Source: Candidatus Omnitrophota bacterium
GTDB lineage: Bacteria > Omnitrophota > Gorgyraeia > Duberdicusellales > 4484-171
Assembly: GCA_043820815.1 (NCBI GenBank)
Contig: JBDRDJ010000020.1
Location: 23,436-87,435 of the forward strand
Direction of reading: 5' to 3'
Length of the DNA stretch: 64,000 bases
Of this stretch, positions 1-64,000 are shown one piece after another (the stretch's first letter is position 1; each line of letters begins with the position of its first letter). Under the pieces are notes generated by a model, which did not search any database, had not been told where the DNA came from, and saw nothing but the letters and a program-made list of their open reading frames with translations. Position numbers and translations under genes: made by a program.

Positions 1-87
1 AGTTTTAATTCACAGCAGGGTTTTATTTTTTCCATGATGTTTGTTACTATTGCCTATTTTTACTTTAACTGAGTTCAGGAGATTAAA

Positions 88-1359
88 ATGCGCAAAAGAG
101 TAGAAGCAAAACTTATAGTTCAGAAGTACGGCGGAAGTTCCCTGGGGGATATTTCAAGAATAGAGAATGTGGCAAGGAGAATTGTTTCGTATTCCCGAAA
201 GGGCATGAGGATATTAGCCGTTGTTTCTGCCATGGGAGATACGACCGATAAATTGATTGAGCTTGCCAAGAAAATAAACCCCAACTATTCCGGGAGAGAA
301 ATGGATATGTTGATGTCAACAGGCGAACAAATATCAAGCGCCCTTCTGGCAATGGCCATACATAAACTCAATGTGGGAGCCATATCCTATACAGGTTCAC
401 AAGCGGGAATTATTACCGACACTCTTCATACCCAGGCTAAGATACGCACTATTAAAACCGTAGGCCGTATAAAAAATGAGCTGGCAAAAGGAAATGTAGT
501 GATTGTTACCGGATTTCAGGGGATTACCCCTGCTTTGGAGATAACTACTTTAGGAAGAGGGGGTTCGGATCTAAGCGCCGTTGCGCTTGCATTTGCCCTG
601 GATGCCGATAGCTGCGAAATCTATACTGATGTTGACGGCATTTATACAGCAGATCCCCGCATAGTGGCTGATGCGAAAAAGCTTAAATATATTACTTTTG
701 ATGAGATGCTTGAGCTTGCTTCAAGAGGCGCTCAGGTTATGCATACAAGGGCGATTGAGGTTGCAAAGAAGTTCAACATACCCTTGCATGTCAGAAGCAG
801 TTTTTTTAAGAAGGAGGGTACAATAATTATGGAAAAAACACCGATTATAGAAGAGCCCGTTGTAAGAGGAGTAACGCTTACTGATAACGAAGCAAAAATA
901 ACCCTTTGTAATGTTCCTGATAAGCCGGGAATAGCCGCAACTGTATTTACAAAACTCGCAAAGGAAAATGTTAATGTAGATATGATTGTTCAAAATGTAA
1001 GTCACAAAAAGATAACGGATATTTCTTTTACCGTGCCCAAAGCAGGGCTTCTTAAAACATGCAAAGTGGCAAAGAAAATAGCTGATGATATCGGCGCCGC
1101 AGGTATCGTTTCGGATGAAACAATAGCTAAAGTATCTATTGTGGGCGTTGGCATGAAGTCGCATTCGGGAGTTGCGGCAAAATGTTTTTCTACGCTTGCA
1201 AAGAATAAAATCAATATCGATATGATTTCTACTTCAGAAATAAGCATATCCTGTGTGGTTAAAGAATATTCGGGAAAGAAAGCGCTAAAGGCGTTACATA
1301 AAGCCTTTGGATTAAGTAGGGGCTCGCCCCCGCCCGTAATAAATATGAAAAATAAATAA
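88..1359 (+). CDS. lysC: aspartate kinase
   Basis: N-terminal KYGGSSLG and VVSAMGDTTD kinase motifs plus two C-terminal ACT-like segments. The last ~14 codons (SRGSPPPVINMKNK) are encoded by the REP-like element at 1316-1345. Confidence 0.93.
   Translation: MRKRVEAKLIVQKYGGSSLGDISRIENVARRIVSYSRKGMRILAVVSAMGDTTDKLIELAKKINPNYSGREMDMLMSTGEQISSALLAMAIHKLNVGAISYTGSQAGIITDTLHTQAKIRTIKTVGRIKNELAKGNVVIVTGFQGITPALEITTLGRGGSDLSAVALAFALDADSCEIYTDVDGIYTADPRIVADAKKLKYITFDEMLELASRGAQVMHTRAIEVAKKFNIPLHVRSSFFKKEGTIIMEKTPIIEEPVVRGVTLTDNEAKITLCNVPDKPGIAATVFTKLAKENVNVDMIVQNVSHKKITDISFTVPKAGLLKTCKVAKKIADDIGAAGIVSDETIAKVSIVGVGMKSHSGVAAKCFSTLAKNKINIDMISTSEISISCVVKEYSGKKALKALHKAFGLSRGSPPPVINMKNK
1316..1345 (+). 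repeat. REP-like element copy 1: GTAGGGGCTCGCCCCCGCCCGTAATAAATA
   Basis: GTAG head, a GC-rich core (degenerate stem GGGGC/GCCCC) and the exact tail CCCGTAATAAATA. It overlaps the lysC 3' end. Confidence 0.7.
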
Positions 1360-1370
1360 GGAGTAACAAT

Positions 1371-2933
1371 ATGAAGAAGGTATCTATCTACGATACGACG
1401 TTACGCGATGGTTCACAGACCGAGGGCATTTCCTATTCGCTAAAGGATAAGATAGCTATCGCCAAGAAACTCGACTCATTCGGTATCGATTTTATCGAAG
1501 GCGGATGGCCTTTTTCTAACCCCAAAGATAAAGAACTATTCGCATATTTTAAAAAGAACCGTCTTAAGAAATCGAAACTTGTGCCTTTCGGTTCGACTGC
1601 TCATCCGGCGAATCCGGCACAGAAGGATAAGAATCTTCTTAGTTTGCTAAAGGCCGATACCGAATATGTTACGATTTTCGGCAAGTCATGGGATTTACAC
1701 GTAAGGGATATTCTAAAGATAAACCTCGATGATAATTTAAAATTAATTACCGAAAGCGTTAAATTCCTTAAAAAAAGAAATAAAAAAGTTTTTTATGACG
1801 CCGAACATTTCTTCGATGGTTTTAATGCCAACCCGGTTTATGCTGTCGAGACTATTAAGGCTGCCTTGGCGGGAGGGTGTGATCTTTTAGTATTTTGCGA
1901 CACAAACGGAGGCATGCTGCCCTGGCAGGTGAGAGATGTTGTTGAAAAAGTCAAGGCGCAAATACGCCTTAACGGATTCGGTATTCACTGTCATAATGAT
2001 TTGGGGTTAGCGGTTGGTAATTCTTTGGTTTGTGTTTGTTGCGGGTGTATCCATATTCAGGGCACGATCAACGGCTATGGTGAGCGCTGCGGCAATGCTG
2101 ACCTTATTCCTATAATGGGTGCATTACAGCTAAAGATGGGTAAAAGGGTTGTTTCTAACCAGAAGATGAAAAGTTTAACAGCTCTTTCGTATTATGTGAG
2201 TGAAGTAAGCAATATGGTACATAAGGAAAATCAGCCTTTTGCGGGTAAAAGCGCTTTTTCTCATAAGGGAGGCATTCATATTGACGCAGTCATTAAGAAT
2301 CCGCTTGCATACGAACACATAGACCCTCAAGAAGTCGGCAACAGGCGCAAGTTTGTTGTTTCTGAGCTTGCCGGTAAATCTACACTTGTTGCAAAAGCAA
2401 AGGAATTAGAATATGATTTAGATAAGAAATCCCCGGCCGCTAAAAAACTCCACAGGCTCATTCAGAGGTTAGAAAATGAAGGCTATCAGTTTGAGGCGGC
2501 GGAAGGTTCTTTCAAGTTACTGCTTAAGAAAGAGTTGGGAAAATGTAAAAAATTCTTTGATCTATGCAGTTTCAGGGTAATCGTTGAGAAAAGGGAAGAT
2601 AACAAACTAATTTCCGAGGCAACAATCAAGCTGAGGATAGACAATAAATTGGAGCACACAGCTTCCGAAGGCGACGGCCCGGTTAACGCATTGGATAATG
2701 CTTTGAGAAAAGCCCTTGAGAAATTCTACCCTCAATTGGCAGGCATGCATCTCATTGATTTTAAAGTCCGGGTATTGGATGAAAAAAGCTCAACCGCCGC
2801 AAAGGTCAGGGTTTTGATTGAATCTCAGGATGAAAACGAAAGCTGGTCAACCGTGGGGGTTTCCGAAAATATCATCGAGGCCTCCTGGCATGCTTTGGTT
2901 GATTCGGTTGAATATAAACTTCTTAAAGACTAA
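1371..2933 (+). CDS. cimA: (R)-citramalate synthase (LeuA/HMGL-like family, CimA type)
   Basis: IYDTTLRDGSQTEGIS start, HCHNDLG metal site and a C-terminal LeuA-dimer-like regulatory domain, 520 aa. It is distinct from the canonical leuA at 8470. SD AAGGAG at 1358-1363. Confidence 0.8.
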   Translation: MKKVSIYDTTLRDGSQTEGISYSLKDKIAIAKKLDSFGIDFIEGGWPFSNPKDKELFAYFKKNRLKKSKLVPFGSTAHPANPAQKDKNLLSLLKADTEYVTIFGKSWDLHVRDILKINLDDNLKLITESVKFLKKRNKKVFYDAEHFFDGFNANPVYAVETIKAALAGGCDLLVFCDTNGGMLPWQVRDVVEKVKAQIRLNGFGIHCHNDLGLAVGNSLVCVCCGCIHIQGTINGYGERCGNADLIPIMGALQLKMGKRVVSNQKMKSLTALSYYVSEVSNMVHKENQPFAGKSAFSHKGGIHIDAVIKNPLAYEHIDPQEVGNRRKFVVSELAGKSTLVAKAKELEYDLDKKSPAAKKLHRLIQRLENEGYQFEAAEGSFKLLLKKELGKCKKFFDLCSFRVIVEKREDNKLISEATIKLRIDNKLEHTASEGDGPVNALDNALRKALEKFYPQLAGMHLIDFKVRVLDEKSSTAAKVRVLIESQDENESWSTVGVSENIIEASWHALVDSVEYKLLKD

Positions 2934-2954
2934 ACAAGGAATATAAAGGCTTAA

Positions 2955-2984
2955 CCCCGGGCATGCCCGTCCCGATAATAAAAT
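2955..2984 (+). repeat. REP-like element copy 2 (diverged): CCCCGGGCATGCCCGTCCCGATAATAAAAT
   Basis: The 12-bp perfect palindrome CGGGCATGCCCG at 2958-2969, then the tail variant CCCGATAATAAAAT. It lies 22 nt after the cimA stop. Confidence 0.55.
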
Positions 2985-3056
2985 CAATAAAATTGATACC
3001 ATAAACGTAATAAAAATTATGAATCATTCAAAATATAACATCGATAAAACAGATTA

Positions 3057-3084
3057 TTGTCATTTTGTCTTTAAATGATATAAT
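3057..3084 (+). promoter_or_regulatory. candidate sigma70-type promoter for ilvB (TTGTCA-16-TGaTATAAT)
   Basis: -35 at 3057-3062 and -10 at 3079-3084 with an upstream TG. It sits in a 226-nt AT-rich gap, the only large gap in the lysC-leuA array. Confidence 0.45.
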
Positions 3085-3159
3085 TTAAAAGCGTTAATAT
3101 GTATGTATTTAGGTATCTTATTAATATAATAAGTACATATAAAAAGTTGGAGATTAGAG

Positions 3160-4860
3160 ATGAAAGGTTCAAAAATTCTTGTTGAATGTCTCATTAAAGA
3201 GGGCGTGGATGTGATTTTTGGCTATCCCGGGGGGTCAATTATTCCCTTTTTTGATTCTCTTTACGATGCCCCTATTAAGTTTTTCCTGACCCGGCATGAG
3301 CAGGCAGCTGCTCATGCTGCTGACGGGTATGCCCGTTCTACCGGTAAAACCGGAGTTTGCGTTGCAACCAGCGGCCCAGGGGCTACAAATTTAACAACCG
3401 GCATAGCGACTGCGCATATGGATTCGGTTCCCATGGTTGCAATTACCGGCCAGGTTAAAACTTCCTTGATAGGAAACGATGCTTTTCAGGAGGCTGATAT
3501 AACCGGCATAAGCCGTTCCATCAGCAAGCATAACTATCTTGTTAAAAAGGTTGAAGATTTATCATATACGGTAAAGGAAGCGTTTTATCTTGCAAATAGC
3601 GGGCGCCCCGGCCCGGTTGTTATTGATCTTCCCGTTGATATTCAGCTGCAAGATACCGAATTTAAATACTTTGAGAAGATTGATATTCGTAGTTACCATC
3701 CAACGCTTTTCGAGCATCCCGGACAGATAAAAAAAGTCCTTAAACATATTTATAAAGCAAAGCGTCCCGTGATCATTGCCGGAGGAGGCGTTATTATCTC
3801 AGGGGCAAGCCACGAGCTTTTGCAGTTTGCCGAGTGTGCAAATATTCCTGTTACCGAAACCCTTATGGGTTTAGGGGGGTTTCCTTCGACGCATAAGCTT
3901 TCGCTGGGCATGCCCGGCATGCACGGAACTGTCTATGCCAATATGGCGATAACCGAAAGCGATTTGCTTATCTCTATCGGGTCCCGTTTTGACGACAGGG
4001 TTACAGGAAAGATTGATGAATTTGCCCCGGGAGCCAAAATTATTCACATAGACATAGACCCTACTTCCATAAGTAAAAATATAAGCGTTGATGTCCCTAT
4101 TGTGGGAGATGCCCGGAATGTTTTGCGTCAGCTTATTGATGAGTTTGACCGGTCTAAAATTCCGGATTTAGCGCCGTGGCATAAAAAAATAAAGGATTGG
4201 AAAAGAAAGCACCCGCTTTCTTATAAAAAGAGCCTAAAGGAAAAAATAAAGCCCCAGCATGTCATTGAAGAGCTTTATGCTAAAACAAAAGGCGGTGCTA
4301 TTATCGTTACTGAGGTCGGCCAAAATCAAATGTGGGCCGCACAGTATTATAAGGCTGACTACCCGAGGCATTTTCTCTCAAGCGGCGGGTTAGGAACTAT
4401 GGGTTATGGTTTTCCTGCAGCTATTGGGGCAAAAGTGGCAAATCCTTCTAAAGAAGTGGTGGTTATAGCCGGCGACGGGTCGATTCAAATGAACATACAG
4501 GAATTAGCCACTTTGAGCACTTACAATATTAACGTGAAAATAATAATTCTTAACAATCATTACCTTGGCATGGTTCGTCAATGGCAGGAGTTATTTTACA
4601 ACCGGCGTTATTCAGGAACCCATTTAAAAAATCCTGATTTTGTTAAAGTTGCTCAAGGCTATGGCATAAAAGGCATTCAGGTAAGAAAGCCAAGCGAAGT
4701 TAAAAAGGCAATAAAAGAAATTATCTCTTACAAGGGGCCGGTCATGGCTGATTTTTTAATCGAGGAAGAAGAAAATGTCTTTCCTATGGTTCCCGCGGGA
4801 GAGGCGATTAACAGGATGATCGGGGGGAATGGCGTAGAAAAATTAAAAATCAAATATTAA
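3160..4860 (+). CDS. ilvB: acetolactate synthase large (catalytic) subunit
   Basis: ThDP-enzyme motifs GYPGGSIIPFFD, HEQAAAHAADGYAR, SGPGATNL and GDGSIQMNIQEL. The C-terminal EKLKIKY is encoded by a heptamer array. Confidence 0.93.
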   Translation: MKGSKILVECLIKEGVDVIFGYPGGSIIPFFDSLYDAPIKFFLTRHEQAAAHAADGYARSTGKTGVCVATSGPGATNLTTGIATAHMDSVPMVAITGQVKTSLIGNDAFQEADITGISRSISKHNYLVKKVEDLSYTVKEAFYLANSGRPGPVVIDLPVDIQLQDTEFKYFEKIDIRSYHPTLFEHPGQIKKVLKHIYKAKRPVIIAGGGVIISGASHELLQFAECANIPVTETLMGLGGFPSTHKLSLGMPGMHGTVYANMAITESDLLISIGSRFDDRVTGKIDEFAPGAKIIHIDIDPTSISKNISVDVPIVGDARNVLRQLIDEFDRSKIPDLAPWHKKIKDWKRKHPLSYKKSLKEKIKPQHVIEELYAKTKGGAIIVTEVGQNQMWAAQYYKADYPRHFLSSGGLGTMGYGFPAAIGAKVANPSKEVVVIAGDGSIQMNIQELATLSTYNINVKIIILNNHYLGMVRQWQELFYNRRYSGTHLKNPDFVKVAQGYGIKGIQVRKPSEVKKAIKEIISYKGPVMADFLIEEEENVFPMVPAGEAINRMIGGNGVEKLKIKY

Positions 4861-4885
4861 AAATCAAAATGAGAAAATAAAAATA
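4837..4885 (+). repeat. heptamer-phased array, NAAAAAT family (7 units)
   Basis: GAAAAAT TAAAAAT CAAATAT TAAAAAT CAAAATG AGAAAAT AAAAATA. It spans the ilvB stop codon at 4858-4860. Confidence 0.75.
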
Positions 4886-4887
4886 TT

Positions 4888-4924
4888 GTAGGGGCCGGCC
4901 TCTGTGCCGGCCCGATGCAATAGA
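4888..4924 (+). repeat. REP-like element copy 3: GTAGGGGCCGGCCTCTGTGCCGGCCCGATGCAATAGA
   Basis: GTAG head, the 8-bp stem GGGCCGGC (4892-4899)/GCCGGCCC (4906-4913) with a 6-nt loop, and a tail variant. Confidence 0.7.
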
Positions 4925-4942
4925 GAATCCTTGGAGGTTGCA

Positions 4943-5416
4943 ATGAAACATACGATACAAGCGTTGGTTGAGAATAAGTTTGGTGTATTAGCAAGGGTGG
5001 CTTCTCTTTTTAGCGCCCGCGGATATAACATAAGTTCCCTCGCCGTTGGAGAAACTCATGACCCCAGCGTTTCATGTATGACTTTGGTTGTGGATGCACC
5101 GGATGAGAGAATTTTAGAACAAATAAAGAAGCAGCTGCACAAGCTGATAGATGTGATTGCGGTAGTTGATTTCACCCGGAAGGACCACATCGACAGAGAG
5201 CTTATTCTCATAAAAATTGCCAAGAAGCCAAAAAGCAAACCTGTTATTGATAAGTTAACAAAAGCTTATCCCGTAGAAATTATTGAAGAAAAAGACTCAT
5301 ATTACATAATTGAAGTCTATGCCCAGATGAAGCAGGAAGAGGAGATTTTGAAACAACTTAAGCAAATAGGCATAAAGGAACTGGTAAGGTCGGGTAAGAT
5401 CGCTATCGGTAAATAA
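4943..5416 (+). CDS. ilvN: acetolactate synthase small (regulatory) subunit
   Basis: ACT domain ([26 protein letters not shown]). I chose ATG 4943, preceded by GGAGG at 4933-4937. The track ORF start at 4904 (GTG) lies inside the upstream hairpin repeat. Confidence 0.9.
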
Positions 5417-5417
5417 T

Positions 5418-5454
5418 GCAGGGGCGGGGCGCTTGCCTGCGCCCGTAATAAATA
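5418..5454 (+). repeat. REP-like element copy 4: GCAGGGGCGGGGCGCTTGCCTGCGCCCGTAATAAATA
   Basis: The 6-bp stem GGGCGC (5427-5432)/GCGCCC (5439-5444), the alternative pairing GCAGG/CCTGC, and the exact tail CCCGTAATAAATA at 5442-5454. Confidence 0.7.
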
Positions 5455-5474
5455 ACGAAATAAGGAGGAATAAA

Positions 5475-6470
5475 ATGGCAAAGGTTTACTATGATCAGGA
5501 CGCGGATTTAGATTTAATAAAGGCAAAAAAGATTGCAATTATCGGCTATGGTATCCAAGGGCGCGGCCAGGCATTGTGCCTTCGTGATTCCGGGTGTAAC
5601 GTTATTGTTTCAGAGGTTCCCGGGACAGAAAACTATAGCCAGGCCCAGAAGGATGGTTTTGAGCCTGTTGATGCAGCACTTGCTGCTAAAAAAGCGGGTG
5701 TAATACAGATTTTAACCCAGGATCATGTTCAGGCAAAAGTATATAAGGAAAGCATAAAATCGCAGCTTAAAAAAGGCAAATCTCTCTGTTTTTCGCACGG
5801 ATTTAATATAAGGTTTAAGCAAATAAGGCCGCCCAAAAAGGTAGATGTATTTATGGTTGCCCCCAAAGGCCCGGGCGCGCTTGTGCGCCGGATGTATGAA
5901 CAGGGAAAAGGAGTGCCATGTTTAATAGCCGTGCATCAGGATATATCCGGGTCTGCAAAGCAGTTAGCTCTCTCATACGCAAAAGCTATTGGCGGAACAA
6001 GAATGGGTGTAATTGAAACTACTTTTACAGAGGAAACAGAGACTGATTTATTCGGTGAGCAGGCTGTTCTTTGCGGCGGAGTGGCCGAACTTATCAAAGC
6101 CGGTTTTGATACGCTTATGGATGCAGGATACCAGCCGGAGATTGCCTATTTCGAAGTTCTCCATGAGTTAAAATTGATTACGGATTTAATACAAGAGGCA
6201 GGTATCAGCGGGATGAGAAGAAAGGTTTCTAACACCGCCTGTTACGGAGATTTAACCCGCGGGCCTCGCGTAATCGATACTAAGGTCAGAAAAACAATGA
6301 AAAAGATGTTAAAAGAGATTCAATCCGGAAAGTTTGCCAGAGAATGGATTAAAGAGAATGAATCCGGAAGAGAAAGTTTTAACAACCTGCTCAAAGCCGG
6401 CGATTCACATCCTATTGAAGAAGTCGGTAAAAAGTTAAGAGAAATGATGCCCTGGATGAAAGAGGGTTAA
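5475..6470 (+). CDS. ilvC: ketol-acid reductoisomerase
   Basis: The [19 protein letters not shown] Rossmann motif and full-length class I KARI similarity. ATG 5475 follows AAGGAGG at 5462-5468. The track start at 5433 lies within the repeat. Confidence 0.95.
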
Positions 6471-6527
6471 AAAACGAAACCATTAAATAATTTCGAGAGA
6501 AACGTTTCATTAAGAGAGGGGGGATAT

Positions 6528-8459
6528 ATGCCTAAAAAATTAATAAGTGCAATTTTGGCGGCGGCTTTAATTGCCTCAGCCGGCGTATTTGTTTATAAAA
6601 CTTTCTTTGCCCCTTCGGGAGTTGTTAATATTGCCAGTATTGTCCCTGAATCAGCAATTTATTATGTTTATAGCCATGATATCAAGGGCAAAATAGAAAG
6701 ATTCTGGGCATCAAAAATAGGCGCTAAGATTTCCAGTTTAGAACTATATAAAAAAAATATTGCACCGAATTTTAAGGAAATAAAAAAGCCCTTTTCTTTA
6801 GTGGAAGATTTCTTAGAAAATGATACGGTTGTTGCGATTTTTTCATATAGTAATTTCATGGACGGCAGTAAGGATTTTAAGACTAAGGTGGGAGATTATC
6901 TTTTGGTAACGCGTGTGGGCAAGAAGCAAGATATCAAAAAGAAAATTCTTGATGCCGCTCTTTCTTTAACCGATGGTAAAAATACCACTTCATCTAAATA
7001 TAAAGGGATAAATATAACCGCAGTCAATATTCCCAAAGAAAATATTACTTTGCGGTATGCGATTTTCGGCAATGTTTTAGCGTTGAGCGAAAGCGAAGAT
7101 ATTTTAAAGAAGTCTATCGATTTGTTTAAAGGCGAAAGCCCTGATTCGCTGGCTTTTAGCCAGGCATATAAGCAAATTATTGAAGGCCGCAGGCAGGAAA
7201 TAGAAGATTCGGTAATCTGGGCATATACAAACCATATAAATTATTACAAGCCTTTCTACAAGGAAATGTCAAAAGCCTCCCAGGGTAATGCTGCTTCCTT
7301 AATGCCGGATGTTCTTAGCCGGATGAAACGGTTTACCGAGATGCAGATTGCCAGTTTAACTTTGCTCTTTTATGATAGTTCAAAAAACAGCTTGTCCGTA
7401 AAGGCGTATCAGGCATTTGATGAGAACAAAGATGAAATGGGCATTGTAAAATTGTTCAGACAATCAGAAGGGATTAATAAAACTAACCTCAACTCAATAC
7501 CCGGCGGCATAATAGCCTGTTCGGTTTTTTCGGTGAATATGATAGAGATTATAAGTAAGATGTATAATATTTTTTCTGAGATGATGGCAGAGTCTGCCCC
7601 CGGCGCTAAGGTGGCAGGAAATCATAAACCTTATGATTTTTCAACTCTAATAAAGAATTACACGGGTATTGATTTTGATGAAGAGGTTAAACCCTATATG
7701 GGAAATATTTCCGGATTCATTGTGCACTCTATCGAAGAGGCCGCCTTGCCCAAGAAGAAAGGCCAGGGGCACATGCAGGATATCACGGTTCCCTTTCCCG
7801 GGATATCCCTGTTTATAGAATTATCTGATTCTGACATATCACTTCTTGCGGCAAACAAAGCAATGAAAAAATTAGTGTCTGCCGTGAATGAGTTTGCAAA
7901 AAGCCGGATTCCCTCTGAGGGGTTTTCTTTGGAGCCGCCTGATTTATCTAAGTTGGCGGATAATGCCGAAGAATTGTTTTTAGGCCAAAAGAGAAGCGAT
8001 TTGATTACCATTGAAGAAAGTTCCTACAAGGGTACAAAATTATCTGTTTTAAAACTAAAAGATGCTTTTATAGAGCCCGCTTACACATTTATTAATAATA
8101 ATTTAGTGATATCGCTAACCGAAAAGTCAGTAAAGGATATGGTTGACGTTTATACCGTAAGCATACCCTCACTTGATAAGACTATTGTTGACGATAAGTT
8201 GTCTTTGGGCATGCTCGATAACTACAGTGTATTGTATTACTTTGATATCAATAAATTTATTAAACAGCTTACTGAAACAGGGGCTTTTAAATCATTCTCT
8301 CCTTTTATAGGAATGGCAAGCGGCGGTAAAGCAAACGCCGATGACTTAAACCAAATACTCGATATTATCGATGATTTAGGGGTTTTCGTTCAAACTTCCC
8401 GTTTCAAAAATGATGGCATTGCAGAAAGCATTTTTTATGTTCAAATGGAAGGGCTATAG
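6528..8459 (+). CDS. hypothetical membrane-anchored protein (643 aa, one N-terminal TM helix). From memory it may be DUF3352-like; unverified.
   Basis: Long uninterrupted ORF with SD GAGGGGGG upstream and N-terminal hydrophobic helix AILAAALIASAGVFVY. I recognise no catalytic motifs. Confidence 0.6.
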   Translation: MPKKLISAILAAALIASAGVFVYKTFFAPSGVVNIASIVPESAIYYVYSHDIKGKIERFWASKIGAKISSLELYKKNIAPNFKEIKKPFSLVEDFLENDTVVAIFSYSNFMDGSKDFKTKVGDYLLVTRVGKKQDIKKKILDAALSLTDGKNTTSSKYKGINITAVNIPKENITLRYAIFGNVLALSESEDILKKSIDLFKGESPDSLAFSQAYKQIIEGRRQEIEDSVIWAYTNHINYYKPFYKEMSKASQGNAASLMPDVLSRMKRFTEMQIASLTLLFYDSSKNSLSVKAYQAFDENKDEMGIVKLFRQSEGINKTNLNSIPGGIIACSVFSVNMIEIISKMYNIFSEMMAESAPGAKVAGNHKPYDFSTLIKNYTGIDFDEEVKPYMGNISGFIVHSIEEAALPKKKGQGHMQDITVPFPGISLFIELSDSDISLLAANKAMKKLVSAVNEFAKSRIPSEGFSLEPPDLSKLADNAEELFLGQKRSDLITIEESSYKGTKLSVLKLKDAFIEPAYTFINNNLVISLTEKSVKDMVDVYTVSIPSLDKTIVDDKLSLGMLDNYSVLYYFDINKFIKQLTETGAFKSFSPFIGMASGGKANADDLNQILDIIDDLGVFVQTSRFKNDGIAESIFYVQMEGL

Positions 8460-8469
8460 GTTAAAGTAG

Positions 8470-9975
8470 ATGGCAAAACAGAAGCTTATTATTTTCGATA
8501 CAACCCTGCGTGACGGCGAACAGGCGCCGGGGGCAGCATTAACTTCCCAGCAGAAACTCGAGGTGGCTTTCCAGCTGGAAAAGCTCGGCGTGGATATTAT
8601 TGAGGCGGGTTTTCCCATAGCCAGCCCGGATGATTCAAGGGGTGTTTCTTTGGTCGCACGTTCAATGAAGGCAGCTGCCGTTTGCGGCCTTGCACGCTGC
8701 CTTAAGCCGGATATCGAGGCTGTAAGAAGCGCCCTTAAGAAAGCAAGTCACCCGCGTATCCATATTTTCCTTGCTACATCTAAAATACACCTTAAATATA
8801 AATTCCGCAAAGCGGAAGATGAGATTCTTGAGCTTGCGAAAAAAGCAACTGTTTGCGCCAGGAACTTTTTTGATGACATTGAGTTTTCCCCTGAAGATGC
8901 TACCCGCTCAGAGCGTGATTTTTTATTTAAGGTAGTTGAGGCGGCAATATCAAAAGGAGCGCGTACGATTAATATCCCAGACACGGTAGGTTATAGCTAC
9001 CCCAGTGAGATTTACTCTTTGATAGAAGATATTCTGAATAATGTCCCTAATATCAACAAGGCAGTTATTTCAATTCACTGCCATGATGACCTGGGAATGG
9101 CTGTTGCAAATTCTCTATCAGCAGTCTTGGCCGGTGCGCGTCAGGTGCACTGCACGATTAACGGAATCGGCGAGCGTGCCGGCAATGCTTCTCTGGAAGA
9201 AATAGTAATGGCGGTTAAGACACGAAAAGATGCCTTTAATAAAGTTTTAACTACCGTAAATACGAAAGAGATTTGCCGTACATCACGCCTGGTAAGCAAT
9301 CTTACGGGTTTTGTTGTTCCTCCAAATAAGGCTATCGTAGGAAGAAATGCTTTCTCTCACGAGTCAGGTATCCACCAGGATGCAGTTATAAAGAAAAGGA
9401 TAACTTATGAGATAATGAACCCTAAAGATGTCGGGACAGGCAAGAGTGAGCTTGTGCTGGGCAAACATTCCGGAAGGCACGCCCTCTTAAAGCGGCTGAA
9501 GGAATTAGGATTTGTGTTCGACGACAAGAAGATTAAAGTTATTTTCAAGCGCTTTAAGGACTTGGCTGACAAAAAGAAATCAATTTTTGATGATGACCTT
9601 GTGGCTTTAGCAGAAGAAGAAGCCGGCCAGAGGCGCAAAACTTATGAGCTCAAGGCAATAGAGGTAAACACCGGTACGGATATAGTGCCTCAGGCTTTAG
9701 TTAAGATACGCTATAAACGGAAAGTTCAATGTGCCAAGTCTGTGGGCGACGGGCCCGTAGATGCGTGTTACAAGGCAGTCGATAAAATTACGGGCATTAA
9801 AGCAAAACTCCTCAACTATAAGCTTGAAGCAGTCACCAGAGGTAAAGACGCCCAGGGCCTTGTCAGGGCCGAGATTAAAGTAAAAAATAGGATTTTAATA
9901 GGCAGGGGCGCGAGCACTGATATACTCGAAGCTTCGGTAAAAGCTTACCTAGATGCATTGAATAAAGCAATTTGA
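8470..9975 (+). CDS. leuA: 2-isopropylmalate synthase
   Basis: IFDTTLRDGEQAPG, HCHDDLGMAVANS and a C-terminal LeuA allosteric domain. Confidence 0.93.
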   Translation: MAKQKLIIFDTTLRDGEQAPGAALTSQQKLEVAFQLEKLGVDIIEAGFPIASPDDSRGVSLVARSMKAAAVCGLARCLKPDIEAVRSALKKASHPRIHIFLATSKIHLKYKFRKAEDEILELAKKATVCARNFFDDIEFSPEDATRSERDFLFKVVEAAISKGARTINIPDTVGYSYPSEIYSLIEDILNNVPNINKAVISIHCHDDLGMAVANSLSAVLAGARQVHCTINGIGERAGNASLEEIVMAVKTRKDAFNKVLTTVNTKEICRTSRLVSNLTGFVVPPNKAIVGRNAFSHESGIHQDAVIKKRITYEIMNPKDVGTGKSELVLGKHSGRHALLKRLKELGFVFDDKKIKVIFKRFKDLADKKKSIFDDDLVALAEEEAGQRRKTYELKAIEVNTGTDIVPQALVKIRYKRKVQCAKSVGDGPVDACYKAVDKITGIKAKLLNYKLEAVTRGKDAQGLVRAEIKVKNRILIGRGASTDILEASVKAYLDALNKAI

Positions 9976-10055
9976 TTAGACCAAAGGAAATAAATGTTAT
10001 TACCAATTTACATTTTATATTAAGGCCTGTGGTCTTTTATCTGTAGTCTGATCAT

Positions 10056-10535
10056 ATGAAGATAGGTTTACACAAGTATTTAATTAATATCATCGCTCTT
10101 ATCGTTCTTGCCGGTTTGATTGTGGGCATTTTGCAGTTTAAGGATTCATCGGCTTTTGATTCTTTAATGCAAAAATCCGAAAAATTTACCCGCCATATAA
10201 AAGGTTTTATCAATGCCCAAAAGCACAACATAGAAATGGATACATCTAAACGCAGGAAGAGGCCTCTAACCTTAATAGAGAAAGAGGAATCGCTGCGTGC
10301 TTACATACCTGATGTTTTTGGTAAATTCAATGATTCAGAATGGAAAGAATTCTGGAGTGCTATTTATGAACCGGTAAAAACCAAACAAGGAGTTTTTTCT
10401 ATTAAACGCAGAAGCACTCGCGATGAAGTCGAAAGTTATTTGCGTAACCGTTACCCAAACCCTTTTTCATATTTTAAGAAAAACCACTGGGATGAAATGT
10501 GGATTATGATTGATATTTCGTGGGATAATGAGTAG
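10056..10535 (+). CDS. hypothetical small membrane-anchored protein
   Basis: 159-aa ORF with an N-terminal TM helix (IIALIVLAGLIVGIL). No recognisable domain. It overlaps the aroE start. Confidence 0.5.
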   Translation: MKIGLHKYLINIIALIVLAGLIVGILQFKDSSAFDSLMQKSEKFTRHIKGFINAQKHNIEMDTSKRRKRPLTLIEKEESLRAYIPDVFGKFNDSEWKEFWSAIYEPVKTKQGVFSIKRRSTRDEVESYLRNRYPNPFSYFKKNHWDEMWIMIDISWDNE

Positions 10536-11493
10536 CACCGTTAACAGTAAACTTTATGGATTAATCGGTTTTCCGGTCAGGCATTCACTATCTGCCTCGA
10601 TGCATAACGCGGCATTCAATTATATGGGTATAAACGCCAGTTACCGTTTATTTGAGATAGAACCGGATCAATTAAAAGTATTTCTTCTTAAGCCTTCTAA
10701 GAAGGTTTGCGATACATCGGGAGAATGTTTTGCCGCTCAGGATATATTAGGATTTAATGTCACAATACCTTATAAGATAAAAGTAAAAGAAATATTAGAG
10801 GATTTAAACCCCGAAGAAGCAGTCATCGGCGAAGAGCCGGCTGCAGAGGCCAATAGTGATCAGACGCAGTGGGATAAAATGGTTTCATCGGCGGTTAATA
10901 CTGTGTGTAGAAAAGAGGGCGGTTTTTCTTTGTATAATACAGACGCCCAGGGTTTCTTAATGTCTTTAGAAAGAGAGATGGGATTTTCCCATACCGGAAA
11001 GGATATTATGCTTTTAGGATGCGGCGGAGCCGGCAGGGCCGTTGTCGCGGCGCTTACGTATTTTGAAAAGCCTGCCCGCCGTGTGTATATTTTTGAAAAT
11101 AACGCCTTGGCTCTTAAGCCGGCACAGGATCATTTCCGAAAGTTTAAATTTCTTTCTAGCATAGTGCGCTTTATCTCTAAAGAGGAGATAGGACAAAAGA
11201 TACGGCAATGCCATTTACTGGTTAACGCGACTCCTGTGGGCATGAACAAAGGCGACCCTTCGCCTATAGATAACGAGTTTCTTCATAAGGATATATCTGT
11301 CTATGATGTAGTTTATAACCGCAATACCGAGCTTGTAAGCCAGGCAGTTAAGCGCTGCCAATCGGCTTGCACAGGGTTAGGCATGCTTCTGTACCAGGGT
11401 GTCCTGGCATGGCAGTTATGGATTGATAAGGCCGCTCCGGTCGAAGTCATGAGACAGGCTCTTAATAAATCAATTGGAGGGATGAAAAACTGA
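10528..11493 (+). CDS. aroE: shikimate dehydrogenase
   Basis: GLIGFPVRHSLS, GFNVTIPYK, AVNTV, NTDAQG and GCGGAGRA motifs. The start is ambiguous (10510 or 10528). It contains an atypical ~20-aa insertion (see findings). Confidence 0.85.
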   Translation: MSSTVNSKLYGLIGFPVRHSLSASMHNAAFNYMGINASYRLFEIEPDQLKVFLLKPSKKVCDTSGECFAAQDILGFNVTIPYKIKVKEILEDLNPEEAVIGEEPAAEANSDQTQWDKMVSSAVNTVCRKEGGFSLYNTDAQGFLMSLEREMGFSHTGKDIMLLGCGGAGRAVVAALTYFEKPARRVYIFENNALALKPAQDHFRKFKFLSSIVRFISKEEIGQKIRQCHLLVNATPVGMNKGDPSPIDNEFLHKDISVYDVVYNRNTELVSQAVKRCQSACTGLGMLLYQGVLAWQLWIDKAAPVEVMRQALNKSIGGMKN

Positions 11494-12320
11494 TGGTTTT
11501 GATTGAGAGAATATTTGTGTTTTTCTTCGGTGTATGCTTCGGCAGCTTTCTCAATGTTTGTATTTACCGGTTACCTAAAGATAAGTCTGTTATCCTGCCG
11601 CGGTCGTTCTGCCCGCATTGCAATCAATCTCTAAAGTGGTATGACAATATTCCCGTAATCAGCTTTATGGCCTTAAGAGGTAAATGCAGGTTTTGTAAGG
11701 AAAAAATTTCTTTTAGATACCCTTTGGTTGAATTAATCACGGCAGTTTTAATTTTAGTGTTGTATATTCAGTTTGGAATTTCCCTTTTATTTGTGAAATT
11801 AGCTTTTCTTTTTTGCATTCTTATAGTGGTTTCTTTTATAGATATTGATTATCATGCCATACCGGCCTATTTGTGTGTCCTTGGGATAATCACAGGGCTT
11901 ATTATGTCTTTGGCAGAAAGCGTAAGCATGTTTAAAGATGGGATAACGCCATTAGGAAAACTGCCTGTTATGGGAGCATGGTACGGGCTGATAGCCGGGC
12001 TGGGGTTTACCTATCTATTTAAACTCTTTGGCGATTTCTTTATAAACATTTACTTAACATTAAGAAAAAAAGATTCTATTGAAGGCGAGCGCGAGTCTCT
12101 TGGCCTCGGTGATGTTGATTTCATGGGGATGATAGGGGCTTTCTTGGGAATAAAAGTTGCAATTCTTGTTTTCTTTATCGCGCCTTTTATCGCGATCGTA
12201 TATTCGATTTTCGCAATTATATTTAAGAAATCTCATCTTATACCGTATTTGCCTTATTTATCTCTGGCAACATTAGTCGTATTTTTCTGGGGAGATGTGA
12301 TACTCAGGATTATTTTTTGA
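11493..12320 (+). CDS. pilD: prepilin peptidase / N-methyltransferase (peptidase A24)
   Basis: N-terminal Cys-motif region (CPHCNQSLKWYDNIPVISF..RGKCRFCKEKIS) followed by polytopic membrane domain with GLGDVDFMGMIGAFLG. Confidence 0.9.
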   Translation: MVLIERIFVFFFGVCFGSFLNVCIYRLPKDKSVILPRSFCPHCNQSLKWYDNIPVISFMALRGKCRFCKEKISFRYPLVELITAVLILVLYIQFGISLLFVKLAFLFCILIVVSFIDIDYHAIPAYLCVLGIITGLIMSLAESVSMFKDGITPLGKLPVMGAWYGLIAGLGFTYLFKLFGDFFINIYLTLRKKDSIEGERESLGLGDVDFMGMIGAFLGIKVAILVFFIAPFIAIVYSIFAIIFKKSHLIPYLPYLSLATLVVFFWGDVILRIIF

Positions 12321-12382
12321 TTGGACGATATAATTTTAACTATGATCAGTGGTTTGAAGGCAAATAAAAAAAAGGGGGCGCA

Positions 12383-13513
12383 ATGCGCATATTAACGGCA
12401 GGGGAGTCGCACGGCTTGTATGAAGTTGCGATTGTTGAGGGTTTTCCTGAAGGGGTAAAGATAGAAAGAGCTTTCATCGATAGAGAATTGAAGAGGAGAA
12501 TGTCGGGTTTCGGCCGCGGCAAACGAATGGAGATAGAGCAGGATTCGGTTGAGATAGTAAGCGGCCTTCGAAATAAGATTACCTTAGGAAGCCCCGTTGC
12601 CTTATTAGTTAAAAATCGCGACTCAAAAATCATTCCTTTTGAAAAAGATTCCTTACCCGCCCTTACAGTTCCCCGGCCTGCGCATGCGGACCTCGCCGGG
12701 GTGCTTAAATACGGCGCAAGCGACATCAGAAATATTCTAGAGAGGGCATCTGCCAGAGAAACGGTAATGAGGGTGGCGGTTGGTTCCATATGTAAACAAT
12801 TTCTTTCGAAATTTAACATTAGAATAGCCGCTTTTACCGTAGCGATAGGGAGTGTTTTAAGCACTAAGAAGCCGCTTAGCGTGAGGGAAATCGAACAAAA
12901 CACAAAAGATTCGCTCCTTCAGTGTATAGATAAAAAGTGTGAGCAGTTTATGGTAAAAGAGATAAAGAATGCACGGGAATCTTTAGACAGTTTAGGAGGG
13001 GTGATTGAAGTTTGGACAGAGGGAGTTTTGCCGGGATTGGGAAGCTGCATGTATTTTGACCGCAGGCTCGACAGCAGGATCGCTGCTTATATAATGAGTA
13101 TCCCCGCGGTAAAAGGTATTGAGTTTGGATTAGGCTTTGAATATGCCCGAAAAACCGGTTCTAAGGCGCATGATCCTATAAGTTACGGTTCTGCCAGAGG
13201 CTTTTACCATACAACGAATAACTCGGGGGGCATAGAAGGCGGCATTTCTACGGGTGAGCCGATTGTATTGAGGCTTGCCATGAAGCCAATCCCAACATTA
13301 CAGAAACCCCTTGATTCCGTGGATATAATTACCAGAAAGAAAAAAAAGGCGCATATTGAGCGTTCTGACACCTGCGCTGTCAGCGCCTGCGGGGTAATAG
13401 CTGAAAATATGCTCGCAATAGCAATAGCAGATAGTTTCCTTGATAAATTCGGATGTGACAGCTTGGCAGAAATCAACCGCAACTATAATAATTATAAAAA
13501 GAAATTAAATTAG
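12383..13513 (+). CDS. aroC: chorismate synthase
   Basis: MRILTAGESHG start, RPAHAD and GGISTGEPI motifs. Confidence 0.95.
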   Translation: MRILTAGESHGLYEVAIVEGFPEGVKIERAFIDRELKRRMSGFGRGKRMEIEQDSVEIVSGLRNKITLGSPVALLVKNRDSKIIPFEKDSLPALTVPRPAHADLAGVLKYGASDIRNILERASARETVMRVAVGSICKQFLSKFNIRIAAFTVAIGSVLSTKKPLSVREIEQNTKDSLLQCIDKKCEQFMVKEIKNARESLDSLGGVIEVWTEGVLPGLGSCMYFDRRLDSRIAAYIMSIPAVKGIEFGLGFEYARKTGSKAHDPISYGSARGFYHTTNNSGGIEGGISTGEPIVLRLAMKPIPTLQKPLDSVDIITRKKKKAHIERSDTCAVSACGVIAENMLAIAIADSFLDKFGCDSLAEINRNYNNYKKKLN

Positions 13514-13622
13514 AAACCTTGGGCTTCCTTCCTTGCCCGCCGTTTACCGGCCGCCATGCCGGCAGTATCTTTCGGTTATGGCAGCAATACCCGCTTTAAA
13601 TTAAAAATCATTTTTTTATATT

Positions 13623-14966
13623 ATGGAAAGCAAATATAAAAGCGCGGTTAACTATCTGGAATCTTTTGTTAATTACGAAAGAAAGAACATTACTTCTTAC
13701 CAAAAGGAAATAAAGCTTGAACGTGTAAAGCGGTTATTAAAAGAATTAGACATTTCTTATGAAAAACTAAAAGTTATCCATATTGCCGGAACAAAAGGCA
13801 AGGGTTCAACTGCCGGTTATTGCGCTTTTTTGCTGTCTGCTTTAGGATATAAAGTAGGTTTGTTTACTTCTCCGCATTTTTTTGATGTGAGGGAGAGAAT
13901 CGTAATTAAGAAACCAGTAACCAGTAACCAGAAACCAGAGAAGGAGATGATTGCAAAGAGGGATTTGGCAAGGATAGTTGATGAATTTAAGCCAAAAATA
14001 AAGAGATTTTCGCGCTTATCCAAATTTGGTAAGCCTACTTTTTTTGAGGTATATACAGCGGTTGCTTTCAAGTATTTCCTTGAGCAAAATGCCGATTATA
14101 CTGTTTTAGAAACCGGTATGGGCGGAAGGTTAGATGCAACAAATGTTACAAAACCTCTTCTTTGCATATTAACTCATATAGGTTATGACCACACGCATAT
14201 CTTAGGTAAAAAGATTTCCCAGATAGCCTCGGAGAAAGCCGGTATCTTTAAGCCCGGTGTTTTTGCCGTATCAGCTCCTCAAGAAAAATCAGCTTCCGGT
14301 ATAATTATAAAAAAAGCAAAAGAAAATAACATAAACGTGCAATTTCTGAATAGGGATTTTTCAGTATGCAATATAAGGATTAAGAGTAATTATACTGTTT
14401 TTGATGCGCAATTGCCGGGAATTTTATTGAAAAATGTTAAAGTAAGCCTTAAAGGCAAAGAACAGATTGATAATTCAGCTTTGGCTTTAGCGGGTATTTC
14501 TTTGATAGAGCCTTTAAAGTTAGCCCAAAATAAGCATAAAGCCCTTAAAGCTTTAAGGAATACTTCTATTGCGGGCAGATTCGAGCAGGTAAGCAAGAAT
14601 CCTCTGATTGTAGTTGATACGGCCCATAATCCTTCATCATTTACCGTGCTTGCCGAGAGCCTGAGAATTTATTATCCTTTCAAAAAGATTATTTTGATAT
14701 TTGCCGCCTCTTCGGATAAAGACATAAAAAATATGCTTCCAAAAATTAATTACTCCCATATAATATTAACCTCATTCAGCTCACCGCGCAGCTTAAACCC
14801 TTTGCAGGCAGCCCGAATATGCCGCCTTAAAGATGCACTCTATGCAGAAAACATAAAAGAAGCATTTCAATCAGCAAAGGGGCTTTATAAAAAAGATTCT
14901 TTAATTTTAGTCAGCGGTTCATTCTTCCTTGTGGCAGAGGCGATGCGGCTGCTTAAAACAAAATGA
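13623..14966 (+). CDS. folC: folylpolyglutamate synthase / dihydrofolate synthase
   Basis: Mur-ligase P-loop HIAGTKGKGST and ETGMGGRLDATN. It carries an in-frame AACCAGW heptamer array at 13912-13939. Confidence 0.88.
   Translation: MESKYKSAVNYLESFVNYERKNITSYQKEIKLERVKRLLKELDISYEKLKVIHIAGTKGKGSTAGYCAFLLSALGYKVGLFTSPHFFDVRERIVIKKPVTSNQKPEKEMIAKRDLARIVDEFKPKIKRFSRLSKFGKPTFFEVYTAVAFKYFLEQNADYTVLETGMGGRLDATNVTKPLLCILTHIGYDHTHILGKKISQIASEKAGIFKPGVFAVSAPQEKSASGIIIKKAKENNINVQFLNRDFSVCNIRIKSNYTVFDAQLPGILLKNVKVSLKGKEQIDNSALALAGISLIEPLKLAQNKHKALKALRNTSIAGRFEQVSKNPLIVVDTAHNPSSFTVLAESLRIYYPFKKIILIFAASSDKDIKNMLPKINYSHIILTSFSSPRSLNPLQAARICRLKDALYAENIKEAFQSAKGLYKKDSLILVSGSFFLVAEAMRLLKTK
13912..13939 (+). 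repeat. tandem heptamers AACCAGT x2 + AACCAGA x2, in-frame inside folC
   Basis: Read directly from the sequence. A 19-nt string AGTAACCAGTAACCAGAAA is shared with 28106-28124. Confidence 0.8.
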
Positions 14967-16426
14967 ATACATTTAAGCTAAAGGACTACAATACCAAAGA
15001 TACCATAGCGGCAATTGCTACTTTTCCTTCAGCTTCTGCTATAGGCATTGTCAGGCTTTCGGGCAAGAACTCTTTACCCATTGTTTATAATATTTTCAAG
15101 CCAAGAAGAAAGAAGGATATAAGGAAAGTAAATACTTATACGCTTCATTACGGATGGATTGTTGCAGAAACCAGAGGCCAGAGGTCAGACGGATATACGC
15201 ATTCCGCAAACCGCAAACCGCATTCCGAAATAATAGATGAAGTTATCATAAGCGTTATGAAGGCGCCGAATTCTTATACCCGCGAGGATGTTGTAGAGAT
15301 TTCTTCCCATGGCGGCACGCTGGTATTAAATAAAATACTTGAGGTAATATTAAAGCAGGGTGCAAGGCTTGCCCTTCCGGGTGAGTTTACCTACAGGGCT
15401 TTCGTAAAAGGGAGGATCGACATCTTTCAGGCTGAAAGTGTATTCGATATAATCCAGGCCAAGAGCCAGGAAAGTTTAAATTTAGCTTTAAAGCAGCTTC
15501 GCGGTTTTAATTCGAAAATGATGGCTTGCCTTAAGGATAAGTTGGCAGAGTTATTTTCTAAAACAGAAGCTATCTTAAACTTTCCGGAAGACGAAGTTAA
15601 TTCTTCTAATAAAGATATAGAGGCAGGCATAAAAGAGTTAATCGGCCATTATGGCGGAATTGCTAAAGCAGCAAGAGATGCTAAAATTTTAAAGGAAGGC
15701 TTGAAATGTGTTATCTGCGGCAGGACAAATGCCGGCAAATCCACCCTTTTTAACCGCCTTTTAAAGGAGGAGAGGGTTATTGTAAGTAAGAGTGCAGGAA
15801 CTACCCGCGATGTCATTGAGGAGACAATTTATATAAAAGGCAATGCCTTGAGGATTTATGATACAGCCGGTATATTAGAGCCAAAAGATTTGATTGCTAA
15901 AAAGGCAATTAAGAAAACAGTCGATATATTTAACGAATCGGATTTAGTTATCTTTGTCCTGGATGGTTCGAAAAGGTTAAACAAAGATGACTTATTCCTG
16001 CTCGGGAAAGTTAAGAACCGAAATTCAATTATTGTTATAAATAAAGCTGACCTTCCCGGGAAGGTTGAACGCCGCCGGATACGTAATCTTTTAGGCGCCT
16101 CATCAGGTATGTTTCGAATAATACATTTAAGCGCGCTTCGTGATTTGGGAATAAAAAAACTGGAGAATGCCGTAAGTTACATAGCGGGCAGGCAGGATAT
16201 AAACAGGCATAATATGATTTTCTTAAGCAAGTACCAGGAACAGGTGCTGGCCGAAATATTAAGAAACCTAAAGAAAGCAGAGCAGTATCTAAAAGAGGGC
16301 TACACATACGACTTTATTAATTTATCTTTAAGGTCAGCATTGGATTCAACAGGAAAGCTTGCCGGCCATGTCTTTTCGGAGGATATGCTTGATGGAATAT
16401 TTTCTAAGTTTTGTATTGGTAAATAA
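14963..16426 (+). CDS. mnmE: tRNA modification GTPase MnmE
   Basis: DTIAAIAT N-terminal domain, G-domain GRTNAGKSTLFN and DTAG, and C-terminal CIGK. ATGA overlap with folC. In-frame heptamer arrays at 15169-15226. Confidence 0.93.
   Translation: MNTFKLKDYNTKDTIAAIATFPSASAIGIVRLSGKNSLPIVYNIFKPRRKKDIRKVNTYTLHYGWIVAETRGQRSDGYTHSANRKPHSEIIDEVIISVMKAPNSYTREDVVEISSHGGTLVLNKILEVILKQGARLALPGEFTYRAFVKGRIDIFQAESVFDIIQAKSQESLNLALKQLRGFNSKMMACLKDKLAELFSKTEAILNFPEDEVNSSNKDIEAGIKELIGHYGGIAKAARDAKILKEGLKCVICGRTNAGKSTLFNRLLKEERVIVSKSAGTTRDVIEETIYIKGNALRIYDTAGILEPKDLIAKKAIKKTVDIFNESDLVIFVLDGSKRLNKDDLFLLGKVKNRNSIIVINKADLPGKVERRRIRNLLGASSGMFRIIHLSALRDLGIKKLENAVSYIAGRQDINRHNMIFLSKYQEQVLAEILRNLKKAEQYLKEGYTYDFINLSLRSALDSTGKLAGHVFSEDMLDGIFSKFCIGK
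15169..15226 (+). repeat. two tandem heptamer arrays inside mnmE: AACCAGA GGCCAGA GGTCAGA (15169-15189) and CGCATTC CGCAAAC CGCAAAC CGCATTC (15199-15226)
   Basis: Read directly from the sequence. They encode part of a ~19-aa insertion not present in the E. coli MnmE N-domain as I recall it. Confidence 0.8.
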
Positions 16427-16481
16427 ATGAGGCAGCATCTTTTGCCGAGAGTAGCGAGAGCAAAAGTGCGTAGCCGAATTT

Positions 16482-16526
16482 ACCCTGAGCGGAGTCCAGA
16501 CGATAGTCTGGACGCAGTCGAAGGGT
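16482..16526 (+). repeat. nested hairpin ACCCT..GTCCAGAC-GATA-GTCTGGAC..AGGGT in mnmE-folE spacer
   Basis: Inner 8-bp stem (16494-16501/16506-16513) with a GATA loop, and an outer 5-bp stem (16482-16486/16522-16526). Confidence 0.6.
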
Positions 16527-16547
16527 GAAAAGAAAGGCGGTAAACAA

Positions 16548-17105
16548 ATGGACAAAAAAAAGATCGAGAAGGCAATCAAAATGCTGCTGGAGGCATTCGG
16601 GCAAGACTTAAATAGAAAGGATATACAGGATACCCCCAAGAGGGTTTCCGATATGTATGAGGAAATATTAAGCGGCCAGAATAAACTCCCGGAGCAAGAA
16701 CTCGATGTTGTACTTGAGCAAAAGCACGATGAGATAATTCTTCTTAAGAATATTGCCATACAGAGCATTTGCGAGCATCACCTGCTTCCGTTTATAGGAA
16801 AAGCCCACGTTGCCTATATACCCGATAAACGTATTACCGGATTGAGCAAGATAGCCCGCGTTGTAGATGTGCTTTCTAAACGCCTTCAGGTCCAGGAGAG
16901 GCTTACAACTGATATTGCCGACGTAATTATGAAGAAGCTTAAACCGAAAGGGGTAATGGTTATTGTTGAAGCAGAGCATCTTTGTATGTCAATGAGAGGA
17001 GTAAAAAAGCCCGGTACAACTACTATAACCTCGGTTGTCAGGGGGGTATTCCGCACCAATCCTAAGACCCGCCAGGAAACGCTCAGCCTTATATCTTCTT
17101 CTTAA
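16548..17105 (+). CDS. folE: GTP cyclohydrolase I (FolE type I)
   Basis: CEHHLLPF zinc and catalytic motif, with full-length similarity. Confidence 0.95.
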   Translation: MDKKKIEKAIKMLLEAFGQDLNRKDIQDTPKRVSDMYEEILSGQNKLPEQELDVVLEQKHDEIILLKNIAIQSICEHHLLPFIGKAHVAYIPDKRITGLSKIARVVDVLSKRLQVQERLTTDIADVIMKKLKPKGVMVIVEAEHLCMSMRGVKKPGTTTITSVVRGVFRTNPKTRQETLSLISSS

Positions 17106-17167
17106 ACATCAAAACCAACCCCTCAACTTGGGATTACGACCTTTTCCGAATATCGAAATTATCTAAT

Positions 17168-19132
17168 TTAGAAGGGGGCTGGTGAGCCGTCGATGTCCCA
17201 TTCTTCATAACATGCAGATGGGATTTCGTAGAAGAACGGAGACGGCCTTGTGATTATAAGGCCGTTTTTGAAGGTGTATTTGTTCTGGGGATATGTTATG
17301 TAAAGCTGTGATTTGGTTCTTGTAATGGCAACATAAAACAGCCTGCGTTCTTCTTCTGTCTGGCTTTCTGAATCTAAGGCTTTTGGGTGGGGGAATTCAT
17401 AATCGCTGAAACCGATAATAAAAACGAATTCCCATTCAAGGCCTTTGGCCTGGTGAATTGTTGAAAGAACAAATATATCTTCTTTATCGGAAGACGAAAG
17501 CATGGTTTCACCTTTGAATTCTTCAAAGGAGCTTATATCAAGGATAAACCGCCTTATTGTCGGTTGATTAGCCGCCATTTTTGACAGCTCCTTTAAGTCA
17601 AGGATCCTTTCCTCGGCATTGTCAAAGGTAACGTAGCAGTGATCTTTGTATAGGTCTATAATATAGAGCAATGCTTGCTCAGGCTTAGACATCTTGCATA
17701 GATCGGAATAAACCGAAAGAAAATTCTTAAAACCTTCCTTTTGCCTTTTAGGTAAATTGCTTAGAATTTCATCTTGGGATTTCTGTTCCACGATATACCA
17801 GTGCCATATTTTATAAGCGTAACTTCTTCCTATGCCGCGATGAAGAGAAATTGCCCGTTTAAAGGAAAGCTCGTCACGGGAGTTTACGAGAATTTTAAGA
17901 TAAGAGAGGGCATCTTTTATATGAGCCTGCTCAAAGAAGCGCACGCCTCCGCGGATAACATACGGTATATTACGCTTGAGAAGTTCCATTTCCAGTTCAA
18001 TAGCTTGAAACCGGGAACGGAAAAGAACCGCCATTTCCTTAAGAGGTATTCCTTCTTGATTGAGCTCTATAACACGCTGGGCAACAAATTTTGCCTGCTG
18101 GTAAACGTCTTGGGCCTGGACAATTGAGGGTAAATTTCCATCCGGTTTTATAGCCGCAAGCGTCTTGGGGAATTGGTTAATGTTATGTTTTATTACCTCA
18201 TTGGCTAACCCTAATATTTGAGGGCTGGAACGGTAGTTTGTCTCAAGTTTAAATATTTTTGTCCCCTGGAAAGTTTTGGGAAAATCCAGGAGATTATTTA
18301 TGTCGGCGCCCCTAAAAGAGTATATTGACTGAGCGTCGTCGCCGACAGCGAGAATGTTGTTGTGGCAGCTTGACAAGCATTTTAGAATTTCAAATTGCAG
18401 CCTGTTTGTATCTTGATATTCATCGACTAAGATGTAGGTAAACATACGGGAATATTTTTCGCATAACTGGCGGTTCTCCAAGACGGCGAGCCAGTTGCAA
18501 AGTAAATCGTCAAAATCCATTATATTGGCTTCTTTTTTCTTTTTCTGATAGCGTAAAAGGACCTTCTTTATGTGAGGCAAGAATTCCTGGAGCCGGGGGT
18601 ACATCTCTGAAACTATGCAATCAGCATCTTTCTGGCAGTTTGATGTTAAGCTGCGTATGCGGCCGAGGATGTCTTTTTTGGGGAAAATTTTTCCTTGTTT
18701 TGAGAAACCGCACTCTTCTATCGCATCTTCGATTAAGTCTTTACTGTCTTCTTTGTCTACAATGGTAAAGTTAGGATCGTAGCCGAGTGCAAGAGATTCA
18801 TTGCGAAGAATTCTATTTGCGATATGGTGGAATGTTCCTGACCAGAGGTTTGTCAGGCTTGATTTTAAGACGATTTCTGCACGGTTAATCATTTCAGCGG
18901 CAGCTTTATTGGTAAAAGTTACAAGTAAAATATTTTGCGGATTTATACCTTTATCAAGCAAATAAGCCAGGCGGTAAATTAAAACCCGTGTTTTTCCGCT
19001 TCCTGCGCCTGCCAGGACAAGGCAAGGGCCGTCTGCGTCTTTTACAACCTTAAGCTGCCCGGGATTGAGATCTTTATCGTACTGTATATGTGATTCTGAG
19101 TGAAATGGCTCTAATTTGTAGTGTTTTTTCAT
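17168..19132 (-). CDS. uvrD: ATP-dependent DNA helicase, UvrD/PcrA/Rep family
   Basis: LNPGQ, AGAGSGKTRVL (Walker A), VDEYQDTN and later SF1 helicase motifs. Confidence 0.9.
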   Translation of the reverse strand: MKKHYKLEPFHSESHIQYDKDLNPGQLKVVKDADGPCLVLAGAGSGKTRVLIYRLAYLLDKGINPQNILLVTFTNKAAAEMINRAEIVLKSSLTNLWSGTFHHIANRILRNESLALGYDPNFTIVDKEDSKDLIEDAIEECGFSKQGKIFPKKDILGRIRSLTSNCQKDADCIVSEMYPRLQEFLPHIKKVLLRYQKKKKEANIMDFDDLLCNWLAVLENRQLCEKYSRMFTYILVDEYQDTNRLQFEILKCLSSCHNNILAVGDDAQSIYSFRGADINNLLDFPKTFQGTKIFKLETNYRSSPQILGLANEVIKHNINQFPKTLAAIKPDGNLPSIVQAQDVYQQAKFVAQRVIELNQEGIPLKEMAVLFRSRFQAIELEMELLKRNIPYVIRGGVRFFEQAHIKDALSYLKILVNSRDELSFKRAISLHRGIGRSYAYKIWHWYIVEQKSQDEILSNLPKRQKEGFKNFLSVYSDLCKMSKPEQALLYIIDLYKDHCYVTFDNAEERILDLKELSKMAANQPTIRRFILDISSFEEFKGETMLSSSDKEDIFVLSTIHQAKGLEWEFVFIIGFSDYEFPHPKALDSESQTEEERRLFYVAITRTKSQLYITYPQNKYTFKNGLIITRPSPFFYEIPSACYEEWDIDGSPAPF

Positions 19133-19176
19133 GGACAGCTATCTTATCATATTTTATAGAATAAGGCAAAAATTTA

Positions 19177-19207
19177 TACTTTAAATTCTTTTTACTTTAA
19201 ATTCTTT
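19177..19207. repeat. 15-bp exact direct repeat TACTTTAAATTCTTT x2 (period 16 bp)
   Basis: Copies at 19177-19191 and 19193-19207, in the divergent uvrD / CNNM-gene promoter region. Confidence 0.8.
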
Positions 19208-19230
19208 GATATAGATTTCTTGAAACTCGG

Positions 19231-19239
19231 TGGTATAAT
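19231..19239 (+). promoter_or_regulatory. extended -10 element TGgTATAAT, 11 nt before the ATG at 19251
   Basis: Read directly from the sequence. There is no SD between it and the start codon. Confidence 0.4.
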
Positions 19240-19250
19240 ATTATTTCAAA

Positions 19251-20480
19251 ATGGAATTAAATACCATAATTAATATTTTAATTTTCCCGCTGCTTCTTTT
19301 CTTTTCCTCTTTCTTCTCGGCTTCGGAAACGGCTTTGTTCTCTTTAAGCAAAGTTAACCTGCGCCGTCTTAAAGAACGTTACCCCCGGGCTAAAACCATC
19401 GGAAATCTTTTAAGAAATCCTACCGGGCTTCTTTCGGTAATTGTTTTCGGAAACATGCTGGTTAACATTGCTATTTCATCTTTGTCAACAGCCCTTTTTG
19501 TCGAGAAGTTTGGCAAGTGGGGCTTTATCACTGCAATAGTTTCGAGCGGAACATTAATACTTTTCTTCGGTGAAATCCTGCCAAAGTCAATAGCGATATA
19601 TGCCGCCGAGAAGGTATCTTTAAGATGCGCGGGAGCCCTTGCGGTGTTTTCGAAGATCTCTTACTGGGCGATTTATGTTATAGGGAAAATAGTTGATTAC
19701 TTTTCGGCATTCATCATACGCTGCTCCCGCAGGAAAGGGTTAAGCGATGATGAACTAAAAATTGCCCTTCTTCTTTCAAGGGATCAGGGCCAAATAAGTG
19801 AAGCAGAAGAAGAAATAATAAGCAATGTTTTGGAGTTTAAGGATACATGGGTTAGTGAAATACTTACCGCTAGAATAGATATCAAGGGCATCGATATAAC
19901 GTTAGATCAGAAGGATACAATTAATTACCTGAAGGAAGCCAAACATTCTAAAGTTCCCGTTTACGAAGGGTCTCTGGATAAGATAGTAGGAATTTTATAC
20001 GCAAAAGATTTATTTCTTAATCCCGGCCAGGATTACCATAAACTGATGCGTAAACCGTTTTTCGTTCCCGAGAGCAAGCGTATCGACGATGTTCTTAAGG
20101 AGTTTCTCGATACCGGTGAAAGGATTGCTGTTGTCTTGGATGAGTATGGCGGGACAGAAGGCATAGTTACCCTTGAAGATATAGAAGAAGAGATATTCGG
20201 TGAGGTGTATGATGAATTTGAAACTCCCAGGGAGCTAATTGAAAAAATTCATGATTTCATATATCGGGTATACGGTAAGACGCCTATAAAAACGGTAAAT
20301 TTAGAGCTGGATTTAGATTTGCCCGAAGATGAAGATACTGTTGCCGGATTCTTGCTTTCTGCTATGGAAAAAATACCTAAGCCTAAAGAGAAGTTTGAAT
20401 TTAAGAATGCAGAGTTCATTATAGAGAGGGCTACTGCGCGAAGAGTTGTAAGTGTGTTATTGATTAAAACAAAAAAGTAG
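19251..20480 (+). CDS. CNNM/DUF21 + CBS pair + CorC_HlyC domain transporter (hemolysin/CorC family)
   Basis: N-terminal four-TM DUF21 region, CBS-pair region and C-terminal CorC/HlyC-like domain. Confidence 0.85.
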   Translation: MELNTIINILIFPLLLFFSSFFSASETALFSLSKVNLRRLKERYPRAKTIGNLLRNPTGLLSVIVFGNMLVNIAISSLSTALFVEKFGKWGFITAIVSSGTLILFFGEILPKSIAIYAAEKVSLRCAGALAVFSKISYWAIYVIGKIVDYFSAFIIRCSRRKGLSDDELKIALLLSRDQGQISEAEEEIISNVLEFKDTWVSEILTARIDIKGIDITLDQKDTINYLKEAKHSKVPVYEGSLDKIVGILYAKDLFLNPGQDYHKLMRKPFFVPESKRIDDVLKEFLDTGERIAVVLDEYGGTEGIVTLEDIEEEIFGEVYDEFETPRELIEKIHDFIYRVYGKTPIKTVNLELDLDLPEDEDTVAGFLLSAMEKIPKPKEKFEFKNAEFIIERATARRVVSVLLIKTKK

Positions 20481-20498
20481 AAAACAGGGATAGCGACA

Positions 20499-21458
20499 AT
20501 GATGGCTTTATATATTTTGGGATCTTTTGTATTATTGCTGTTACAGGGATTTTTCGCCGCGAGCGAAATAAGTTTTATATCGTCGGTTATGTTAACTTTA
20601 AGGCACCGGCAGGAAAAAGGCGATAAACGGGCCAAAAAAGTCTATTCGCTTATGAGCAAGCCGGAGAAATTTCTGGCTACCACTCTTGTCGGGACAAATA
20701 TTTCTGTTGTATTGAGCTCCAGCCTTATGACACTTTTCTTCATTTCTTTAGGTATCGGAAACAGCAACATTTGGGTAACTGTCATCTTCACGCCGCTTGT
20801 TGTAGTATTCGCAGAACTGATTCCTAAAAATATCGGCAAGTATTTCAGGGAGGATTTCAGCTGCCGTGTGGTAAATATTATTGACTTTTTTCAGCGGATA
20901 TTTTCTCCTGCTGTAACAGGCATCCTTGGGGTAAGCAATTTTATTGTTGGGCTTGTTGTCGGGCATTCAAGGAAACGCTCTCCTTTTGTCACAAAAGAAG
21001 AGATAAAATTTCTGTTAAAAGAGATTCAAAAGCAGGGCGGCATTGATAGAGGAGAACAGGAGGCCATAGAAGAAGTTTTCGAATTTAAGAGTAGTAAAAT
21101 CAAAGATGTATGCGTCAGCCTTAATAAGGTGGCGGGGTTTGATTATACCGATTCTTTTGAAAGGATTGTTGAGATTGCCAGAGGAAGCAGGTTTACGCGG
21201 TTTGTCGTATTTAAGAATAGGGAAGTTGTAGGCTACGTGAATATATTTGATATTTTCTACAATCCCGGCAAGAATTGGCATTACTTAATCAGGCCAATTC
21301 CTAAAGTAGGAGCAAACCAGAAGCTGTATGAAGTGTTTACGCGCCTTAAGTCGGACAAGGAAAGTATAGCCCTGGTATTAAAAGGAAGGCGCCCCTCAGG
21401 CATTATTACCCTTCAGGACTTAATCCGCGAAGTCATCACCTCAATCGTCAAAATTTAA
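20499..21458 (+). CDS. CNNM/DUF21 + CBS pair protein (paralog lacking the CorC C-terminal domain)
   Basis: Same DUF21 membrane architecture and CBS pair as the upstream gene, at 319 aa. Confidence 0.8.
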   Translation: MMALYILGSFVLLLLQGFFAASEISFISSVMLTLRHRQEKGDKRAKKVYSLMSKPEKFLATTLVGTNISVVLSSSLMTLFFISLGIGNSNIWVTVIFTPLVVVFAELIPKNIGKYFREDFSCRVVNIIDFFQRIFSPAVTGILGVSNFIVGLVVGHSRKRSPFVTKEEIKFLLKEIQKQGGIDRGEQEAIEEVFEFKSSKIKDVCVSLNKVAGFDYTDSFERIVEIARGSRFTRFVVFKNREVVGYVNIFDIFYNPGKNWHYLIRPIPKVGANQKLYEVFTRLKSDKESIALVLKGRRPSGIITLQDLIREVITSIVKI

Positions 21459-21482
21459 AACCCAGATTAACACAAATAGTCT

Positions 21483-22106
21483 TTAGCCTTGCAAGAGGAG
21501 GGCGTTTAATTCTTTTGCGCTTACGCAGGTTACGCCTAATTTATGTGCCCAGGTAATAAGGCCGTTATCAGATGTTGCAAGATAAGCGCCTAATTCTTTT
21601 GCCAAAAGAATTAGGTCGAAATCTTCTTTGCTGTCTATTATGCCTTCCCGTAAAGCTATACGGAATTCTTCCCTTAAGCTTTTTATAATTTCTTCGCCCG
21701 GCTGGGGAAGATACCTTTTATCCTTTTCGCTTTGGTCTTGTGGATTATCGCACTGATATTTTATTCCTTTACGCGCGTATTTTTCGGCTACTCGAAGCCC
21801 TTTATTTATCCGCAAGCGAATTTGTTCTATTATTTCATATACAAAAAGAGCCGGAATTGTTGATTCGTATGATGAGGGAGGGCGCTTTTCAATGAACAGC
21901 ATCTTCTTAGGTGGAATTTCTTTTTCAATGAATTTCATAAGTTCCTCATAGATCGTTACAGGTGTATAACACTTTATTCTTTTGGATTCTTTAGCAATAT
22001 CCAAGAAATTTACCAGTGCCTGATAGGGAGTGTTTCCAAAGAAAACGCGGGAATCGGGGTTTACGAATATGCTGGTATCAAGAACGATTTTCTGAAATTT
22101 TTCCAT
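21483..22106 (-). CDS. PIN_5/UPF0278 family protein; homolog of Aquifex RNase P (HARP, RNA-free RNase P; older annotation 'RNA ligase partner protein')
   Basis: VLDTSIF N-terminus, LRINKGLRVAE, and REGIIDSKEDFDLILLAKELGAYLATSDNGLITWAHKLG match my recollection of the conserved blocks of Aq_880-type proteins. SD AAGGAGG sits 9 nt upstream on the - strand. Confidence 0.7.
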   Translation of the reverse strand: MEKFQKIVLDTSIFVNPDSRVFFGNTPYQALVNFLDIAKESKRIKCYTPVTIYEELMKFIEKEIPPKKMLFIEKRPPSSYESTIPALFVYEIIEQIRLRINKGLRVAEKYARKGIKYQCDNPQDQSEKDKRYLPQPGEEIIKSLREEFRIALREGIIDSKEDFDLILLAKELGAYLATSDNGLITWAHKLGVTCVSAKELNALLLQG

Positions 22107-22217
22107 TGATTAAAGGCCTCCTTATTGATTAAAAAATATTTTACCCTGTATTAATTAATATTGTAAAGCATAAACATATCTTGTGCAATTAAAAAAAGCT
22201 AAGCCTTAAGGATTGAT

Positions 22218-22246
22218 TTGACAAATCAGAGGGGTTCTGGTATATT
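22218..22246 (+). promoter_or_regulatory. candidate promoter for bamD-like gene (TTGACA-17-TATATT)
   Basis: Perfect -35 at 22218-22223 and -10 at 22241-22246, with the ATG 17 nt downstream. Confidence 0.5.
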
Positions 22247-22263
22247 TTCACTAATAAGTTATT

Positions 22264-23484
22264 ATGAGAAAGTTTATTATTTATTTATTTATTCTTTATT
22301 TTTCCTGCGTAAACGCCTATTCTTTCTGGATATGGTCTCCCAGGACAAATAAATTCAGCGGCCCTGACAGCGCAAGCCTTGCCACTCCATACTTGCAGTT
22401 TCGCAGAGCCTTAGGCCATTACGATCAGAAGAAATTCACTGCCGCATATATCGAATTCAGTAAGATTATAGTGGATTATCCTGATTCACGCCAGGCAGCC
22501 AAATCTCAATTTTATATGGGTAAATGCAAGGAGGCTCTGGACAAGCCGTTTGAGGCTTTTTTAGATTATCAAAAACTGATAAACAGCTATCCTAATAGCA
22601 GGAAAATTAACGAAACCCTGAAGAATATTTATGATATTGGAGAATATTTTCTGCAGCGTGAATCTAAGAAATGGTTGGGGCTGTCGGTTTACGATTTTGT
22701 CGAACATCCCTCGGTAGAGATCTTTACCTATATAACTGATAAAGCTCCCTATTCCGAGTTTGCTGCTTTAGCCCAGTACAAAATAGGTATGCTTTATTCT
22801 CAGTTAGGCCGTCCCGAAGAAGCAAGAGATGCATTTCGTAAGGTAATAGATAATTATCCCACAAGCGAGTGGGTACAACCGAGTAAATACCAGGTAGCTA
22901 TAGCTGCTTCAAAGATATCGGCCGGTGAAGATTATGATAGCTCCTATATAGAAGAGGCATCAGAAACGCTTGATGAATTTGTTAAACAGCATCCCGAAAC
23001 CGCTGTTTTCTCAAAAGCCAAGGGGCAGCTTAAGAATTTAAAGAATAAGGAGGCAAGAAAGAATTATGATATAGCCTATTTTTATGAAACTCAGCGCAAA
23101 TATCAAAGTGCCCTTTATTATTATAATATCGTAGTTGACAAATACCCAAACAGTGAATATTTTGATAGAGCCAGCCGTAAAATTGAACTTTTAGAAGCGA
23201 ATGCCTCAGATGTTAAGGAAGAATCCCCGGGGGTTATAAAAAATGGTAAGAGTTCGGCAGAAGATAAAAAGGAACACCGCAAACTCGCAGAACTCAAGAA
23301 GAAAAGAAAAAAGAAGCTTAAAGAATTGAAATTAAAAGCCAGGCAGGAGCGTCAAAAAGTTTCAACCAGCCGCCAGCCTTCTTCCGGCATAAGTCAAGAA
23401 GGCCAGCCGGCAGATAAAGATATTAAAGCTGAGCCCAAAGTTTCTCCGGATGAAGCATCCGGAGAAAAAGAACCGGAGAATTAA
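22264..23484 (+). CDS. bamD: TPR-repeat outer-membrane assembly lipoprotein, BamD(YfiO)-like, with Lys/Glu-rich C-terminal tail
   Basis: Signal or lipoprotein-like N-terminus (..YFSC), repeated TPR-like units with the YPDS/YPNS/YPTSEW pattern typical of BamD, and a low-complexity tail. Confidence 0.6.
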   Translation: MRKFIIYLFILYFSCVNAYSFWIWSPRTNKFSGPDSASLATPYLQFRRALGHYDQKKFTAAYIEFSKIIVDYPDSRQAAKSQFYMGKCKEALDKPFEAFLDYQKLINSYPNSRKINETLKNIYDIGEYFLQRESKKWLGLSVYDFVEHPSVEIFTYITDKAPYSEFAALAQYKIGMLYSQLGRPEEARDAFRKVIDNYPTSEWVQPSKYQVAIAASKISAGEDYDSSYIEEASETLDEFVKQHPETAVFSKAKGQLKNLKNKEARKNYDIAYFYETQRKYQSALYYYNIVVDKYPNSEYFDRASRKIELLEANASDVKEESPGVIKNGKSSAEDKKEHRKLAELKKKRKKKLKELKLKARQERQKVSTSRQPSSGISQEGQPADKDIKAEPKVSPDEASGEKEPEN

Positions 23485-23488
23485 ACTA

Positions 23489-24052
23489 ATGAAAAGTAAT
23501 TTTTCCTTTCCGTATTCGTTATTGCTTTTATTATTCGGTCTTTGGCTTTTGGCCTTGGTTTTTGCAAGCGGCGGCTGCGGATATGCTACAACAGGTTATA
23601 TTTATAATGAAAAGAAAATATTTATCACTCCCGTAACAAACGAAGTAGATATAACTTCCGAGGCAAGAAAGTATTCGGAATACAGGAGTTTTCCGGTATT
23701 GCTTGAAAAGAAATTAACCAATACATTAATAGATAAATTCAATACTTACGGCCGGCTGAAAGTGGTAAGCCAGGAAGCGGGAGCTCTTAAGTTAGGGTGC
23801 ACCGTAAAAGATTACCGCAAGGAAGCGCTGCGCTACACCGACGGCGATGAGGTTAACGAACAAAGGTTGTGGCTTGATGTTTATATTGTGCTCACAGATT
23901 CCAAGGGTGTGGTTCTTAAAGAGGGGACCGAAAGCGGTAAAGCCAGTTATTTTCTATCAGGGCCTCAGAGCAAAAGCGAATCAGCCGCCCAGAAAGATTT
24001 GATAGACGATACAGCACGCAGGATTCAAGAAGCAGTTGTTGAGGAATGGTAA
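23489..24052 (+). CDS. lptE: LptE-like LPS-assembly lipoprotein
   Basis: Signal peptide ending ..ASGGC (a lipobox-like Cys). Its size of ~190 aa and its position directly upstream of a holA-like gene mirror the conserved lptE-holA synteny. I chose start 23489, after the bamD stop. Confidence 0.5.
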   Translation: MKSNFSFPYSLLLLLFGLWLLALVFASGGCGYATTGYIYNEKKIFITPVTNEVDITSEARKYSEYRSFPVLLEKKLTNTLIDKFNTYGRLKVVSQEAGALKLGCTVKDYRKEALRYTDGDEVNEQRLWLDVYIVLTDSKGVVLKEGTESGKASYFLSGPQSKSESAAQKDLIDDTARRIQEAVVEEW

Positions 24053-24197
24053 ACCACGTTAGGCACTTTTGCGATACTGTTAATGGCGGCATTAACATCT
24101 TACCGGCCGCAAAGAGAGCCAGTATTATTTAATAGCCGCAGCTTGCCTCACAGCCTATCCGTATGCCGGGTTATACTTTCCGATTTTTATTTTTCCT

Positions 24198-24905
24198 ATG
24201 AAGATTTCAGACCGCCTTTATCTTGTAGCCGGTAAAGATTTACGCCAGCGCAAAATGGCGATTGAGCGTATCAAACAAAAGATATCAAAAGAAACCTCTG
24301 CGTGTTATTCAGAATATATAATTTTCGGTAAAGACGCAGATTGCCTAAGCATTAAAGAGAATGTTTTCACATTTTCCTTCACAAGAGGCAAAATATTAAT
24401 ACTAAGAGATCCCTTAAAGCTGTCAAAAGACGTAAAAATTATTCTAAAAAATAATTTAGATAAGGTGTTGTCCGTTCATTACCTTATCGTTGAGTCTCAA
24501 GACGATTATTATTATCTGCAGAATAGTAAAAAGCTTGCCTCTGATGAACTGTTTGGTTTTATTCTCCGTAATGCTCAGAAGGTAAAAATTTCATCGTCAG
24601 GGCCGCCTAATTTTATGGCTAATTTTAAAAAGAGCATTCGGGCAGCCGGTAAAGAAGCTGTTTTTCTCAGCCTCGAGAACCTTTTTAAGGAGGTATCTAA
24701 TGCCAGCGATATTGCCCCTTTAATATTAGGGATTATGGTAAATGAAGTTTCAGCTATAAAAGATAAAGCCAAAAGGCTCTCTTGCCTGGAATATATCTGG
24801 CGTGCCGACAGGGATATTAAGGAATATGGTAATGACGCAAGAGTAGCAGTTGAACTTCTGCTTATACGGCTGTTTAATGCGGGCCTGTTGCCACGGGGTC
24901 TTTAG
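24198..24905 (+). CDS. holA: DNA polymerase III delta subunit-like protein (short, 235 aa)
   Basis: There is weak N-terminal resemblance (YLVAGKD..) to the delta subunit, plus synteny after the lptE-like gene. It is shorter than canonical HolA. Confidence 0.5.
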   Translation: MKISDRLYLVAGKDLRQRKMAIERIKQKISKETSACYSEYIIFGKDADCLSIKENVFTFSFTRGKILILRDPLKLSKDVKIILKNNLDKVLSVHYLIVESQDDYYYLQNSKKLASDELFGFILRNAQKVKISSSGPPNFMANFKKSIRAAGKEAVFLSLENLFKEVSNASDIAPLILGIMVNEVSAIKDKAKRLSCLEYIWRADRDIKEYGNDARVAVELLLIRLFNAGLLPRGL

Positions 24906-25165
24906 GCGCTCTTATTGACTAGTTTTGCAAGGCGGCTTTTTTTGCGGGAAGCTTTGTTGGGATGGATTATTTTCTTAGAGGCTTTTTTGTCGAGTATTGA
25001 ATATGCTTCTTTCAGAACCTGCCTGCTGGAGTTTGTGTCCTTGCTCTCAATAGCTTTTTTTAGTTTTTTTATTGTATCCTTAACGGCTTTCTTCGCGGTA
25101 AAGTTTCTTTTTCGTCTTTTCTCGCTTTTCCTAAGCTCTTTTTTTGCTGATCTTCTTTGCGGCAT
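24902..25165 (-). CDS. rpsT: 30S ribosomal protein S20
   Basis: MPQRRSAKKELRKSEKRRKRN.. is highly basic, 87 aa, with the typical S20 N-terminus. Confidence 0.93.
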   Translation of the reverse strand: MPQRRSAKKELRKSEKRRKRNFTAKKAVKDTIKKLKKAIESKDTNSSRQVLKEAYSILDKKASKKIIHPNKASRKKSRLAKLVNKSA

Positions 25166-25262
25166 GTTTCCTCCTTATATTTTTTGCGCTGCAAAAAATA
25201 TCCATCATCCGCTTCGCGGATGAGAAAGGGAAGCTGAAATAATTTCTTATTAAGTTTAAGGA

Positions 25263-25290
25263 TTTTATACGAATGTAAGGGTGATGTCAA
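25263..25290 (-). promoter_or_regulatory. candidate rpsT promoter (TTGACA-15/16-TATAAAAT on the - strand)
   Basis: The reverse complement of 25285-25290 is TTGACA, and that of 25263-25269 is TATAAAA. A hairpin TCATCCGC..GCGGATGA (25206-25224) follows in the leader. Confidence 0.35.
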
Positions 25291-25360
25291 GTTCTTTTTC
25301 TTATGACGCTGGCGTCTAATTTTATCGCCAAGATTCCTTTAACTCAAATTTATATTCTTC

Positions 25361-26887
25361 ATGTTTAAGCGAATAATAAAAGATACTTCAATCGTAAGCC
25401 TGGCTACTCTATTTTCCCGGTTTTTAGGCCTTATAAGGGATATTTTAATAGCTAATTTCTTCGGGACATCTTCTATCCTGGAGGCTTTTCTTGTTGCTTT
25501 TAGGATACCAAATTTGTTAAGAAGTGCCTTGGGAGAAGGGTTTTCGGACTCGGTTGCCGTACCTGTTTTATCTGAATACAGGAAAGATAAATATGAGCTT
25601 TTTAACATATCAAGCCACCTGCTTTCTATTTTTATTATCGTCCTTTCCATAGTAACCGCAGCAGGAATTATCTTTAGTAAGTACTTAGTTTTATGTATGG
25701 CTCCGGGGTTTTTAAGCGATCAGGAAACATTTTTGCGTGCAGTGTCTTTTACTCGGATAACGTTCTTGTATATTTTTCTTATCGGCGTTTCTACATGCCT
25801 TACTGCAATACTTTATTCTCTTAAGAAGTTCTTTATTCCCGCTTTTACGCCTGCTTTTTTAAATATAGCCTTTATTCTCGGTATTCCTTTCTTCTTCCAC
25901 TCCCTTAAAAATAATGTACTTCTTCTATGTGTCGTAGCCGGAGGAATTTTACAGGTTATTTTTCCTTTTATGGGGGTACTTCGTGAAGGCTTCCGCTTTA
26001 AATTCCGGCTTAGGGAAGCGTTGTCAAACAGCCAGATAATAAGAATGTTTAAGCTTTTTGTGCCCCGGGTATGGTCGAGCATAGTTTATCAGTTAAGTGT
26101 TCTTCTCGATACCATTCTTGCTTCCTTTGCCAATATAGTAGGAAGCGGCGCCATATGTGCGATACACTATTCCAGCAGGTTTATTCAGCTGCCGATTGCC
26201 CTTATCGCACTTCCTATTTTTAGGGTTACGATAGTGGATCTTTCCGAATACCATAAATACGGAAGGATGGATGAATTCAAGAAACTTTTTGTTTTTTCAT
26301 TTCAAAACTTGATATTTTTTATTATTCCTATAGCGGTAGTTTTTATGGTTTTTGGCAGAGGCATCCTTGATGTTATCCTTGTCCGGGGAGGCTTTAAAGC
26401 GGATTCTTTAGAAATTACAGCGTCGGCTTTTTTCTTTTATTCTATGGGCCTTTTGTTCTTCTGTGCCATAAAGGTTTTGCTGGGTGCTTTCTATTCTTTA
26501 AAGGATACAAAAACACCTGCAAAAACAACGGCAATTTCATTATTGGTTAACGCGGCCTTTAGCATCTTATTGATGTTTCCGTTTAAAATCGCAGGTGTAG
26601 CTTTGGGAAGCTCCATAGCGGCAATGTTTAACTGTTTCCTTTTGTATTATTTTCTCATAAAGCGCATCGGGCCTATCGATTGGGAGGATACCCTGGTACA
26701 GCTTCTAAAAATTATTTCCTTAAGCATTATTGCTGCATTTTTTGCGGGCATTGCATGGAATTTGCTTTTCTTCAATAAATATATCAAATTAATGGTTTCC
26801 GGATTTATTTTCTGTGCTATTTTCGCCTTTGGAGCCTGTGTTTTCGGGTTTAGGCAAATCATTTATATAAAAAGAAAGTTTTCATGA
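25361..26887 (+). CDS. murJ: lipid II flippase MurJ (MviN)
   Basis: 14-TM MOP-family protein whose N-terminus SRFLGLIRDILIANFFG is typical of MurJ. Confidence 0.9.
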   Translation: MFKRIIKDTSIVSLATLFSRFLGLIRDILIANFFGTSSILEAFLVAFRIPNLLRSALGEGFSDSVAVPVLSEYRKDKYELFNISSHLLSIFIIVLSIVTAAGIIFSKYLVLCMAPGFLSDQETFLRAVSFTRITFLYIFLIGVSTCLTAILYSLKKFFIPAFTPAFLNIAFILGIPFFFHSLKNNVLLLCVVAGGILQVIFPFMGVLREGFRFKFRLREALSNSQIIRMFKLFVPRVWSSIVYQLSVLLDTILASFANIVGSGAICAIHYSSRFIQLPIALIALPIFRVTIVDLSEYHKYGRMDEFKKLFVFSFQNLIFFIIPIAVVFMVFGRGILDVILVRGGFKADSLEITASAFFFYSMGLLFFCAIKVLLGAFYSLKDTKTPAKTTAISLLVNAAFSILLMFPFKIAGVALGSSIAAMFNCFLLYYFLIKRIGPIDWEDTLVQLLKIISLSIIAAFFAGIAWNLLFFNKYIKLMVSGFIFCAIFAFGACVFGFRQIIYIKRKFS

Positions 26888-28110
26888 AAGAGGAACTTAA
26901 GAAAAGCGCGAGAGGATTTCCCGATTGCCCCGGAATTTATATTATGAAATCGGCAAAAGGGGATATTTTTTATATAGGTAAGGCAAATTCTTTAAGAAAG
27001 AGGGTATTAAGTTATTTCACGCAATCAAATTTGCCCAAGAATGAACTTTTGCTTAAAAACGTAGCCGCTATAGATTATATCAAATGTTTAAGCGAAGCCC
27101 AGGCGTTGATTCTTGAAGCTTCGCTTATAAAAGAAAAAAAGCCCAAATATAATATTTCCCTCCGTGATGACAAAAGTTACCCTTTCATAGAGGTTACAAG
27201 GGAAGAATTTCCCAGAATTTCTATTGTTCGGCCTAAATCTAAAACAAAAAGTATTCTTTTCGGCCCTTATACAAAATCAAAGTCCGTTAAGGCGGCGCTT
27301 GATTTGATACGGGAAGTTTTCCCTTTCCGCACCTGCCGCCGCTTACCCGGCCAACCGTGCCTTTATCACCATATTGGTTTATGTCCCGGGCCCTGTGCGG
27401 GTAAAATAAAAGTCAATGACTACCGAAAAGCTATTTCCAGTATATGCGGGATTTTACAAGGTGAGCGCAAGAAAATTGTCCTAAGCCTTCGGAAAGAAAT
27501 GAAACTGCTTTCCAGCCAGAAACAGTTTGAGCAGGCGGCCCTGGTAAGAGATAAATTAAATGCTCTTGACGGCCTTTATCGCGGCCGGGCGAACCAGCAT
27601 GAGCTTATATCTCTCAAAGAACTAATAGGCCTTAAAGGGGTGCCGCTCGTAATAGAGGCAATGGATATTTCTTCTCTGGGGCCTAAGCTTGCCGTAGGTT
27701 CTTTGGTTGTGTTTAGAGACGGGGTGCCGGATAAAAATAGCTACCGCAGGTTTTCTATAAAGGGGGTTAAGAAAATAGATGATTATGCTATGATTAGAGA
27801 AGTTACGGCCCGGCGGTACAGCCGCCTGAAGAGCGAAGAAAAATCAATGCCGGATCTAATTATTGTTGACGGCGGTAAGGGGCACATTGAAACAGTTAGA
27901 AAACAATTAGCCGGTATCAATTGCAATGTGAAGGTTATCGGTATCGCAAAGAGAAATGAAGAGCTATGGCTTGAGTCTAAGGATGAGCCGTTAATAATAC
28001 CGGGGAATAGCCCGTCTTTGCATCTTATTCAGCGCATAAGGGATGAAGCGCACAGGTTTGCCCATAATTACCACCTGCTCAGGCGTAAAAAGAGAATGTA
28101 TGAAAAGTAA
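26884..28110 (+). CDS. uvrC: excinuclease ABC subunit C, compact form (GIY-YIG + UVR + RNase H-like endonuclease domain; no C-terminal HhH)
   Basis: GIYIMKS..IFYIGKANSLRKRV (GIY-YIG), QFEQAALVRDKLNAL (UVR), and IEAMDISS/DLIIVDGGKGH/RIRDEAHRFA (endonuclease domain). The protein is 408 aa against ~600 typical. Confidence 0.8.
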   Translation: MKEELKKSARGFPDCPGIYIMKSAKGDIFYIGKANSLRKRVLSYFTQSNLPKNELLLKNVAAIDYIKCLSEAQALILEASLIKEKKPKYNISLRDDKSYPFIEVTREEFPRISIVRPKSKTKSILFGPYTKSKSVKAALDLIREVFPFRTCRRLPGQPCLYHHIGLCPGPCAGKIKVNDYRKAISSICGILQGERKKIVLSLRKEMKLLSSQKQFEQAALVRDKLNALDGLYRGRANQHELISLKELIGLKGVPLVIEAMDISSLGPKLAVGSLVVFRDGVPDKNSYRRFSIKGVKKIDDYAMIREVTARRYSRLKSEEKSMPDLIIVDGGKGHIETVRKQLAGINCNVKVIGIAKRNEELWLESKDEPLIIPGNSPSLHLIQRIRDEAHRFAHNYHLLRRKKRMYEK

Positions 28111-28157
28111 CCAGTAACCAGAAAGAAATAATAAATCTGGAGAAAAAAATCAAAGAT
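28109..28157 (+). repeat. heptamer-phased array joining AACCAGW units to NAANAAT units
   Basis: AACCAGT AACCAGA AAGAAAT AATAAAT CTGGAGA AAAAAAT CAAAGAT. The uvrC stop TAA (28108-28110) overlaps the first unit. Confidence 0.65.
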
Positions 28158-28236
28158 GTGATAGAATAGAACGTAGGATTACGTTTGGTGATAGGTTATT
28201 TAAACTTAAATAATCCTCAGAAAAAGGGAGGCATTT

Positions 28237-29307
28237 ATGGATTTAAGCCAAATTTTTGATATAGCTGTTGAGAAAAAAGTATCTGACATCTTTATGCGTG
28301 CAGGCAGCCCTTTGCGAGGGCGCGTGCGCACAGAAGTCGTTCCTTTAACTGATAAGCCTTTTACCATTGAAGAAATAGAGAAATTTGTTAATGAAATGAC
28401 CAAGGATAGGGATAAGAAGCACCTTAAAGAAAATAGAAGCTGTGAATTTGCTTTGTGGCATAAAGAAAACTGGCGTTTCCGTATAAGTATATTTTACCAG
28501 CGCGATACCCCGGCCATGGTTATAAGAAAGATTAATTTAAAAGTCCCTAATTTTGAGGAGTTAAATCTTCCTGGGGCGGTTCTTGAGAAATTCTGCACAG
28601 AGAGAAGAGGGTTGATTCTTTTGACCGGTATAACCGGAAGCGGAAAATCAACCGCTATCGCAAGCATGATAGAGCATATCAACACAACTTATCCGCGCCA
28701 TGTGCTTACGATAGAAGAACCCATAGAATTTACCTTTACCGACAAGAAGTCAATGATAAACCAGAGAGAAATCGGCATTGACGTTAAGAGTTACGAAGAC
28801 GCTTTGCGCCAGTTTGCCCTTCATTCACCCGACGTTATTTACATAGGAAATATCCGTGACGCTAGTACTTGTTATGCGGCTTTGACTGCAGCCGAAACAG
28901 GGGTTCTTGTTTTTTCCACAATGCATACGGTTAATGCCTCCTCAACCGTTGAGAGAATGATAAATTTTTTCCCTCCCCACCAGCACAGCCTTATTCTTCA
29001 TGAGCTGTCTTTACTTCTTAAGGGTGTAATTTCTTTAAGGCTTATACCTCTGGCTGATGCCTCCGGCTTGATACCCGCCTATGAAATTATGGCACTTAGC
29101 CCTTCTGTCTCGCGGCTCCTTAGAGAAAATAAATTATGGGAACTACCGCGGTATATATCATCCGGCGATGTTTATGGCATGAAAACTTTTCATCAATGCT
29201 TGATAGAGCTTGCCGAAGATGGTAAAATTTCTCCCAAGCTTTCGTTAGAGTACGCTGACAAGAAAGAAGAGCTTGAGATGGAAATGAGAAACAAAGGGCT
29301 TATTTAG
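28237..29307 (+). CDS. pilT: type IV pilus retraction ATPase PilT
   Basis: GITGSGKST Walker A, Asp and His boxes, and full-length PilT/PilU similarity. Confidence 0.9.
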
Positions 29308-29312
29308 TTTCC

Positions 29313-30407
29313 ATGGAAGATTTCAGCAAGAAAATTGGTGTCATAGAAGATAGCCTAAGTAATTTCAGGGATTTTCTCGATATTGATAAAAAAAGAAAAT
29401 CTGTGGGGGAGTTGCAGCTTAAGATGGCAGGCAAAGATTTTTGGTCAGACCCTAAAGCGTCCGCTTTGGTCATAGAAGAGCTTAAGAGATTAAAAAGCGA
29501 TATAGAAAGCTGGGATGTTTTAAATAAAAAGGCAAATGAGCTTAAAGAGCTGATATCTTTCGCGGACCCGTCTTATGAAGGAGAAATTGTTAAAGAGCTT
29601 AAAGAACTTGAGTCCGGATGTACGATCTTAAGGGTAAAATCGCTTTTTTCAGAAAAATTTGACAATGAAAATGCTATTTTAGAAATAAATTCGGGAGCAG
29701 GGGGGACTGAAGCCTGCGACTGGGCGAATATGATTTTTAGAATGTATATACGCTGGGCAGAAGATAAGAAGTTTGAATCAAAGGTATTAAATGAAGTTAA
29801 AGGAGAGGAAGCGGGAGTCAAGAATATAACTTTTTTAATCCAGGGCTTACGTGCCTTTGGGTTTCTTCGGTCCGAGAGCGGCGTGCACAGGCTTGTAAGA
29901 ATTTCTCCCTTTGACGCCAACAAGCGCAGGCATACGTCATTTGCATCGGTAGATGTTATCCCCGAAATAAAAGACGATATAGGCATTGATATCCGTCCTG
30001 AAGATTTGAAAATAGAAACATTTCGTGCATCCGGAGCCGGAGGCCAGCATGTTAATGTTACCGATTCGGCCGTGCGCATAACGCATTTGCCTTCGGGGAT
30101 AGTTTCCAGCTGCCAGAATGAGCGCTCTCAGCATCAAAATAAACATATCGCATTAAGAATTATTAAAGCTAAACTTTACGAAATAAAAGAGAGGCGCAAG
30201 CAGCAAGAAATTGACGATCTATCGGGAAAGAAGCAGAGGATTGAATGGGGCTCCCAGATCCGTTCTTATGTTTTGCATCCTTACCTCATGGTAAAAGACC
30301 ACAGGACTGCATTAGAAATCCACAATGCAAAAGCGGTTCTCGACGGAAAGATAGATGATTTTATTTATGCCTATCTGGAATTACAAAAAAAGAATAAGCC
30401 TCGTTAG
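29313..30407 (+). CDS. prfB: peptide chain release factor 2 (single ORF, no programmed frameshift)
   Basis: SPF tripeptide (RISPFD) and GGQ (SGAGGQHVN). The N-terminus is contiguous in one frame. Confidence 0.93.
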
Positions 30408-30428
30408 GGTTAATTAATTTAATTTTGT

Positions 30429-33305
30429 ATGCTGAAAAAAATAATTTTAAGTAAATGCCGCAAAAGAATCAATTCTATAAAGCCGCCGGTACAAATTAAT
30501 GTAACCGGGGATATACCCACCCCGTCTATACGTGAGATATCTAACTGGGCACCTATCGCCGGCATGGTCAATTCATTCGAGGAAGAATTAAAAGATAAGC
30601 CGGCCGGCTTTTTCAAAGATATAACTTCCCGCTACAAAAATGAAATAAGCGAGAAATTAAAAAACATTCCCGAAGATAAACTTAAAGCTTTCCGCCAGGA
30701 AGTGTTAGATAATATTTTGCCTTATTATTTTGCCGTAGTTAGAGAGGCGGCATTTAGAGCCGTGAAAATGAGGCATTTTGATGTTCAGGTGCTGGGAGGG
30801 GTCTCCCTTCATAAGAACATGATTGCCGAGATGGTTACCGGAGAAGGCAAAACACTTGTGGCCACGCTTTCTGCTTCATTGAACGCTCTCTGCGGCATGG
30901 GGGTGCATATAGTTACCGTTAATGATTATCTGGCTAAAAGGGACAGGGAGTGGATGGGGCCTATATTTGAATATCTCGGATTTACCGTAGGCGTAATCCA
31001 GAATGAAAGTTCTAAAGAGGAGCGAAAAGCCGCTTATTCTTGCGATATAACCTATGGGACTAATAATGAGTTTGGTTTTGATTACTTAAGAGACAATATG
31101 GAGATGACACTTTCCGGCATGGTACAGCGGAGCCACTTTTATGCTATCATTGATGAGGTTGATTCTATTTTAGTAGATGAAGCCCGAACCCCCCTTATTA
31201 TCTCAGGGCCTGCCGAAGCTTCGGTTGAGAAATATTATCTGGCTGACAGGGCAGTAAGGCAGCTGAGCATCCATTTTATAATTCAGAGTTTTGACGGTAA
31301 AGGCAGAGACGGAATGGTTACGGTAAAACATTCCGACGGCAGCGAGAAAACAATAAGTCTTGAGGATTTCGAAACAGGCCACGATGCGATTGTTGAAGAA
31401 AAGGCAAGCACTGCATACCTAACGCCCCGCGGAGAAAAAAGGTGTGAAAAGCTTTTGGGCGTAAACAACCTTGAGGAGGCACCTGATAAGTATTCCGAGC
31501 CCTGGATGCATTATATAACCCAGAGTCTGCGCGCTCGCTATCTTTTCCGTAAAGACAAAGATTATATAGTAAAAAACGGTAAAGCTATTATTGTAGATGA
31601 TTTTACAGGGCGCCTTATGCCCGGCAGAAGATGGTCCGACGGGCTGCATCAGGGGGTAGAGGCAAAAGAGAATTTAAGAATTGAACAGGAAAATCAGACA
31701 CTTGCAACCGTTACTTTGCAAAATTATTTCAGAATGTATGAAAAACTTGCCGGAATGACAGGAACCGCATATACAGAAGCAAATGAATTCAGGCATATTT
31801 ATAAACTTGACGTAGCGGTTATGCCTACAAATGAGGATTTAATCAGAACTAATTTTCCTGACAGGATATACAAGACAAAAGATGCAAAATTTAAAGCCGT
31901 AGTTTCAGAGATTGAGGAATTATATGAGAAGAAACGCCCGGTTCTGGTTGGTACAACTTCAATTGAAGATTCCGAAGAAGTTTCTTTTTTGCTTGGCAAA
32001 AAAGGCATACAGCATAACGTGTTGAATGCTAAATATCATGAAAGGGAGGCTTTTATCGTTGCTCAGGCAGGAAGGATGGGCCAGGTAACCATTGCAACAA
32101 ATATGGCCGGAAGAGGAACCGATATTATACTGGGAGGCAATATAGATTACTTTATAAAAGATATGTTATCCAGGAATAATATTGGCCCCGAAGACCCTCT
32201 TCATGGCGGTGAATACGAAAATTTATACCAAAAATACAAATATAAATTTGAAGAGGAACACAAAGCCGTTGTTGAGCTGGGAGGCCTTCATGTCATCGGT
32301 ACCCAGCGCCATGAATCCCGCAGAATTGATAATCAATTGAGGGGGCGTTCCGGCCGCCAGGGAGACCCCGGGTCTTCGCGTTTTTATGTTTCCTTAGAGG
32401 ATGACCTTCTGCGCCTTTTCGGTTCCCTGGGGGTGATACATTTTCTAATGAATCAGCTTCCTGACGACCAGCCCATAGAGCACAGCCGCATCAAGAGGCC
32501 TCTGGAAATTGCCCAGAAGAGGGTTGAGGGGCATCATTTCGAAGCCCGCAAAGATCTTTTAAAATACGACAATATAATGAACTCTCAAAGAGAAATTATT
32601 TACAGCCAGAGAAGAGATATACTTGAGAGGGATGATATAAAGGAAGATGTGCTTGAGATGTTAAAAGAAGTAATAGGCAGGAATGCCGGAGTTTTCTTCG
32701 GCGAAGACAGAGACAGCCTCGGATTATACCACTGGTTTAAATCCAAGTTCGACATTGATATATCAACTTCAAAATTAAAGGATATGTCATTAGACGAAGC
32801 TTTGGAATATTTGCATAAGATTGCCATGGATGTCTACCTTATGCACGAGCAGAAAATAGGCCCGGATAACATGCGCCGCATTGAGAAGTTCATCACTATA
32901 AGAGTAGTTGACGGGCGCTGGAAAGAGCACCTTTTAATAATGGATTCGCTGCGCGAGGGTATTTCATTAAGAGCCCATGCCCAGCAGGACCCTCTGGTTG
33001 AGTATCAAAAAGAATCTTATGAGGCATTCAATGCTATGGTTGCCTCTGTTAAAGAAGGCGTAACCGATTTGATATTCAAAGCAAATTTGTTTGTGCCTCA
33101 GGATGAAGAAGGGGTTTCTCCGTTAGCTGCCCGTGAATTTGTGCATTCACGTGTTTCCCTTGTTGAGGAAGCAAAAGCGGCGGCGATTAAACCGCCTGAG
33201 AAAAAAGCAGTTCCTATCCGCTCGGGGAAAAAAGTCGGGAGAAACGAGCCTTGCCCCTGCGGAAGCGGGAAGAAATACAAAAAGTGCTGCGGTATTGACA
33301 AGTAG
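30429..33305 (+). CDS. secA: preprotein translocase ATPase SecA
   Basis: MVTGEGKTLVATL Walker A, DEVDSILVDEARTPLIISG, and the C-terminal zinc motif CPCGSGKKYKKCCG. Confidence 0.95.
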   Translation: MLKKIILSKCRKRINSIKPPVQINVTGDIPTPSIREISNWAPIAGMVNSFEEELKDKPAGFFKDITSRYKNEISEKLKNIPEDKLKAFRQEVLDNILPYYFAVVREAAFRAVKMRHFDVQVLGGVSLHKNMIAEMVTGEGKTLVATLSASLNALCGMGVHIVTVNDYLAKRDREWMGPIFEYLGFTVGVIQNESSKEERKAAYSCDITYGTNNEFGFDYLRDNMEMTLSGMVQRSHFYAIIDEVDSILVDEARTPLIISGPAEASVEKYYLADRAVRQLSIHFIIQSFDGKGRDGMVTVKHSDGSEKTISLEDFETGHDAIVEEKASTAYLTPRGEKRCEKLLGVNNLEEAPDKYSEPWMHYITQSLRARYLFRKDKDYIVKNGKAIIVDDFTGRLMPGRRWSDGLHQGVEAKENLRIEQENQTLATVTLQNYFRMYEKLAGMTGTAYTEANEFRHIYKLDVAVMPTNEDLIRTNFPDRIYKTKDAKFKAVVSEIEELYEKKRPVLVGTTSIEDSEEVSFLLGKKGIQHNVLNAKYHEREAFIVAQAGRMGQVTIATNMAGRGTDIILGGNIDYFIKDMLSRNNIGPEDPLHGGEYENLYQKYKYKFEEEHKAVVELGGLHVIGTQRHESRRIDNQLRGRSGRQGDPGSSRFYVSLEDDLLRLFGSLGVIHFLMNQLPDDQPIEHSRIKRPLEIAQKRVEGHHFEARKDLLKYDNIMNSQREIIYSQRRDILERDDIKEDVLEMLKEVIGRNAGVFFGEDRDSLGLYHWFKSKFDIDISTSKLKDMSLDEALEYLHKIAMDVYLMHEQKIGPDNMRRIEKFITIRVVDGRWKEHLLIMDSLREGISLRAHAQQDPLVEYQKESYEAFNAMVASVKEGVTDLIFKANLFVPQDEEGVSPLAAREFVHSRVSLVEEAKAAAIKPPEKKAVPIRSGKKVGRNEPCPCGSGKKYKKCCGIDK

Positions 33306-33359
33306 ACACCTAATATAGAGGCGGATTACCGCGGATTTATACGCGGAATAACGCTCGCT

Positions 33360-33391
33360 GTGTAGAGACGCGATTAATCGCGTCTCTACAC
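33360..33391. repeat. perfect 32-bp palindrome GTGTAGAGACGCGATTAATCGCGTCTCTACAC (GTAG-headed)
   Basis: The first 16 nt are the exact reverse complement of the last 16. It lies 55 nt after the secA stop and 12 nt before the lnt ATG. Confidence 0.9.
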
Positions 33392-33403
33392 GCTGATAAA
33401 GTA

Positions 33404-34909
33404 ATGGCTTACATACTACTATCAATTATCTCCGGACTGCTTACCGGTATAACTTTTAATTTTCCTTCCTTTTCTCTTTTAGCCTGGTTTTCTCTTGTTC
33501 CTTTTCTTTACGTGATTGCAATTAGCAGCTATAAAAAGGGGTTAATCGGCGCTTTTGCGTTTGGCATTTCGTATTACGGTTCCGTTTTATTCTGGGTAGC
33601 CAATGTTAGTTTTTTAGGTTTGCTGGTTTTGCTTTCTTATCTTTGTTTGTTTTCGCTTTTATTTTACTTTATCGCAGGTTATTTTATAACGCGTCCTCTT
33701 AGGCTTGTGTCGTTAGCCTGCGCGTGGGTTTTAATAGAATTGCTTAAAGAGAATATCTGGTGCGGGTTTGGCTGGGGGAACATGGGATATTCTCAATATA
33801 ACAATTTCCTCTTAATCCAGCCGGCAGACGCCGGAGGCGCAAAACTCATCTCTTTTTTTATAGTTACAGTGAATACAGCTGTATTAGAAATAATCTTTGC
33901 CTTTAGAAATAAAATTCAAAACCAGGAAAAACACCGTTTGCTATTCAGCAGAATAAGTTATATTGTCGCCGTATTTTCCGGCATTATTCTTTATTCGTCA
34001 CTTCGAATATTCTCCTTAGACGATAGCGGCAGTGTAGACGTGACCCTTATCCAGCCCAATATTGCCCAGGAATTTAAATGGCAGGTTTTTGCAAAGGCAG
34101 TTATAAAAGAAAAGCTTTTTTCACTTGCTGAAGATTCAAAAGAGGAGTCTTTGGTAATTTTTCCCGAGGCTGCCTGGCCTGATATCGTTAACGAAAACAA
34201 TTTGCGTCAGTTAAATTATTTTGTAAAGAAAACCGGGAAGGATTCTATTTTCGGCGCGGTCAAAGAAGAGAATGACTCTTTTTATAACAGCGCTTTTGTG
34301 TTTGATAAAACCGGGGCACTTAAAGGCGTATATAGAAAGGTTAAACTTGTTCCTTTCGGCGAATATGTTCCTCTTAGGAAGTTTCTGGGTTTTATCGGAG
34401 TTCTTAATTCTATAGGAGATATCGAGAGCGGCAAAGAGTTTACGGTTTTTGATTACAATGATAGAAAATTTTCGGTACTGATATGTTTCGAAGATATTTT
34501 CCCTGACTTTGTTAGAAATTTTTCTAAAGGCAGAGATTTTCTTGTTAATATAACAAATGATGCATGGTTTGCGGGTAACCCTGAGGCCTTGCAGCATCTC
34601 GGGATTATGACGCTTAGAGCCGTTGAGAACCGTATCCCTCTTATCCGCTGTGCCAATACCGGAATAAGCGGCTGGGTTTCTTCAAGGGGTGAAATTGAAA
34701 TAATAAAGAATAATAGAAAGGAAGTCTTTTTTGATAAGGCCGAAAGTTTTCGTATTAACTTAACCAAAGGCAGCAGTTTCTACAGAGAAAACGGTGAGCT
34801 GTTTGCGGTATTTTGCGGAGTTGCTTTATTTGTTTTACTTTTGGCCTTTGGATTTAGAGGCAGCAGGCAATACCAGAAAACGATACGGGAGGTACAGGAT
34901 GAGTGTTGA
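33404..34909 (+). CDS. lnt: apolipoprotein N-acyltransferase
   Basis: N-terminal polytopic domain plus C-terminal nitrilase-like domain with the ICFEDIFP catalytic Cys context. Confidence 0.88.
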   Translation: MAYILLSIISGLLTGITFNFPSFSLLAWFSLVPFLYVIAISSYKKGLIGAFAFGISYYGSVLFWVANVSFLGLLVLLSYLCLFSLLFYFIAGYFITRPLRLVSLACAWVLIELLKENIWCGFGWGNMGYSQYNNFLLIQPADAGGAKLISFFIVTVNTAVLEIIFAFRNKIQNQEKHRLLFSRISYIVAVFSGIILYSSLRIFSLDDSGSVDVTLIQPNIAQEFKWQVFAKAVIKEKLFSLAEDSKEESLVIFPEAAWPDIVNENNLRQLNYFVKKTGKDSIFGAVKEENDSFYNSAFVFDKTGALKGVYRKVKLVPFGEYVPLRKFLGFIGVLNSIGDIESGKEFTVFDYNDRKFSVLICFEDIFPDFVRNFSKGRDFLVNITNDAWFAGNPEALQHLGIMTLRAVENRIPLIRCANTGISGWVSSRGEIEIIKNNRKEVFFDKAESFRINLTKGSSFYRENGELFAVFCGVALFVLLLAFGFRGSRQYQKTIREVQDEC

Positions 34910-35387
34910 ATTAGAAGTCGTTAAAATACAGAAGCCCGAAGACGTAAATATTATTATCGGCCAGGCACACTTTATTAAAACCGTTGAGGATTTATATGAA
35001 GTTATCGCAGGAGGAGTTCCTTTTGTTTCATTCGCAGTGGCATTTTGTGAAGCTTCAGGTAAATGTTTAGTCAGGGTTGAGGGAAACGATGATGATCTTA
35101 AAGAGTCCGTAATCAAGGCTGCTTTAAGCGTCGGCGCGGGGCATTCTTTTTTTATCATGCTAAAAGGAGCTTACCCGATTAATTTCTTACCTCAGATAAA
35201 AAACGTTCCTGAGGTATGCCGTATATTTTGTGCAACCGCAAATCCCGTAGATATAATTGTTGCCGTCACAGAAAATAAAAGGGGCATTATCGGCGTAATT
35301 GACGGAAGTTCTCCCGAAGGAGTTGAGGGGCCTCAAGATATTCAGTGGAGAAAAGATTTTTTGAGAAAGATCGGGTATAAACGTTAG
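34899..35387 (+). CDS. adenosine-specific kinase family protein (PF04008-like)
   Basis: IIIGQAHFIKTVEDL, FCEASG and CATANP blocks as I recall for this mostly archaeal family. ATG 34899 follows GGGAGG. It overlaps the lnt 3' end by 11 nt. Confidence 0.65.
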   Translation: MSVELEVVKIQKPEDVNIIIGQAHFIKTVEDLYEVIAGGVPFVSFAVAFCEASGKCLVRVEGNDDDLKESVIKAALSVGAGHSFFIMLKGAYPINFLPQIKNVPEVCRIFCATANPVDIIVAVTENKRGIIGVIDGSSPEGVEGPQDIQWRKDFLRKIGYKR

Positions 35388-35476
35388 GATGCAGGCCGCA
35401 TACGCCAGACAAAATTATGTGTTTTTGATTGCGGCCGATGCAGCAGTTGATTATACTTTTTCCAAAACAGTAATTG

Positions 35477-35485
35477 TGATATAAT
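35477..35485 (+). promoter_or_regulatory. extended -10 element TGaTATAAT, 9 nt before the ATG at 35495
   Basis: Read directly from the sequence, with no SD. Confidence 0.4.
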
Positions 35486-35494
35486 TTATAAATT

Positions 35495-36457
35495 ATGATC
35501 AAAAATTATACAAGAGCTGCCAGAAGAAAAGCCGGGTGGATTTTCTTGAAATTTTTCACTGCTCTGCACGGAGCAATGCCTCTTTGTGCGGGTTACCTGT
35601 CGGGGCATATACTGGGCAGAATCGCATATTTTGCTGCCGGACGGCATAGAAAAATTGCCATTGAAGGTTTATCAATTGCTTTTAAAGAATTATCCCTTAA
35701 ACAAAAAAAACAGATAACTATGGATTTCTTTATCTTTATGGCTCAGAGTGCGTTTGAGCTGCTGCACTATTCCATAAATCTTGATAAGGCCAAGCAGGCA
35801 ATACGCATAGAAGGGGATGAATTTCTTAAAAGAGCATTAGAAAAAGGCAAGGGCGCAATACTTCTCACTGCCCATTTAGGAAATTTTCCGCTTCTAAGTT
35901 TGCGCCTGGTGCGCCAGGGGTATCTTGTTAATTTTGTAGCCCGCCCAATGCGTGATGAAAAGACCGGTGACTACATACATGAATTACGCAGCCATACCGG
36001 TATTAAAACTATTTATTCATACCCCCGCAGAAAGTGTATCAATGATATCATAACCTGTTTAAAAAGGAACGAGATTGTGTTAATCCAAATGGACCAGAAT
36101 TTCGGAACCGGCGGAGTTTGGGTAAAATTTTTTAATAAACTCGCAGCTACTCCTGTAGGCCCTATAACACTTGCTTTAAGAACCAAAGCGCCCATAGTCG
36201 CTGCTTATATACACAGGGAATCCTTAGGGAAACATTGTATCCGTATTTTTCCTGAACTTGATTTAGACCACGCACCCGAAAAAAATGAAACCATTTTGAT
36301 AAATGCCGTTAAATTCACCAGAATTATCGAAGGGTGGATTAAGCAATTCCCTTCTCAATGGAGCTGGATACATCGCCGCTGGAAATCGCGGCCTTCGGAA
36401 AAAATAAAGAAGATAAAATATAAGATTGAAAACTGTTGTAATGCGGATATAATCTGA
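35495..36457 (+). CDS. lipid A biosynthesis (Kdo)2-lipid IVA acyltransferase family protein (LpxL/HtrB-like)
   Basis: N-terminal membrane anchor, the TAHLGNFPLL acyltransferase H-box context, and QWSWIHRRWK near the C-terminus, typical of the family. Confidence 0.75.
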   Translation: MIKNYTRAARRKAGWIFLKFFTALHGAMPLCAGYLSGHILGRIAYFAAGRHRKIAIEGLSIAFKELSLKQKKQITMDFFIFMAQSAFELLHYSINLDKAKQAIRIEGDEFLKRALEKGKGAILLTAHLGNFPLLSLRLVRQGYLVNFVARPMRDEKTGDYIHELRSHTGIKTIYSYPRRKCINDIITCLKRNEIVLIQMDQNFGTGGVWVKFFNKLAATPVGPITLALRTKAPIVAAYIHRESLGKHCIRIFPELDLDHAPEKNETILINAVKFTRIIEGWIKQFPSQWSWIHRRWKSRPSEKIKKIKYKIENCCNADII

Positions 36458-36481
36458 TAAAATTATTAAAAAGGGGAAATA

Positions 36482-37441
36482 GTGGAAGAAAAAATTTCTG
36501 TAGGAATCGGGATTAATCTTTTTAATGCGGGCGCTGTTCTTATGAGGGAGGACAAAAGTATAGCGGCGCAAATAGAGAGAAAGAACGGCCCTGCCAACGC
36601 CAATGAAACCATCAGTATGCTTTTTGAGTTATTTGATGAAATATTGAATAAGGCCAAGAAGCTAAGGGAAACTGTTGAATGTGTCGGGTTGGCATTGGGG
36701 GGAATTGTAAACAGAAACAAAGGAATTGTGTATTGGCCCCAGAGAGAAGAATCTTCGTACGTGTATGTTGCGGTACCGTTAAAAGAGTTTTTTGAGAAAA
36801 AGTTTGGATTACCTGTTTCAGTAGACAATGATGCAACCGCATGTGCCCTGGCCGAACATAAAATAAATTTTTCCCGCTATAAGAATATAATTTATATGTT
36901 TTCCGGTGTTGGCTGCGGTATAATCATAGACGGAAGTGTTTATAGAGGTAAAAGCGGCCGGGCAGGAGAGATTTTCTTGCGCTCCAAAAAGGCAATGAGT
37001 TCTACCTTGGGAGATTTTTCTTTTTTAAGGCAATGGCCTGCTGATTTAGATATGGTAAAAAGAGCTAAAGAGCTGATATCGCTGGGGAAAGTTACATCTT
37101 TAATAAGAAAAATCACCCCTACCGGCGAGCTGGCATTAAAAGATATATTCAATGAGGCAAAAAAGAAAGACCCTGTTTCAAGAACAGTCCTGGGAGAGGC
37201 AGCAATATCCCTTGGAGTGAAGATTGCCTTTCTGATAAACCTCTTTGATCCTAACATGGTTATTATCGGAGGAGGCCTTGAGGAATCGGGCGATTTCCTT
37301 TTGCAGGAATGCATAGATTCCGTAAAGGATTTTGCTTTTAATGAATCAAGAAAAAATTGCAAAATTGCTTTTTCTCAGCTTGGTTCCGGGGCAACTTCTC
37401 TAGGGGCCGCGCTGGGAGCTTTTAATGAAATAAATCAATAA
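36482..37441 (+). CDS. ROK family protein (atypical: lacks the Cys-rich zinc motif)
   Basis: DNDATACALAE and GVGCGIIIDGSVYRGKSGRAGE ROK signatures. GTG start. There is no CxCGxxGC zinc motif, so kinase activity is uncertain. Confidence 0.75.
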   Translation: MEEKISVGIGINLFNAGAVLMREDKSIAAQIERKNGPANANETISMLFELFDEILNKAKKLRETVECVGLALGGIVNRNKGIVYWPQREESSYVYVAVPLKEFFEKKFGLPVSVDNDATACALAEHKINFSRYKNIIYMFSGVGCGIIIDGSVYRGKSGRAGEIFLRSKKAMSSTLGDFSFLRQWPADLDMVKRAKELISLGKVTSLIRKITPTGELALKDIFNEAKKKDPVSRTVLGEAAISLGVKIAFLINLFDPNMVIIGGGLEESGDFLLQECIDSVKDFAFNESRKNCKIAFSQLGSGATSLGAALGAFNEINQ

Positions 37442-37447
37442 TGTTTC

Positions 37448-37475
37448 TTTACAGATATCTTTCGCATGCTATAAT
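37448..37475 (+). promoter_or_regulatory. candidate promoter for coiled-coil protein gene (TTTACA-16-TATAAT)
   Basis: -35 at 37448-37453 and -10 at 37470-37475. Confidence 0.45.
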
Positions 37476-37524
37476 AATGGCATTAATAATTTAATAATAT
37501 TTTTATACGAAAAGGGAGGTGTTA

Positions 37525-38697
37525 ATGGATAAGATGAAACTTATCATTTCTCTTCTGATACTCGCCTTAGGCGTGGGTGGATTTGCTGCATGGACTTTTT
37601 ATACCGAGAAACAGAGCCTTAAAAGTGAACGGGATTCTTTGAGCGCTGAGCTTAAACAGAAAAAAGAGGATTACAGTAACCTTAATGATTCATACTCGTC
37701 TTTAAATACCGAAAAGCAAGAGTTAGAGCGAAGGCTTTCTTCGATTAGTGATCAGCTTTCTGTGGTTGAGCGGGAAAGGGATGGCCTGGCTTCTAAGTAC
37801 AAGGAGGCTTCCCTTCAGAATGATTTGTTGGCAGAGAAAGTCGAAGAGCTTATGGCTAAGCCAAAGATAAGCGTTGAATCCATGACGCCTTCCGGTCAAG
37901 CATCAATTGCATCAGAAGAATACTGGGCTGATTTTGTAAAGGCGAAAGCCCAGCTGGAATCAGAATTGGAAGGCTTAAAAGAAAAGCTTGCCGAACAAAC
38001 AGACGGCTCGGTTGAGCTTGAGAAGAAAAATAAGGAAATTGCCATAAAGATAGATGAGATAACAAAAGAGCGCGATAGGCTTGAGGAAGAAATCAGGTTT
38101 AAGGAAAGAACTATTGGAATCATGAGTAAAGACTTAGTTAACGAAAGGGAAGCGCGCCAGAACGCCCTGGAGGAATTAAAAGTGCTTCGTTCGGAAAATC
38201 TGAAAATGAAAAGAGAGTCGGTTCTTGTTAACAAAGAAAAATCAACATTGCAGAATGATTTTAACGAAGTATTAAAAAAGAAACAGGTCTTAGAAAGTAA
38301 AATTTCCGAAATTGAAAATGTTGTAAGGGAAAAAACACTTGCGTTTGACAGTTTGCAGGATCACTTACAAAGAGCTATAAAAACAGGAAAGCAGGTGACT
38401 TCTGCGGAGACAGCATCTGTTGAGCTTCCGCCTATTGTCGTAAAGCCCGATACATCCGGCATAGAGGGTTTACGCGGAGAAGTTATCGCGGTCAATCCAC
38501 AGGAAAAGTTTGTAATTGTCGATATAGGTGAATCTCAAGGCGTTCGCCCGGGAATTATTCTTAGGGTATTAAGAGGCAGCAAGGATATAGGATCAGTAGA
38601 AGTAATTGAAACAAGACGGGAAATTTCCGCCGCTGACATAAAAGAGTTAAGCACCGGCCTGTTAATACAAGAAGGCGATGTTGTTGTAAGTAAATAG
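37525..38697 (+). CDS. membrane-anchored coiled-coil protein with small C-terminal beta-rich domain
   Basis: N-terminal TM helix, ~280 aa of heptad-like E/K/L-rich sequence, and a C-terminal ~75-aa domain (GEVIAVNPQEKFVIVDIGESQGVRPG..). ATG 37525 lies 6 nt after GGGAGG. Confidence 0.6.
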   Translation: MDKMKLIISLLILALGVGGFAAWTFYTEKQSLKSERDSLSAELKQKKEDYSNLNDSYSSLNTEKQELERRLSSISDQLSVVERERDGLASKYKEASLQNDLLAEKVEELMAKPKISVESMTPSGQASIASEEYWADFVKAKAQLESELEGLKEKLAEQTDGSVELEKKNKEIAIKIDEITKERDRLEEEIRFKERTIGIMSKDLVNEREARQNALEELKVLRSENLKMKRESVLVNKEKSTLQNDFNEVLKKKQVLESKISEIENVVREKTLAFDSLQDHLQRAIKTGKQVTSAETASVELPPIVVKPDTSGIEGLRGEVIAVNPQEKFVIVDIGESQGVRPGIILRVLRGSKDIGSVEVIETRREISAADIKELSTGLLIQEGDVVVSK

Positions 38698-38733
38698 TTG
38701 CAATCTTAATTTAGGTTATAATCCGCCTTATAT

Positions 38734-39729
38734 ATGGCCTCAAATAAACTTACCATAAAAGAAGTAGCCAAGAAAGCCGGTGTGTCTATTGCAACTGTTT
38801 CAAGGTTCCTTAATAATCCTACCTCTTTAAGAGAAGAAAACCGTAAGAAAGTTGAGTCTATCGTAAAAGAGCTAAATTACCGTCCGCTTGTTTATGCCCG
38901 CCGGCTTGCAGGAGGAAAACTTAATAGTTTTGGTTTGATAATTCCCGGATACGAAGGTATTTTTTATTCGTATTATGCCCTCGAGACCATAAGAAACATT
39001 GCTTCCATGCTCGACAAAGACGGCATTGATACGCATTTACATATTTTTTGGACCAAAGATAACTTTAAGACTTCTTTGGTCGATGGGATAATTTTCGCAG
39101 ATATTATAGGCAATGAGGGCCAGCTTAAGCGGTGTATGGAAGAGGAGATACCGCTTGTCGTAATCAATAGAAAAGTTGACGATCCGGGCGTTAGTTGTGT
39201 TTCAATTGATAATTTTAAAGGTGGTTATGAGGCTACCGATTTCCTAATAAAGCATGGCCACAAAAAGGTGGCTCATCTCGTCGGTGATTTACGGATTCAG
39301 TGTGCAAAAGAACGATTAGACGGCTATAAGGCGGCACTGCAGAAGAACGGAATAAGTTCAGATAACCGCTATATAGCAAACACAAATTTCTCACGCAAAA
39401 TTGCTCGTGAGCAAACTGAAAAATTAATGTCTTTACCGGATAAACCTTCAGCAATTTTCTGCTGCAGCGATGAAGTTGCGGTTGAGGTGCTTGCTTATTG
39501 CGAAGAAAAGAAGATTAAAATTCCTGGAGGATTGAGTGTTGTCGGGTTTGATGATAATCCAAATTGTATCCACGGGAACCTTATGCTTACAACGATAAGG
39601 CAGCCGCTGGCTAAGATGGCTTCTGTTGGTATTCAGATTTTGAAAGAAAAAATCAGTAAATTATTATCTAATAAGAAAGTTGTTATTGAGCCTGAGCTTA
39701 TTGTAAGGGATACTGTTAGTTTTGCTTAA
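38734..39729 (+). CDS. LacI family transcriptional regulator
   Basis: The N-terminal HTH TIKEVAKKAGVSIATVSRFLN and a periplasmic-binding-protein-like effector domain. Confidence 0.9.
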   Translation: MASNKLTIKEVAKKAGVSIATVSRFLNNPTSLREENRKKVESIVKELNYRPLVYARRLAGGKLNSFGLIIPGYEGIFYSYYALETIRNIASMLDKDGIDTHLHIFWTKDNFKTSLVDGIIFADIIGNEGQLKRCMEEEIPLVVINRKVDDPGVSCVSIDNFKGGYEATDFLIKHGHKKVAHLVGDLRIQCAKERLDGYKAALQKNGISSDNRYIANTNFSRKIAREQTEKLMSLPDKPSAIFCCSDEVAVEVLAYCEEKKIKIPGGLSVVGFDDNPNCIHGNLMLTTIRQPLAKMASVGIQILKEKISKLLSNKKVVIEPELIVRDTVSFA

Positions 39730-40157
39730 AGCATCTTTTGTTATTTTGAAGGTAGGTAAGATAAGCACGTTGAAAGTACGTTCTTTGAAGCTTTCGAGCC
39801 TAATGAGTTTGGCGCCTGTATCAACTATGTTTTTTCATTAAAGAAATAAACAGGGCGTAAGCGTCGTTTTAAAAGCCGGCTGTATGCGGTAGAAAACATT
39901 AATTGTTATTTTGTTTATCGGCACTTCTGGTAATTGCATTTAATACCGCAAACAGATTTAAAAATTTTCTTAAAAGGAATCATTATAAAACCGGCTTTAA
40001 GTCATGTGCTTTCCTGCCTTCTTTTTAAACCACATATATTATTCCATCTTTGATGGCTTACAGTTAATCTTGAAATTTTCTGCTTTTAATTTTAACTTCG
40101 GTAATATCCCTTTTGTGTCATTATGCATTTTTTACGCGTCAAAAATCCTGCTTGTAT

Positions 40158-40173
40158 GTTCAATATGTTGTGT
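40158..40173. promoter_or_regulatory. candidate NrdR box 1 (GTTCAATATGTTGTGT)
   Basis: 12/16 matches to the published NrdR consensus acaCwAtATaTwgtgt. It lies 110 nt upstream of nrdJ. Confidence 0.4.
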
Positions 40174-40189
40174 GTGTTTTACCGGATTG

Positions 40190-40205
40190 ACACTACATCT
40201 GGTAT
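40190..40205. promoter_or_regulatory. candidate NrdR box 2 (ACACTACATCTGGTAT)
   Basis: 12/16 matches to the NrdR consensus. Its start is 32 bp from the box 1 start, which is the typical tandem spacing. Confidence 0.4.
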
Positions 40206-40208
40206 TTC

Positions 40209-40236
40209 TTGACTTTTCTTCCGGGAATGGTATAAA
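40209..40236 (+). promoter_or_regulatory. candidate nrdJ promoter (TTGACT-16-TGgTATAAA)
   Basis: -35 at 40209-40214 and -10 at 40231-40236 with an upstream TG, immediately downstream of the candidate NrdR boxes. Confidence 0.45.
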
Positions 40237-40282
40237 ATATTTGGTTGGCAGTTATTTTTAATTTTGATGGAGGAATATTATC

Positions 40283-42559
40283 ATGAATGACAGTCTTTAT
40301 TTCTCGCCCAACGCTTGTATAGTCCTTAAAAAACGCTACCTCAAAAAAGACGAAAACGGAAATGTTATCGAAACTCCCAAACAGCTGGTTGAAAGAGTCG
40401 CTTCGGCAATTGCTTCGGTGGGTAAGAAATACGGCGAAGACAAGGAAGAAACAGTTTTAACGCGCGATCGTTTTGCGCAGATGATTTCAAAGCTTGAGTT
40501 TATGCCTAACTCGCCGACGCTAATGAACGCCGGTAAAGAACTAGGCCAGCTTTCCGCCTGTTTTGTTATTCCTGTTGAAGACAGTATGGATTCGATTTTT
40601 GATGCGATTAAGGCCACAGCTTTAGTTCATAAAACAGGCGGCGGCACAGGTTTTAGTTTTTCCCGCCTTCGTCCAAAAAGCAGCGTTGTTAAGTCAACAG
40701 GCGGAATTGCCAGCGGCCCGGTTTCTTTTATGAAGGTTTTTGATGCTGCGACTCAGGCTGTAAAACAAGGCGGGACCCGGCGCGGGGCAAACATGGGAAT
40801 ACTGCGTGTAGACCATCCTGATATTGTTGAATTTATTGAATGCAAAAGCAAAGAAGGAGATATTTCCAATTTTAATATTTCTGTGGCTTTAACCGATGCC
40901 TTTATGGAGGCAGTGCTTAAGAATGAAGATTATGATTTAATTGATCCCCATACTAAAGAGGCAAAGGGTAAGCTTAAAGCACTTGAGGTATTTGATCTTA
41001 TTGCAACCAACGCTCATAATAACGGTGAGCCGGGAATTGTTTTTATTGATAGGATCAACGAAGCTAACCCAACCTGTCATCTGGGTAATATGGAAAGTAC
41101 TAATCCCTGCGGTGAACAGCCCCTTCTTCCTTTTGAATCATGCAATTTAGGCTCAATTAATATGGCTAAGATGCTTAAGGAGGCCAATGGCGTGTTTGAA
41201 ATTGACTGGGAGAAATTGGCCGGTACAACCAAGTCCGCCGTTCTTTTTCTCGATAATGTTATTGACGCCAACAAATTTCCCCTGCCGCAAATTAAAGAGA
41301 ATACTTTAAGAACCCGCAAAATTGGTTTAGGTATTATGGGTTGGGCAACAATGTTAGGGTTTATGGGTATGCCTTACGATAGTGACGAGGCTATAGATCT
41401 TGCTAAACAAGTCATGGGCTATATTTATGAAAAAGCTCGCGATGAGTCAGTTAGGCTTGCAAAAAAACGCGGCGTGTTTCCGGCATGGAAAAATAGCATA
41501 TGGGATAAGCGGGGAGCAAGAATACGCAACGCTACACTTACAACAATTGCTCCTACCGGAACAATTAGCATAATATCAGGCCCGACGTCCTCAGGCATCG
41601 AGCCTAATTTCTCTTTGTGTTTTTTCCGTAATGTTTTAGATGGCGAGAAGCTTCTTGATGCTGACCCTTCCTTTGAATATACGGCAAAAAAAGAAGGTTT
41701 TTATTCCGAAGATTTGATGAAAAAGATAGCTCAGGGTGAAAGCATTCAAAAGATGAAAGATATTCCTGATAAAATAAAAGGAGTTTTTAAGACAGCATTG
41801 GAGATTTCTCCCTTTTGGCATATTAAAATGCAGTCAGCATTTCAGGATTTTACCGATAATGCAGTTTCAAAGACCATTAATCTTCCTAACGGCGCTTCGG
41901 CGGAGGATGTAAAACAAGGTTACTTACTTGCTTACAAGTTAGGATGTAAAGGTATTACCGTTTATCGTGACGGGTCCCGGAGCGTACAGGTGCTTACTGT
42001 TGATAAGAAAAACCAGCAAGAGAAAAAAGAGAGCGCTCCTTCAGTAATAACATATCCTAAACCAAGGCCTGAGGTGATAATCGGAACAACCACCAAGGTT
42101 ACAACCGGATGCGGAAACCTTTATATTACAGTGAACCAGGACGAGGAAGGAAGTCTTTTTGAGGTATTTACTCAAATGGGTAAAGCCGGAGGATGTGCCG
42201 CGTCACAGCTTGAGGCAATCGGCAGGCTTGTTTCGCTTGCGCTTAGGGGCGGTATTGACATGAAAGTTATGGTTGAACAGCTTAAGGGTATCCGGTGCCC
42301 TTCGCCTTCGTGGGCAAACGGTAAAAAGATTTTCTCCTGTGCTGATGCTATCGCCCGTGTTCTTGAAAAACGGGTAATAGATCAAAAAGAAGTAGTGAAA
42401 GTTAAGATTGGCCAGCAGGATTCCAAGCAGGAACCGGTAGCCGTAAGGGTACAAAGCAGTCTTAGGAATATTGTCGGGGTTTGTTCTGATTGCGGTTTTG
42501 CTCTAAGGCACCAGGAAGGGTGCATGATGTGTGATGCTTGCGGGTACTCTAAATGTTAA
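40283..42559 (+). CDS. nrdJ: class II (adenosylcobalamin-dependent) ribonucleotide reductase
   Basis: PNSPTLMNAG, SACFV, TNPCGEQPLLPFESCNLGSIN (catalytic Cys/Asn/Glu), and a C-terminal Cys-rich tail CSDCG..CMMCDACG. Confidence 0.9.
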   Translation: MNDSLYFSPNACIVLKKRYLKKDENGNVIETPKQLVERVASAIASVGKKYGEDKEETVLTRDRFAQMISKLEFMPNSPTLMNAGKELGQLSACFVIPVEDSMDSIFDAIKATALVHKTGGGTGFSFSRLRPKSSVVKSTGGIASGPVSFMKVFDAATQAVKQGGTRRGANMGILRVDHPDIVEFIECKSKEGDISNFNISVALTDAFMEAVLKNEDYDLIDPHTKEAKGKLKALEVFDLIATNAHNNGEPGIVFIDRINEANPTCHLGNMESTNPCGEQPLLPFESCNLGSINMAKMLKEANGVFEIDWEKLAGTTKSAVLFLDNVIDANKFPLPQIKENTLRTRKIGLGIMGWATMLGFMGMPYDSDEAIDLAKQVMGYIYEKARDESVRLAKKRGVFPAWKNSIWDKRGARIRNATLTTIAPTGTISIISGPTSSGIEPNFSLCFFRNVLDGEKLLDADPSFEYTAKKEGFYSEDLMKKIAQGESIQKMKDIPDKIKGVFKTALEISPFWHIKMQSAFQDFTDNAVSKTINLPNGASAEDVKQGYLLAYKLGCKGITVYRDGSRSVQVLTVDKKNQQEKKESAPSVITYPKPRPEVIIGTTTKVTTGCGNLYITVNQDEEGSLFEVFTQMGKAGGCAASQLEAIGRLVSLALRGGIDMKVMVEQLKGIRCPSPSWANGKKIFSCADAIARVLEKRVIDQKEVVKVKIGQQDSKQEPVAVRVQSSLRNIVGVCSDCGFALRHQEGCMMCDACGYSKC

Positions 42560-42628
42560 TGAGGACTCAACTTATGTTCGTTCATTTCATTTACTCCATA
42601 AGTAGCGTGCTAATTAGAGATAAACAAA

Positions 42629-43372
42629 ATGTATAAGGTTGTATTATTAAGGCATGGTGAGAGCGTTTGGAACCTGGAAAATAGATTTACCGGTTGGACT
42701 GATGTCGGCCTTTCCGAAAAAGGCGTAAAGGAAGCGCATGAAGGGTCAAAATGGCTTTTAAAACAAGGCTATACTTTTGATATAGCCTATACTTCTGTTC
42801 TTAAGAGGGCTATAGCCACGTTATGGATTGTTCTTGAAGACATGGATTTAATGTGGATACCAGTTGAGAGGTGCTGGCGCCTTAACGAACGCCATTACGG
42901 AGCCCTGCAGGGGTTAAATAAAATAGAGACAGTTGAGAAGTTTGGCGATGAACAGGTGCTTATTTGGAGAAGAAGCTATGACATCCGTCCTCCTGTTTTG
43001 ACAGAAGACGACCAGCGCTATCCCGGAAATGACCCGCGTTATAAGTCTTTAACAAGGGGCCAATTACCTTTAACCGAATGCCTTAAGGATACGGTTGCAA
43101 GATTTCTTCCTTACTGGCACGATGAGATTGCCCCCAGCATATTGTCAGGAAAGCGTGTGCTTATTGCGGCACACGGAAATAGTTTAAGGGCACTTGTTAA
43201 ATATCTTGATGATATTTCCGACGAAGATATCGTTCAGCTTAATATACCTACCGGTATCCCCCTCGTATATGAACTAGATGAAGATCTTAACCCTCTCAAA
43301 CACTATTACTTAGGTGATCCCGAGATTATCGAAAAAGCCATCAATTCCGTCAAACAACAAATAAAGAAATAA
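42629..43372 (+). CDS. gpmA: 2,3-bisphosphoglycerate-dependent phosphoglycerate mutase
   Basis: [10 protein letters not shown] catalytic His motif, with full-length dPGM similarity. Confidence 0.95.
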
Positions 43373-43405
43373 TCCGTTAGTATTTCAGGGCCTTGATCTA
43401 AAACA

Positions 43406-45244
43406 ATGCAAGCATTCTTATATGATGTAATAGTTGTTGGCGGCGGCCATGCCGGGATTGAGGCGGCATGGGCTGCGGCCAAATTAGGCGGTAGTGTGCT
43501 TTTGCTCACCATTGATATTGATGCAATAGGCAAACTTTCTTGTAATCCGGCAGTGGGAGGAATTGCAAAGGGCCATTTGGTTCGGGAGGTAGACGCCTTA
43601 GGCGGGCTTATAGGAAGGATTGCTGATGAGTGTGCCATAGGTTACCGCGTTTTAAACAAAAGTAAAGGTAAGGCAGTATGGGCTACCCGGGCTCAGGTTG
43701 ACAGGTTTAAATATCAGCAAATAGCACGAAAGTTCCTCGAGGGTTCAGAAAACATCCGTATCATTGGAGGCATGGTCTCGGAAATAAAAGTAAAAGCCGG
43801 GAAAGTCCATTCAGTTATAACGAATTTCAATGAAATATTTAAGGCAAAAGCCGTTATTCTTTGCCCGGGCACATTCTTAAAAAGCACAATACACATAGGC
43901 TTAAGTAGTTTCTCAGGCGGAAGGCTTTATGAATCATCAAGTGATGCTTTATTTACGGTTCTTAAGAAATTAAAAATTAAAACCAGACATTTTAAGACCG
44001 GAACCTGTGCCCGCTTAAATAAACATACCATAGATTTCTCGAAGATGGCCGAGCAGCCGCCCGACCTTGAGGCTGAGCCTTTTTCTTTTTCAAACAAAAA
44101 TATTATCTCCCGTCAGTTAAGCTGCTATATAACGCACACGAACTCAAAGACCCATTCTATAATTAGAAGAAACCTTAAATATTCACCCCTTTATACGGGT
44201 AAAATCCGCTCCCGGGGAGTAAGGTATTGCCCGTCTATAGAGGACAAGATTATCAGGTTTCCGGATAAGAATAGCCACCAGGTTTTTATTGAACCCGAAG
44301 GCAGAGACTCTATAGAGATTTATCCTAACGGTATTTCAACTTCCCTTCCTTTTAAAGTCCAAGCGGATTTTATCCGGACGATTAAAGGCTTAGAAAATGC
44401 TCAAATTTTACGCCCTGGTTATGGAATTGAGCATGGCGTTATTGATTCAACCCAGCTTTATCCGACTTTTGAAACTAAGCACATAAAAGGCCTCTACTTT
44501 GCCGGACAGGTAAACGGAACAACCGGTTATGAAGAAGCAGCGGCGCAAGGATTGGTTGCGGGGGTTAATGCTGTTTTGAGCAATAAGAAGAAAAATAGTT
44601 TTATTGCAAAAAGGCATGATTCATTTATAGGGGTGCTTGCTGACGATTTGACCGCTAAAGGCACGGATGAGCCTTACCGCATGTTTACTTCACGCTGTGA
44701 GTTCAGGCTTTCGGTAAGAGAGAATAACGCTGACAGCAGGCTCATGCCGCTAGGATACAATATCGGCCTTGTGGCTAAGGCTGACTATGAACGGTTTAAA
44801 AGCAAAAAAAAGAATATAGAAAGTGCTCTCAGTGAATTAAAAAGTACAAAAATTACCCTTAACGGCAAGAAAACATCTCTTGCTGGCTTCCTAAAGCAGC
44901 CATGCAGAAGCATCCATGACATTAAATGTTATTTGACATCAAACAAATATGATAATGCTGTGTTAACGGAAGCTGAGATAAATATTAAATATGAAGGTTT
45001 CCTGCGCCGGGAAGATGTTTGGAATAGAGAGCTAAAGAATTTAGAGAAGGTTAAGGTGCCGCCGTTTGATTTTTTAAAAATTCCTTCTCTTTCAAAAGAA
45101 GTAAGGGAGAAACTTGATAAATTTAAACCTAAAACTTTAAAAGATGCCCTTGATATAAGCGGAATTACCCCAGCCGCTATCCTTGCCTTGTACTCACATA
45201 TAAAGAAGAACCGCCAGTCTGTTACCCGTTATATTTCAAGATAA
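43406..45244 (+). CDS. mnmG: tRNA uridine 5-carboxymethylaminomethyl modification enzyme MnmG (GidA)
   Basis: YDVIVVGGGHAGIEAA FAD motif, with full-length GidA similarity. Confidence 0.95.
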   Translation: MQAFLYDVIVVGGGHAGIEAAWAAAKLGGSVLLLTIDIDAIGKLSCNPAVGGIAKGHLVREVDALGGLIGRIADECAIGYRVLNKSKGKAVWATRAQVDRFKYQQIARKFLEGSENIRIIGGMVSEIKVKAGKVHSVITNFNEIFKAKAVILCPGTFLKSTIHIGLSSFSGGRLYESSSDALFTVLKKLKIKTRHFKTGTCARLNKHTIDFSKMAEQPPDLEAEPFSFSNKNIISRQLSCYITHTNSKTHSIIRRNLKYSPLYTGKIRSRGVRYCPSIEDKIIRFPDKNSHQVFIEPEGRDSIEIYPNGISTSLPFKVQADFIRTIKGLENAQILRPGYGIEHGVIDSTQLYPTFETKHIKGLYFAGQVNGTTGYEEAAAQGLVAGVNAVLSNKKKNSFIAKRHDSFIGVLADDLTAKGTDEPYRMFTSRCEFRLSVRENNADSRLMPLGYNIGLVAKADYERFKSKKKNIESALSELKSTKITLNGKKTSLAGFLKQPCRSIHDIKCYLTSNKYDNAVLTEAEINIKYEGFLRREDVWNRELKNLEKVKVPPFDFLKIPSLSKEVREKLDKFKPKTLKDALDISGITPAAILALYSHIKKNRQSVTRYISR

Positions 45245-46308
45245 TCACCAATATAACCGGCGAAATTTTCGCAAGCTCCGTAAGGAGAAAGTGTTGCTTT
45301 TAAACTTTTTAAATCTTCTTTGATGCTTAAATATTTAACCCGGTTATTCAGGATAGATAAAGTTTCTGCGGCAATAATTTCAGGGCTGGCATTGCCCTGA
45401 AGGAGTTCTTTTATAATCATTTTTGAGCTTAGAATGTTAACCATGCCCACGTAATCGGTTTTAACCATTTTCCTTAATAATGCCCATGTCAGGGAATTCA
45501 CCTTATATATAATCAGAAAAGGAATTCCCATAATGGCTATTTCAACCGTTGCCGTACCCGAAGAAGTTATTATAAAAGAAGCTTTTTTAATAACTTCATA
45601 AGAATGCTTTTCTATTTTTAAGCCAGGTTTAAATTGATCATAAAAACCGGTATCTATATCATGAGGCCTTACGATTGTAAAGTTGTAGTTTTTAAGCTTA
45701 GAGCTTAAAATATTTTTAGCTTTAAGCATAATCGGCAGATTATGTTTTATTTCGTTTTTGCGTGAACCGGGCATCAAAAGGATCGATTTTTCAGAAGTCG
45801 TTTCATCTTGCGGTATTATCTCAAGCAGAGGGTGCCCGAAATATAAAGCATCAATGCCCTCTTTTTTGTAGAATTCCTGTTCAAATTTAAAAATAACTAT
45901 CATTTTGCCGATATATTCTTTGATAAGGTTTATGCGTTTTTTGCGCCATGCCCAAACTTGAGGGCTTACATAGTAAAATATGGGGTATTTCTTTTTAAGT
46001 TTCTTTGCAAGCCTTAAGTTAAAATCAGGAAAATCAATAAGAATAATTAAATCCGGGCATAGCCTGTTTATTGAAGTAAAAGTTTTATCGAACACCTCAA
46101 GGAGGGTTTTCATTGAGGAAATTACTTCAATGAGGCCGCAGACAGAGTAAGATGTTAAGTCTATTATTTGGTTACAGTTGCGGGCAAGGTTTCTGCCGCC
46201 GAATGAAAATAGTTTTATGCCAGGGAATTTAAGTTTGAGTTTTTCAGCAAGAAGGCCGCCATAGATATCGCCGGATCTGTCTCCGGCTACAAAAACTATT
46301 TTCTTCAT
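45229..46308 (-). CDS. lpxB: lipid-A-disaccharide synthase
   Basis: The IFVAGDRSGDIYG N-terminus and the GT19 family pattern. ATG 46308 lies immediately after the upstream stop. Its 3' end overlaps mnmG convergently by 16 nt. Confidence 0.9.
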   Translation of the reverse strand: MKKIVFVAGDRSGDIYGGLLAEKLKLKFPGIKLFSFGGRNLARNCNQIIDLTSYSVCGLIEVISSMKTLLEVFDKTFTSINRLCPDLIILIDFPDFNLRLAKKLKKKYPIFYYVSPQVWAWRKKRINLIKEYIGKMIVIFKFEQEFYKKEGIDALYFGHPLLEIIPQDETTSEKSILLMPGSRKNEIKHNLPIMLKAKNILSSKLKNYNFTIVRPHDIDTGFYDQFKPGLKIEKHSYEVIKKASFIITSSGTATVEIAIMGIPFLIIYKVNSLTWALLRKMVKTDYVGMVNILSSKMIIKELLQGNASPEIIAAETLSILNNRVKYLSIKEDLKSLKATLSPYGACENFAGYIGDYLEI

Positions 46309-46314
46309 CAGCAA

Positions 46315-47214
46315 TTACGGCTTTGCAATGATATTCTGAATTTTTAAAGCCAGGCCAAGGGCGTTTTTCGCACTCTTAGCATATTCTAAGGTGAATTTTT
46401 TAGACCTTACCAGGTTTATGAATTCAGAAATCTCTTTTTTCAGGGGTTCTTCTTTTTGGATATGGAGAGCCTTTTTATTGATCCCGTTTTTTGTTTTCTC
46501 GTAAATTTCAACTTCCTGCTCTGCGTAATCTAATGAAACATAGCATCGGGGCATAAATATTCTTATTTTTCTTTCTTTTTTAGCTGAAATTCGCGAAGCT
46601 GTAATATTAGCCACACAACCTTTGGAGAAAGTAATGCGCACATTAGCTATGTCTACGGATTTAGATAATACTTTTACTCCTTTTGCTTCAACCTTTTTCG
46701 GGGTGTCTTTAACAAGGTCTAAGATAATGTCAAGGTCATGTATCATGAGGTCAAGGACAACGCTTACGTCCAGAGACCTGTAAGGATAACAGCTTAAGCG
46801 GTGGCATTCTATAAAGAGAGGGGTTTTAAGAATTTTTTTAACTGCCAGGTAAGCGTTATTGTGGCGTTCGACATGGCCTACAACAAGTAAAGTTTTATTC
46901 TTATCGGCGAAATCAACTATTTTTCTTGCTTCTTGGTAATTAGACGCAAGGGGTTTTTCAACCAGAACAGGAATTTTATTTTTTATGAAAAAACGGGCTA
47001 TTTCATAGTGGGTCGAAGTGGGGGTGGCGATGCTGACTAAGTCGATGCGGCCAATGAGTTTGTGGTAATCTAAGAAGCCAGGCAGGTTTTTATTTTGAAG
47101 AAGTTTAGACTCGTCGCAATCGGCAAGAGATATATTACGTATCTGGCTGTGTTCCTTGTAGATGCGTAAGTGTATACTGCCGAGTTTTCCTATGCCGACT
47201 ATTCCTACATTCAT
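46315..47214 (-). CDS. Gfo/Idh/MocA family NAD-dependent oxidoreductase (candidate UDP-GlcNAc 3-dehydrogenase, GnnA-like)
   Basis: VGIVGIGKLGSIH Rossmann motif and EKPLA motif. It abuts lpxB. I chose ATG 47214, because the track start at 47256 extends into repeat-rich sequence. Confidence 0.8.
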   Translation of the reverse strand: MNVGIVGIGKLGSIHLRIYKEHSQIRNISLADCDESKLLQNKNLPGFLDYHKLIGRIDLVSIATPTSTHYEIARFFIKNKIPVLVEKPLASNYQEARKIVDFADKNKTLLVVGHVERHNNAYLAVKKILKTPLFIECHRLSCYPYRSLDVSVVLDLMIHDLDIILDLVKDTPKKVEAKGVKVLSKSVDIANVRITFSKGCVANITASRISAKKERKIRIFMPRCYVSLDYAEQEVEIYEKTKNGINKKALHIQKEEPLKKEISEFINLVRSKKFTLEYAKSAKNALGLALKIQNIIAKP

Positions 47215-47276
47215 ATAATCGCGAATCTCCCTAATACAAATCGCCGCAAATCGCACACGAATTTACAAGAATTATA

Positions 47277-47356
47277 TAAACGCAGATTAACACAAATTCA
47301 CGTAGAGAATTCTTATCTGCGATGATATGCGTTGGATATGCGATCATCTGCGTTTA
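47277..47356. repeat. 11-bp inverted repeat TAAACGCAGAT / ATCTGCGTTTA flanking a 58-nt segment rich in ATCTGCG/GATATGCG words
   Basis: Arms at 47277-47287 and 47346-47356, with an extra ATCTGCG at 47315-47321 and an internal GTAGAGA at 47302-47308. Confidence 0.6.
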
Positions 47357-47466
47357 GAGCGTATTGTATCAAATAGCTTGTGGAAAGTCAATCAATGTGG
47401 TAAAATCGAATCCGTTTACGCCAGGGTTTAAGCTTGATTCTGTCGGTTTATGATAACATTTAAAAA

Positions 47467-49284
47467 ATGAAGACATTTTTAAAGGAATATTTAAGAATCC
47501 TTAAATTTGCCAAGGGTTTCCGGGGAATAATCGCTCTTTCGGTTATCTTCATGGCATTGTGCAATATCTTTGAAGGCATCAGCTTAGGCACTATTATTCC
47601 TTTGCTCGATAAGGTTTTTACTAACAATAAAATTGTTATTTCAGCAAATGTTCCTTCCTTTGTTCAGTCATTCATTGATTGGGTTAACTTTACGGATTCA
47701 AATGTACTGCTTAATTATTTTCTTATTTTTCTGCCGTTTGTTTTTATAGCAAAGGGCATAACTAATTTTGCACAAGATTATCTCATGAACATTGTGGGCC
47801 AGGGTATAGCGCGGGATGTAAGGAATAAGCTTTATTTTAAATTTCAAGAGTTGTCACTTGATTTCTACGGCAGGCAGAGAACAGGAGAACTAATGTCGAG
47901 AATCACCAACGATGTGACTTTTATCGCAAATGCCTTCGGGGCGGCGCTTAAAGATATGGCTTTTGAGTCAATGAAGGTGGTTATTTTTGCTATGGCATCG
48001 TTTTGGATAGGCTTTATGATTTCCTGGAAACTGCCGTTTATAGCCTTTTTCGTTTTGCCTATCATAATTATTCCCGTAGTTAAACTAGGAAAACGCATTA
48101 AGAAATTTACAATTGCCACTCAGAATAAAATGGCTGACCTAAACTCTTTAATGTCGGAAACCATCCAGGGCGCCTATATTGTAAAAGCTTTTAGCCGGCA
48201 GGGCTATGAGTTTCAAAGATTTAAGAATTTAAGCCAGGAGTATTTCAAGTTTATTTTAAAAACAAAGAAGAGGACGCTTGCTCTTTCACCGCTTACCGAA
48301 ATTATCGGAGTGGTAGGGGTAGTCTTTGCAATCCGTTTTATTGCCGATGAAATTGTAGCCGGTCGGGTATCTTTCGGTATATTTGCAGGGTTCTTAGCAT
48401 TTCTTTTATCAACCATACGCCCTTTAAAAAAATTGTCCAATGTCCACGCAATAAACCAACAGGCTATGGCGGCTTCCTTGAGGATTCATGATATTTTGGA
48501 CCAGGAAGTAAAAGTTAAGGATAAGTCTGGCACCTTCGATTTAACAGAGTTTAAAGACAGTGTTGAGTTTAAAGACGTATGGTTTAGCTATGGCGATGAT
48601 GATCAATATGCGCTCAAAGATATAAATCTAAAAGTAAAGAAAGGGCATGCAATGGCTTTGGTCGGGCCTTCAGGGGCCGGCAAATCTACTCTTATCAGCC
48701 TTTTAATGCGCTTTTATGACCCTCAAAAGGGGTCAATTACGGTTGACGGATTAGATTTGCGGGACATAAAAGTAGAATCTTTACGTTGTTTGGTTTCTGT
48801 GGTTTCTCAGGACATGGTCCTGTTTAATACGAGCATAAGAGAGAATATCGCTTACGGTAAGGCCGGAGCCACCGAAGAAGAGATTTTAGAAGCTTCTAAA
48901 AAGGCTCATGCATATGAATTTATCGAGTCTATGCCGGTAGGCTTTTCTACGATAATAGGAGATAGGGGTTTTAGGCTTTCCGGGGGCCAGAAGCAGAGAA
49001 TAGCAATAGCCAGAGCCATATTAAAAGATGCCCCTATTTTGATACTCGATGAGGCGACAAGCCAGCTGGATTCGACTTCAGAACAGTTGATTCAGCAGGC
49101 AATAGAGACTCTTATGTCAAAAAAGACGTCATTTATAATAGCCCATAGGCTTTCTACAGTGCAGCGCTCTAACAGTATAGCGGTTATTGATAAAGGAAGG
49201 ATAGTCGAGCAAGGGACCCATTCATCACTGCTTACAAAAGCTACCACATATAAAAAGCTTTATGAACTGCAATTTAGCGTTTAA
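47467..49284 (+). CDS. msbA: ABC transporter, lipid A/lipid export type (MsbA-like)
   Basis: 6-TM ABC exporter domain plus NBD (GPSGAGKST, LSGGQKQRIAIARA, ILILDEATS). It is divergent from the lpxB operon. Confidence 0.8.
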   Translation: MKTFLKEYLRILKFAKGFRGIIALSVIFMALCNIFEGISLGTIIPLLDKVFTNNKIVISANVPSFVQSFIDWVNFTDSNVLLNYFLIFLPFVFIAKGITNFAQDYLMNIVGQGIARDVRNKLYFKFQELSLDFYGRQRTGELMSRITNDVTFIANAFGAALKDMAFESMKVVIFAMASFWIGFMISWKLPFIAFFVLPIIIIPVVKLGKRIKKFTIATQNKMADLNSLMSETIQGAYIVKAFSRQGYEFQRFKNLSQEYFKFILKTKKRTLALSPLTEIIGVVGVVFAIRFIADEIVAGRVSFGIFAGFLAFLLSTIRPLKKLSNVHAINQQAMAASLRIHDILDQEVKVKDKSGTFDLTEFKDSVEFKDVWFSYGDDDQYALKDINLKVKKGHAMALVGPSGAGKSTLISLLMRFYDPQKGSITVDGLDLRDIKVESLRCLVSVVSQDMVLFNTSIRENIAYGKAGATEEEILEASKKAHAYEFIESMPVGFSTIIGDRGFRLSGGQKQRIAIARAILKDAPILILDEATSQLDSTSEQLIQQAIETLMSKKTSFIIAHRLSTVQRSNSIAVIDKGRIVEQGTHSSLLTKATTYKKLYELQFSV

Positions 49285-49325
49285 AGGCCCATAGGAAGCG
49301 CCAAAACCCTTATTTATATAAAATA

Positions 49326-49353
49326 TTGAAATTGTATTAAAATATGGTATACT
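49326..49353 (+). promoter_or_regulatory. candidate rpsB-tsf promoter (TTGAAA-16-TGgTATACT)
   Basis: -35 at 49326-49331 and -10 at 49348-49353 with an upstream TG. A ~105-nt leader follows, containing the 12-bp palindrome GTATAATTATAC (49387-49398). Confidence 0.45.
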
Positions 49354-49459
49354 TGTGAAACGTATAAAGGTGTTGCATCTTAAGGGGTATAATTATACGC
49401 AGCGATTTGAATAGGGCTTTAAAGAGATTTACCTGTAAAGAGAAGGAGGCTTAAGCAAT

Positions 49460-50299
49460 ATGGCATTACCCGATATTATTAAAGAGTTATTGGAGAACGG
49501 TGTTCACTTCGGCCATTTGAGTAAACACTGGAATCCAAGAATGAAGAGATTTATATTCGGAAAAAAGAAAAATGTTTATATTATAGACCTTGAGAAAACT
49601 GCGCAGATGCTGCAGGAAGCTAAGGATTTCGCCTCTCAGGTAGCGCGCCGGGGAGGCAAGGTTCTTTTTGTCGGCACTAAAAAGCAGGTTCGCGATACCA
49701 TAAAAGATCTTGCGGTATCTTGCGATATGCCTTATGTTGTTGAAAGGTGGATCGGAGGATTTCTTACTAATTTCTCGACAGTTAAAGGCAGAATGAAATA
49801 CTACACCGGTTTGCTGGAGCGTAGAAGCAGCGGTGGCCTTGAGAAATTATCCAACAAGGAAATCGTAATGATTAACAGAGAGATCAGCCGTATGGCAAAG
49901 AATTACTCCGGGGTAATTTCGCTTAATGATTTACCCGAGTGTATTTATGTTATTGACCCCAAGAAAGAAAGTGCCTGTATCAGAGAGGCAAATAAAATTT
50001 CAATACCGGTAATCGCTCTTATTGATACTGATGCCGATCCGGATGTTATTACACACCCTGTGCCGGGCAATGACGATGCAATTAAATCAGTCCGTTATAT
50101 TACATCCTGCATAGTAGATGCCATTAAAGAGGGCAAAACTAGCGCAGAAAATTTATCTGAAGATTCTAAAGAACAGATTAAAGTTAATTCAGAAGGCGCT
50201 CAGGTGCAGGCTGCCGAAAGTGCCGAAGTTGATAATGAGCTTTCGGGTGACAGCGATGGCCGCGGGCAAACCGGGCGTAAATCTAAGAAGGAAGCATAA
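49460..50299 (+). CDS. rpsB: 30S ribosomal protein S2 (with acidic/basic C-terminal extension)
   Basis: LLENGVHFGH and full S2 similarity, with an extra ~45-aa tail. Confidence 0.95.
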   Translation: MALPDIIKELLENGVHFGHLSKHWNPRMKRFIFGKKKNVYIIDLEKTAQMLQEAKDFASQVARRGGKVLFVGTKKQVRDTIKDLAVSCDMPYVVERWIGGFLTNFSTVKGRMKYYTGLLERRSSGGLEKLSNKEIVMINREISRMAKNYSGVISLNDLPECIYVIDPKKESACIREANKISIPVIALIDTDADPDVITHPVPGNDDAIKSVRYITSCIVDAIKEGKTSAENLSEDSKEQIKVNSEGAQVQAAESAEVDNELSGDSDGRGQTGRKSKKEA

Positions 50300-50345
50300 G
50301 CCGAATAGCAAAGCTATCATAATCATAAAAAGGGGGAAATAAAGC

Positions 50346-50864
50346 ATGAGCATGGCGAATATTAAGAAATTACGTGAATTAACCTCTCTGGGTATTAACG
50401 ATTGTAAAGAGGCTCTTGTAAAAGCAAAGGGGGATTTTGATAAAGCCTTGGAGATCCTTAGAAAGAAGGGTATCGAGATCATTAAGAAAAAGAGCGGCCG
50501 CAACACATCCCAGGGCATTATCGACGCTTACATTCATTTTGGAGGAAACCTGGGATCTTTAGTTGAAGTTAACTGCGAGACTGATTTTGTCGCCCGCACG
50601 GAAGTTTTTAAGAAATTTGTTAATGATTTAGCTATGCAGATAGCTGCTGCTGATCCAAAGTATATAAACCGTGAAGAAATACCCGAAGAAGAGATTGGCA
50701 AGATTTCTAACTTAGACGAATTTGCAAGACAGAATTGCCTTCTTGAGCAGTTTTTTGTTAAAGATAATAAAATGACCATAAAAGATTATATGCAGGAGGT
50801 TTTATCTCAAACGGGAGAAAATATAGTTATAAAAAGATTTTCCAGATTTTCGCTGGGAATATGA
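50346..50864 (+). CDS. tsf: elongation factor Ts (short form, 172 aa)
   Basis: UBA-like N-terminus [19 protein letters not shown] and core [13 protein letters not shown]. It lacks part of the coiled-coil/subdomain C region. Confidence 0.88.
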
Positions 50865-50865
50865 A

Positions 50866-51579
50866 ATGAAGGCTAAATATAAGAGAGTTCTTTTAAAGTT
50901 GAGCGGTGAAGCGTTTATTGGCAGGCAGGCTCACGGAATTGATACTTCTGTTTGCGCGCATTTGGCGTGCCAGATTAAAGAGGTTAGAGGCTGCGGTGTG
51001 CAGATTGCTCTTGTTGTGGGGGGAGGAAATATCTTTAGAGGTGCTTATCGCTCAAAAGAATTCCAGATGCAGCGCACTGTAGCTGATTACATGGGTATGC
51101 TGGCGACAGTTCTAAACGGCCTTGCCTTGCAGAATGCACTGGAGAATGAAGGCGTCCCATGCCGTGTTATGACCGCAATAGAAATGCAAAGAATAGCCGA
51201 GCCTTATATAAGAAGAAGGGCAATACGCCATTTAGAAAAAGGCAGAGCAATAATTTTCGTTGCCGGTACCGGTAACCCTTATTTTACAACTGATACAGCT
51301 GCTGCATTAAGAGGCATTGAAATAGATTCTGATGTTCTGCTAAAGGGGACCAAGGTGGACGGCGTCTACTCTTCGGATCCCATAAAGAACCCAAAAGCAA
51401 AGCTTTTTAAGAAAATGTCCTATATGGATGTTATAAAGAAGGGCCTTAAGATAATGGATTCTACAGCAGTAAGCCTTTGTATGGAAAATAAACTTCCCAT
51501 AATCGTATTTAACTTTATGAAAAAAGATAATTTGCTTAAAGTCATTTGCGAAAAAACAACTTGTACCTGTATTTCTTGA
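50866..51579 (+). CDS. pyrH: UMP kinase
   Basis: [13 protein letters not shown] and [10 protein letters not shown] motifs. Confidence 0.95.
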
Positions 51580-51593
51580 TAAAAGGAGGTTGT

Positions 51594-52154
51594 ATGTTAG
51601 CAAAACAAGTCTTGCAAGAAATAGAGGACCAGATGAAAAAAGCCGTTGAGGCAACAAAGAGAGAGTTCTCCGAGTTGCGTTCAGGCAGAGCGAATCCCAA
51701 GATGGTAGAAGGTATAAGAGTGAATTATTACGGGACGCCCACTCTTCTTAAGGAAATCGCAACAATAGGCGTTCCTGAGGCAAGGCTTGTTGTTATTAAC
51801 CCATACGACCCTAATTCACTTAAAGATATTGAGAAGGCTATTTTACAATCAAATCTCGGCATAACACCCGCTGCCGACGGTAAAATAATCAGGTTAGTTG
51901 TTCCGCCTCTTTCTCAGGAAAGAAGAGATGAGCTTATAAAAATAATTAAGAAAGTTTCCGAAGAGGGTAAGGTTTCCATAAGGACAGTCAGGCGTAACGG
52001 AAAAGAAGATATCAAGAACCTTGAAAAAGATAAAAAGATTCCAGAAGATGAAAGGTTTAAGGCTGAGGATGATCTTCAGACCCTGACCGAAAAGTATATT
52101 GGTGAAGTTGACAGAATTCTCGCTGATAAAGAGAAAGAGCTTAAGGAATTCTGA
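51594..52154 (+). CDS. frr: ribosome recycling factor
   Basis: Full-length RRF similarity. ATG 51594 follows AAGGAGG at 51583-51589. The track start at 51546 overlaps pyrH. Confidence 0.95.
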   Translation: MLAKQVLQEIEDQMKKAVEATKREFSELRSGRANPKMVEGIRVNYYGTPTLLKEIATIGVPEARLVVINPYDPNSLKDIEKAILQSNLGITPAADGKIIRLVVPPLSQERRDELIKIIKKVSEEGKVSIRTVRRNGKEDIKNLEKDKKIPEDERFKAEDDLQTLTEKYIGEVDRILADKEKELKEF

Positions 52155-52159
52155 TAAAA

Positions 52160-52232
52160 GAGCCGCTAGCTCATCTGGTAGAGCACCGGCCTTTTAAGCC
52201 GGGTGTGCCGAGTTCGAGCCTCGGGCGGCTCA
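52160..52232 (+). tRNA. tRNA-Lys (anticodon UUU)
   Basis: Hand-folded cloverleaf: acceptor GAGCCGC/GCGGCTC, D arm GCTC..GAGC, anticodon stem CCGGC/GCCGG with loop CTTTTAA, and T arm CCGAG-TTCGAGC-CTCGG. No encoded CCA. Confidence 0.9.
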
Positions 52233-52238
52233 TATTTA

Positions 52239-52319
52239 GCCGCGGTGGCGGAATTGGCAGACGCGCATGGCTTAGGACCATGTCCTAAACGGGTGGGAGT
52301 TCAACTCTCCCCCGCGGCA
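52239..52319 (+). tRNA. tRNA-Leu (anticodon UAG)
   Basis: Acceptor GCCGCGG/CCGCGGC, anticodon stem CATGG/CCATG with loop CTTAGGA, a long variable arm, and T arm GGGAG-TTCAACT-CTCCC. No encoded CCA. Confidence 0.88.
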
Positions 52320-52320
52320 G

Positions 52321-52390
52321 AATAGCAAATGGCAAATGACTAACGGTAAATAGTATTCAACCGTTTTCATTTTTGATATTTGATTTGATT
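52321..52390. repeat. heptamer-phased spacer between tRNA-Leu and tRNA-Gly
   Basis: AATAGCA AATGGCA AATGACT AACGGTA AATAGTA (52321-52355), then an inverted NAAAAAT mini-array (52366-52390; reverse complement ..CAAATAT CAAAAAT..). Confidence 0.65.
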
Positions 52391-52392
52391 GT

Positions 52393-52466
52393 GCGGGGGT
52401 AGCTCAATTGGCTAGAGCGTCACGTTGCCAACGTGAAGGTTGAGGGTTCAATCCCCTTTCCCCGCT
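52393..52466 (+). tRNA. tRNA-Gly (anticodon GCC)
   Basis: Acceptor GCGGGGG/TCCCCGC (one G-U pair), anticodon stem TCACG/CGTGA with loop TTGCCAA, and T arm GAGGG-TTCAATC-CCCTT. No encoded CCA. Confidence 0.88.
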
Positions 52467-52546
52467 TTGATTGAAAACCTAACGTGTGAAGAGGAGTCTT
52501 TGACCTATTAACTATGTTTTCAAATTATTTTAAAAATGATTAATAA

Positions 52547-53020
52547 ATGGATATAAATTTAATAGATCACTTAGACGCCAACAGTATAGTTCTGAATTTA
52601 AAGGCAAAAAGCAAGAAAAATATCATTTCTGTGATTTTGGACCATTTAATATCCGCTAAAAAGATAAAAAGTGAAAACAAAAAAGATATTTTGAAAGTTC
52701 TTATGCAAAGAGAAGAAATGGGTTCAACCGCAATAGGGGGCAGTATTGCCTTGCCTCATGCGCGGCTTGGATATATGAAAAAGCTGGTTATCTGTTTTGC
52801 TATTTCTCACGATGGCGTAGATTTTGACGCATTGGACCAAGATAAAGTTTGTGTGGTAGTTCTTTTGCTGTCCAACAACAGAGAGGCCGGTTTACACCTT
52901 AAGATGCTTGCCTTTTTGGCTCGAATGCTCCGAGACCGTTATTTTGTCCAACAATTAAAGAATGCCAAGAGCGTAGAAGAAGCTCTTATTTTCATACAAA
53001 AAAAACATTTAGTTCAGTAA
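52547..53020 (+). CDS. ptsN: PTS IIA-Ntr type regulatory protein
   Basis: The PTS EIIA type-2 fold signature with the IALPHAR phospho-His motif. Confidence 0.85.
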   Translation: MDINLIDHLDANSIVLNLKAKSKKNIISVILDHLISAKKIKSENKKDILKVLMQREEMGSTAIGGSIALPHARLGYMKKLVICFAISHDGVDFDALDQDKVCVVVLLLSNNREAGLHLKMLAFLARMLRDRYFVQQLKNAKSVEEALIFIQKKHLVQ

Positions 53021-53088
53021 TATCACTTTTTTATCGTTTATAAGCCTTTAGATAAAGATACCTTAAAGCGAAACAATAAAGTAATTTC

Positions 53089-53361
53089 ATGATTATGTCA
53101 AAAGTAGAAGAAGAAATTATTGTTAAGAATTCCCATGGGCTTCACGTAAGGCCGGTTTCAATCTTTGTCCAGATCGCTAACAAATATGATTCAGCGATTA
53201 GATTGGAAAAAGACGGCGAGATAGCTGACGGAAAATCAATTATGGCGATTTTAAGTTTAGGAATTAACAGGGGTGCTCAGGTTAAGCTTGTAGTCGAGGG
53301 CACTGATGCCCAAGATGCCCACCGTGAGCTTAAAGATTTTCTGGTGAGTGAACATGATTAA
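53089..53361 (+). CDS. ptsH: phosphocarrier protein HPr/NPr
   Basis: NSHGLHVRP active-site His motif, 90 aa. Confidence 0.88.
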   Translation: MIMSKVEEEIIVKNSHGLHVRPVSIFVQIANKYDSAIRLEKDGEIADGKSIMAILSLGINRGAQVKLVVEGTDAQDAHRELKDFLVSEHD

Positions 53362-55105
53362 GCTTAAAGGCATAGCAGCTTCAGGCGGCATAGGGATAAG
53401 TAAAAGCGTTCTTCTGGGAAGAGAGGAATTTATTATCCCCAAGCGAAAGATATCTCATGAGGATATTTCCCGTGAGATATACCGCCTTGAGGAGGTTTTA
53501 ATTGATACGCGAAAAGAAATTTCCAGCCTCCAGAAAAGGATAGCCGATGAACTGGGGTTTGATCACGGTAAGATTTTCGAAGCCCACATGCTTGTGCTTG
53601 AAGACCGTGTTTTAATCGAAGATATTATTCAGCACATCAAAATTAAAAAAGTTAATGTAGATTATGCGTTTTCTCAGAGCATAAAAAAGTATATAGACAC
53701 ACTGCTTAAATTAGATGATGAATACCTAAGAGAGCGCGTTATTGACATTGAGGATGTTTCAAGGAGGGTTTTAAGAAAGCTTCTCAAGAAGGAGGAGGTA
53801 TCCCTTGATAAATTAAAGGGCAGGGTTGTTGTTGTTTCCCGTGACCTGTCACCTTCGCAGACAGCCACGCTCCCCAGGGATAAAATCGTAGGTTTCGTCA
53901 CTGACGTAGGAGGAAGGACATCTCACGCGGCAATAATCGCCCGCAGTTTGGGTATTCCGGCTGTTGTCGGCGTTGAAGTGGCAACGAAAACTATTTCTTC
54001 ACAAGATACCGTTATTGTTGACGGTTCGGAAGGGCTGGTAATTGTAAACCCCACAGAGAAGGTTTTGCATGATTACCAGAAAAGAATACAGAAAATTCAC
54101 CGTGATTCAAAGGCAGTCCATGTTTTTAAGAGGACTTTAACCAAAGAAGACAGGAAAATAGTTGTTTCTGCAAATATAGAGTTACCAGAAGAGCTCGGGA
54201 TGATTAGCGATTTTGGCGCAGAAGGTATAGGTTTGTACCGTACAGAATATATGTTTTTAGGGCGGAGAGATTTGCCTAATGAGGAAGAACAATATAAAGC
54301 TTATCTGTCAGCGGCTAAGAAAGTTAGACCGCACTCGGTTATCATAAGGACTATTGATATCGGCGGGGATAAGTTTTTGTCGCAATACCAGGTTCCTGGA
54401 GAGATGAGCCCTTTCTTGGGCTGGAGAGCTATCCGTTTTTGCTTGGCTCATCCTGATATTTTCAAAATTCAGCTAAGAGCGATACTGCGTGCATCTTCCG
54501 AAGGAAATGTAAAGGTGATGTTTCCCATGATTTCCGGAATAGAGGAGTTGCTTGAGGCCAAGAGGCTGATTAATGACTGCAAGAAGGACCTTAGGAAATC
54601 TAAGAATTCATTTGATGAAAATATTTCTATAGGGACTATGATCGAGGTCCCTTCTGCCGCCTTGACAGCCGATACCCTTGCTAAAGAGAGCGATTTTTTC
54701 AGCATAGGAACCAATGATTTAATCCAGTATTGTCTGGCAGTTGATAGAGTTAACGAAAAGGTAGCGTATCTTTATGAGCCGGGGCACCCGGCGGTTTTAA
54801 GTTTGATTAAAAAAATTATAGATAGTGCGCATAAGAATAATATTTGGGTTGGCATGTGCGGTGAGATGTCAGGAGAGCCTCTTTTTGCGTTTTTGCTTTT
54901 AGGGTTAGGACTTGATGAATTCAGCATGCCGGTTCCCTTGGTGCCCAGAATAAAGGAATTGCTCAGTATGGTCAACATCAATGATGCGAAGGAAGCTGCC
55001 AAAGGAATTATTAATTTGCATACCGCAAAAGAAGTAGTGAAATATCTTCAGGAATCTTTAAAGGCAATACTCAAAGATGATTATGCGCGGCTTGTATTGA
55101 TCTAA
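53354..55105 (+). CDS. ptsI: phosphoenolpyruvate-protein phosphotransferase (Enzyme I, no GAF domain)
   Basis: GGRTSHAAIIARSLGIPAVVG phospho-His region and a C-terminal PEP-utilising TIM barrel (GTNDLIQY). The start is 53348 (GTG) or 53354 (ATG), overlapping the ptsH stop. Confidence 0.9.
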   Translation: MIKLKGIAASGGIGISKSVLLGREEFIIPKRKISHEDISREIYRLEEVLIDTRKEISSLQKRIADELGFDHGKIFEAHMLVLEDRVLIEDIIQHIKIKKVNVDYAFSQSIKKYIDTLLKLDDEYLRERVIDIEDVSRRVLRKLLKKEEVSLDKLKGRVVVVSRDLSPSQTATLPRDKIVGFVTDVGGRTSHAAIIARSLGIPAVVGVEVATKTISSQDTVIVDGSEGLVIVNPTEKVLHDYQKRIQKIHRDSKAVHVFKRTLTKEDRKIVVSANIELPEELGMISDFGAEGIGLYRTEYMFLGRRDLPNEEEQYKAYLSAAKKVRPHSVIIRTIDIGGDKFLSQYQVPGEMSPFLGWRAIRFCLAHPDIFKIQLRAILRASSEGNVKVMFPMISGIEELLEAKRLINDCKKDLRKSKNSFDENISIGTMIEVPSAALTADTLAKESDFFSIGTNDLIQYCLAVDRVNEKVAYLYEPGHPAVLSLIKKIIDSAHKNNIWVGMCGEMSGEPLFAFLLLGLGLDEFSMPVPLVPRIKELLSMVNINDAKEAAKGIINLHTAKEVVKYLQESLKAILKDDYARLVLI

Positions 55106-55109
55106 CAGG

Positions 55110-55889
55110 ATGAAAGCAGTAATTTTAGCGGCTGGTTACGGTACAAGGTTATATCCTTTGACAGTCAATTTGCCAAAACCGCTGATACCCGTAAACGGCT
55201 GGCCGATAATTAATTATTTAATAGATAAAATAAACCGGCTTGGCTGTAATTACCCTGTAAAAAACATAACCGTCGTATCTAATTCTAAATTCTATTCAAA
55301 TTTTATCAACTGGAAAAAGCAGTACGGAATTTCTGTTAATGTTTTAGACGACGGAACAGCTTCTGCGGATGACCGTTTGGGTGCTATAAAAGATATAAGA
55401 TTCGCAATAAACAGCAAGAAAAGCGGATGGTTAGTATTAGGCGGAGATAATTTATTTGAGGATGGCCTATCGGGTTTCATAGAATTTGCTTTAAAAAAAC
55501 GCCCCTTTCCGATTGTCGGAATTTATGACGTAGGCAGCCTTAAAGCCGCCCGTAGATTCGGTGTAGTCAAGCTTAACCGCAGGATGAGGATTGTTCATTT
55601 TTGTGAAAAGCCGAGTGAGCCAGCCACAAGCCTGATTGCGTGCTGTGTTTATTATTTTCCTCAGGAGTCCCTGAAATTTATCGATGACTTTATATCTAAA
55701 GAGGAAACTGCCGATGCTTCCGGTAAGTATATATCATGGCTGGCTAATAAAACTAAGGTGTACGGATATATTTTAAAAGGTACCTGGCTTGATATTGGCC
55801 ATTTTGATGCTTTGAAGCAAGCCGGCGCTTGTTTTAAACCAAGACAGGATTCTTGCCTGGTTAAAACCAAGGGCATCCGTTCAGGTTAG
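55110..55889 (+). CDS. sugar-phosphate nucleotidyltransferase (NTP_transferase family)
   Basis: MKAVILAAGYGTRLYPLT..PKPLIPV is the N-terminal signature of glucose-1-P thymidylyl/uridylyltransferase-like enzymes. Specificity cannot be determined. Confidence 0.75.
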   Translation: MKAVILAAGYGTRLYPLTVNLPKPLIPVNGWPIINYLIDKINRLGCNYPVKNITVVSNSKFYSNFINWKKQYGISVNVLDDGTASADDRLGAIKDIRFAINSKKSGWLVLGGDNLFEDGLSGFIEFALKKRPFPIVGIYDVGSLKAARRFGVVKLNRRMRIVHFCEKPSEPATSLIACCVYYFPQESLKFIDDFISKEETADASGKYISWLANKTKVYGYILKGTWLDIGHFDALKQAGACFKPRQDSCLVKTKGIRSG

Positions 55890-55954
55890 AAAATAAGGCA
55901 TAACGCCCAAGGCTTAAGGATGACAAGTTTATAGAAACTTCAAAGAAGATATAT

Positions 55955-57013
55955 ATGGATTTACGTAAATTACGAAAAGAAATCGATAGGGTCGATAAAA
56001 AAATTCTCAACTTGCTTAACAGGCGGGCCAAAGAAGTAATTAAGGTAAGCTCTGTCAAGAAAAAGGACAACCTTGATGTTTATTCCGCGGAAAGGGAGGC
56101 AGGTATTCTAAACGGACTTAAGAAGCTGAATTCCGGCCCGCTATCCTGCGAAGATATTGATATTATTTTTTCTGAAATACTCTCCGTTTGCCGATCTTTA
56201 AGAGCTGCTTTAAAGATTGCTTATTTAGGCCCCCAGGGTACATTTACGCATATGGCGGCTGCCAAGAAGTTCGGTAAGAAACAGCAATACGTTTCTTCCG
56301 AGAGCATAAGTGATGTTTTTGATAAAGTCAGCCGGGGTGAAGTTGATTATGGTGTGGTGCCTATTGAAAATTCAATCGAAGGGGTAGTGAATTATACGCT
56401 GGATATGTTTTTCGATTCGGATCTTCAGATTTGCGCCGAAGTAACATTGAATATATCCCATTGTCTTTTAGGAAAGAGAAAAGAGAATATCAAAAGAATA
56501 TACTCTAATCCTCAGGTTTTTGCCCAGTGTAGGGCGTGGATAGGGCGCCATTATAATAAAGCACAACTCATCCCGGCGCTTTCTACCGCAAGGGCCGCTC
56601 TTTTGGCCAAGAAAGATAATAACGGTGCCTGTATAGGAAATAAGATACTTGCGTCCCTCTACGGCCTTAATGTGTTTGCCTCCTCCATTGAGGATGCGAT
56701 GCATAACTATACGCGTTTTCTTGTTATTTCAAGAAATGACAGTTTGCCTTCGGACAATGATAAAACCTCTTTGTTATTTTCTATAAAAGATAAAGTGGGA
56801 GCGCTCCATGATGTGCTTTCCTGCGTAAAAAAGCACGGGATTAACCTTACCAAAATAGAGTCGCGCCCCTCTAAAAGAAAAGCATGGGAATACTACTTTT
56901 TCGTAGATTGTCAAGGGCATAAAAGCTCACCGGTTTTCAAGAAGGCTCTTAGGGAGCTTGAGAGATCCTGTATCTTCGTAAAAGTTCTCGGTTCTTACCC
57001 AAAAGAAATCTAA
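55955..57013 (+). CDS. pheA: bifunctional chorismate mutase / prephenate dehydratase (P-protein)
   Basis: The N-terminal CM_2 helix (LRKEIDRVDKKILNLLNRRA), a PDT domain, and a C-terminal ACT domain with an ESRP motif. Confidence 0.92.
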   Translation: MDLRKLRKEIDRVDKKILNLLNRRAKEVIKVSSVKKKDNLDVYSAEREAGILNGLKKLNSGPLSCEDIDIIFSEILSVCRSLRAALKIAYLGPQGTFTHMAAAKKFGKKQQYVSSESISDVFDKVSRGEVDYGVVPIENSIEGVVNYTLDMFFDSDLQICAEVTLNISHCLLGKRKENIKRIYSNPQVFAQCRAWIGRHYNKAQLIPALSTARAALLAKKDNNGACIGNKILASLYGLNVFASSIEDAMHNYTRFLVISRNDSLPSDNDKTSLLFSIKDKVGALHDVLSCVKKHGINLTKIESRPSKRKAWEYYFFVDCQGHKSSPVFKKALRELERSCIFVKVLGSYPKEI

Positions 57014-57043
57014 AAATTATCTTTTCCGCCTAAAAAAAGAAAA

Positions 57044-58138
57044 ATGAACATAAGGATCGAATTAAATAATGTTAAACCATACATTCCGGGTGTGCCCGTT
57101 GAGGAAGTAAAAAGGTCTTATGGTTTAAACCAGATATACAAACTTGCCTCCAATGAAATCCCCTTTGCTCCTTTATACTTAAATAAAGTTTTAAAAAAGG
57201 AACTTGCCTCTATAAACAGGTATCCCGAATCCGGCTGTTTTTATCTGCGCAAGGCTCTTGCTAAAAAGCTTAAAGTATCCGGCAACCAGCTTGTTTTCGG
57301 AAACGGTTCAGATGAAATAATTACGCTGAGCGTTAGAGCCTTTGTAGGCAAAGGCGATGAAGTAGTTGTTGCTTACCCGACCTTTCTCATCTATGAAATA
57401 CAATCTGAAATCCAGGGTGCGTCTATTGTAAAAGTTCCTCTTAAGAATATGAGTTACGATTTAGATAAAATCGCTGAGAAAGTTACCAAAAAAACAAAGA
57501 TAGTTTTTATCGCTAATCCCGATAATCCTACCGGCTCTTACATTCGCCGGGATGCATTTGATGAGTTTATCAATAATATTCCCAGAGGGGTTCTTGTGTT
57601 TTGCGATGAAGCATATTTTGAATTTGCTCCTGGTGATTTTCCAAGAACCATAGAGCTTCTAAAAAAAAGAGAAAACCTTATAGTTACGCGCACCTTCTCA
57701 AAAGCATATGGCTTGGCAGGGCTGCGTATAGGTTACGCAATTACGACCGAAGAGATCGCCGGTTATTTAAATAAGGTGCGTGAGCCCTTTAACGTAAACA
57801 GATTTTCTCAGAGTTTAGCGCTGGAGGCTTTAGAGAATAAAGATTTCTTAAAGAAAGTTGTTGGCTATGTTAATAAAGAGAAGAAATTTCTCTATGCGAA
57901 ATTAGGCAGATTGAAACTTTGCTTCTTTGATAGTGCAACAAATTTTATTCTTGTCGATTTTAAAACTGATGCAACCGGGCTGTACAATTATCTTTTAAGG
58001 AGAGGCGTAATAATCAGGGCGATGAAGGGCTGGGGGCTGCCAAATTTTTTCCGTGTAACCTTAGGCCTGCGTAAAGAAAACCAGAAATTCATCAGCCTTC
58101 TTAGCGATTATTTGCGTACATATAAAAATCTAAAATAG
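57044..58138 (+). CDS. hisC: histidinol-phosphate/aromatic aminotransferase (class II PLP aminotransferase)
   Basis: LASNEIPF, the NPDNPTG motif and TFSKAYGLAGLRIGY (PLP Lys). Confidence 0.85.
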   Translation: MNIRIELNNVKPYIPGVPVEEVKRSYGLNQIYKLASNEIPFAPLYLNKVLKKELASINRYPESGCFYLRKALAKKLKVSGNQLVFGNGSDEIITLSVRAFVGKGDEVVVAYPTFLIYEIQSEIQGASIVKVPLKNMSYDLDKIAEKVTKKTKIVFIANPDNPTGSYIRRDAFDEFINNIPRGVLVFCDEAYFEFAPGDFPRTIELLKKRENLIVTRTFSKAYGLAGLRIGYAITTEEIAGYLNKVREPFNVNRFSQSLALEALENKDFLKKVVGYVNKEKKFLYAKLGRLKLCFFDSATNFILVDFKTDATGLYNYLLRRGVIIRAMKGWGLPNFFRVTLGLRKENQKFISLLSDYLRTYKNLK

Positions 58139-58179
58139 GTAATTCATATCGTATGATACCAAGGCTCAGGAGGTAATAA

Positions 58180-59196
58180 ATGATAATTGTATTTAAAAAA
58201 GGTTCATCGGATGCTGAGTTAAAACATGTAGTTGAACGCATAGAAAAGCTTGGACTTCAGGCAATGGTTTCTAAGGGTTCCCAGCGTACTATCGTAGGAA
58301 TTATTGGCCCTGAGGATGTTGTAAGACTTGAACCGTTCGAGGCTTTTGCGGGCGTTGAGAAGGTAATGGCGGTTCTTGCGCCTTATAAGCTTGTATCAAG
58401 GGAATTTAAGCCTGAAAACAGTGTTATAAAGATTTCCGATTCTGTATCATTCGGTTCACGGCGAATTGTCATCATTGCCGGGCCTTGCTCTGTAGAGTCT
58501 CTTGAGCAGATGCGTGAGGTTGCTAAAATATCAAAATTGCATGGAGTGCAAATGTTACGCGGCGGTGCATTCAAGCCGCGCACTTCTCCCTATACTTTTC
58601 AAGGCTTAGGCGAAGAAGGCCTTAAGATTTTAAGCGATATTTCCAGGGAATTCTCAATACCGACCGCAACAGAAGTAATGGATACGCGGGATGTTGAGCT
58701 GGTAGCCCGTTATACGGATGTTTTGCAAATTGGAGCCAGAAACATGCAGAATTTCAACCTTCTCAAGGAGGTAGGCCAGACCAGAAAACCCGTCATCTTA
58801 AAGCGCGGCTTAAGCGCAACCATTAAAGATCTGCTCATGAGTGCCGAATATATACTTTCGCGCGGCAACTCTAACGTAATTCTATGCGAGCGGGGCATAA
58901 GAACCTTCGAGGATTATACGCGCAGTACCCTTGATTTAAGCGCCGTACCTGCGGTTAAATACTTATCACATCTTCCGGTAATAGTCGACCCTTCTCATGC
59001 TGCCGGAAAGTGGAGTTTGGTCCCTGCTCTTAGTAAGGCTGCGGTTGCCTGCGGAGCAGACGGGCTTTTGATTGAGGTGCATCCTCATCCCGAAGCAGCC
59101 TTAAGCGACGGGCCCCAGCAGCTTCTGCCTGAAAACTTAGCCGTTTTGATTAAGGAACTAAAACTCATAGCTGAAGCGGTTGACAGGGAATTGTAA
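58180..59196 (+). CDS. aroF: 3-deoxy-7-phosphoheptulonate (DAHP) synthase, type I-beta with N-terminal ferredoxin-like regulatory domain
   Basis: Near-colinear with my recollection of the Thermotoga-type DAHPS: IIAGPCSVES, LRGGAFKPRTSPY, QIGARNMQNF, LKRG, VDPSHA. Same 338-aa length. Confidence 0.92.
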   Translation: MIIVFKKGSSDAELKHVVERIEKLGLQAMVSKGSQRTIVGIIGPEDVVRLEPFEAFAGVEKVMAVLAPYKLVSREFKPENSVIKISDSVSFGSRRIVIIAGPCSVESLEQMREVAKISKLHGVQMLRGGAFKPRTSPYTFQGLGEEGLKILSDISREFSIPTATEVMDTRDVELVARYTDVLQIGARNMQNFNLLKEVGQTRKPVILKRGLSATIKDLLMSAEYILSRGNSNVILCERGIRTFEDYTRSTLDLSAVPAVKYLSHLPVIVDPSHAAGKWSLVPALSKAAVACGADGLLIEVHPHPEAALSDGPQQLLPENLAVLIKELKLIAEAVDREL

Positions 59197-59198
59197 TA

Positions 59199-60074
59199 AT
59201 GCAAATCAAATCAATTAAGAAAATAACAATCATCGGTGTCGGTTTTATGGGGGGCTCTCTTGCTCTTGATTTACGAAAGAAGATGCCCACAGTTTTACTG
59301 TGCGGTTTTGCCAGAAGCCATAAGTCTTTGAGGAAGCTAAAGCGCTTAAAGTTACTTCATAAGGTTGAGCGTGATATCCAGAAAGCTGTTTCCAGGGCTG
59401 ATTTAATATTATTAGCCTTGCCTGTCAAAGCGATAGTTGAGCAATTAAAAAAAATCGGTTCTTTTTTAAAAAAGGGTGCTGTTGTTGTTGATTTAGGGAG
59501 CACAAAGGTTCTCATCGGCAAAACCGCAAATAAATACCTGCCCAAACATGTTAAATTTGTTGCTTGTCATCCTTTATGCGGGAGTGAAAAAAGCGGAGCC
59601 GAGTTCGGCCGCCAGGGGCTATACAGCAATTCTATATGTGTAATAACCTCAAATAAAAATAAACCTGAGGTTAAAGCAGTAAAAAAGTTTTGGGAGTTTC
59701 TCGGTGCAAAAGTAGTATTTCTCTCGCCGCGCCGGCATGACCAAATACTTTCGCTTGTATCGCATCTTCCTCATGCCGTATCATTTGCACTTACTAATTG
59801 CCTTAAGAAAGATTTTATCAAACTTTCATCGGGAAGCTTGCGCGATTTAACCAGAATATCCGGCTCTCCGGCCGCAGTTTGGACAGATATATTTCTTTCA
59901 AATAGTGTAAATCTGGCAAGAGACGTAGATAAGTTTACCGGTTCATTACAGAAACTTAAAGGCATGATTAAAAGAAATGACATCTTGGGTTTAACTCATC
60001 TCATCGAACAGGCCAATTCAAAGCAAAAGTTTATCGTAACAAAAGACAACAAAGAAACAAAAGTTAAGCCATAA
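59199..60074 (+). CDS. tyrA: prephenate dehydrogenase
   Basis: IIGVGFMGGSLALDL Rossmann motif, HPLCGSE and SHLPH motifs. Confidence 0.85.
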   Translation: MQIKSIKKITIIGVGFMGGSLALDLRKKMPTVLLCGFARSHKSLRKLKRLKLLHKVERDIQKAVSRADLILLALPVKAIVEQLKKIGSFLKKGAVVVDLGSTKVLIGKTANKYLPKHVKFVACHPLCGSEKSGAEFGRQGLYSNSICVITSNKNKPEVKAVKKFWEFLGAKVVFLSPRRHDQILSLVSHLPHAVSFALTNCLKKDFIKLSSGSLRDLTRISGSPAAVWTDIFLSNSVNLARDVDKFTGSLQKLKGMIKRNDILGLTHLIEQANSKQKFIVTKDNKETKVKP

Positions 60075-60719
60075 ATGATTATTGCCATAGACGGACCCGC
60101 CGGTTCCGGGAAAACTACAGTTACGAAACTGCTGGCCAAAAGGCTAAACATCGCATACCTTGATACAGGTGCGATGTACAGGGCTTTAACATTAAAAGTT
60201 CTTAAAGCCGGGATCCCTGTTTCAGATGCGGCTCTTGTTTCGGATTGCGCGCGTAATATCAATTTGAGGATTGAAACCGATAGAGTGTTTCTTGATTCAG
60301 AAGATGTCACCAGTGAAATAAGGGCACCCGATATAGATAAGAATATCTCAATGATTGTTTCTTATCCTGATGTTCGTAATGAGATGGTAGCCTTGCAGCG
60401 CAGAATTGCAATAAACCGGGATTACGTAGTTGAAGGCAGGGATATAACGACCGTTGTTTTTCCCAAAGCAGAGTTTAAATTCTATCTTGATGCTGATTTT
60501 TCTAAAAGAGTGGGCCGCCGCTATGCCGAATTAGAAAATAAAGGCGTAGATATAGATATAGATGAATTATCAGAAGTTTTGCATAAACGCGATAAGGCAG
60601 ATAAAGAGCGTAAAATAGGGGCGCTTCGAATCAGCGAAGATGCGATCTTTGTGGACACTACTGACTTAAGCATAGAAGAAGTAGTTGAGAAACTGGCAGA
60701 ATACATAACCAAAGGTTAA
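60075..60719 (+). CDS. cmk: cytidylate kinase
   Basis: IIAIDGPAGSGKTTV..YLDTGAMYRA. Confidence 0.93.
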   Translation: MIIAIDGPAGSGKTTVTKLLAKRLNIAYLDTGAMYRALTLKVLKAGIPVSDAALVSDCARNINLRIETDRVFLDSEDVTSEIRAPDIDKNISMIVSYPDVRNEMVALQRRIAINRDYVVEGRDITTVVFPKAEFKFYLDADFSKRVGRRYAELENKGVDIDIDELSEVLHKRDKADKERKIGALRISEDAIFVDTTDLSIEEVVEKLAEYITKG

Positions 60720-60751
60720 AGCAAAGATAATGAACCCCCCGACTGTAATAT

Positions 60752-60799
60752 CAAAAATCAAAATGTAAATATCAAAATTACATATCAAAATGTAAAATG
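60752..60799 (+). repeat. NAAAAAT-family heptamer array, direct orientation (left arm)
   Basis: CAAAAAT CAAAATG TAAATAT CAAAATT ACATAT CAAAATG TAAAATG. Confidence 0.7.
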
Positions 60800-60824
60800 T
60801 TTAAAAGAAAGCGCAAAAGAAAAT

Positions 60825-60879
60825 ATTTTTGATTTTTAATTTGTCATTTTGATTTTTAATTTTTGATATTTAATTTTTT
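60825..60879 (-). repeat. NAAAAAT-family heptamer array, inverted orientation (right arm)
   Basis: The + strand reads ATTTTTG ATTTTTA ATTTGTC ATTTTG ATTTTTA ATTTTTG ATATTTA ATTTTTT. Its reverse complement contains ATTAAAAATCAAAATGA, identical to 4856-4872. Confidence 0.7.
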
Positions 60880-60883
60880 AAAG

Positions 60884-62677
60884 ATGGCTGGCATAAAAAA
60901 CATCCGCAATTTCTGTATAATTGCCCATATTGACCACGGAAAATCTACTCTGGCAGACAGGTTTCTTGATACCGCAAGTTCTATTGATAAGAGGAAGCGC
61001 TGTGATCAGATGCTCGATAGCATGGAGTTAGAGCGTGAGCGGGGAATAACGATCAAGGCTAAAGCAGTCAGGCTTAGTTACACTTACGATAATCAAGATT
61101 ATATTCTGAATCTCATAGATACGCCCGGCCACGTTGATTTCACACATGAAGTGGCAAAGTCGCTTAAGGCTTGCGAAGGCGCAATACTTCTTATTGATGC
61201 GTCTCAAGGCATAGAGGCTCAAACCGTAGCCAATTTCTACTTAGCCTTAGAGAGCGATTTAAAAATCATCCCGGTTTTAAATAAAATAGATTTGCCAAGC
61301 GCTAACCCCGGTAAGATATCACAACAGCTTTTTGATGTATTTGGCTTTAAAAAGGAAGAAATATCTTTAGTTTGCGCAAAGAGCGGAGTTGGTGTTGATG
61401 GTCTTTTTGAGAGAATAGTAAAAGAGATACCGCATCCTGAAGCAGACCTCAAAGCTCCGCTTAAGGCAATACTCTTTGATTCACTTTATGACCCGTATCG
61501 CGGCGCGATCCTTTTTGTCAGGGTTTTTGAAGGGACGATAAGAGCTTGCGATACCGTTCTACTTATGCATCAAGGTAAAACCTATAAGGTTGAAGAAACA
61601 GGAGTATTTTTGCCGCAGGCTCAAAAGGCCGATTATCTTAGCAGCGGAGAGGTAGGTTATATATGCTGCAACATTAAGAATCCTCTGGAAATAGATTTAG
61701 GCGATACCATAACTTCTCCTTTAAGGCCAACCTCTTCTCCTTTTGAGGGGTACAAAAAGATTACCCCGATGGTTTTTAGCGGAGTTTTCCCTTCGTCACC
61801 TAAAGATTACCCGTTTTTGAGACAGGCTTTGGAAAAATTGCGCTTATCGGACCCTTCTTTTATTTTTGAGCCCGATAGTTTGGGAAACTTAGGCCATGGT
61901 TTTCGCTGCGGATTTCTAGGCCTTTTGCATATGGAAATTGTCCAGGAGCGCCTTGAGCGGGAATATAATCTTGATATAATACTTACATCGCCTAATGTAA
62001 TGTATAAAGTTAAGCGGAAAAACGGCGAATCCGTTAATGTAGAGGTGCCGCATCAGCTTCCCGATATTTCCGAGATAGAACAGATGTATGAACCTTTTGT
62101 TAAAGCTACCATAGTCGCCCCGCTTGAGGGGATTGATCCGCTTTGTGAACTTGCAAAATCACGCAGGGGTGAGTTTATCAAAATGGATTATCTTTCAAAG
62201 GAGCGTTTAAGTATAGTTTTCGAACTTCCCCTTTCTGAAATCATCGTTGACTTCTATGACAAAATAAAATCGCTCACAAAAGGTTATGCATCTTTAGATT
62301 ATGAATTCATTGGCTATAGAGTTACCGATATCGTAAAGTTAGATTTGTTTATAAACAAAAAGCAGGTTGAGTCTTTTTCTTTAATTGTGCATAAAGATAA
62401 AGCGGAACAGAGGGCCCGTGTAATTGTTGAGAAATTTAAAGAATTAATCCCCAGGCACATGTTTGTAGTAAGCGTCCAGGCGCAAGTAGGCTCAAGAATT
62501 ATAGCCGCAGAAAAGATTTCGGCCCTGCGTAAGAATGTCACGGCTAAATGTTACGGAGGCGATGTAACCCGTAAGCGCAAGCTCTGGGAAAAACAGAAAA
62601 AGGGCAAGAAAAAAATGAAGCAGTTTGGCGATGTCGCTGTCCCTCAGGGAGCATTCATAGAAGCCCTGAAAATGTAG
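60884..62677 (+). CDS. lepA: elongation factor 4 (LepA)
   Basis: IRNFCIIAHIDHGKSTLADR, DTPGHVDF, NKIDL and the LepA-specific C-terminal domain. I chose ATG 60884. The track start at 60863 lies inside the T-rich heptamer array. Confidence 0.95.
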   Translation: MAGIKNIRNFCIIAHIDHGKSTLADRFLDTASSIDKRKRCDQMLDSMELERERGITIKAKAVRLSYTYDNQDYILNLIDTPGHVDFTHEVAKSLKACEGAILLIDASQGIEAQTVANFYLALESDLKIIPVLNKIDLPSANPGKISQQLFDVFGFKKEEISLVCAKSGVGVDGLFERIVKEIPHPEADLKAPLKAILFDSLYDPYRGAILFVRVFEGTIRACDTVLLMHQGKTYKVEETGVFLPQAQKADYLSSGEVGYICCNIKNPLEIDLGDTITSPLRPTSSPFEGYKKITPMVFSGVFPSSPKDYPFLRQALEKLRLSDPSFIFEPDSLGNLGHGFRCGFLGLLHMEIVQERLEREYNLDIILTSPNVMYKVKRKNGESVNVEVPHQLPDISEIEQMYEPFVKATIVAPLEGIDPLCELAKSRRGEFIKMDYLSKERLSIVFELPLSEIIVDFYDKIKSLTKGYASLDYEFIGYRVTDIVKLDLFINKKQVESFSLIVHKDKAEQRARVIVEKFKELIPRHMFVVSVQAQVGSRIIAAEKISALRKNVTAKCYGGDVTRKRKLWEKQKKGKKKMKQFGDVAVPQGAFIEALKM

Positions 62678-62757
62678 CACTTGTTATCTAAAGATATGTT
62701 TATTGGCTGTTTTAACTTAAATATTTTTGACAGAATATATATTATTAAGGAGCATAT

Positions 62758-63762
62758 ATGGCTGAAAAAAGAGAATTGCCTGATTTCACAAAAAGAGATT
62801 TCACCGATATAAAATCATTTTTGCTGGTACTTAAGAAAGACTACTCAAGTGTTGTTTCAAAAAGCATGTCTTCTGATACTCGTTCGTTTTTAAGCCGTTA
62901 TTACGATGGCTGCAGAATAAGTCATCCACATAAGAAATACTTGATAAAGGATCTCAATAATCTTATCGCTGATGAGTCTTTGTATCATGTAACGGCCGGG
63001 CGTTGCGCAGGCAAAAATCTTGATATAAATTTATCACAAAGGACAAAAGAATTCTTCGATGAGCTTTCTTTTCTTAACGAAGATTCTGATGGATTAACAC
63101 CGTCTCAAAAGGTCAAAATAAAATGGCTTAACCGTTTGATCCTTCAAGATATGTATCCTAAGGCAATAAGGGCTATTGAGCCCAAAGGTATCATAAGAGA
63201 GTGGATAGAGGCATTCATATTTGCCGGGATTCTTGTTGTATTTGTAAGAACTTTTTTCTTTCAGATGTATAAGATTCCAACCACTTCAATGGTCCCCACG
63301 CTTTTACCCAAGGATAAAATATTTGCCAGTAAGGTTAACTATGGGCCTAAGCTGCCTTTTATTTCCTTGTGCATTCCCGGATTAAGCAAGCCTAAAACAG
63401 GAGAAGTGGTTGTGTTTATTCCTCCCGAGGAAAGCGGAAAGAACTGGTTTGTGCGAAAACAGTACATAAAGCGGCTTATCGGAACAGGAGGTGATAAAAT
63501 ACGTATTGCCGACGGAAACATTTATATAAACGGTAAAATAGTAGTTGACCCGCGCATAGCAAAGAATTATTATTATAATCTGGGGCTATACGGTAAGGAA
63601 GGTAAAGAAATCGAAGTTCCCGAAGGAAAATATTTCTTCTTAGGAGATAACAGCATAAATTCTCAGGATAGCAGGGTCTGGGGTTTTGCTGACGAAAAAG
63701 ATATAATAGGTAAAGCTATTTTCATCTGGTGGCCTCCTAAGCGAATCGGCATGATCGAATAA
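62758..63762 (+). CDS. lepB: signal peptidase I with ~140-aa N-terminal extension
   Basis: The catalytic Ser context PTTSMVPTL, the Lys box YIKRLIG, and GDNSINSQDSR. The TM helix is at about aa 150-165. Confidence 0.88.
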   Translation: MAEKRELPDFTKRDFTDIKSFLLVLKKDYSSVVSKSMSSDTRSFLSRYYDGCRISHPHKKYLIKDLNNLIADESLYHVTAGRCAGKNLDINLSQRTKEFFDELSFLNEDSDGLTPSQKVKIKWLNRLILQDMYPKAIRAIEPKGIIREWIEAFIFAGILVVFVRTFFFQMYKIPTTSMVPTLLPKDKIFASKVNYGPKLPFISLCIPGLSKPKTGEVVVFIPPEESGKNWFVRKQYIKRLIGTGGDKIRIADGNIYINGKIVVDPRIAKNYYYNLGLYGKEGKEIEVPEGKYFFLGDNSINSQDSRVWGFADEKDIIGKAIFIWWPPKRIGMIE

Positions 63763-63770
63763 AATAATAC

Positions 63771-63838
63771 GTAGGAGCAGGGCTTGTGACCGAAGGGAAC
63801 CCTGAGTATTTCCGAAGGGCCCCTGCCCGTAATAAATA
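63771..63838 (+). repeat. REP-like element copy 5 with a 38-nt insertion in the loop
   Basis: GTAGGAGCAGGG..CCCTGCCCGTAATAAATA, with stem GCAGGG (63777-63782)/CCCTGC (63821-63826). The interior carries CGAAGGG/ACCCTGAG words also seen at 16482-16526. Confidence 0.7.
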
Positions 63839-63858
63839 TTTGACAAAAGGAGGGTAAC

Positions 63859-64000
63859 ATGAAAAAGTTAACGATATTTCTAAGCGTTCTAATTGCGATG
63901 GTTGCAATATCCGGATGCACAACAACGCAAAAAGGTGCGGCAACGGGAGCCGCAGTGGGAGCTGGTTTAGGGGCAATTATCGGGCATCAGTCAGGTGAAA
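63859..64000 (+). CDS. small glycine-zipper lipoprotein (5' partial, runs off window)
   Basis: SD AAGGAGGG at 63847-63854, signal peptide with lipobox AISGC, then GAATGAAVGAGLGAIIG (glycine zipper). Confidence 0.6.
   Translation, partial: MKKLTIFLSVLIAMVAISGCTTTQKGAATGAAVGAGLGAIIGHQSGE

Follow-up and report, generated by a model that had tools for sequence, protein, structure and literature searches.

Hairpins among the lysC, ilvB, ilvN and ilvC genes of a Candidatus Omnitrophota lineage are probably recently inserted GTAG-tagged REP elements

The hairpins found among the lysC, ilvB, ilvN and ilvC genes are probably copies of a GTAG-tagged REP element that were recently inserted in one Candidatus Omnitrophota lineage; an old conserved control module they are not. 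The repeat itself is genuine. In the window, that is the whole 64-kb stretch of DNA analysed, four co-oriented copies begin at positions 1316, 4888, 5418 and 63771 (Table 1), each built as an unpaired GTAG (or GCAG) head, a GGGC-stem-GCCC hairpin and an A/T-rich tail, and the sequences quoted for these four sites in an earlier note on this DNA are exact as written. The 13-mer CCCGTAATAAATA occurs exactly three times, as the same note had reported (at 1333, 5442 and 63826), always on the + strand, while 0.01 occurrences are expected from dinucleotide shuffles and none of 100 shuffles reaches three. Downstream of it follow 25, 20 and 20 nt, respectively, containing AAGGAG(G) and then the next ATG, again in agreement with the earlier description. 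The 9-mer TAATAAATA has no further occurrence in the window, the 10-nt 3' flank GTAATAAATA is shared by copies 1, 4 and 5, and the tail GUAAUAAAUA is never found in the window without a hairpin. The head GTAGGGGC taken alone, with at most one mismatch, is not enriched (30 found, 30.9 expected). Repeat family D5 joins three of the copies.

Table 1. Positions, structure and scores of the hairpin copies and of neighbouring features in the window; z compares each fold with its own shuffles and bits or E refer to the family covariance model.
Feature	Position	Strand	Structure	Placement	Scores
Copy 1	1316..1345	+	GTAG head, degenerate 4-bp hairpin GGGC ... GCCC, tail GTAATAAATA	within the 3' end of the lysC ORF (88-1359)	fold -8.9 kcal/mol, z = -0.6; 38 bits (training-set member)
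Claimed copy 2	2955..2984	+	short palindrome GGGCATGCCC, then A-rich run	3' of the cimA stop, 5' of the ilvB promoter	
ilvB promoter	3057..3084	+	sigma-70-like, TTGTCA, 16 nt, TGATATAAT; extended -10		11/12 matches
ilvB-ilvN spacer	4838..4942	+	105 nt; A-rich repeat (4839-4882), copy 3, new ilvN SD (TTGGAGG)		
Copy 3	4888..4924	+	GTAG head, perfect 8-bp stem GGGCCGGC/GCCGGCCC, loop CTCTGT, variant tail GATGCAATAGA	18 nt 5' of the ilvN ATG (4943)	fold -21.1 kcal/mol, z = -3.3; 37 bits (training-set member)
Copy 4	5418..5454	+	GCAG head, extra GGGCG, 6-bp stem GGGCGC/GCGCCC, tail GTAATAAATA	starts 1 nt past the ilvN stop (5414-5416), ends 20 nt before the ilvC ATG (5475)	fold -16.5 kcal/mol; 40.7 bits
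Copy 5	63771..63838	+	GTAGGA head, bulged 7-bp outer stem GCAGGGC/GCCCCTGC, 35-nt insert, tail GTAATAAATA	signal peptidase gene (62758-63762) 5', small lipoprotein-like ORF (ATG 63859) 3'	
Copy 5, model match	63814-63838	+	3' part only		E = 0.035

The element had been described at four consecutive junctions of the lysC-cimA-ilvB-ilvN-ilvC array. The site at 2955-2984 is not supported as a family member: it lacks the GTAG head, its stem of 4-5 bp folds weakly (-6.2 kcal/mol, z = -1.0) and the family covariance model, run with filters off at E <= 10 and with copies 1 and 3 in its training set, misses it. Thus three array junctions carry the element, not four in a row. The stems of 8 bp in copy 3 and 6 bp in copy 4 were verified as given in the note, which had also proposed to fold each copy; by this measure copy 3 alone is better than its own shuffles, and copies 1, 4 and 5 are not (z = -0.4 to -0.9). 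According to the covariance model the window copies are + strand singletons, with no inverted pairing at fixed spacing of the REPIN/BIME kind, and neither terminal inverted repeats nor a consistent flanking direct repeat, the traits of MITEs, were seen at the copies.

The evidence for insertion comes from six related Omnitrophota, in which CimA is 75-78% identical and the order lysC-cimA-ilvB-ilvN-ilvC is the same. No copy of the element was found at the orthologous junctions, the comparison that the earlier note had called for, or elsewhere in about 80 kb of the relatives (L022, L024, L025, L041-L044). The gap between lysC and cimA is -4, -4, -4, 2, 53 and 97 nt in these genomes, while between ilvB and ilvN there are 1 nt (L022), 1 nt (L024) or -4 nt (L043), or else a small ORF. 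Since the element is absent and the genes mostly overlap or abut in the relatives, the window copies are lineage-specific insertions at or in the 3' ends of same-direction genes, which parted the formerly coupled pairs lysC/cimA and ilvB/ilvN. All copies had been said to lie between a stop codon and the next start; this is correct except for copy 1, which is in frame inside lysC. The TAA/TAG at 1313-1319 is out of frame with lysC, and the ORF passes through the repeat to the TAA at 1357-1359, ending in ...KAFGLSRGSPPPVINMKNK*. Copy 1 became the last 14 codons of LysC, and the repeat has thereby lengthened the protein by 14 residues, to 423 aa, where the six relatives have 409-410 aa. In the ilvB-ilvN spacer, which is missing where the two genes abut or overlap in relatives, the A-rich repeat upstream of copy 3 belongs to repeat family D1, and the ancestral ATGGCGTAG (M A stop) is found at 4829-4837; the IlvB terminus is GGMA* in all five relatives with ilvB adjoining cimA. 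The sequence of the ilvB promoter is kept in L022, L024 and L043, and hence lysC-cimA and ilvBNC are, as judged from sequence, probably separate transcription units.

Furthermore, the stem of the element covaries. Across 14 elements, 22 cells are altered on both sides of a pair compared with 6.7 in shuffles (none of 500 as high), in a test whose member elements were chosen by hand and in which the search pattern had already dictated the four outer pairs. Two-sided changes occur at all four variable stem pairs, and 94% of the cells are paired, against 32-51% with the partner slid. The same head, stem base and tail were identified in other Omnitrophota loci (L005, L016), in Atribacterota (three loci), in a Cyanobacteriota MAG (two loci) and in gut Clostridium, Oscillospiraceae and others. 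In a genome scan that demanded AGGGGC only, GT precedes 10 of the 20 matches, where by our own estimate about 1 in 16 is expected, and those 10 form clean hairpins. The element is co-oriented with the upstream gene at all 16 scorable loci (twelve independent loci outside the window and the four window copies), and one outside locus carries it between convergent genes. At the outside loci the elements are found among further GTAG hairpins whose tails differ, sometimes arranged as inverted pairs where two genes converge, and inverted partners with different stems are present in other phyla (L009/L014, L019). In other genomes the tail and the next start are separated by anything between about 1 nt and more than 200 nt; several of the copies in other phyla sit 1-27 nt 5' of a start.

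The REP-like reading of the earlier note is borne out by the unpaired GTAG/GCAG head, the covarying GC-rich stem-loop and the position just past ORF ends, as in the GTAG-tagged REP superfamily described by Di Nocera, De Gregorio and Rocco 2013 (PMC3733652). Published elements of this superfamily have stems of 5-13 bp, are dispersed in typically more than 100 copies per genome and lie near the 3' end of the upstream ORF with the GTAG end beside the stop codon, often giving a TAG stop; some are located within ORF ends, the stems show covariation, and the PVC superphylum is among the groups that carry them (PMC3733652). Like them, the elements described here carry an unpaired GTAG (GYAG) beside a GC-rich stem-loop with complementary stem changes, vary in presence between relatives and are mainly extragenic, just 3' of an ORF whose neighbour is unidirectional or convergent and with the GTAG end towards the stop codon, some lying in ORF ends. 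Stem length in the window is 8 bp in copy 3, 6 bp in copy 4, 7 bp with a bulge in copy 5 and only 4 bp in copy 1. They differ in that the window copies are all single and in one orientation, that no RAYT was seen among the window ORFs tested, that very similar units occur across several phyla and that a 10-nt A/T-rich flank is conserved. An exact tail of this length beside differing stems is unusual for described REPs, and the tail could have a function. Many REP families consist mostly of inverted dimers (REPINs/BIMEs).

Parallels with other small repeats are partial. As in E. coli REP/BIME (e.g. malE-malF), the hairpin stands in a polycistronic mRNA a few nt past the upstream stop (1 nt in copy 4); by analogy, protection of the 3' end of the upstream cistron and hindrance of terminating ribosomes would be expected, and a REP near the stop codon reportedly reduces upstream translation in the work of Liang, Rudd and Deutscher from 2015. 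In E. coli the units are of greater length, imperfect and mostly arranged in pairs, and only GTAG is common in sequence. The palindrome of copy 1, in frame and translated at the LysC end, resembles Rickettsia palindromic elements (RPE) and intragenic REPs, although RPE measure 100-150 bp and lie inside genes, whereas here only the C-terminal 14 codons are concerned. Neisseria Correia elements, ERIC and transcribed MITEs are likewise small, non-autonomous, gene-adjacent repeats with co-transcribed hairpins that may change mRNA processing; MITEs have terminal inverted repeats and target-site duplications, while here the sole inverted repeat is the hairpin.

In the REP/RAYT system (Nunvar et al. 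2010, PMC2817692) we see a candidate for the mechanism. The family would spread as single-stranded DNA hairpins through a Y1/HUH (RAYT-like) transposase whose gene would lie in another part of the genome; this enzyme would recognise the GTAG and the base of the stem, both conserved, and perhaps also the tail. No RAYT/Y1 was found by a Pfam scan in 20 small or unassigned window ORFs or in the outside loci scanned, nor by a crude motif search over the window and outside loci, in line with the earlier statement that the window holds none; hence we infer mobilisation by RAYT rather than observe it. Copies would persist only at sites where they leave the upstream ORF with a stop and the downstream gene with its ribosome-binding site, and in a compact genome with a median co-directional spacer of about 35 nt such limits could create an apparent fixed geometry. 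At the two split junctions the transcribed hairpin would probably end stop/start translational coupling, and it may shield the upstream cistron from 3' exonucleases. Such a possible RNA-level consequence would in our view be a side effect and not the reason for the presence of the element.

The earlier note had tentatively suggested that the hairpins are a domesticated intercistronic module with a fixed geometry relative to the downstream start. In a reading of this kind, the hairpin and its single-stranded GUAAUAAAUA tail would serve for processing, for stabilising the 3' end or as an A/U-rich standby/S1 landing pad and, kept by selection, would set the expression ratio of neighbouring cistrons. 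The strict co-orientation with the upstream gene speaks for it, as do a tail that is more conserved than the stems and bound to a hairpin throughout the window, the copies close to a start in other phyla and the two insertions that swapped translational coupling for a hairpin followed by an independent SD. Nevertheless, we consider it unlikely, as the same junctions lack the element in six of six relatives, copy 1 has a stem decayed to 4 bp and rewrites the LysC C-terminus from inside the ORF, and in Atribacterota and Clostridium the same hairpins are followed by different tails. Outside the window the geometry is anything but fixed, given the range of distances and the placement between convergent genes; within it, the SD motif is the ordinary ribosome-binding site of this genome, present also at genes without the element, and nearness to the upstream stop is a published trait of plain REPs. 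Moreover, 51 of the 56 window genes lie on the + strand and the GC skew is positive throughout, so that orientation could follow replication and not transcription. An extended form of the idea, to which we give only a slim chance, is that the GTAG hairpin and the tail are a transcription-oriented cassette spreading horizontally among Omnitrophota, Atribacterota, Clostridia and one Cyanobacteriota lineage, which inserts behind stops, replaces coupling with a hairpin-protected 3' end and supplies the next cistron with an A/U-rich landing or processing site. If this were true, it would be a mobile element that is retained through a function at the RNA level.

Propagation of a spacer motif by recombination, gene conversion or duplication between nearby spacers would need no transposase, and none was seen in the window ORFs tested or the outside loci scanned. 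It would account for the clustering of three of the four copies (1316, 4888 and 5418) in a span of 4.2 kb. Over 27 nt, copies 1 and 4 share 85% identity, and a tandem duplication of the element distinguishes the Clostridium contigs L037 and L006. But the fourth copy lies 58 kb away, the element type is found in several phyla and the compensating stem differences are not expected from simple copying, which makes this origin very improbable. The suggestion that the hairpins are intrinsic terminators or attenuators, or an amino-acid-responsive leader of the branched-chain amino acid operon, is hardly credible. GC-rich hairpins at the ends of genes in a biosynthetic operon would suit it, and the claimed copy 2 is located where the lysC-cimA unit ends, 5' of the ilvB promoter. 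It is largely refuted by the lack of a U-tract after every hairpin, where the tail stands instead, and of any hit at the elements in a terminator scan, by copy 5, which lies outside the operon between signal peptidase and lipoprotein-like genes, and by orthologous operons that do without the element. Rfam adds no match either: three tRNAs alone pass the gathering threshold across the window, and nothing relevant appears in 1250-5520 even at E <= 5.

On present evidence, the insertion of GTAG-tagged REPs described here is an ordinary finding. With it Omnitrophota, a PVC-group phylum that has received little study, joins the lineages known for such elements, and the region offers a clean natural case in which repeats have split overlapping genes with coupled translation and have rewritten the C-terminus of a protein. 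The repeat-derived 14-residue extension of LysC is relevant to annotation. Just two features go further than what textbook REPs show, namely the exact conservation of the A/T-rich tail and an orientation that strictly follows transcription in all the phyla concerned; should these turn out to have a function, they would be relevant to the old debate over selfish versus useful REPs.

The repeat of the window, a GTAG head followed by a hairpin built on GGGC/GCCC and an A/T-rich tail, is real and non-random, since there are exactly three occurrences of the 13-mer CCCGTAATAAATA, each on the + strand, where 0.01 would be expected, and none of 100 shuffles reached three. The strings quoted in the earlier note were all found at their coordinates. 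The 9-mer TAATAAATA was found at no other position of the window, and the tail is therefore always tied to a hairpin here. A repeat finder grouped three copies into one family (D5), with copies 1 and 4 being 85% identical across 27 nt. The head GTAGGGGC, allowing at most one mismatch, was not enriched by itself in the window, and a literature search for this 8-mer returned primer noise only. Folding revealed hairpins of uneven quality (see table). The sequence at 2955-2984, previously counted as copy 2, lacks GTAG, folds weakly (-6.2 kcal/mol) and was missed by the covariance model of the family with filters off and E <= 10, and is not supported as a copy. Nor does copy 1 lie between the lysC stop codon and the next start: the lysC ORF continues through it to the C-terminus ...KAFGLSRGSPPPVINMKNK*, and the TAA/TAG taken for stops are out of frame. 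Rfam searches at gathering and E-value thresholds gave no match for the element, the sole Rfam matches in the window being three tRNA genes in a 392-nt spacer (52160-52466), and no consistent target-site duplications flank the copies.

Genes of the biosynthetic array, the promoter-like site and the hairpin copies, with predicted folding
Feature	Position	Sequence or stem	Energy (kcal/mol)	z vs shuffles
lysC	88-1359			
cimA	1371-2933			
ilvB	3160-4860			
ilvN	4943-5416			
ilvC	5475-6470			
strong promoter-like site of ilvB, downstream of the claimed copy 2	3057-3084	TTGTCA, 16 nt, TGATATAAT		
copy 1	1316-1345	4 bp	-8.9	-0.6
copy 3	4888-4924	perfect 8 bp	-21.1	-3.3
copy 4	5418-5454	6 bp	-16.5	-0.9
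copy 5	63771-63838	bulged 7 bp around a 35-nt insert	-19.1	-0.4

The history of these junctions was read from related genomes. The top CimA match, from a Candidatus Omnitrophota MAG, was 100% identical; the closest CimA relatives after it were 75-78% identical and likewise belonged to Omnitrophota wherever the source was named. We compared L022, L024/L025, L041, L042, L043 (NCBI record CP070684.1, 1.28 Mb) and L044; lysC adjoins cimA in all six relatives and the full lysC-cimA-ilvB-ilvN-ilvC order is kept in five of them. The element was found at none of the orthologous junctions of the six, and the covariance model detected zero copies in their approximately 80 kb versus four in the 64-kb window. 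Among the relatives, three have lysC overlapping cimA by 4 nt, one has the two genes 2 nt apart and two have them 53 and 97 nt apart, and LysC has 409-410 residues in six of six, compared with 423 in the window. Similarly, ilvB and ilvN overlap or lie 1 nt apart in three genomes, while the other two carry a 44-codon ORF in between. IlvB ends ...NRMIGGMA* in all five relatives with ilvB beside cimA, and the window protein ends ...NRMIGGNGVEKLKIKY*. The ancestral end, ATGGCGTAG (M A stop), persists at 4829-4837 with a frame offset of one base behind a six-G run, and hence the ilvB ORF is 8 codons longer and extends to 4860; the frame change at 4822-4837 is either genuine or an assembly error in the homopolymer. 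With this ancestral end still in place, the 105 nt at 4838-4942, in which an A-rich repeat and copy 3 are joined by a new Shine-Dalgarno (SD) sequence, are extra. By these comparisons of junctions and protein ends, copies 1 and 3 are shown to be lineage-specific insertions into formerly compact junctions, which were probably translationally coupled before. The TTGGAGG adjoining ilvN resembles the ancestral SD within ilvB, a likeness that selection for an SD could simply explain. The ilvN-ilvC spacer, in turn, varies from 10 to 104 nt across all genomes, and its sequence in the relatives is unrelated.

Several further features were observed along the array. Very rich in lysine and arginine, the 44-codon ORF (L041 8268-8402, L042 8395-8529) overlaps with the stop codon of ilvB and has no recorded Pfam hit; the window, L022, L024 and L043 lack it. 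The two closest relatives share in their ilvN-ilvC spacer (L022 9805-9910, L024 9820-9917) a hairpin ACATCCCGCATTAG(A/C)GGGATAATTC that bears no relation to the GTAG element. The A-rich repeat forming the first half of the additional spacer between ilvB and ilvN is one copy of the 'ATCAAAA(T)' repeats (family D1) at 4839-4882 and 60733-60876; behind the latter comes its inverted complement (TTTTGATTTTTAAT), and these repeats may represent another small AT-rich palindromic repeat. Since the promoter-like site precedes ilvB and L022, L024 and L043 conserve its sequence, the array probably comprises two transcription units. The repeat finder located this motif (family D4) at 3062-3089, 12312-12339 and 47437-47464, ending in GATATAATTT(A/T)AA or GATAACATTTAAA. 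The tail of the element was considered as a -10 promoter box and rejected, as it matches the TGATATAAT type of this genome poorly and lies only about 1 nt before a start codon in L016, another Omnitrophota locus.

To follow the element outside the window, genomes (one per species) were scanned for AGGGGC, 4-34 nt and GCCCGTAATAAATA, and pattern scans were also run on metagenomes and viruses. The tail was required, thus the scans show distribution and not how often the tail varies. They returned 20 genome, 14 metagenome and 1 virus matches, about half of them chance-like; the 20 genome matches approximate the chance expectation by our estimate. GT precedes 10 of these 20, completing GTAG, and all 10 form clean hairpins of 6-10 bp, as does an eleventh match with the head ATAG (L011). 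The metagenome matches mostly belong to the same families. Members were found in two other Omnitrophota MAGs (L005, MohnsGC05_bin006, and L016, BS750m-G21), at three distinct loci of Atribacterota, at two loci of one cyanobacterial (Cyanobacteriota) MAG, in a low-GC gut Clostridium, high-GC Oscillospiraceae/Lawsonibacter and other Clostridia, and on two unassigned metagenome contigs; the Omnitrophota match L003, with neither GTAG nor a clean hairpin, was left uncounted. Aligned members have GTAG, GGGC/GCCC and the tail in common, and their inner four stem pairs vary with full compensation: 22 cells were altered on both sides versus 6.7 in shuffles (0/500 as high), and 94% of cells were paired versus 32-51% with the partner slid, in an alignment whose outer pairs and tail are fixed by the pattern and whose members were picked by us. 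The same GTAG hairpin, or one like it, also bears different tails in those genomes (L010 of Atribacterota has GAGATAAGTAAA, L037 of Clostridium has ACAATAAAAAGC), with further GTAG hairpins as neighbours, in tandem or in inverted pairs between convergent genes. On the gut Clostridium contig L037 (5062-5150), two tandem copies share a hairpin and carry the tails ACAATAAAAAGC and GTAATAAATA; the related L006 has one (2314-2347), a further presence/absence difference. In the Atribacterota loci L002, L010, L020 and L031, a second, distinct GTAG hairpin of the same orientation follows the tailed one after 4 or 7 nt (ATAT in L031, TTGTGCT in the others), its stem-loop being degenerate in L020. This tandem composite is present at three loci, and head-to-tail pairs are reported to be rare for REPs.

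The earlier note had proposed a domesticated intercistronic module with fixed geometry relative to the downstream start, a reading that the comparative evidence does not support, as the element is missing in relatives and its spacing is variable elsewhere. The tail-to-start distance is 18-25 nt in the window; elsewhere it is approximately 1, 6, 10, 14 or 27 nt in some loci, others have 84 to over 200 nt, and at one locus the next gene is convergent. The 18-25 nt are therefore no family property. They match the room needed for an SD, given the median co-directional spacer of approximately 35 nt in this genome, and AAGGAG(G) is its ordinary SD, present also at genes without the element. At 12 of 12 scorable independent loci outside the window the element is co-oriented with the upstream gene, and it usually starts 0-28 nt past that gene's stop. 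Within the window (40% G+C), the + strand carries 51 of about 56 genes and GC skew is positive throughout, and element orientation is inseparable from replication direction.

The GTAG-tagged REP superfamily, known from eight phyla including the PVC group, has stems of 5-13 bp with complementary changes distinguishing sub-families, and resides mostly between unidirectional and convergent genes near the 3' terminus of the ORF upstream, whose TAG stop is often provided by the GTAG; some copies lie within ORF ends, and some families have short conserved motifs opposite the GTAG side (Di Nocera et al. 2013, PMC3733652). Apart from their long conserved tail, the window elements show features covered by that description, the 4-bp stem of copy 1 falling below the 5-13 bp, and the repeat is most likely a further member of this already described kind. 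RAYT transposases are linked to REPs (Nunvar et al. 2010, PMC2817692); no Y1 transposase or RAYT was detected by a motif regex or three Pfam scans in the ORFs scanned, a fraction of the genome.

Two other structured elements of the window were noted. A perfect GTAG...CTAC palindrome, GTAGAGACGCGATTAATCGCGTCTCTAC (33362-33389), is a second, different REP-like element that folds with its flanks at -32 kcal/mol (z = -7.3) in the spacer behind a 958-aa ORF (30429-33305), SecA by its length and by the annotation of the 958-aa gene of L043. The intergenic element at 16440-16540, upstream of the gene for GTP cyclohydrolase I, is strongly structured (-36.7 kcal/mol, z = -4.4), and its 8-bp inner stem GTCCAGAC/GTCTGGAC is enclosed by ACCCTGAG...CGAAGGGT; a link to the 35-nt insert of copy 5 was dropped, only one 8-mer and one 7-mer being in common.

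The elements are shown to be insertions specific to this lineage, placed behind or within gene 3' ends and co-oriented with the genes; two of the elements split formerly abutting genes and one turned into coding sequence. They would have spread as single-stranded DNA hairpins processed by a Y1/HUH enzyme for which GTAG, the base of the stem and perhaps also the tail serve as recognition features, and their placement would reflect the survival of some insertions and not others. Once transcribed, the hairpin would abolish the translational coupling of stop to start where the two junctions were split, and it may shield the upstream cistron. Located 1 nt past the ilvN stop, it may also hinder terminating ribosomes, as REPs of E. 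coli reportedly do (Liang et al. 2015). With the tail conserved exactly and co-orientation strict, there is some room for a selected role in RNA.
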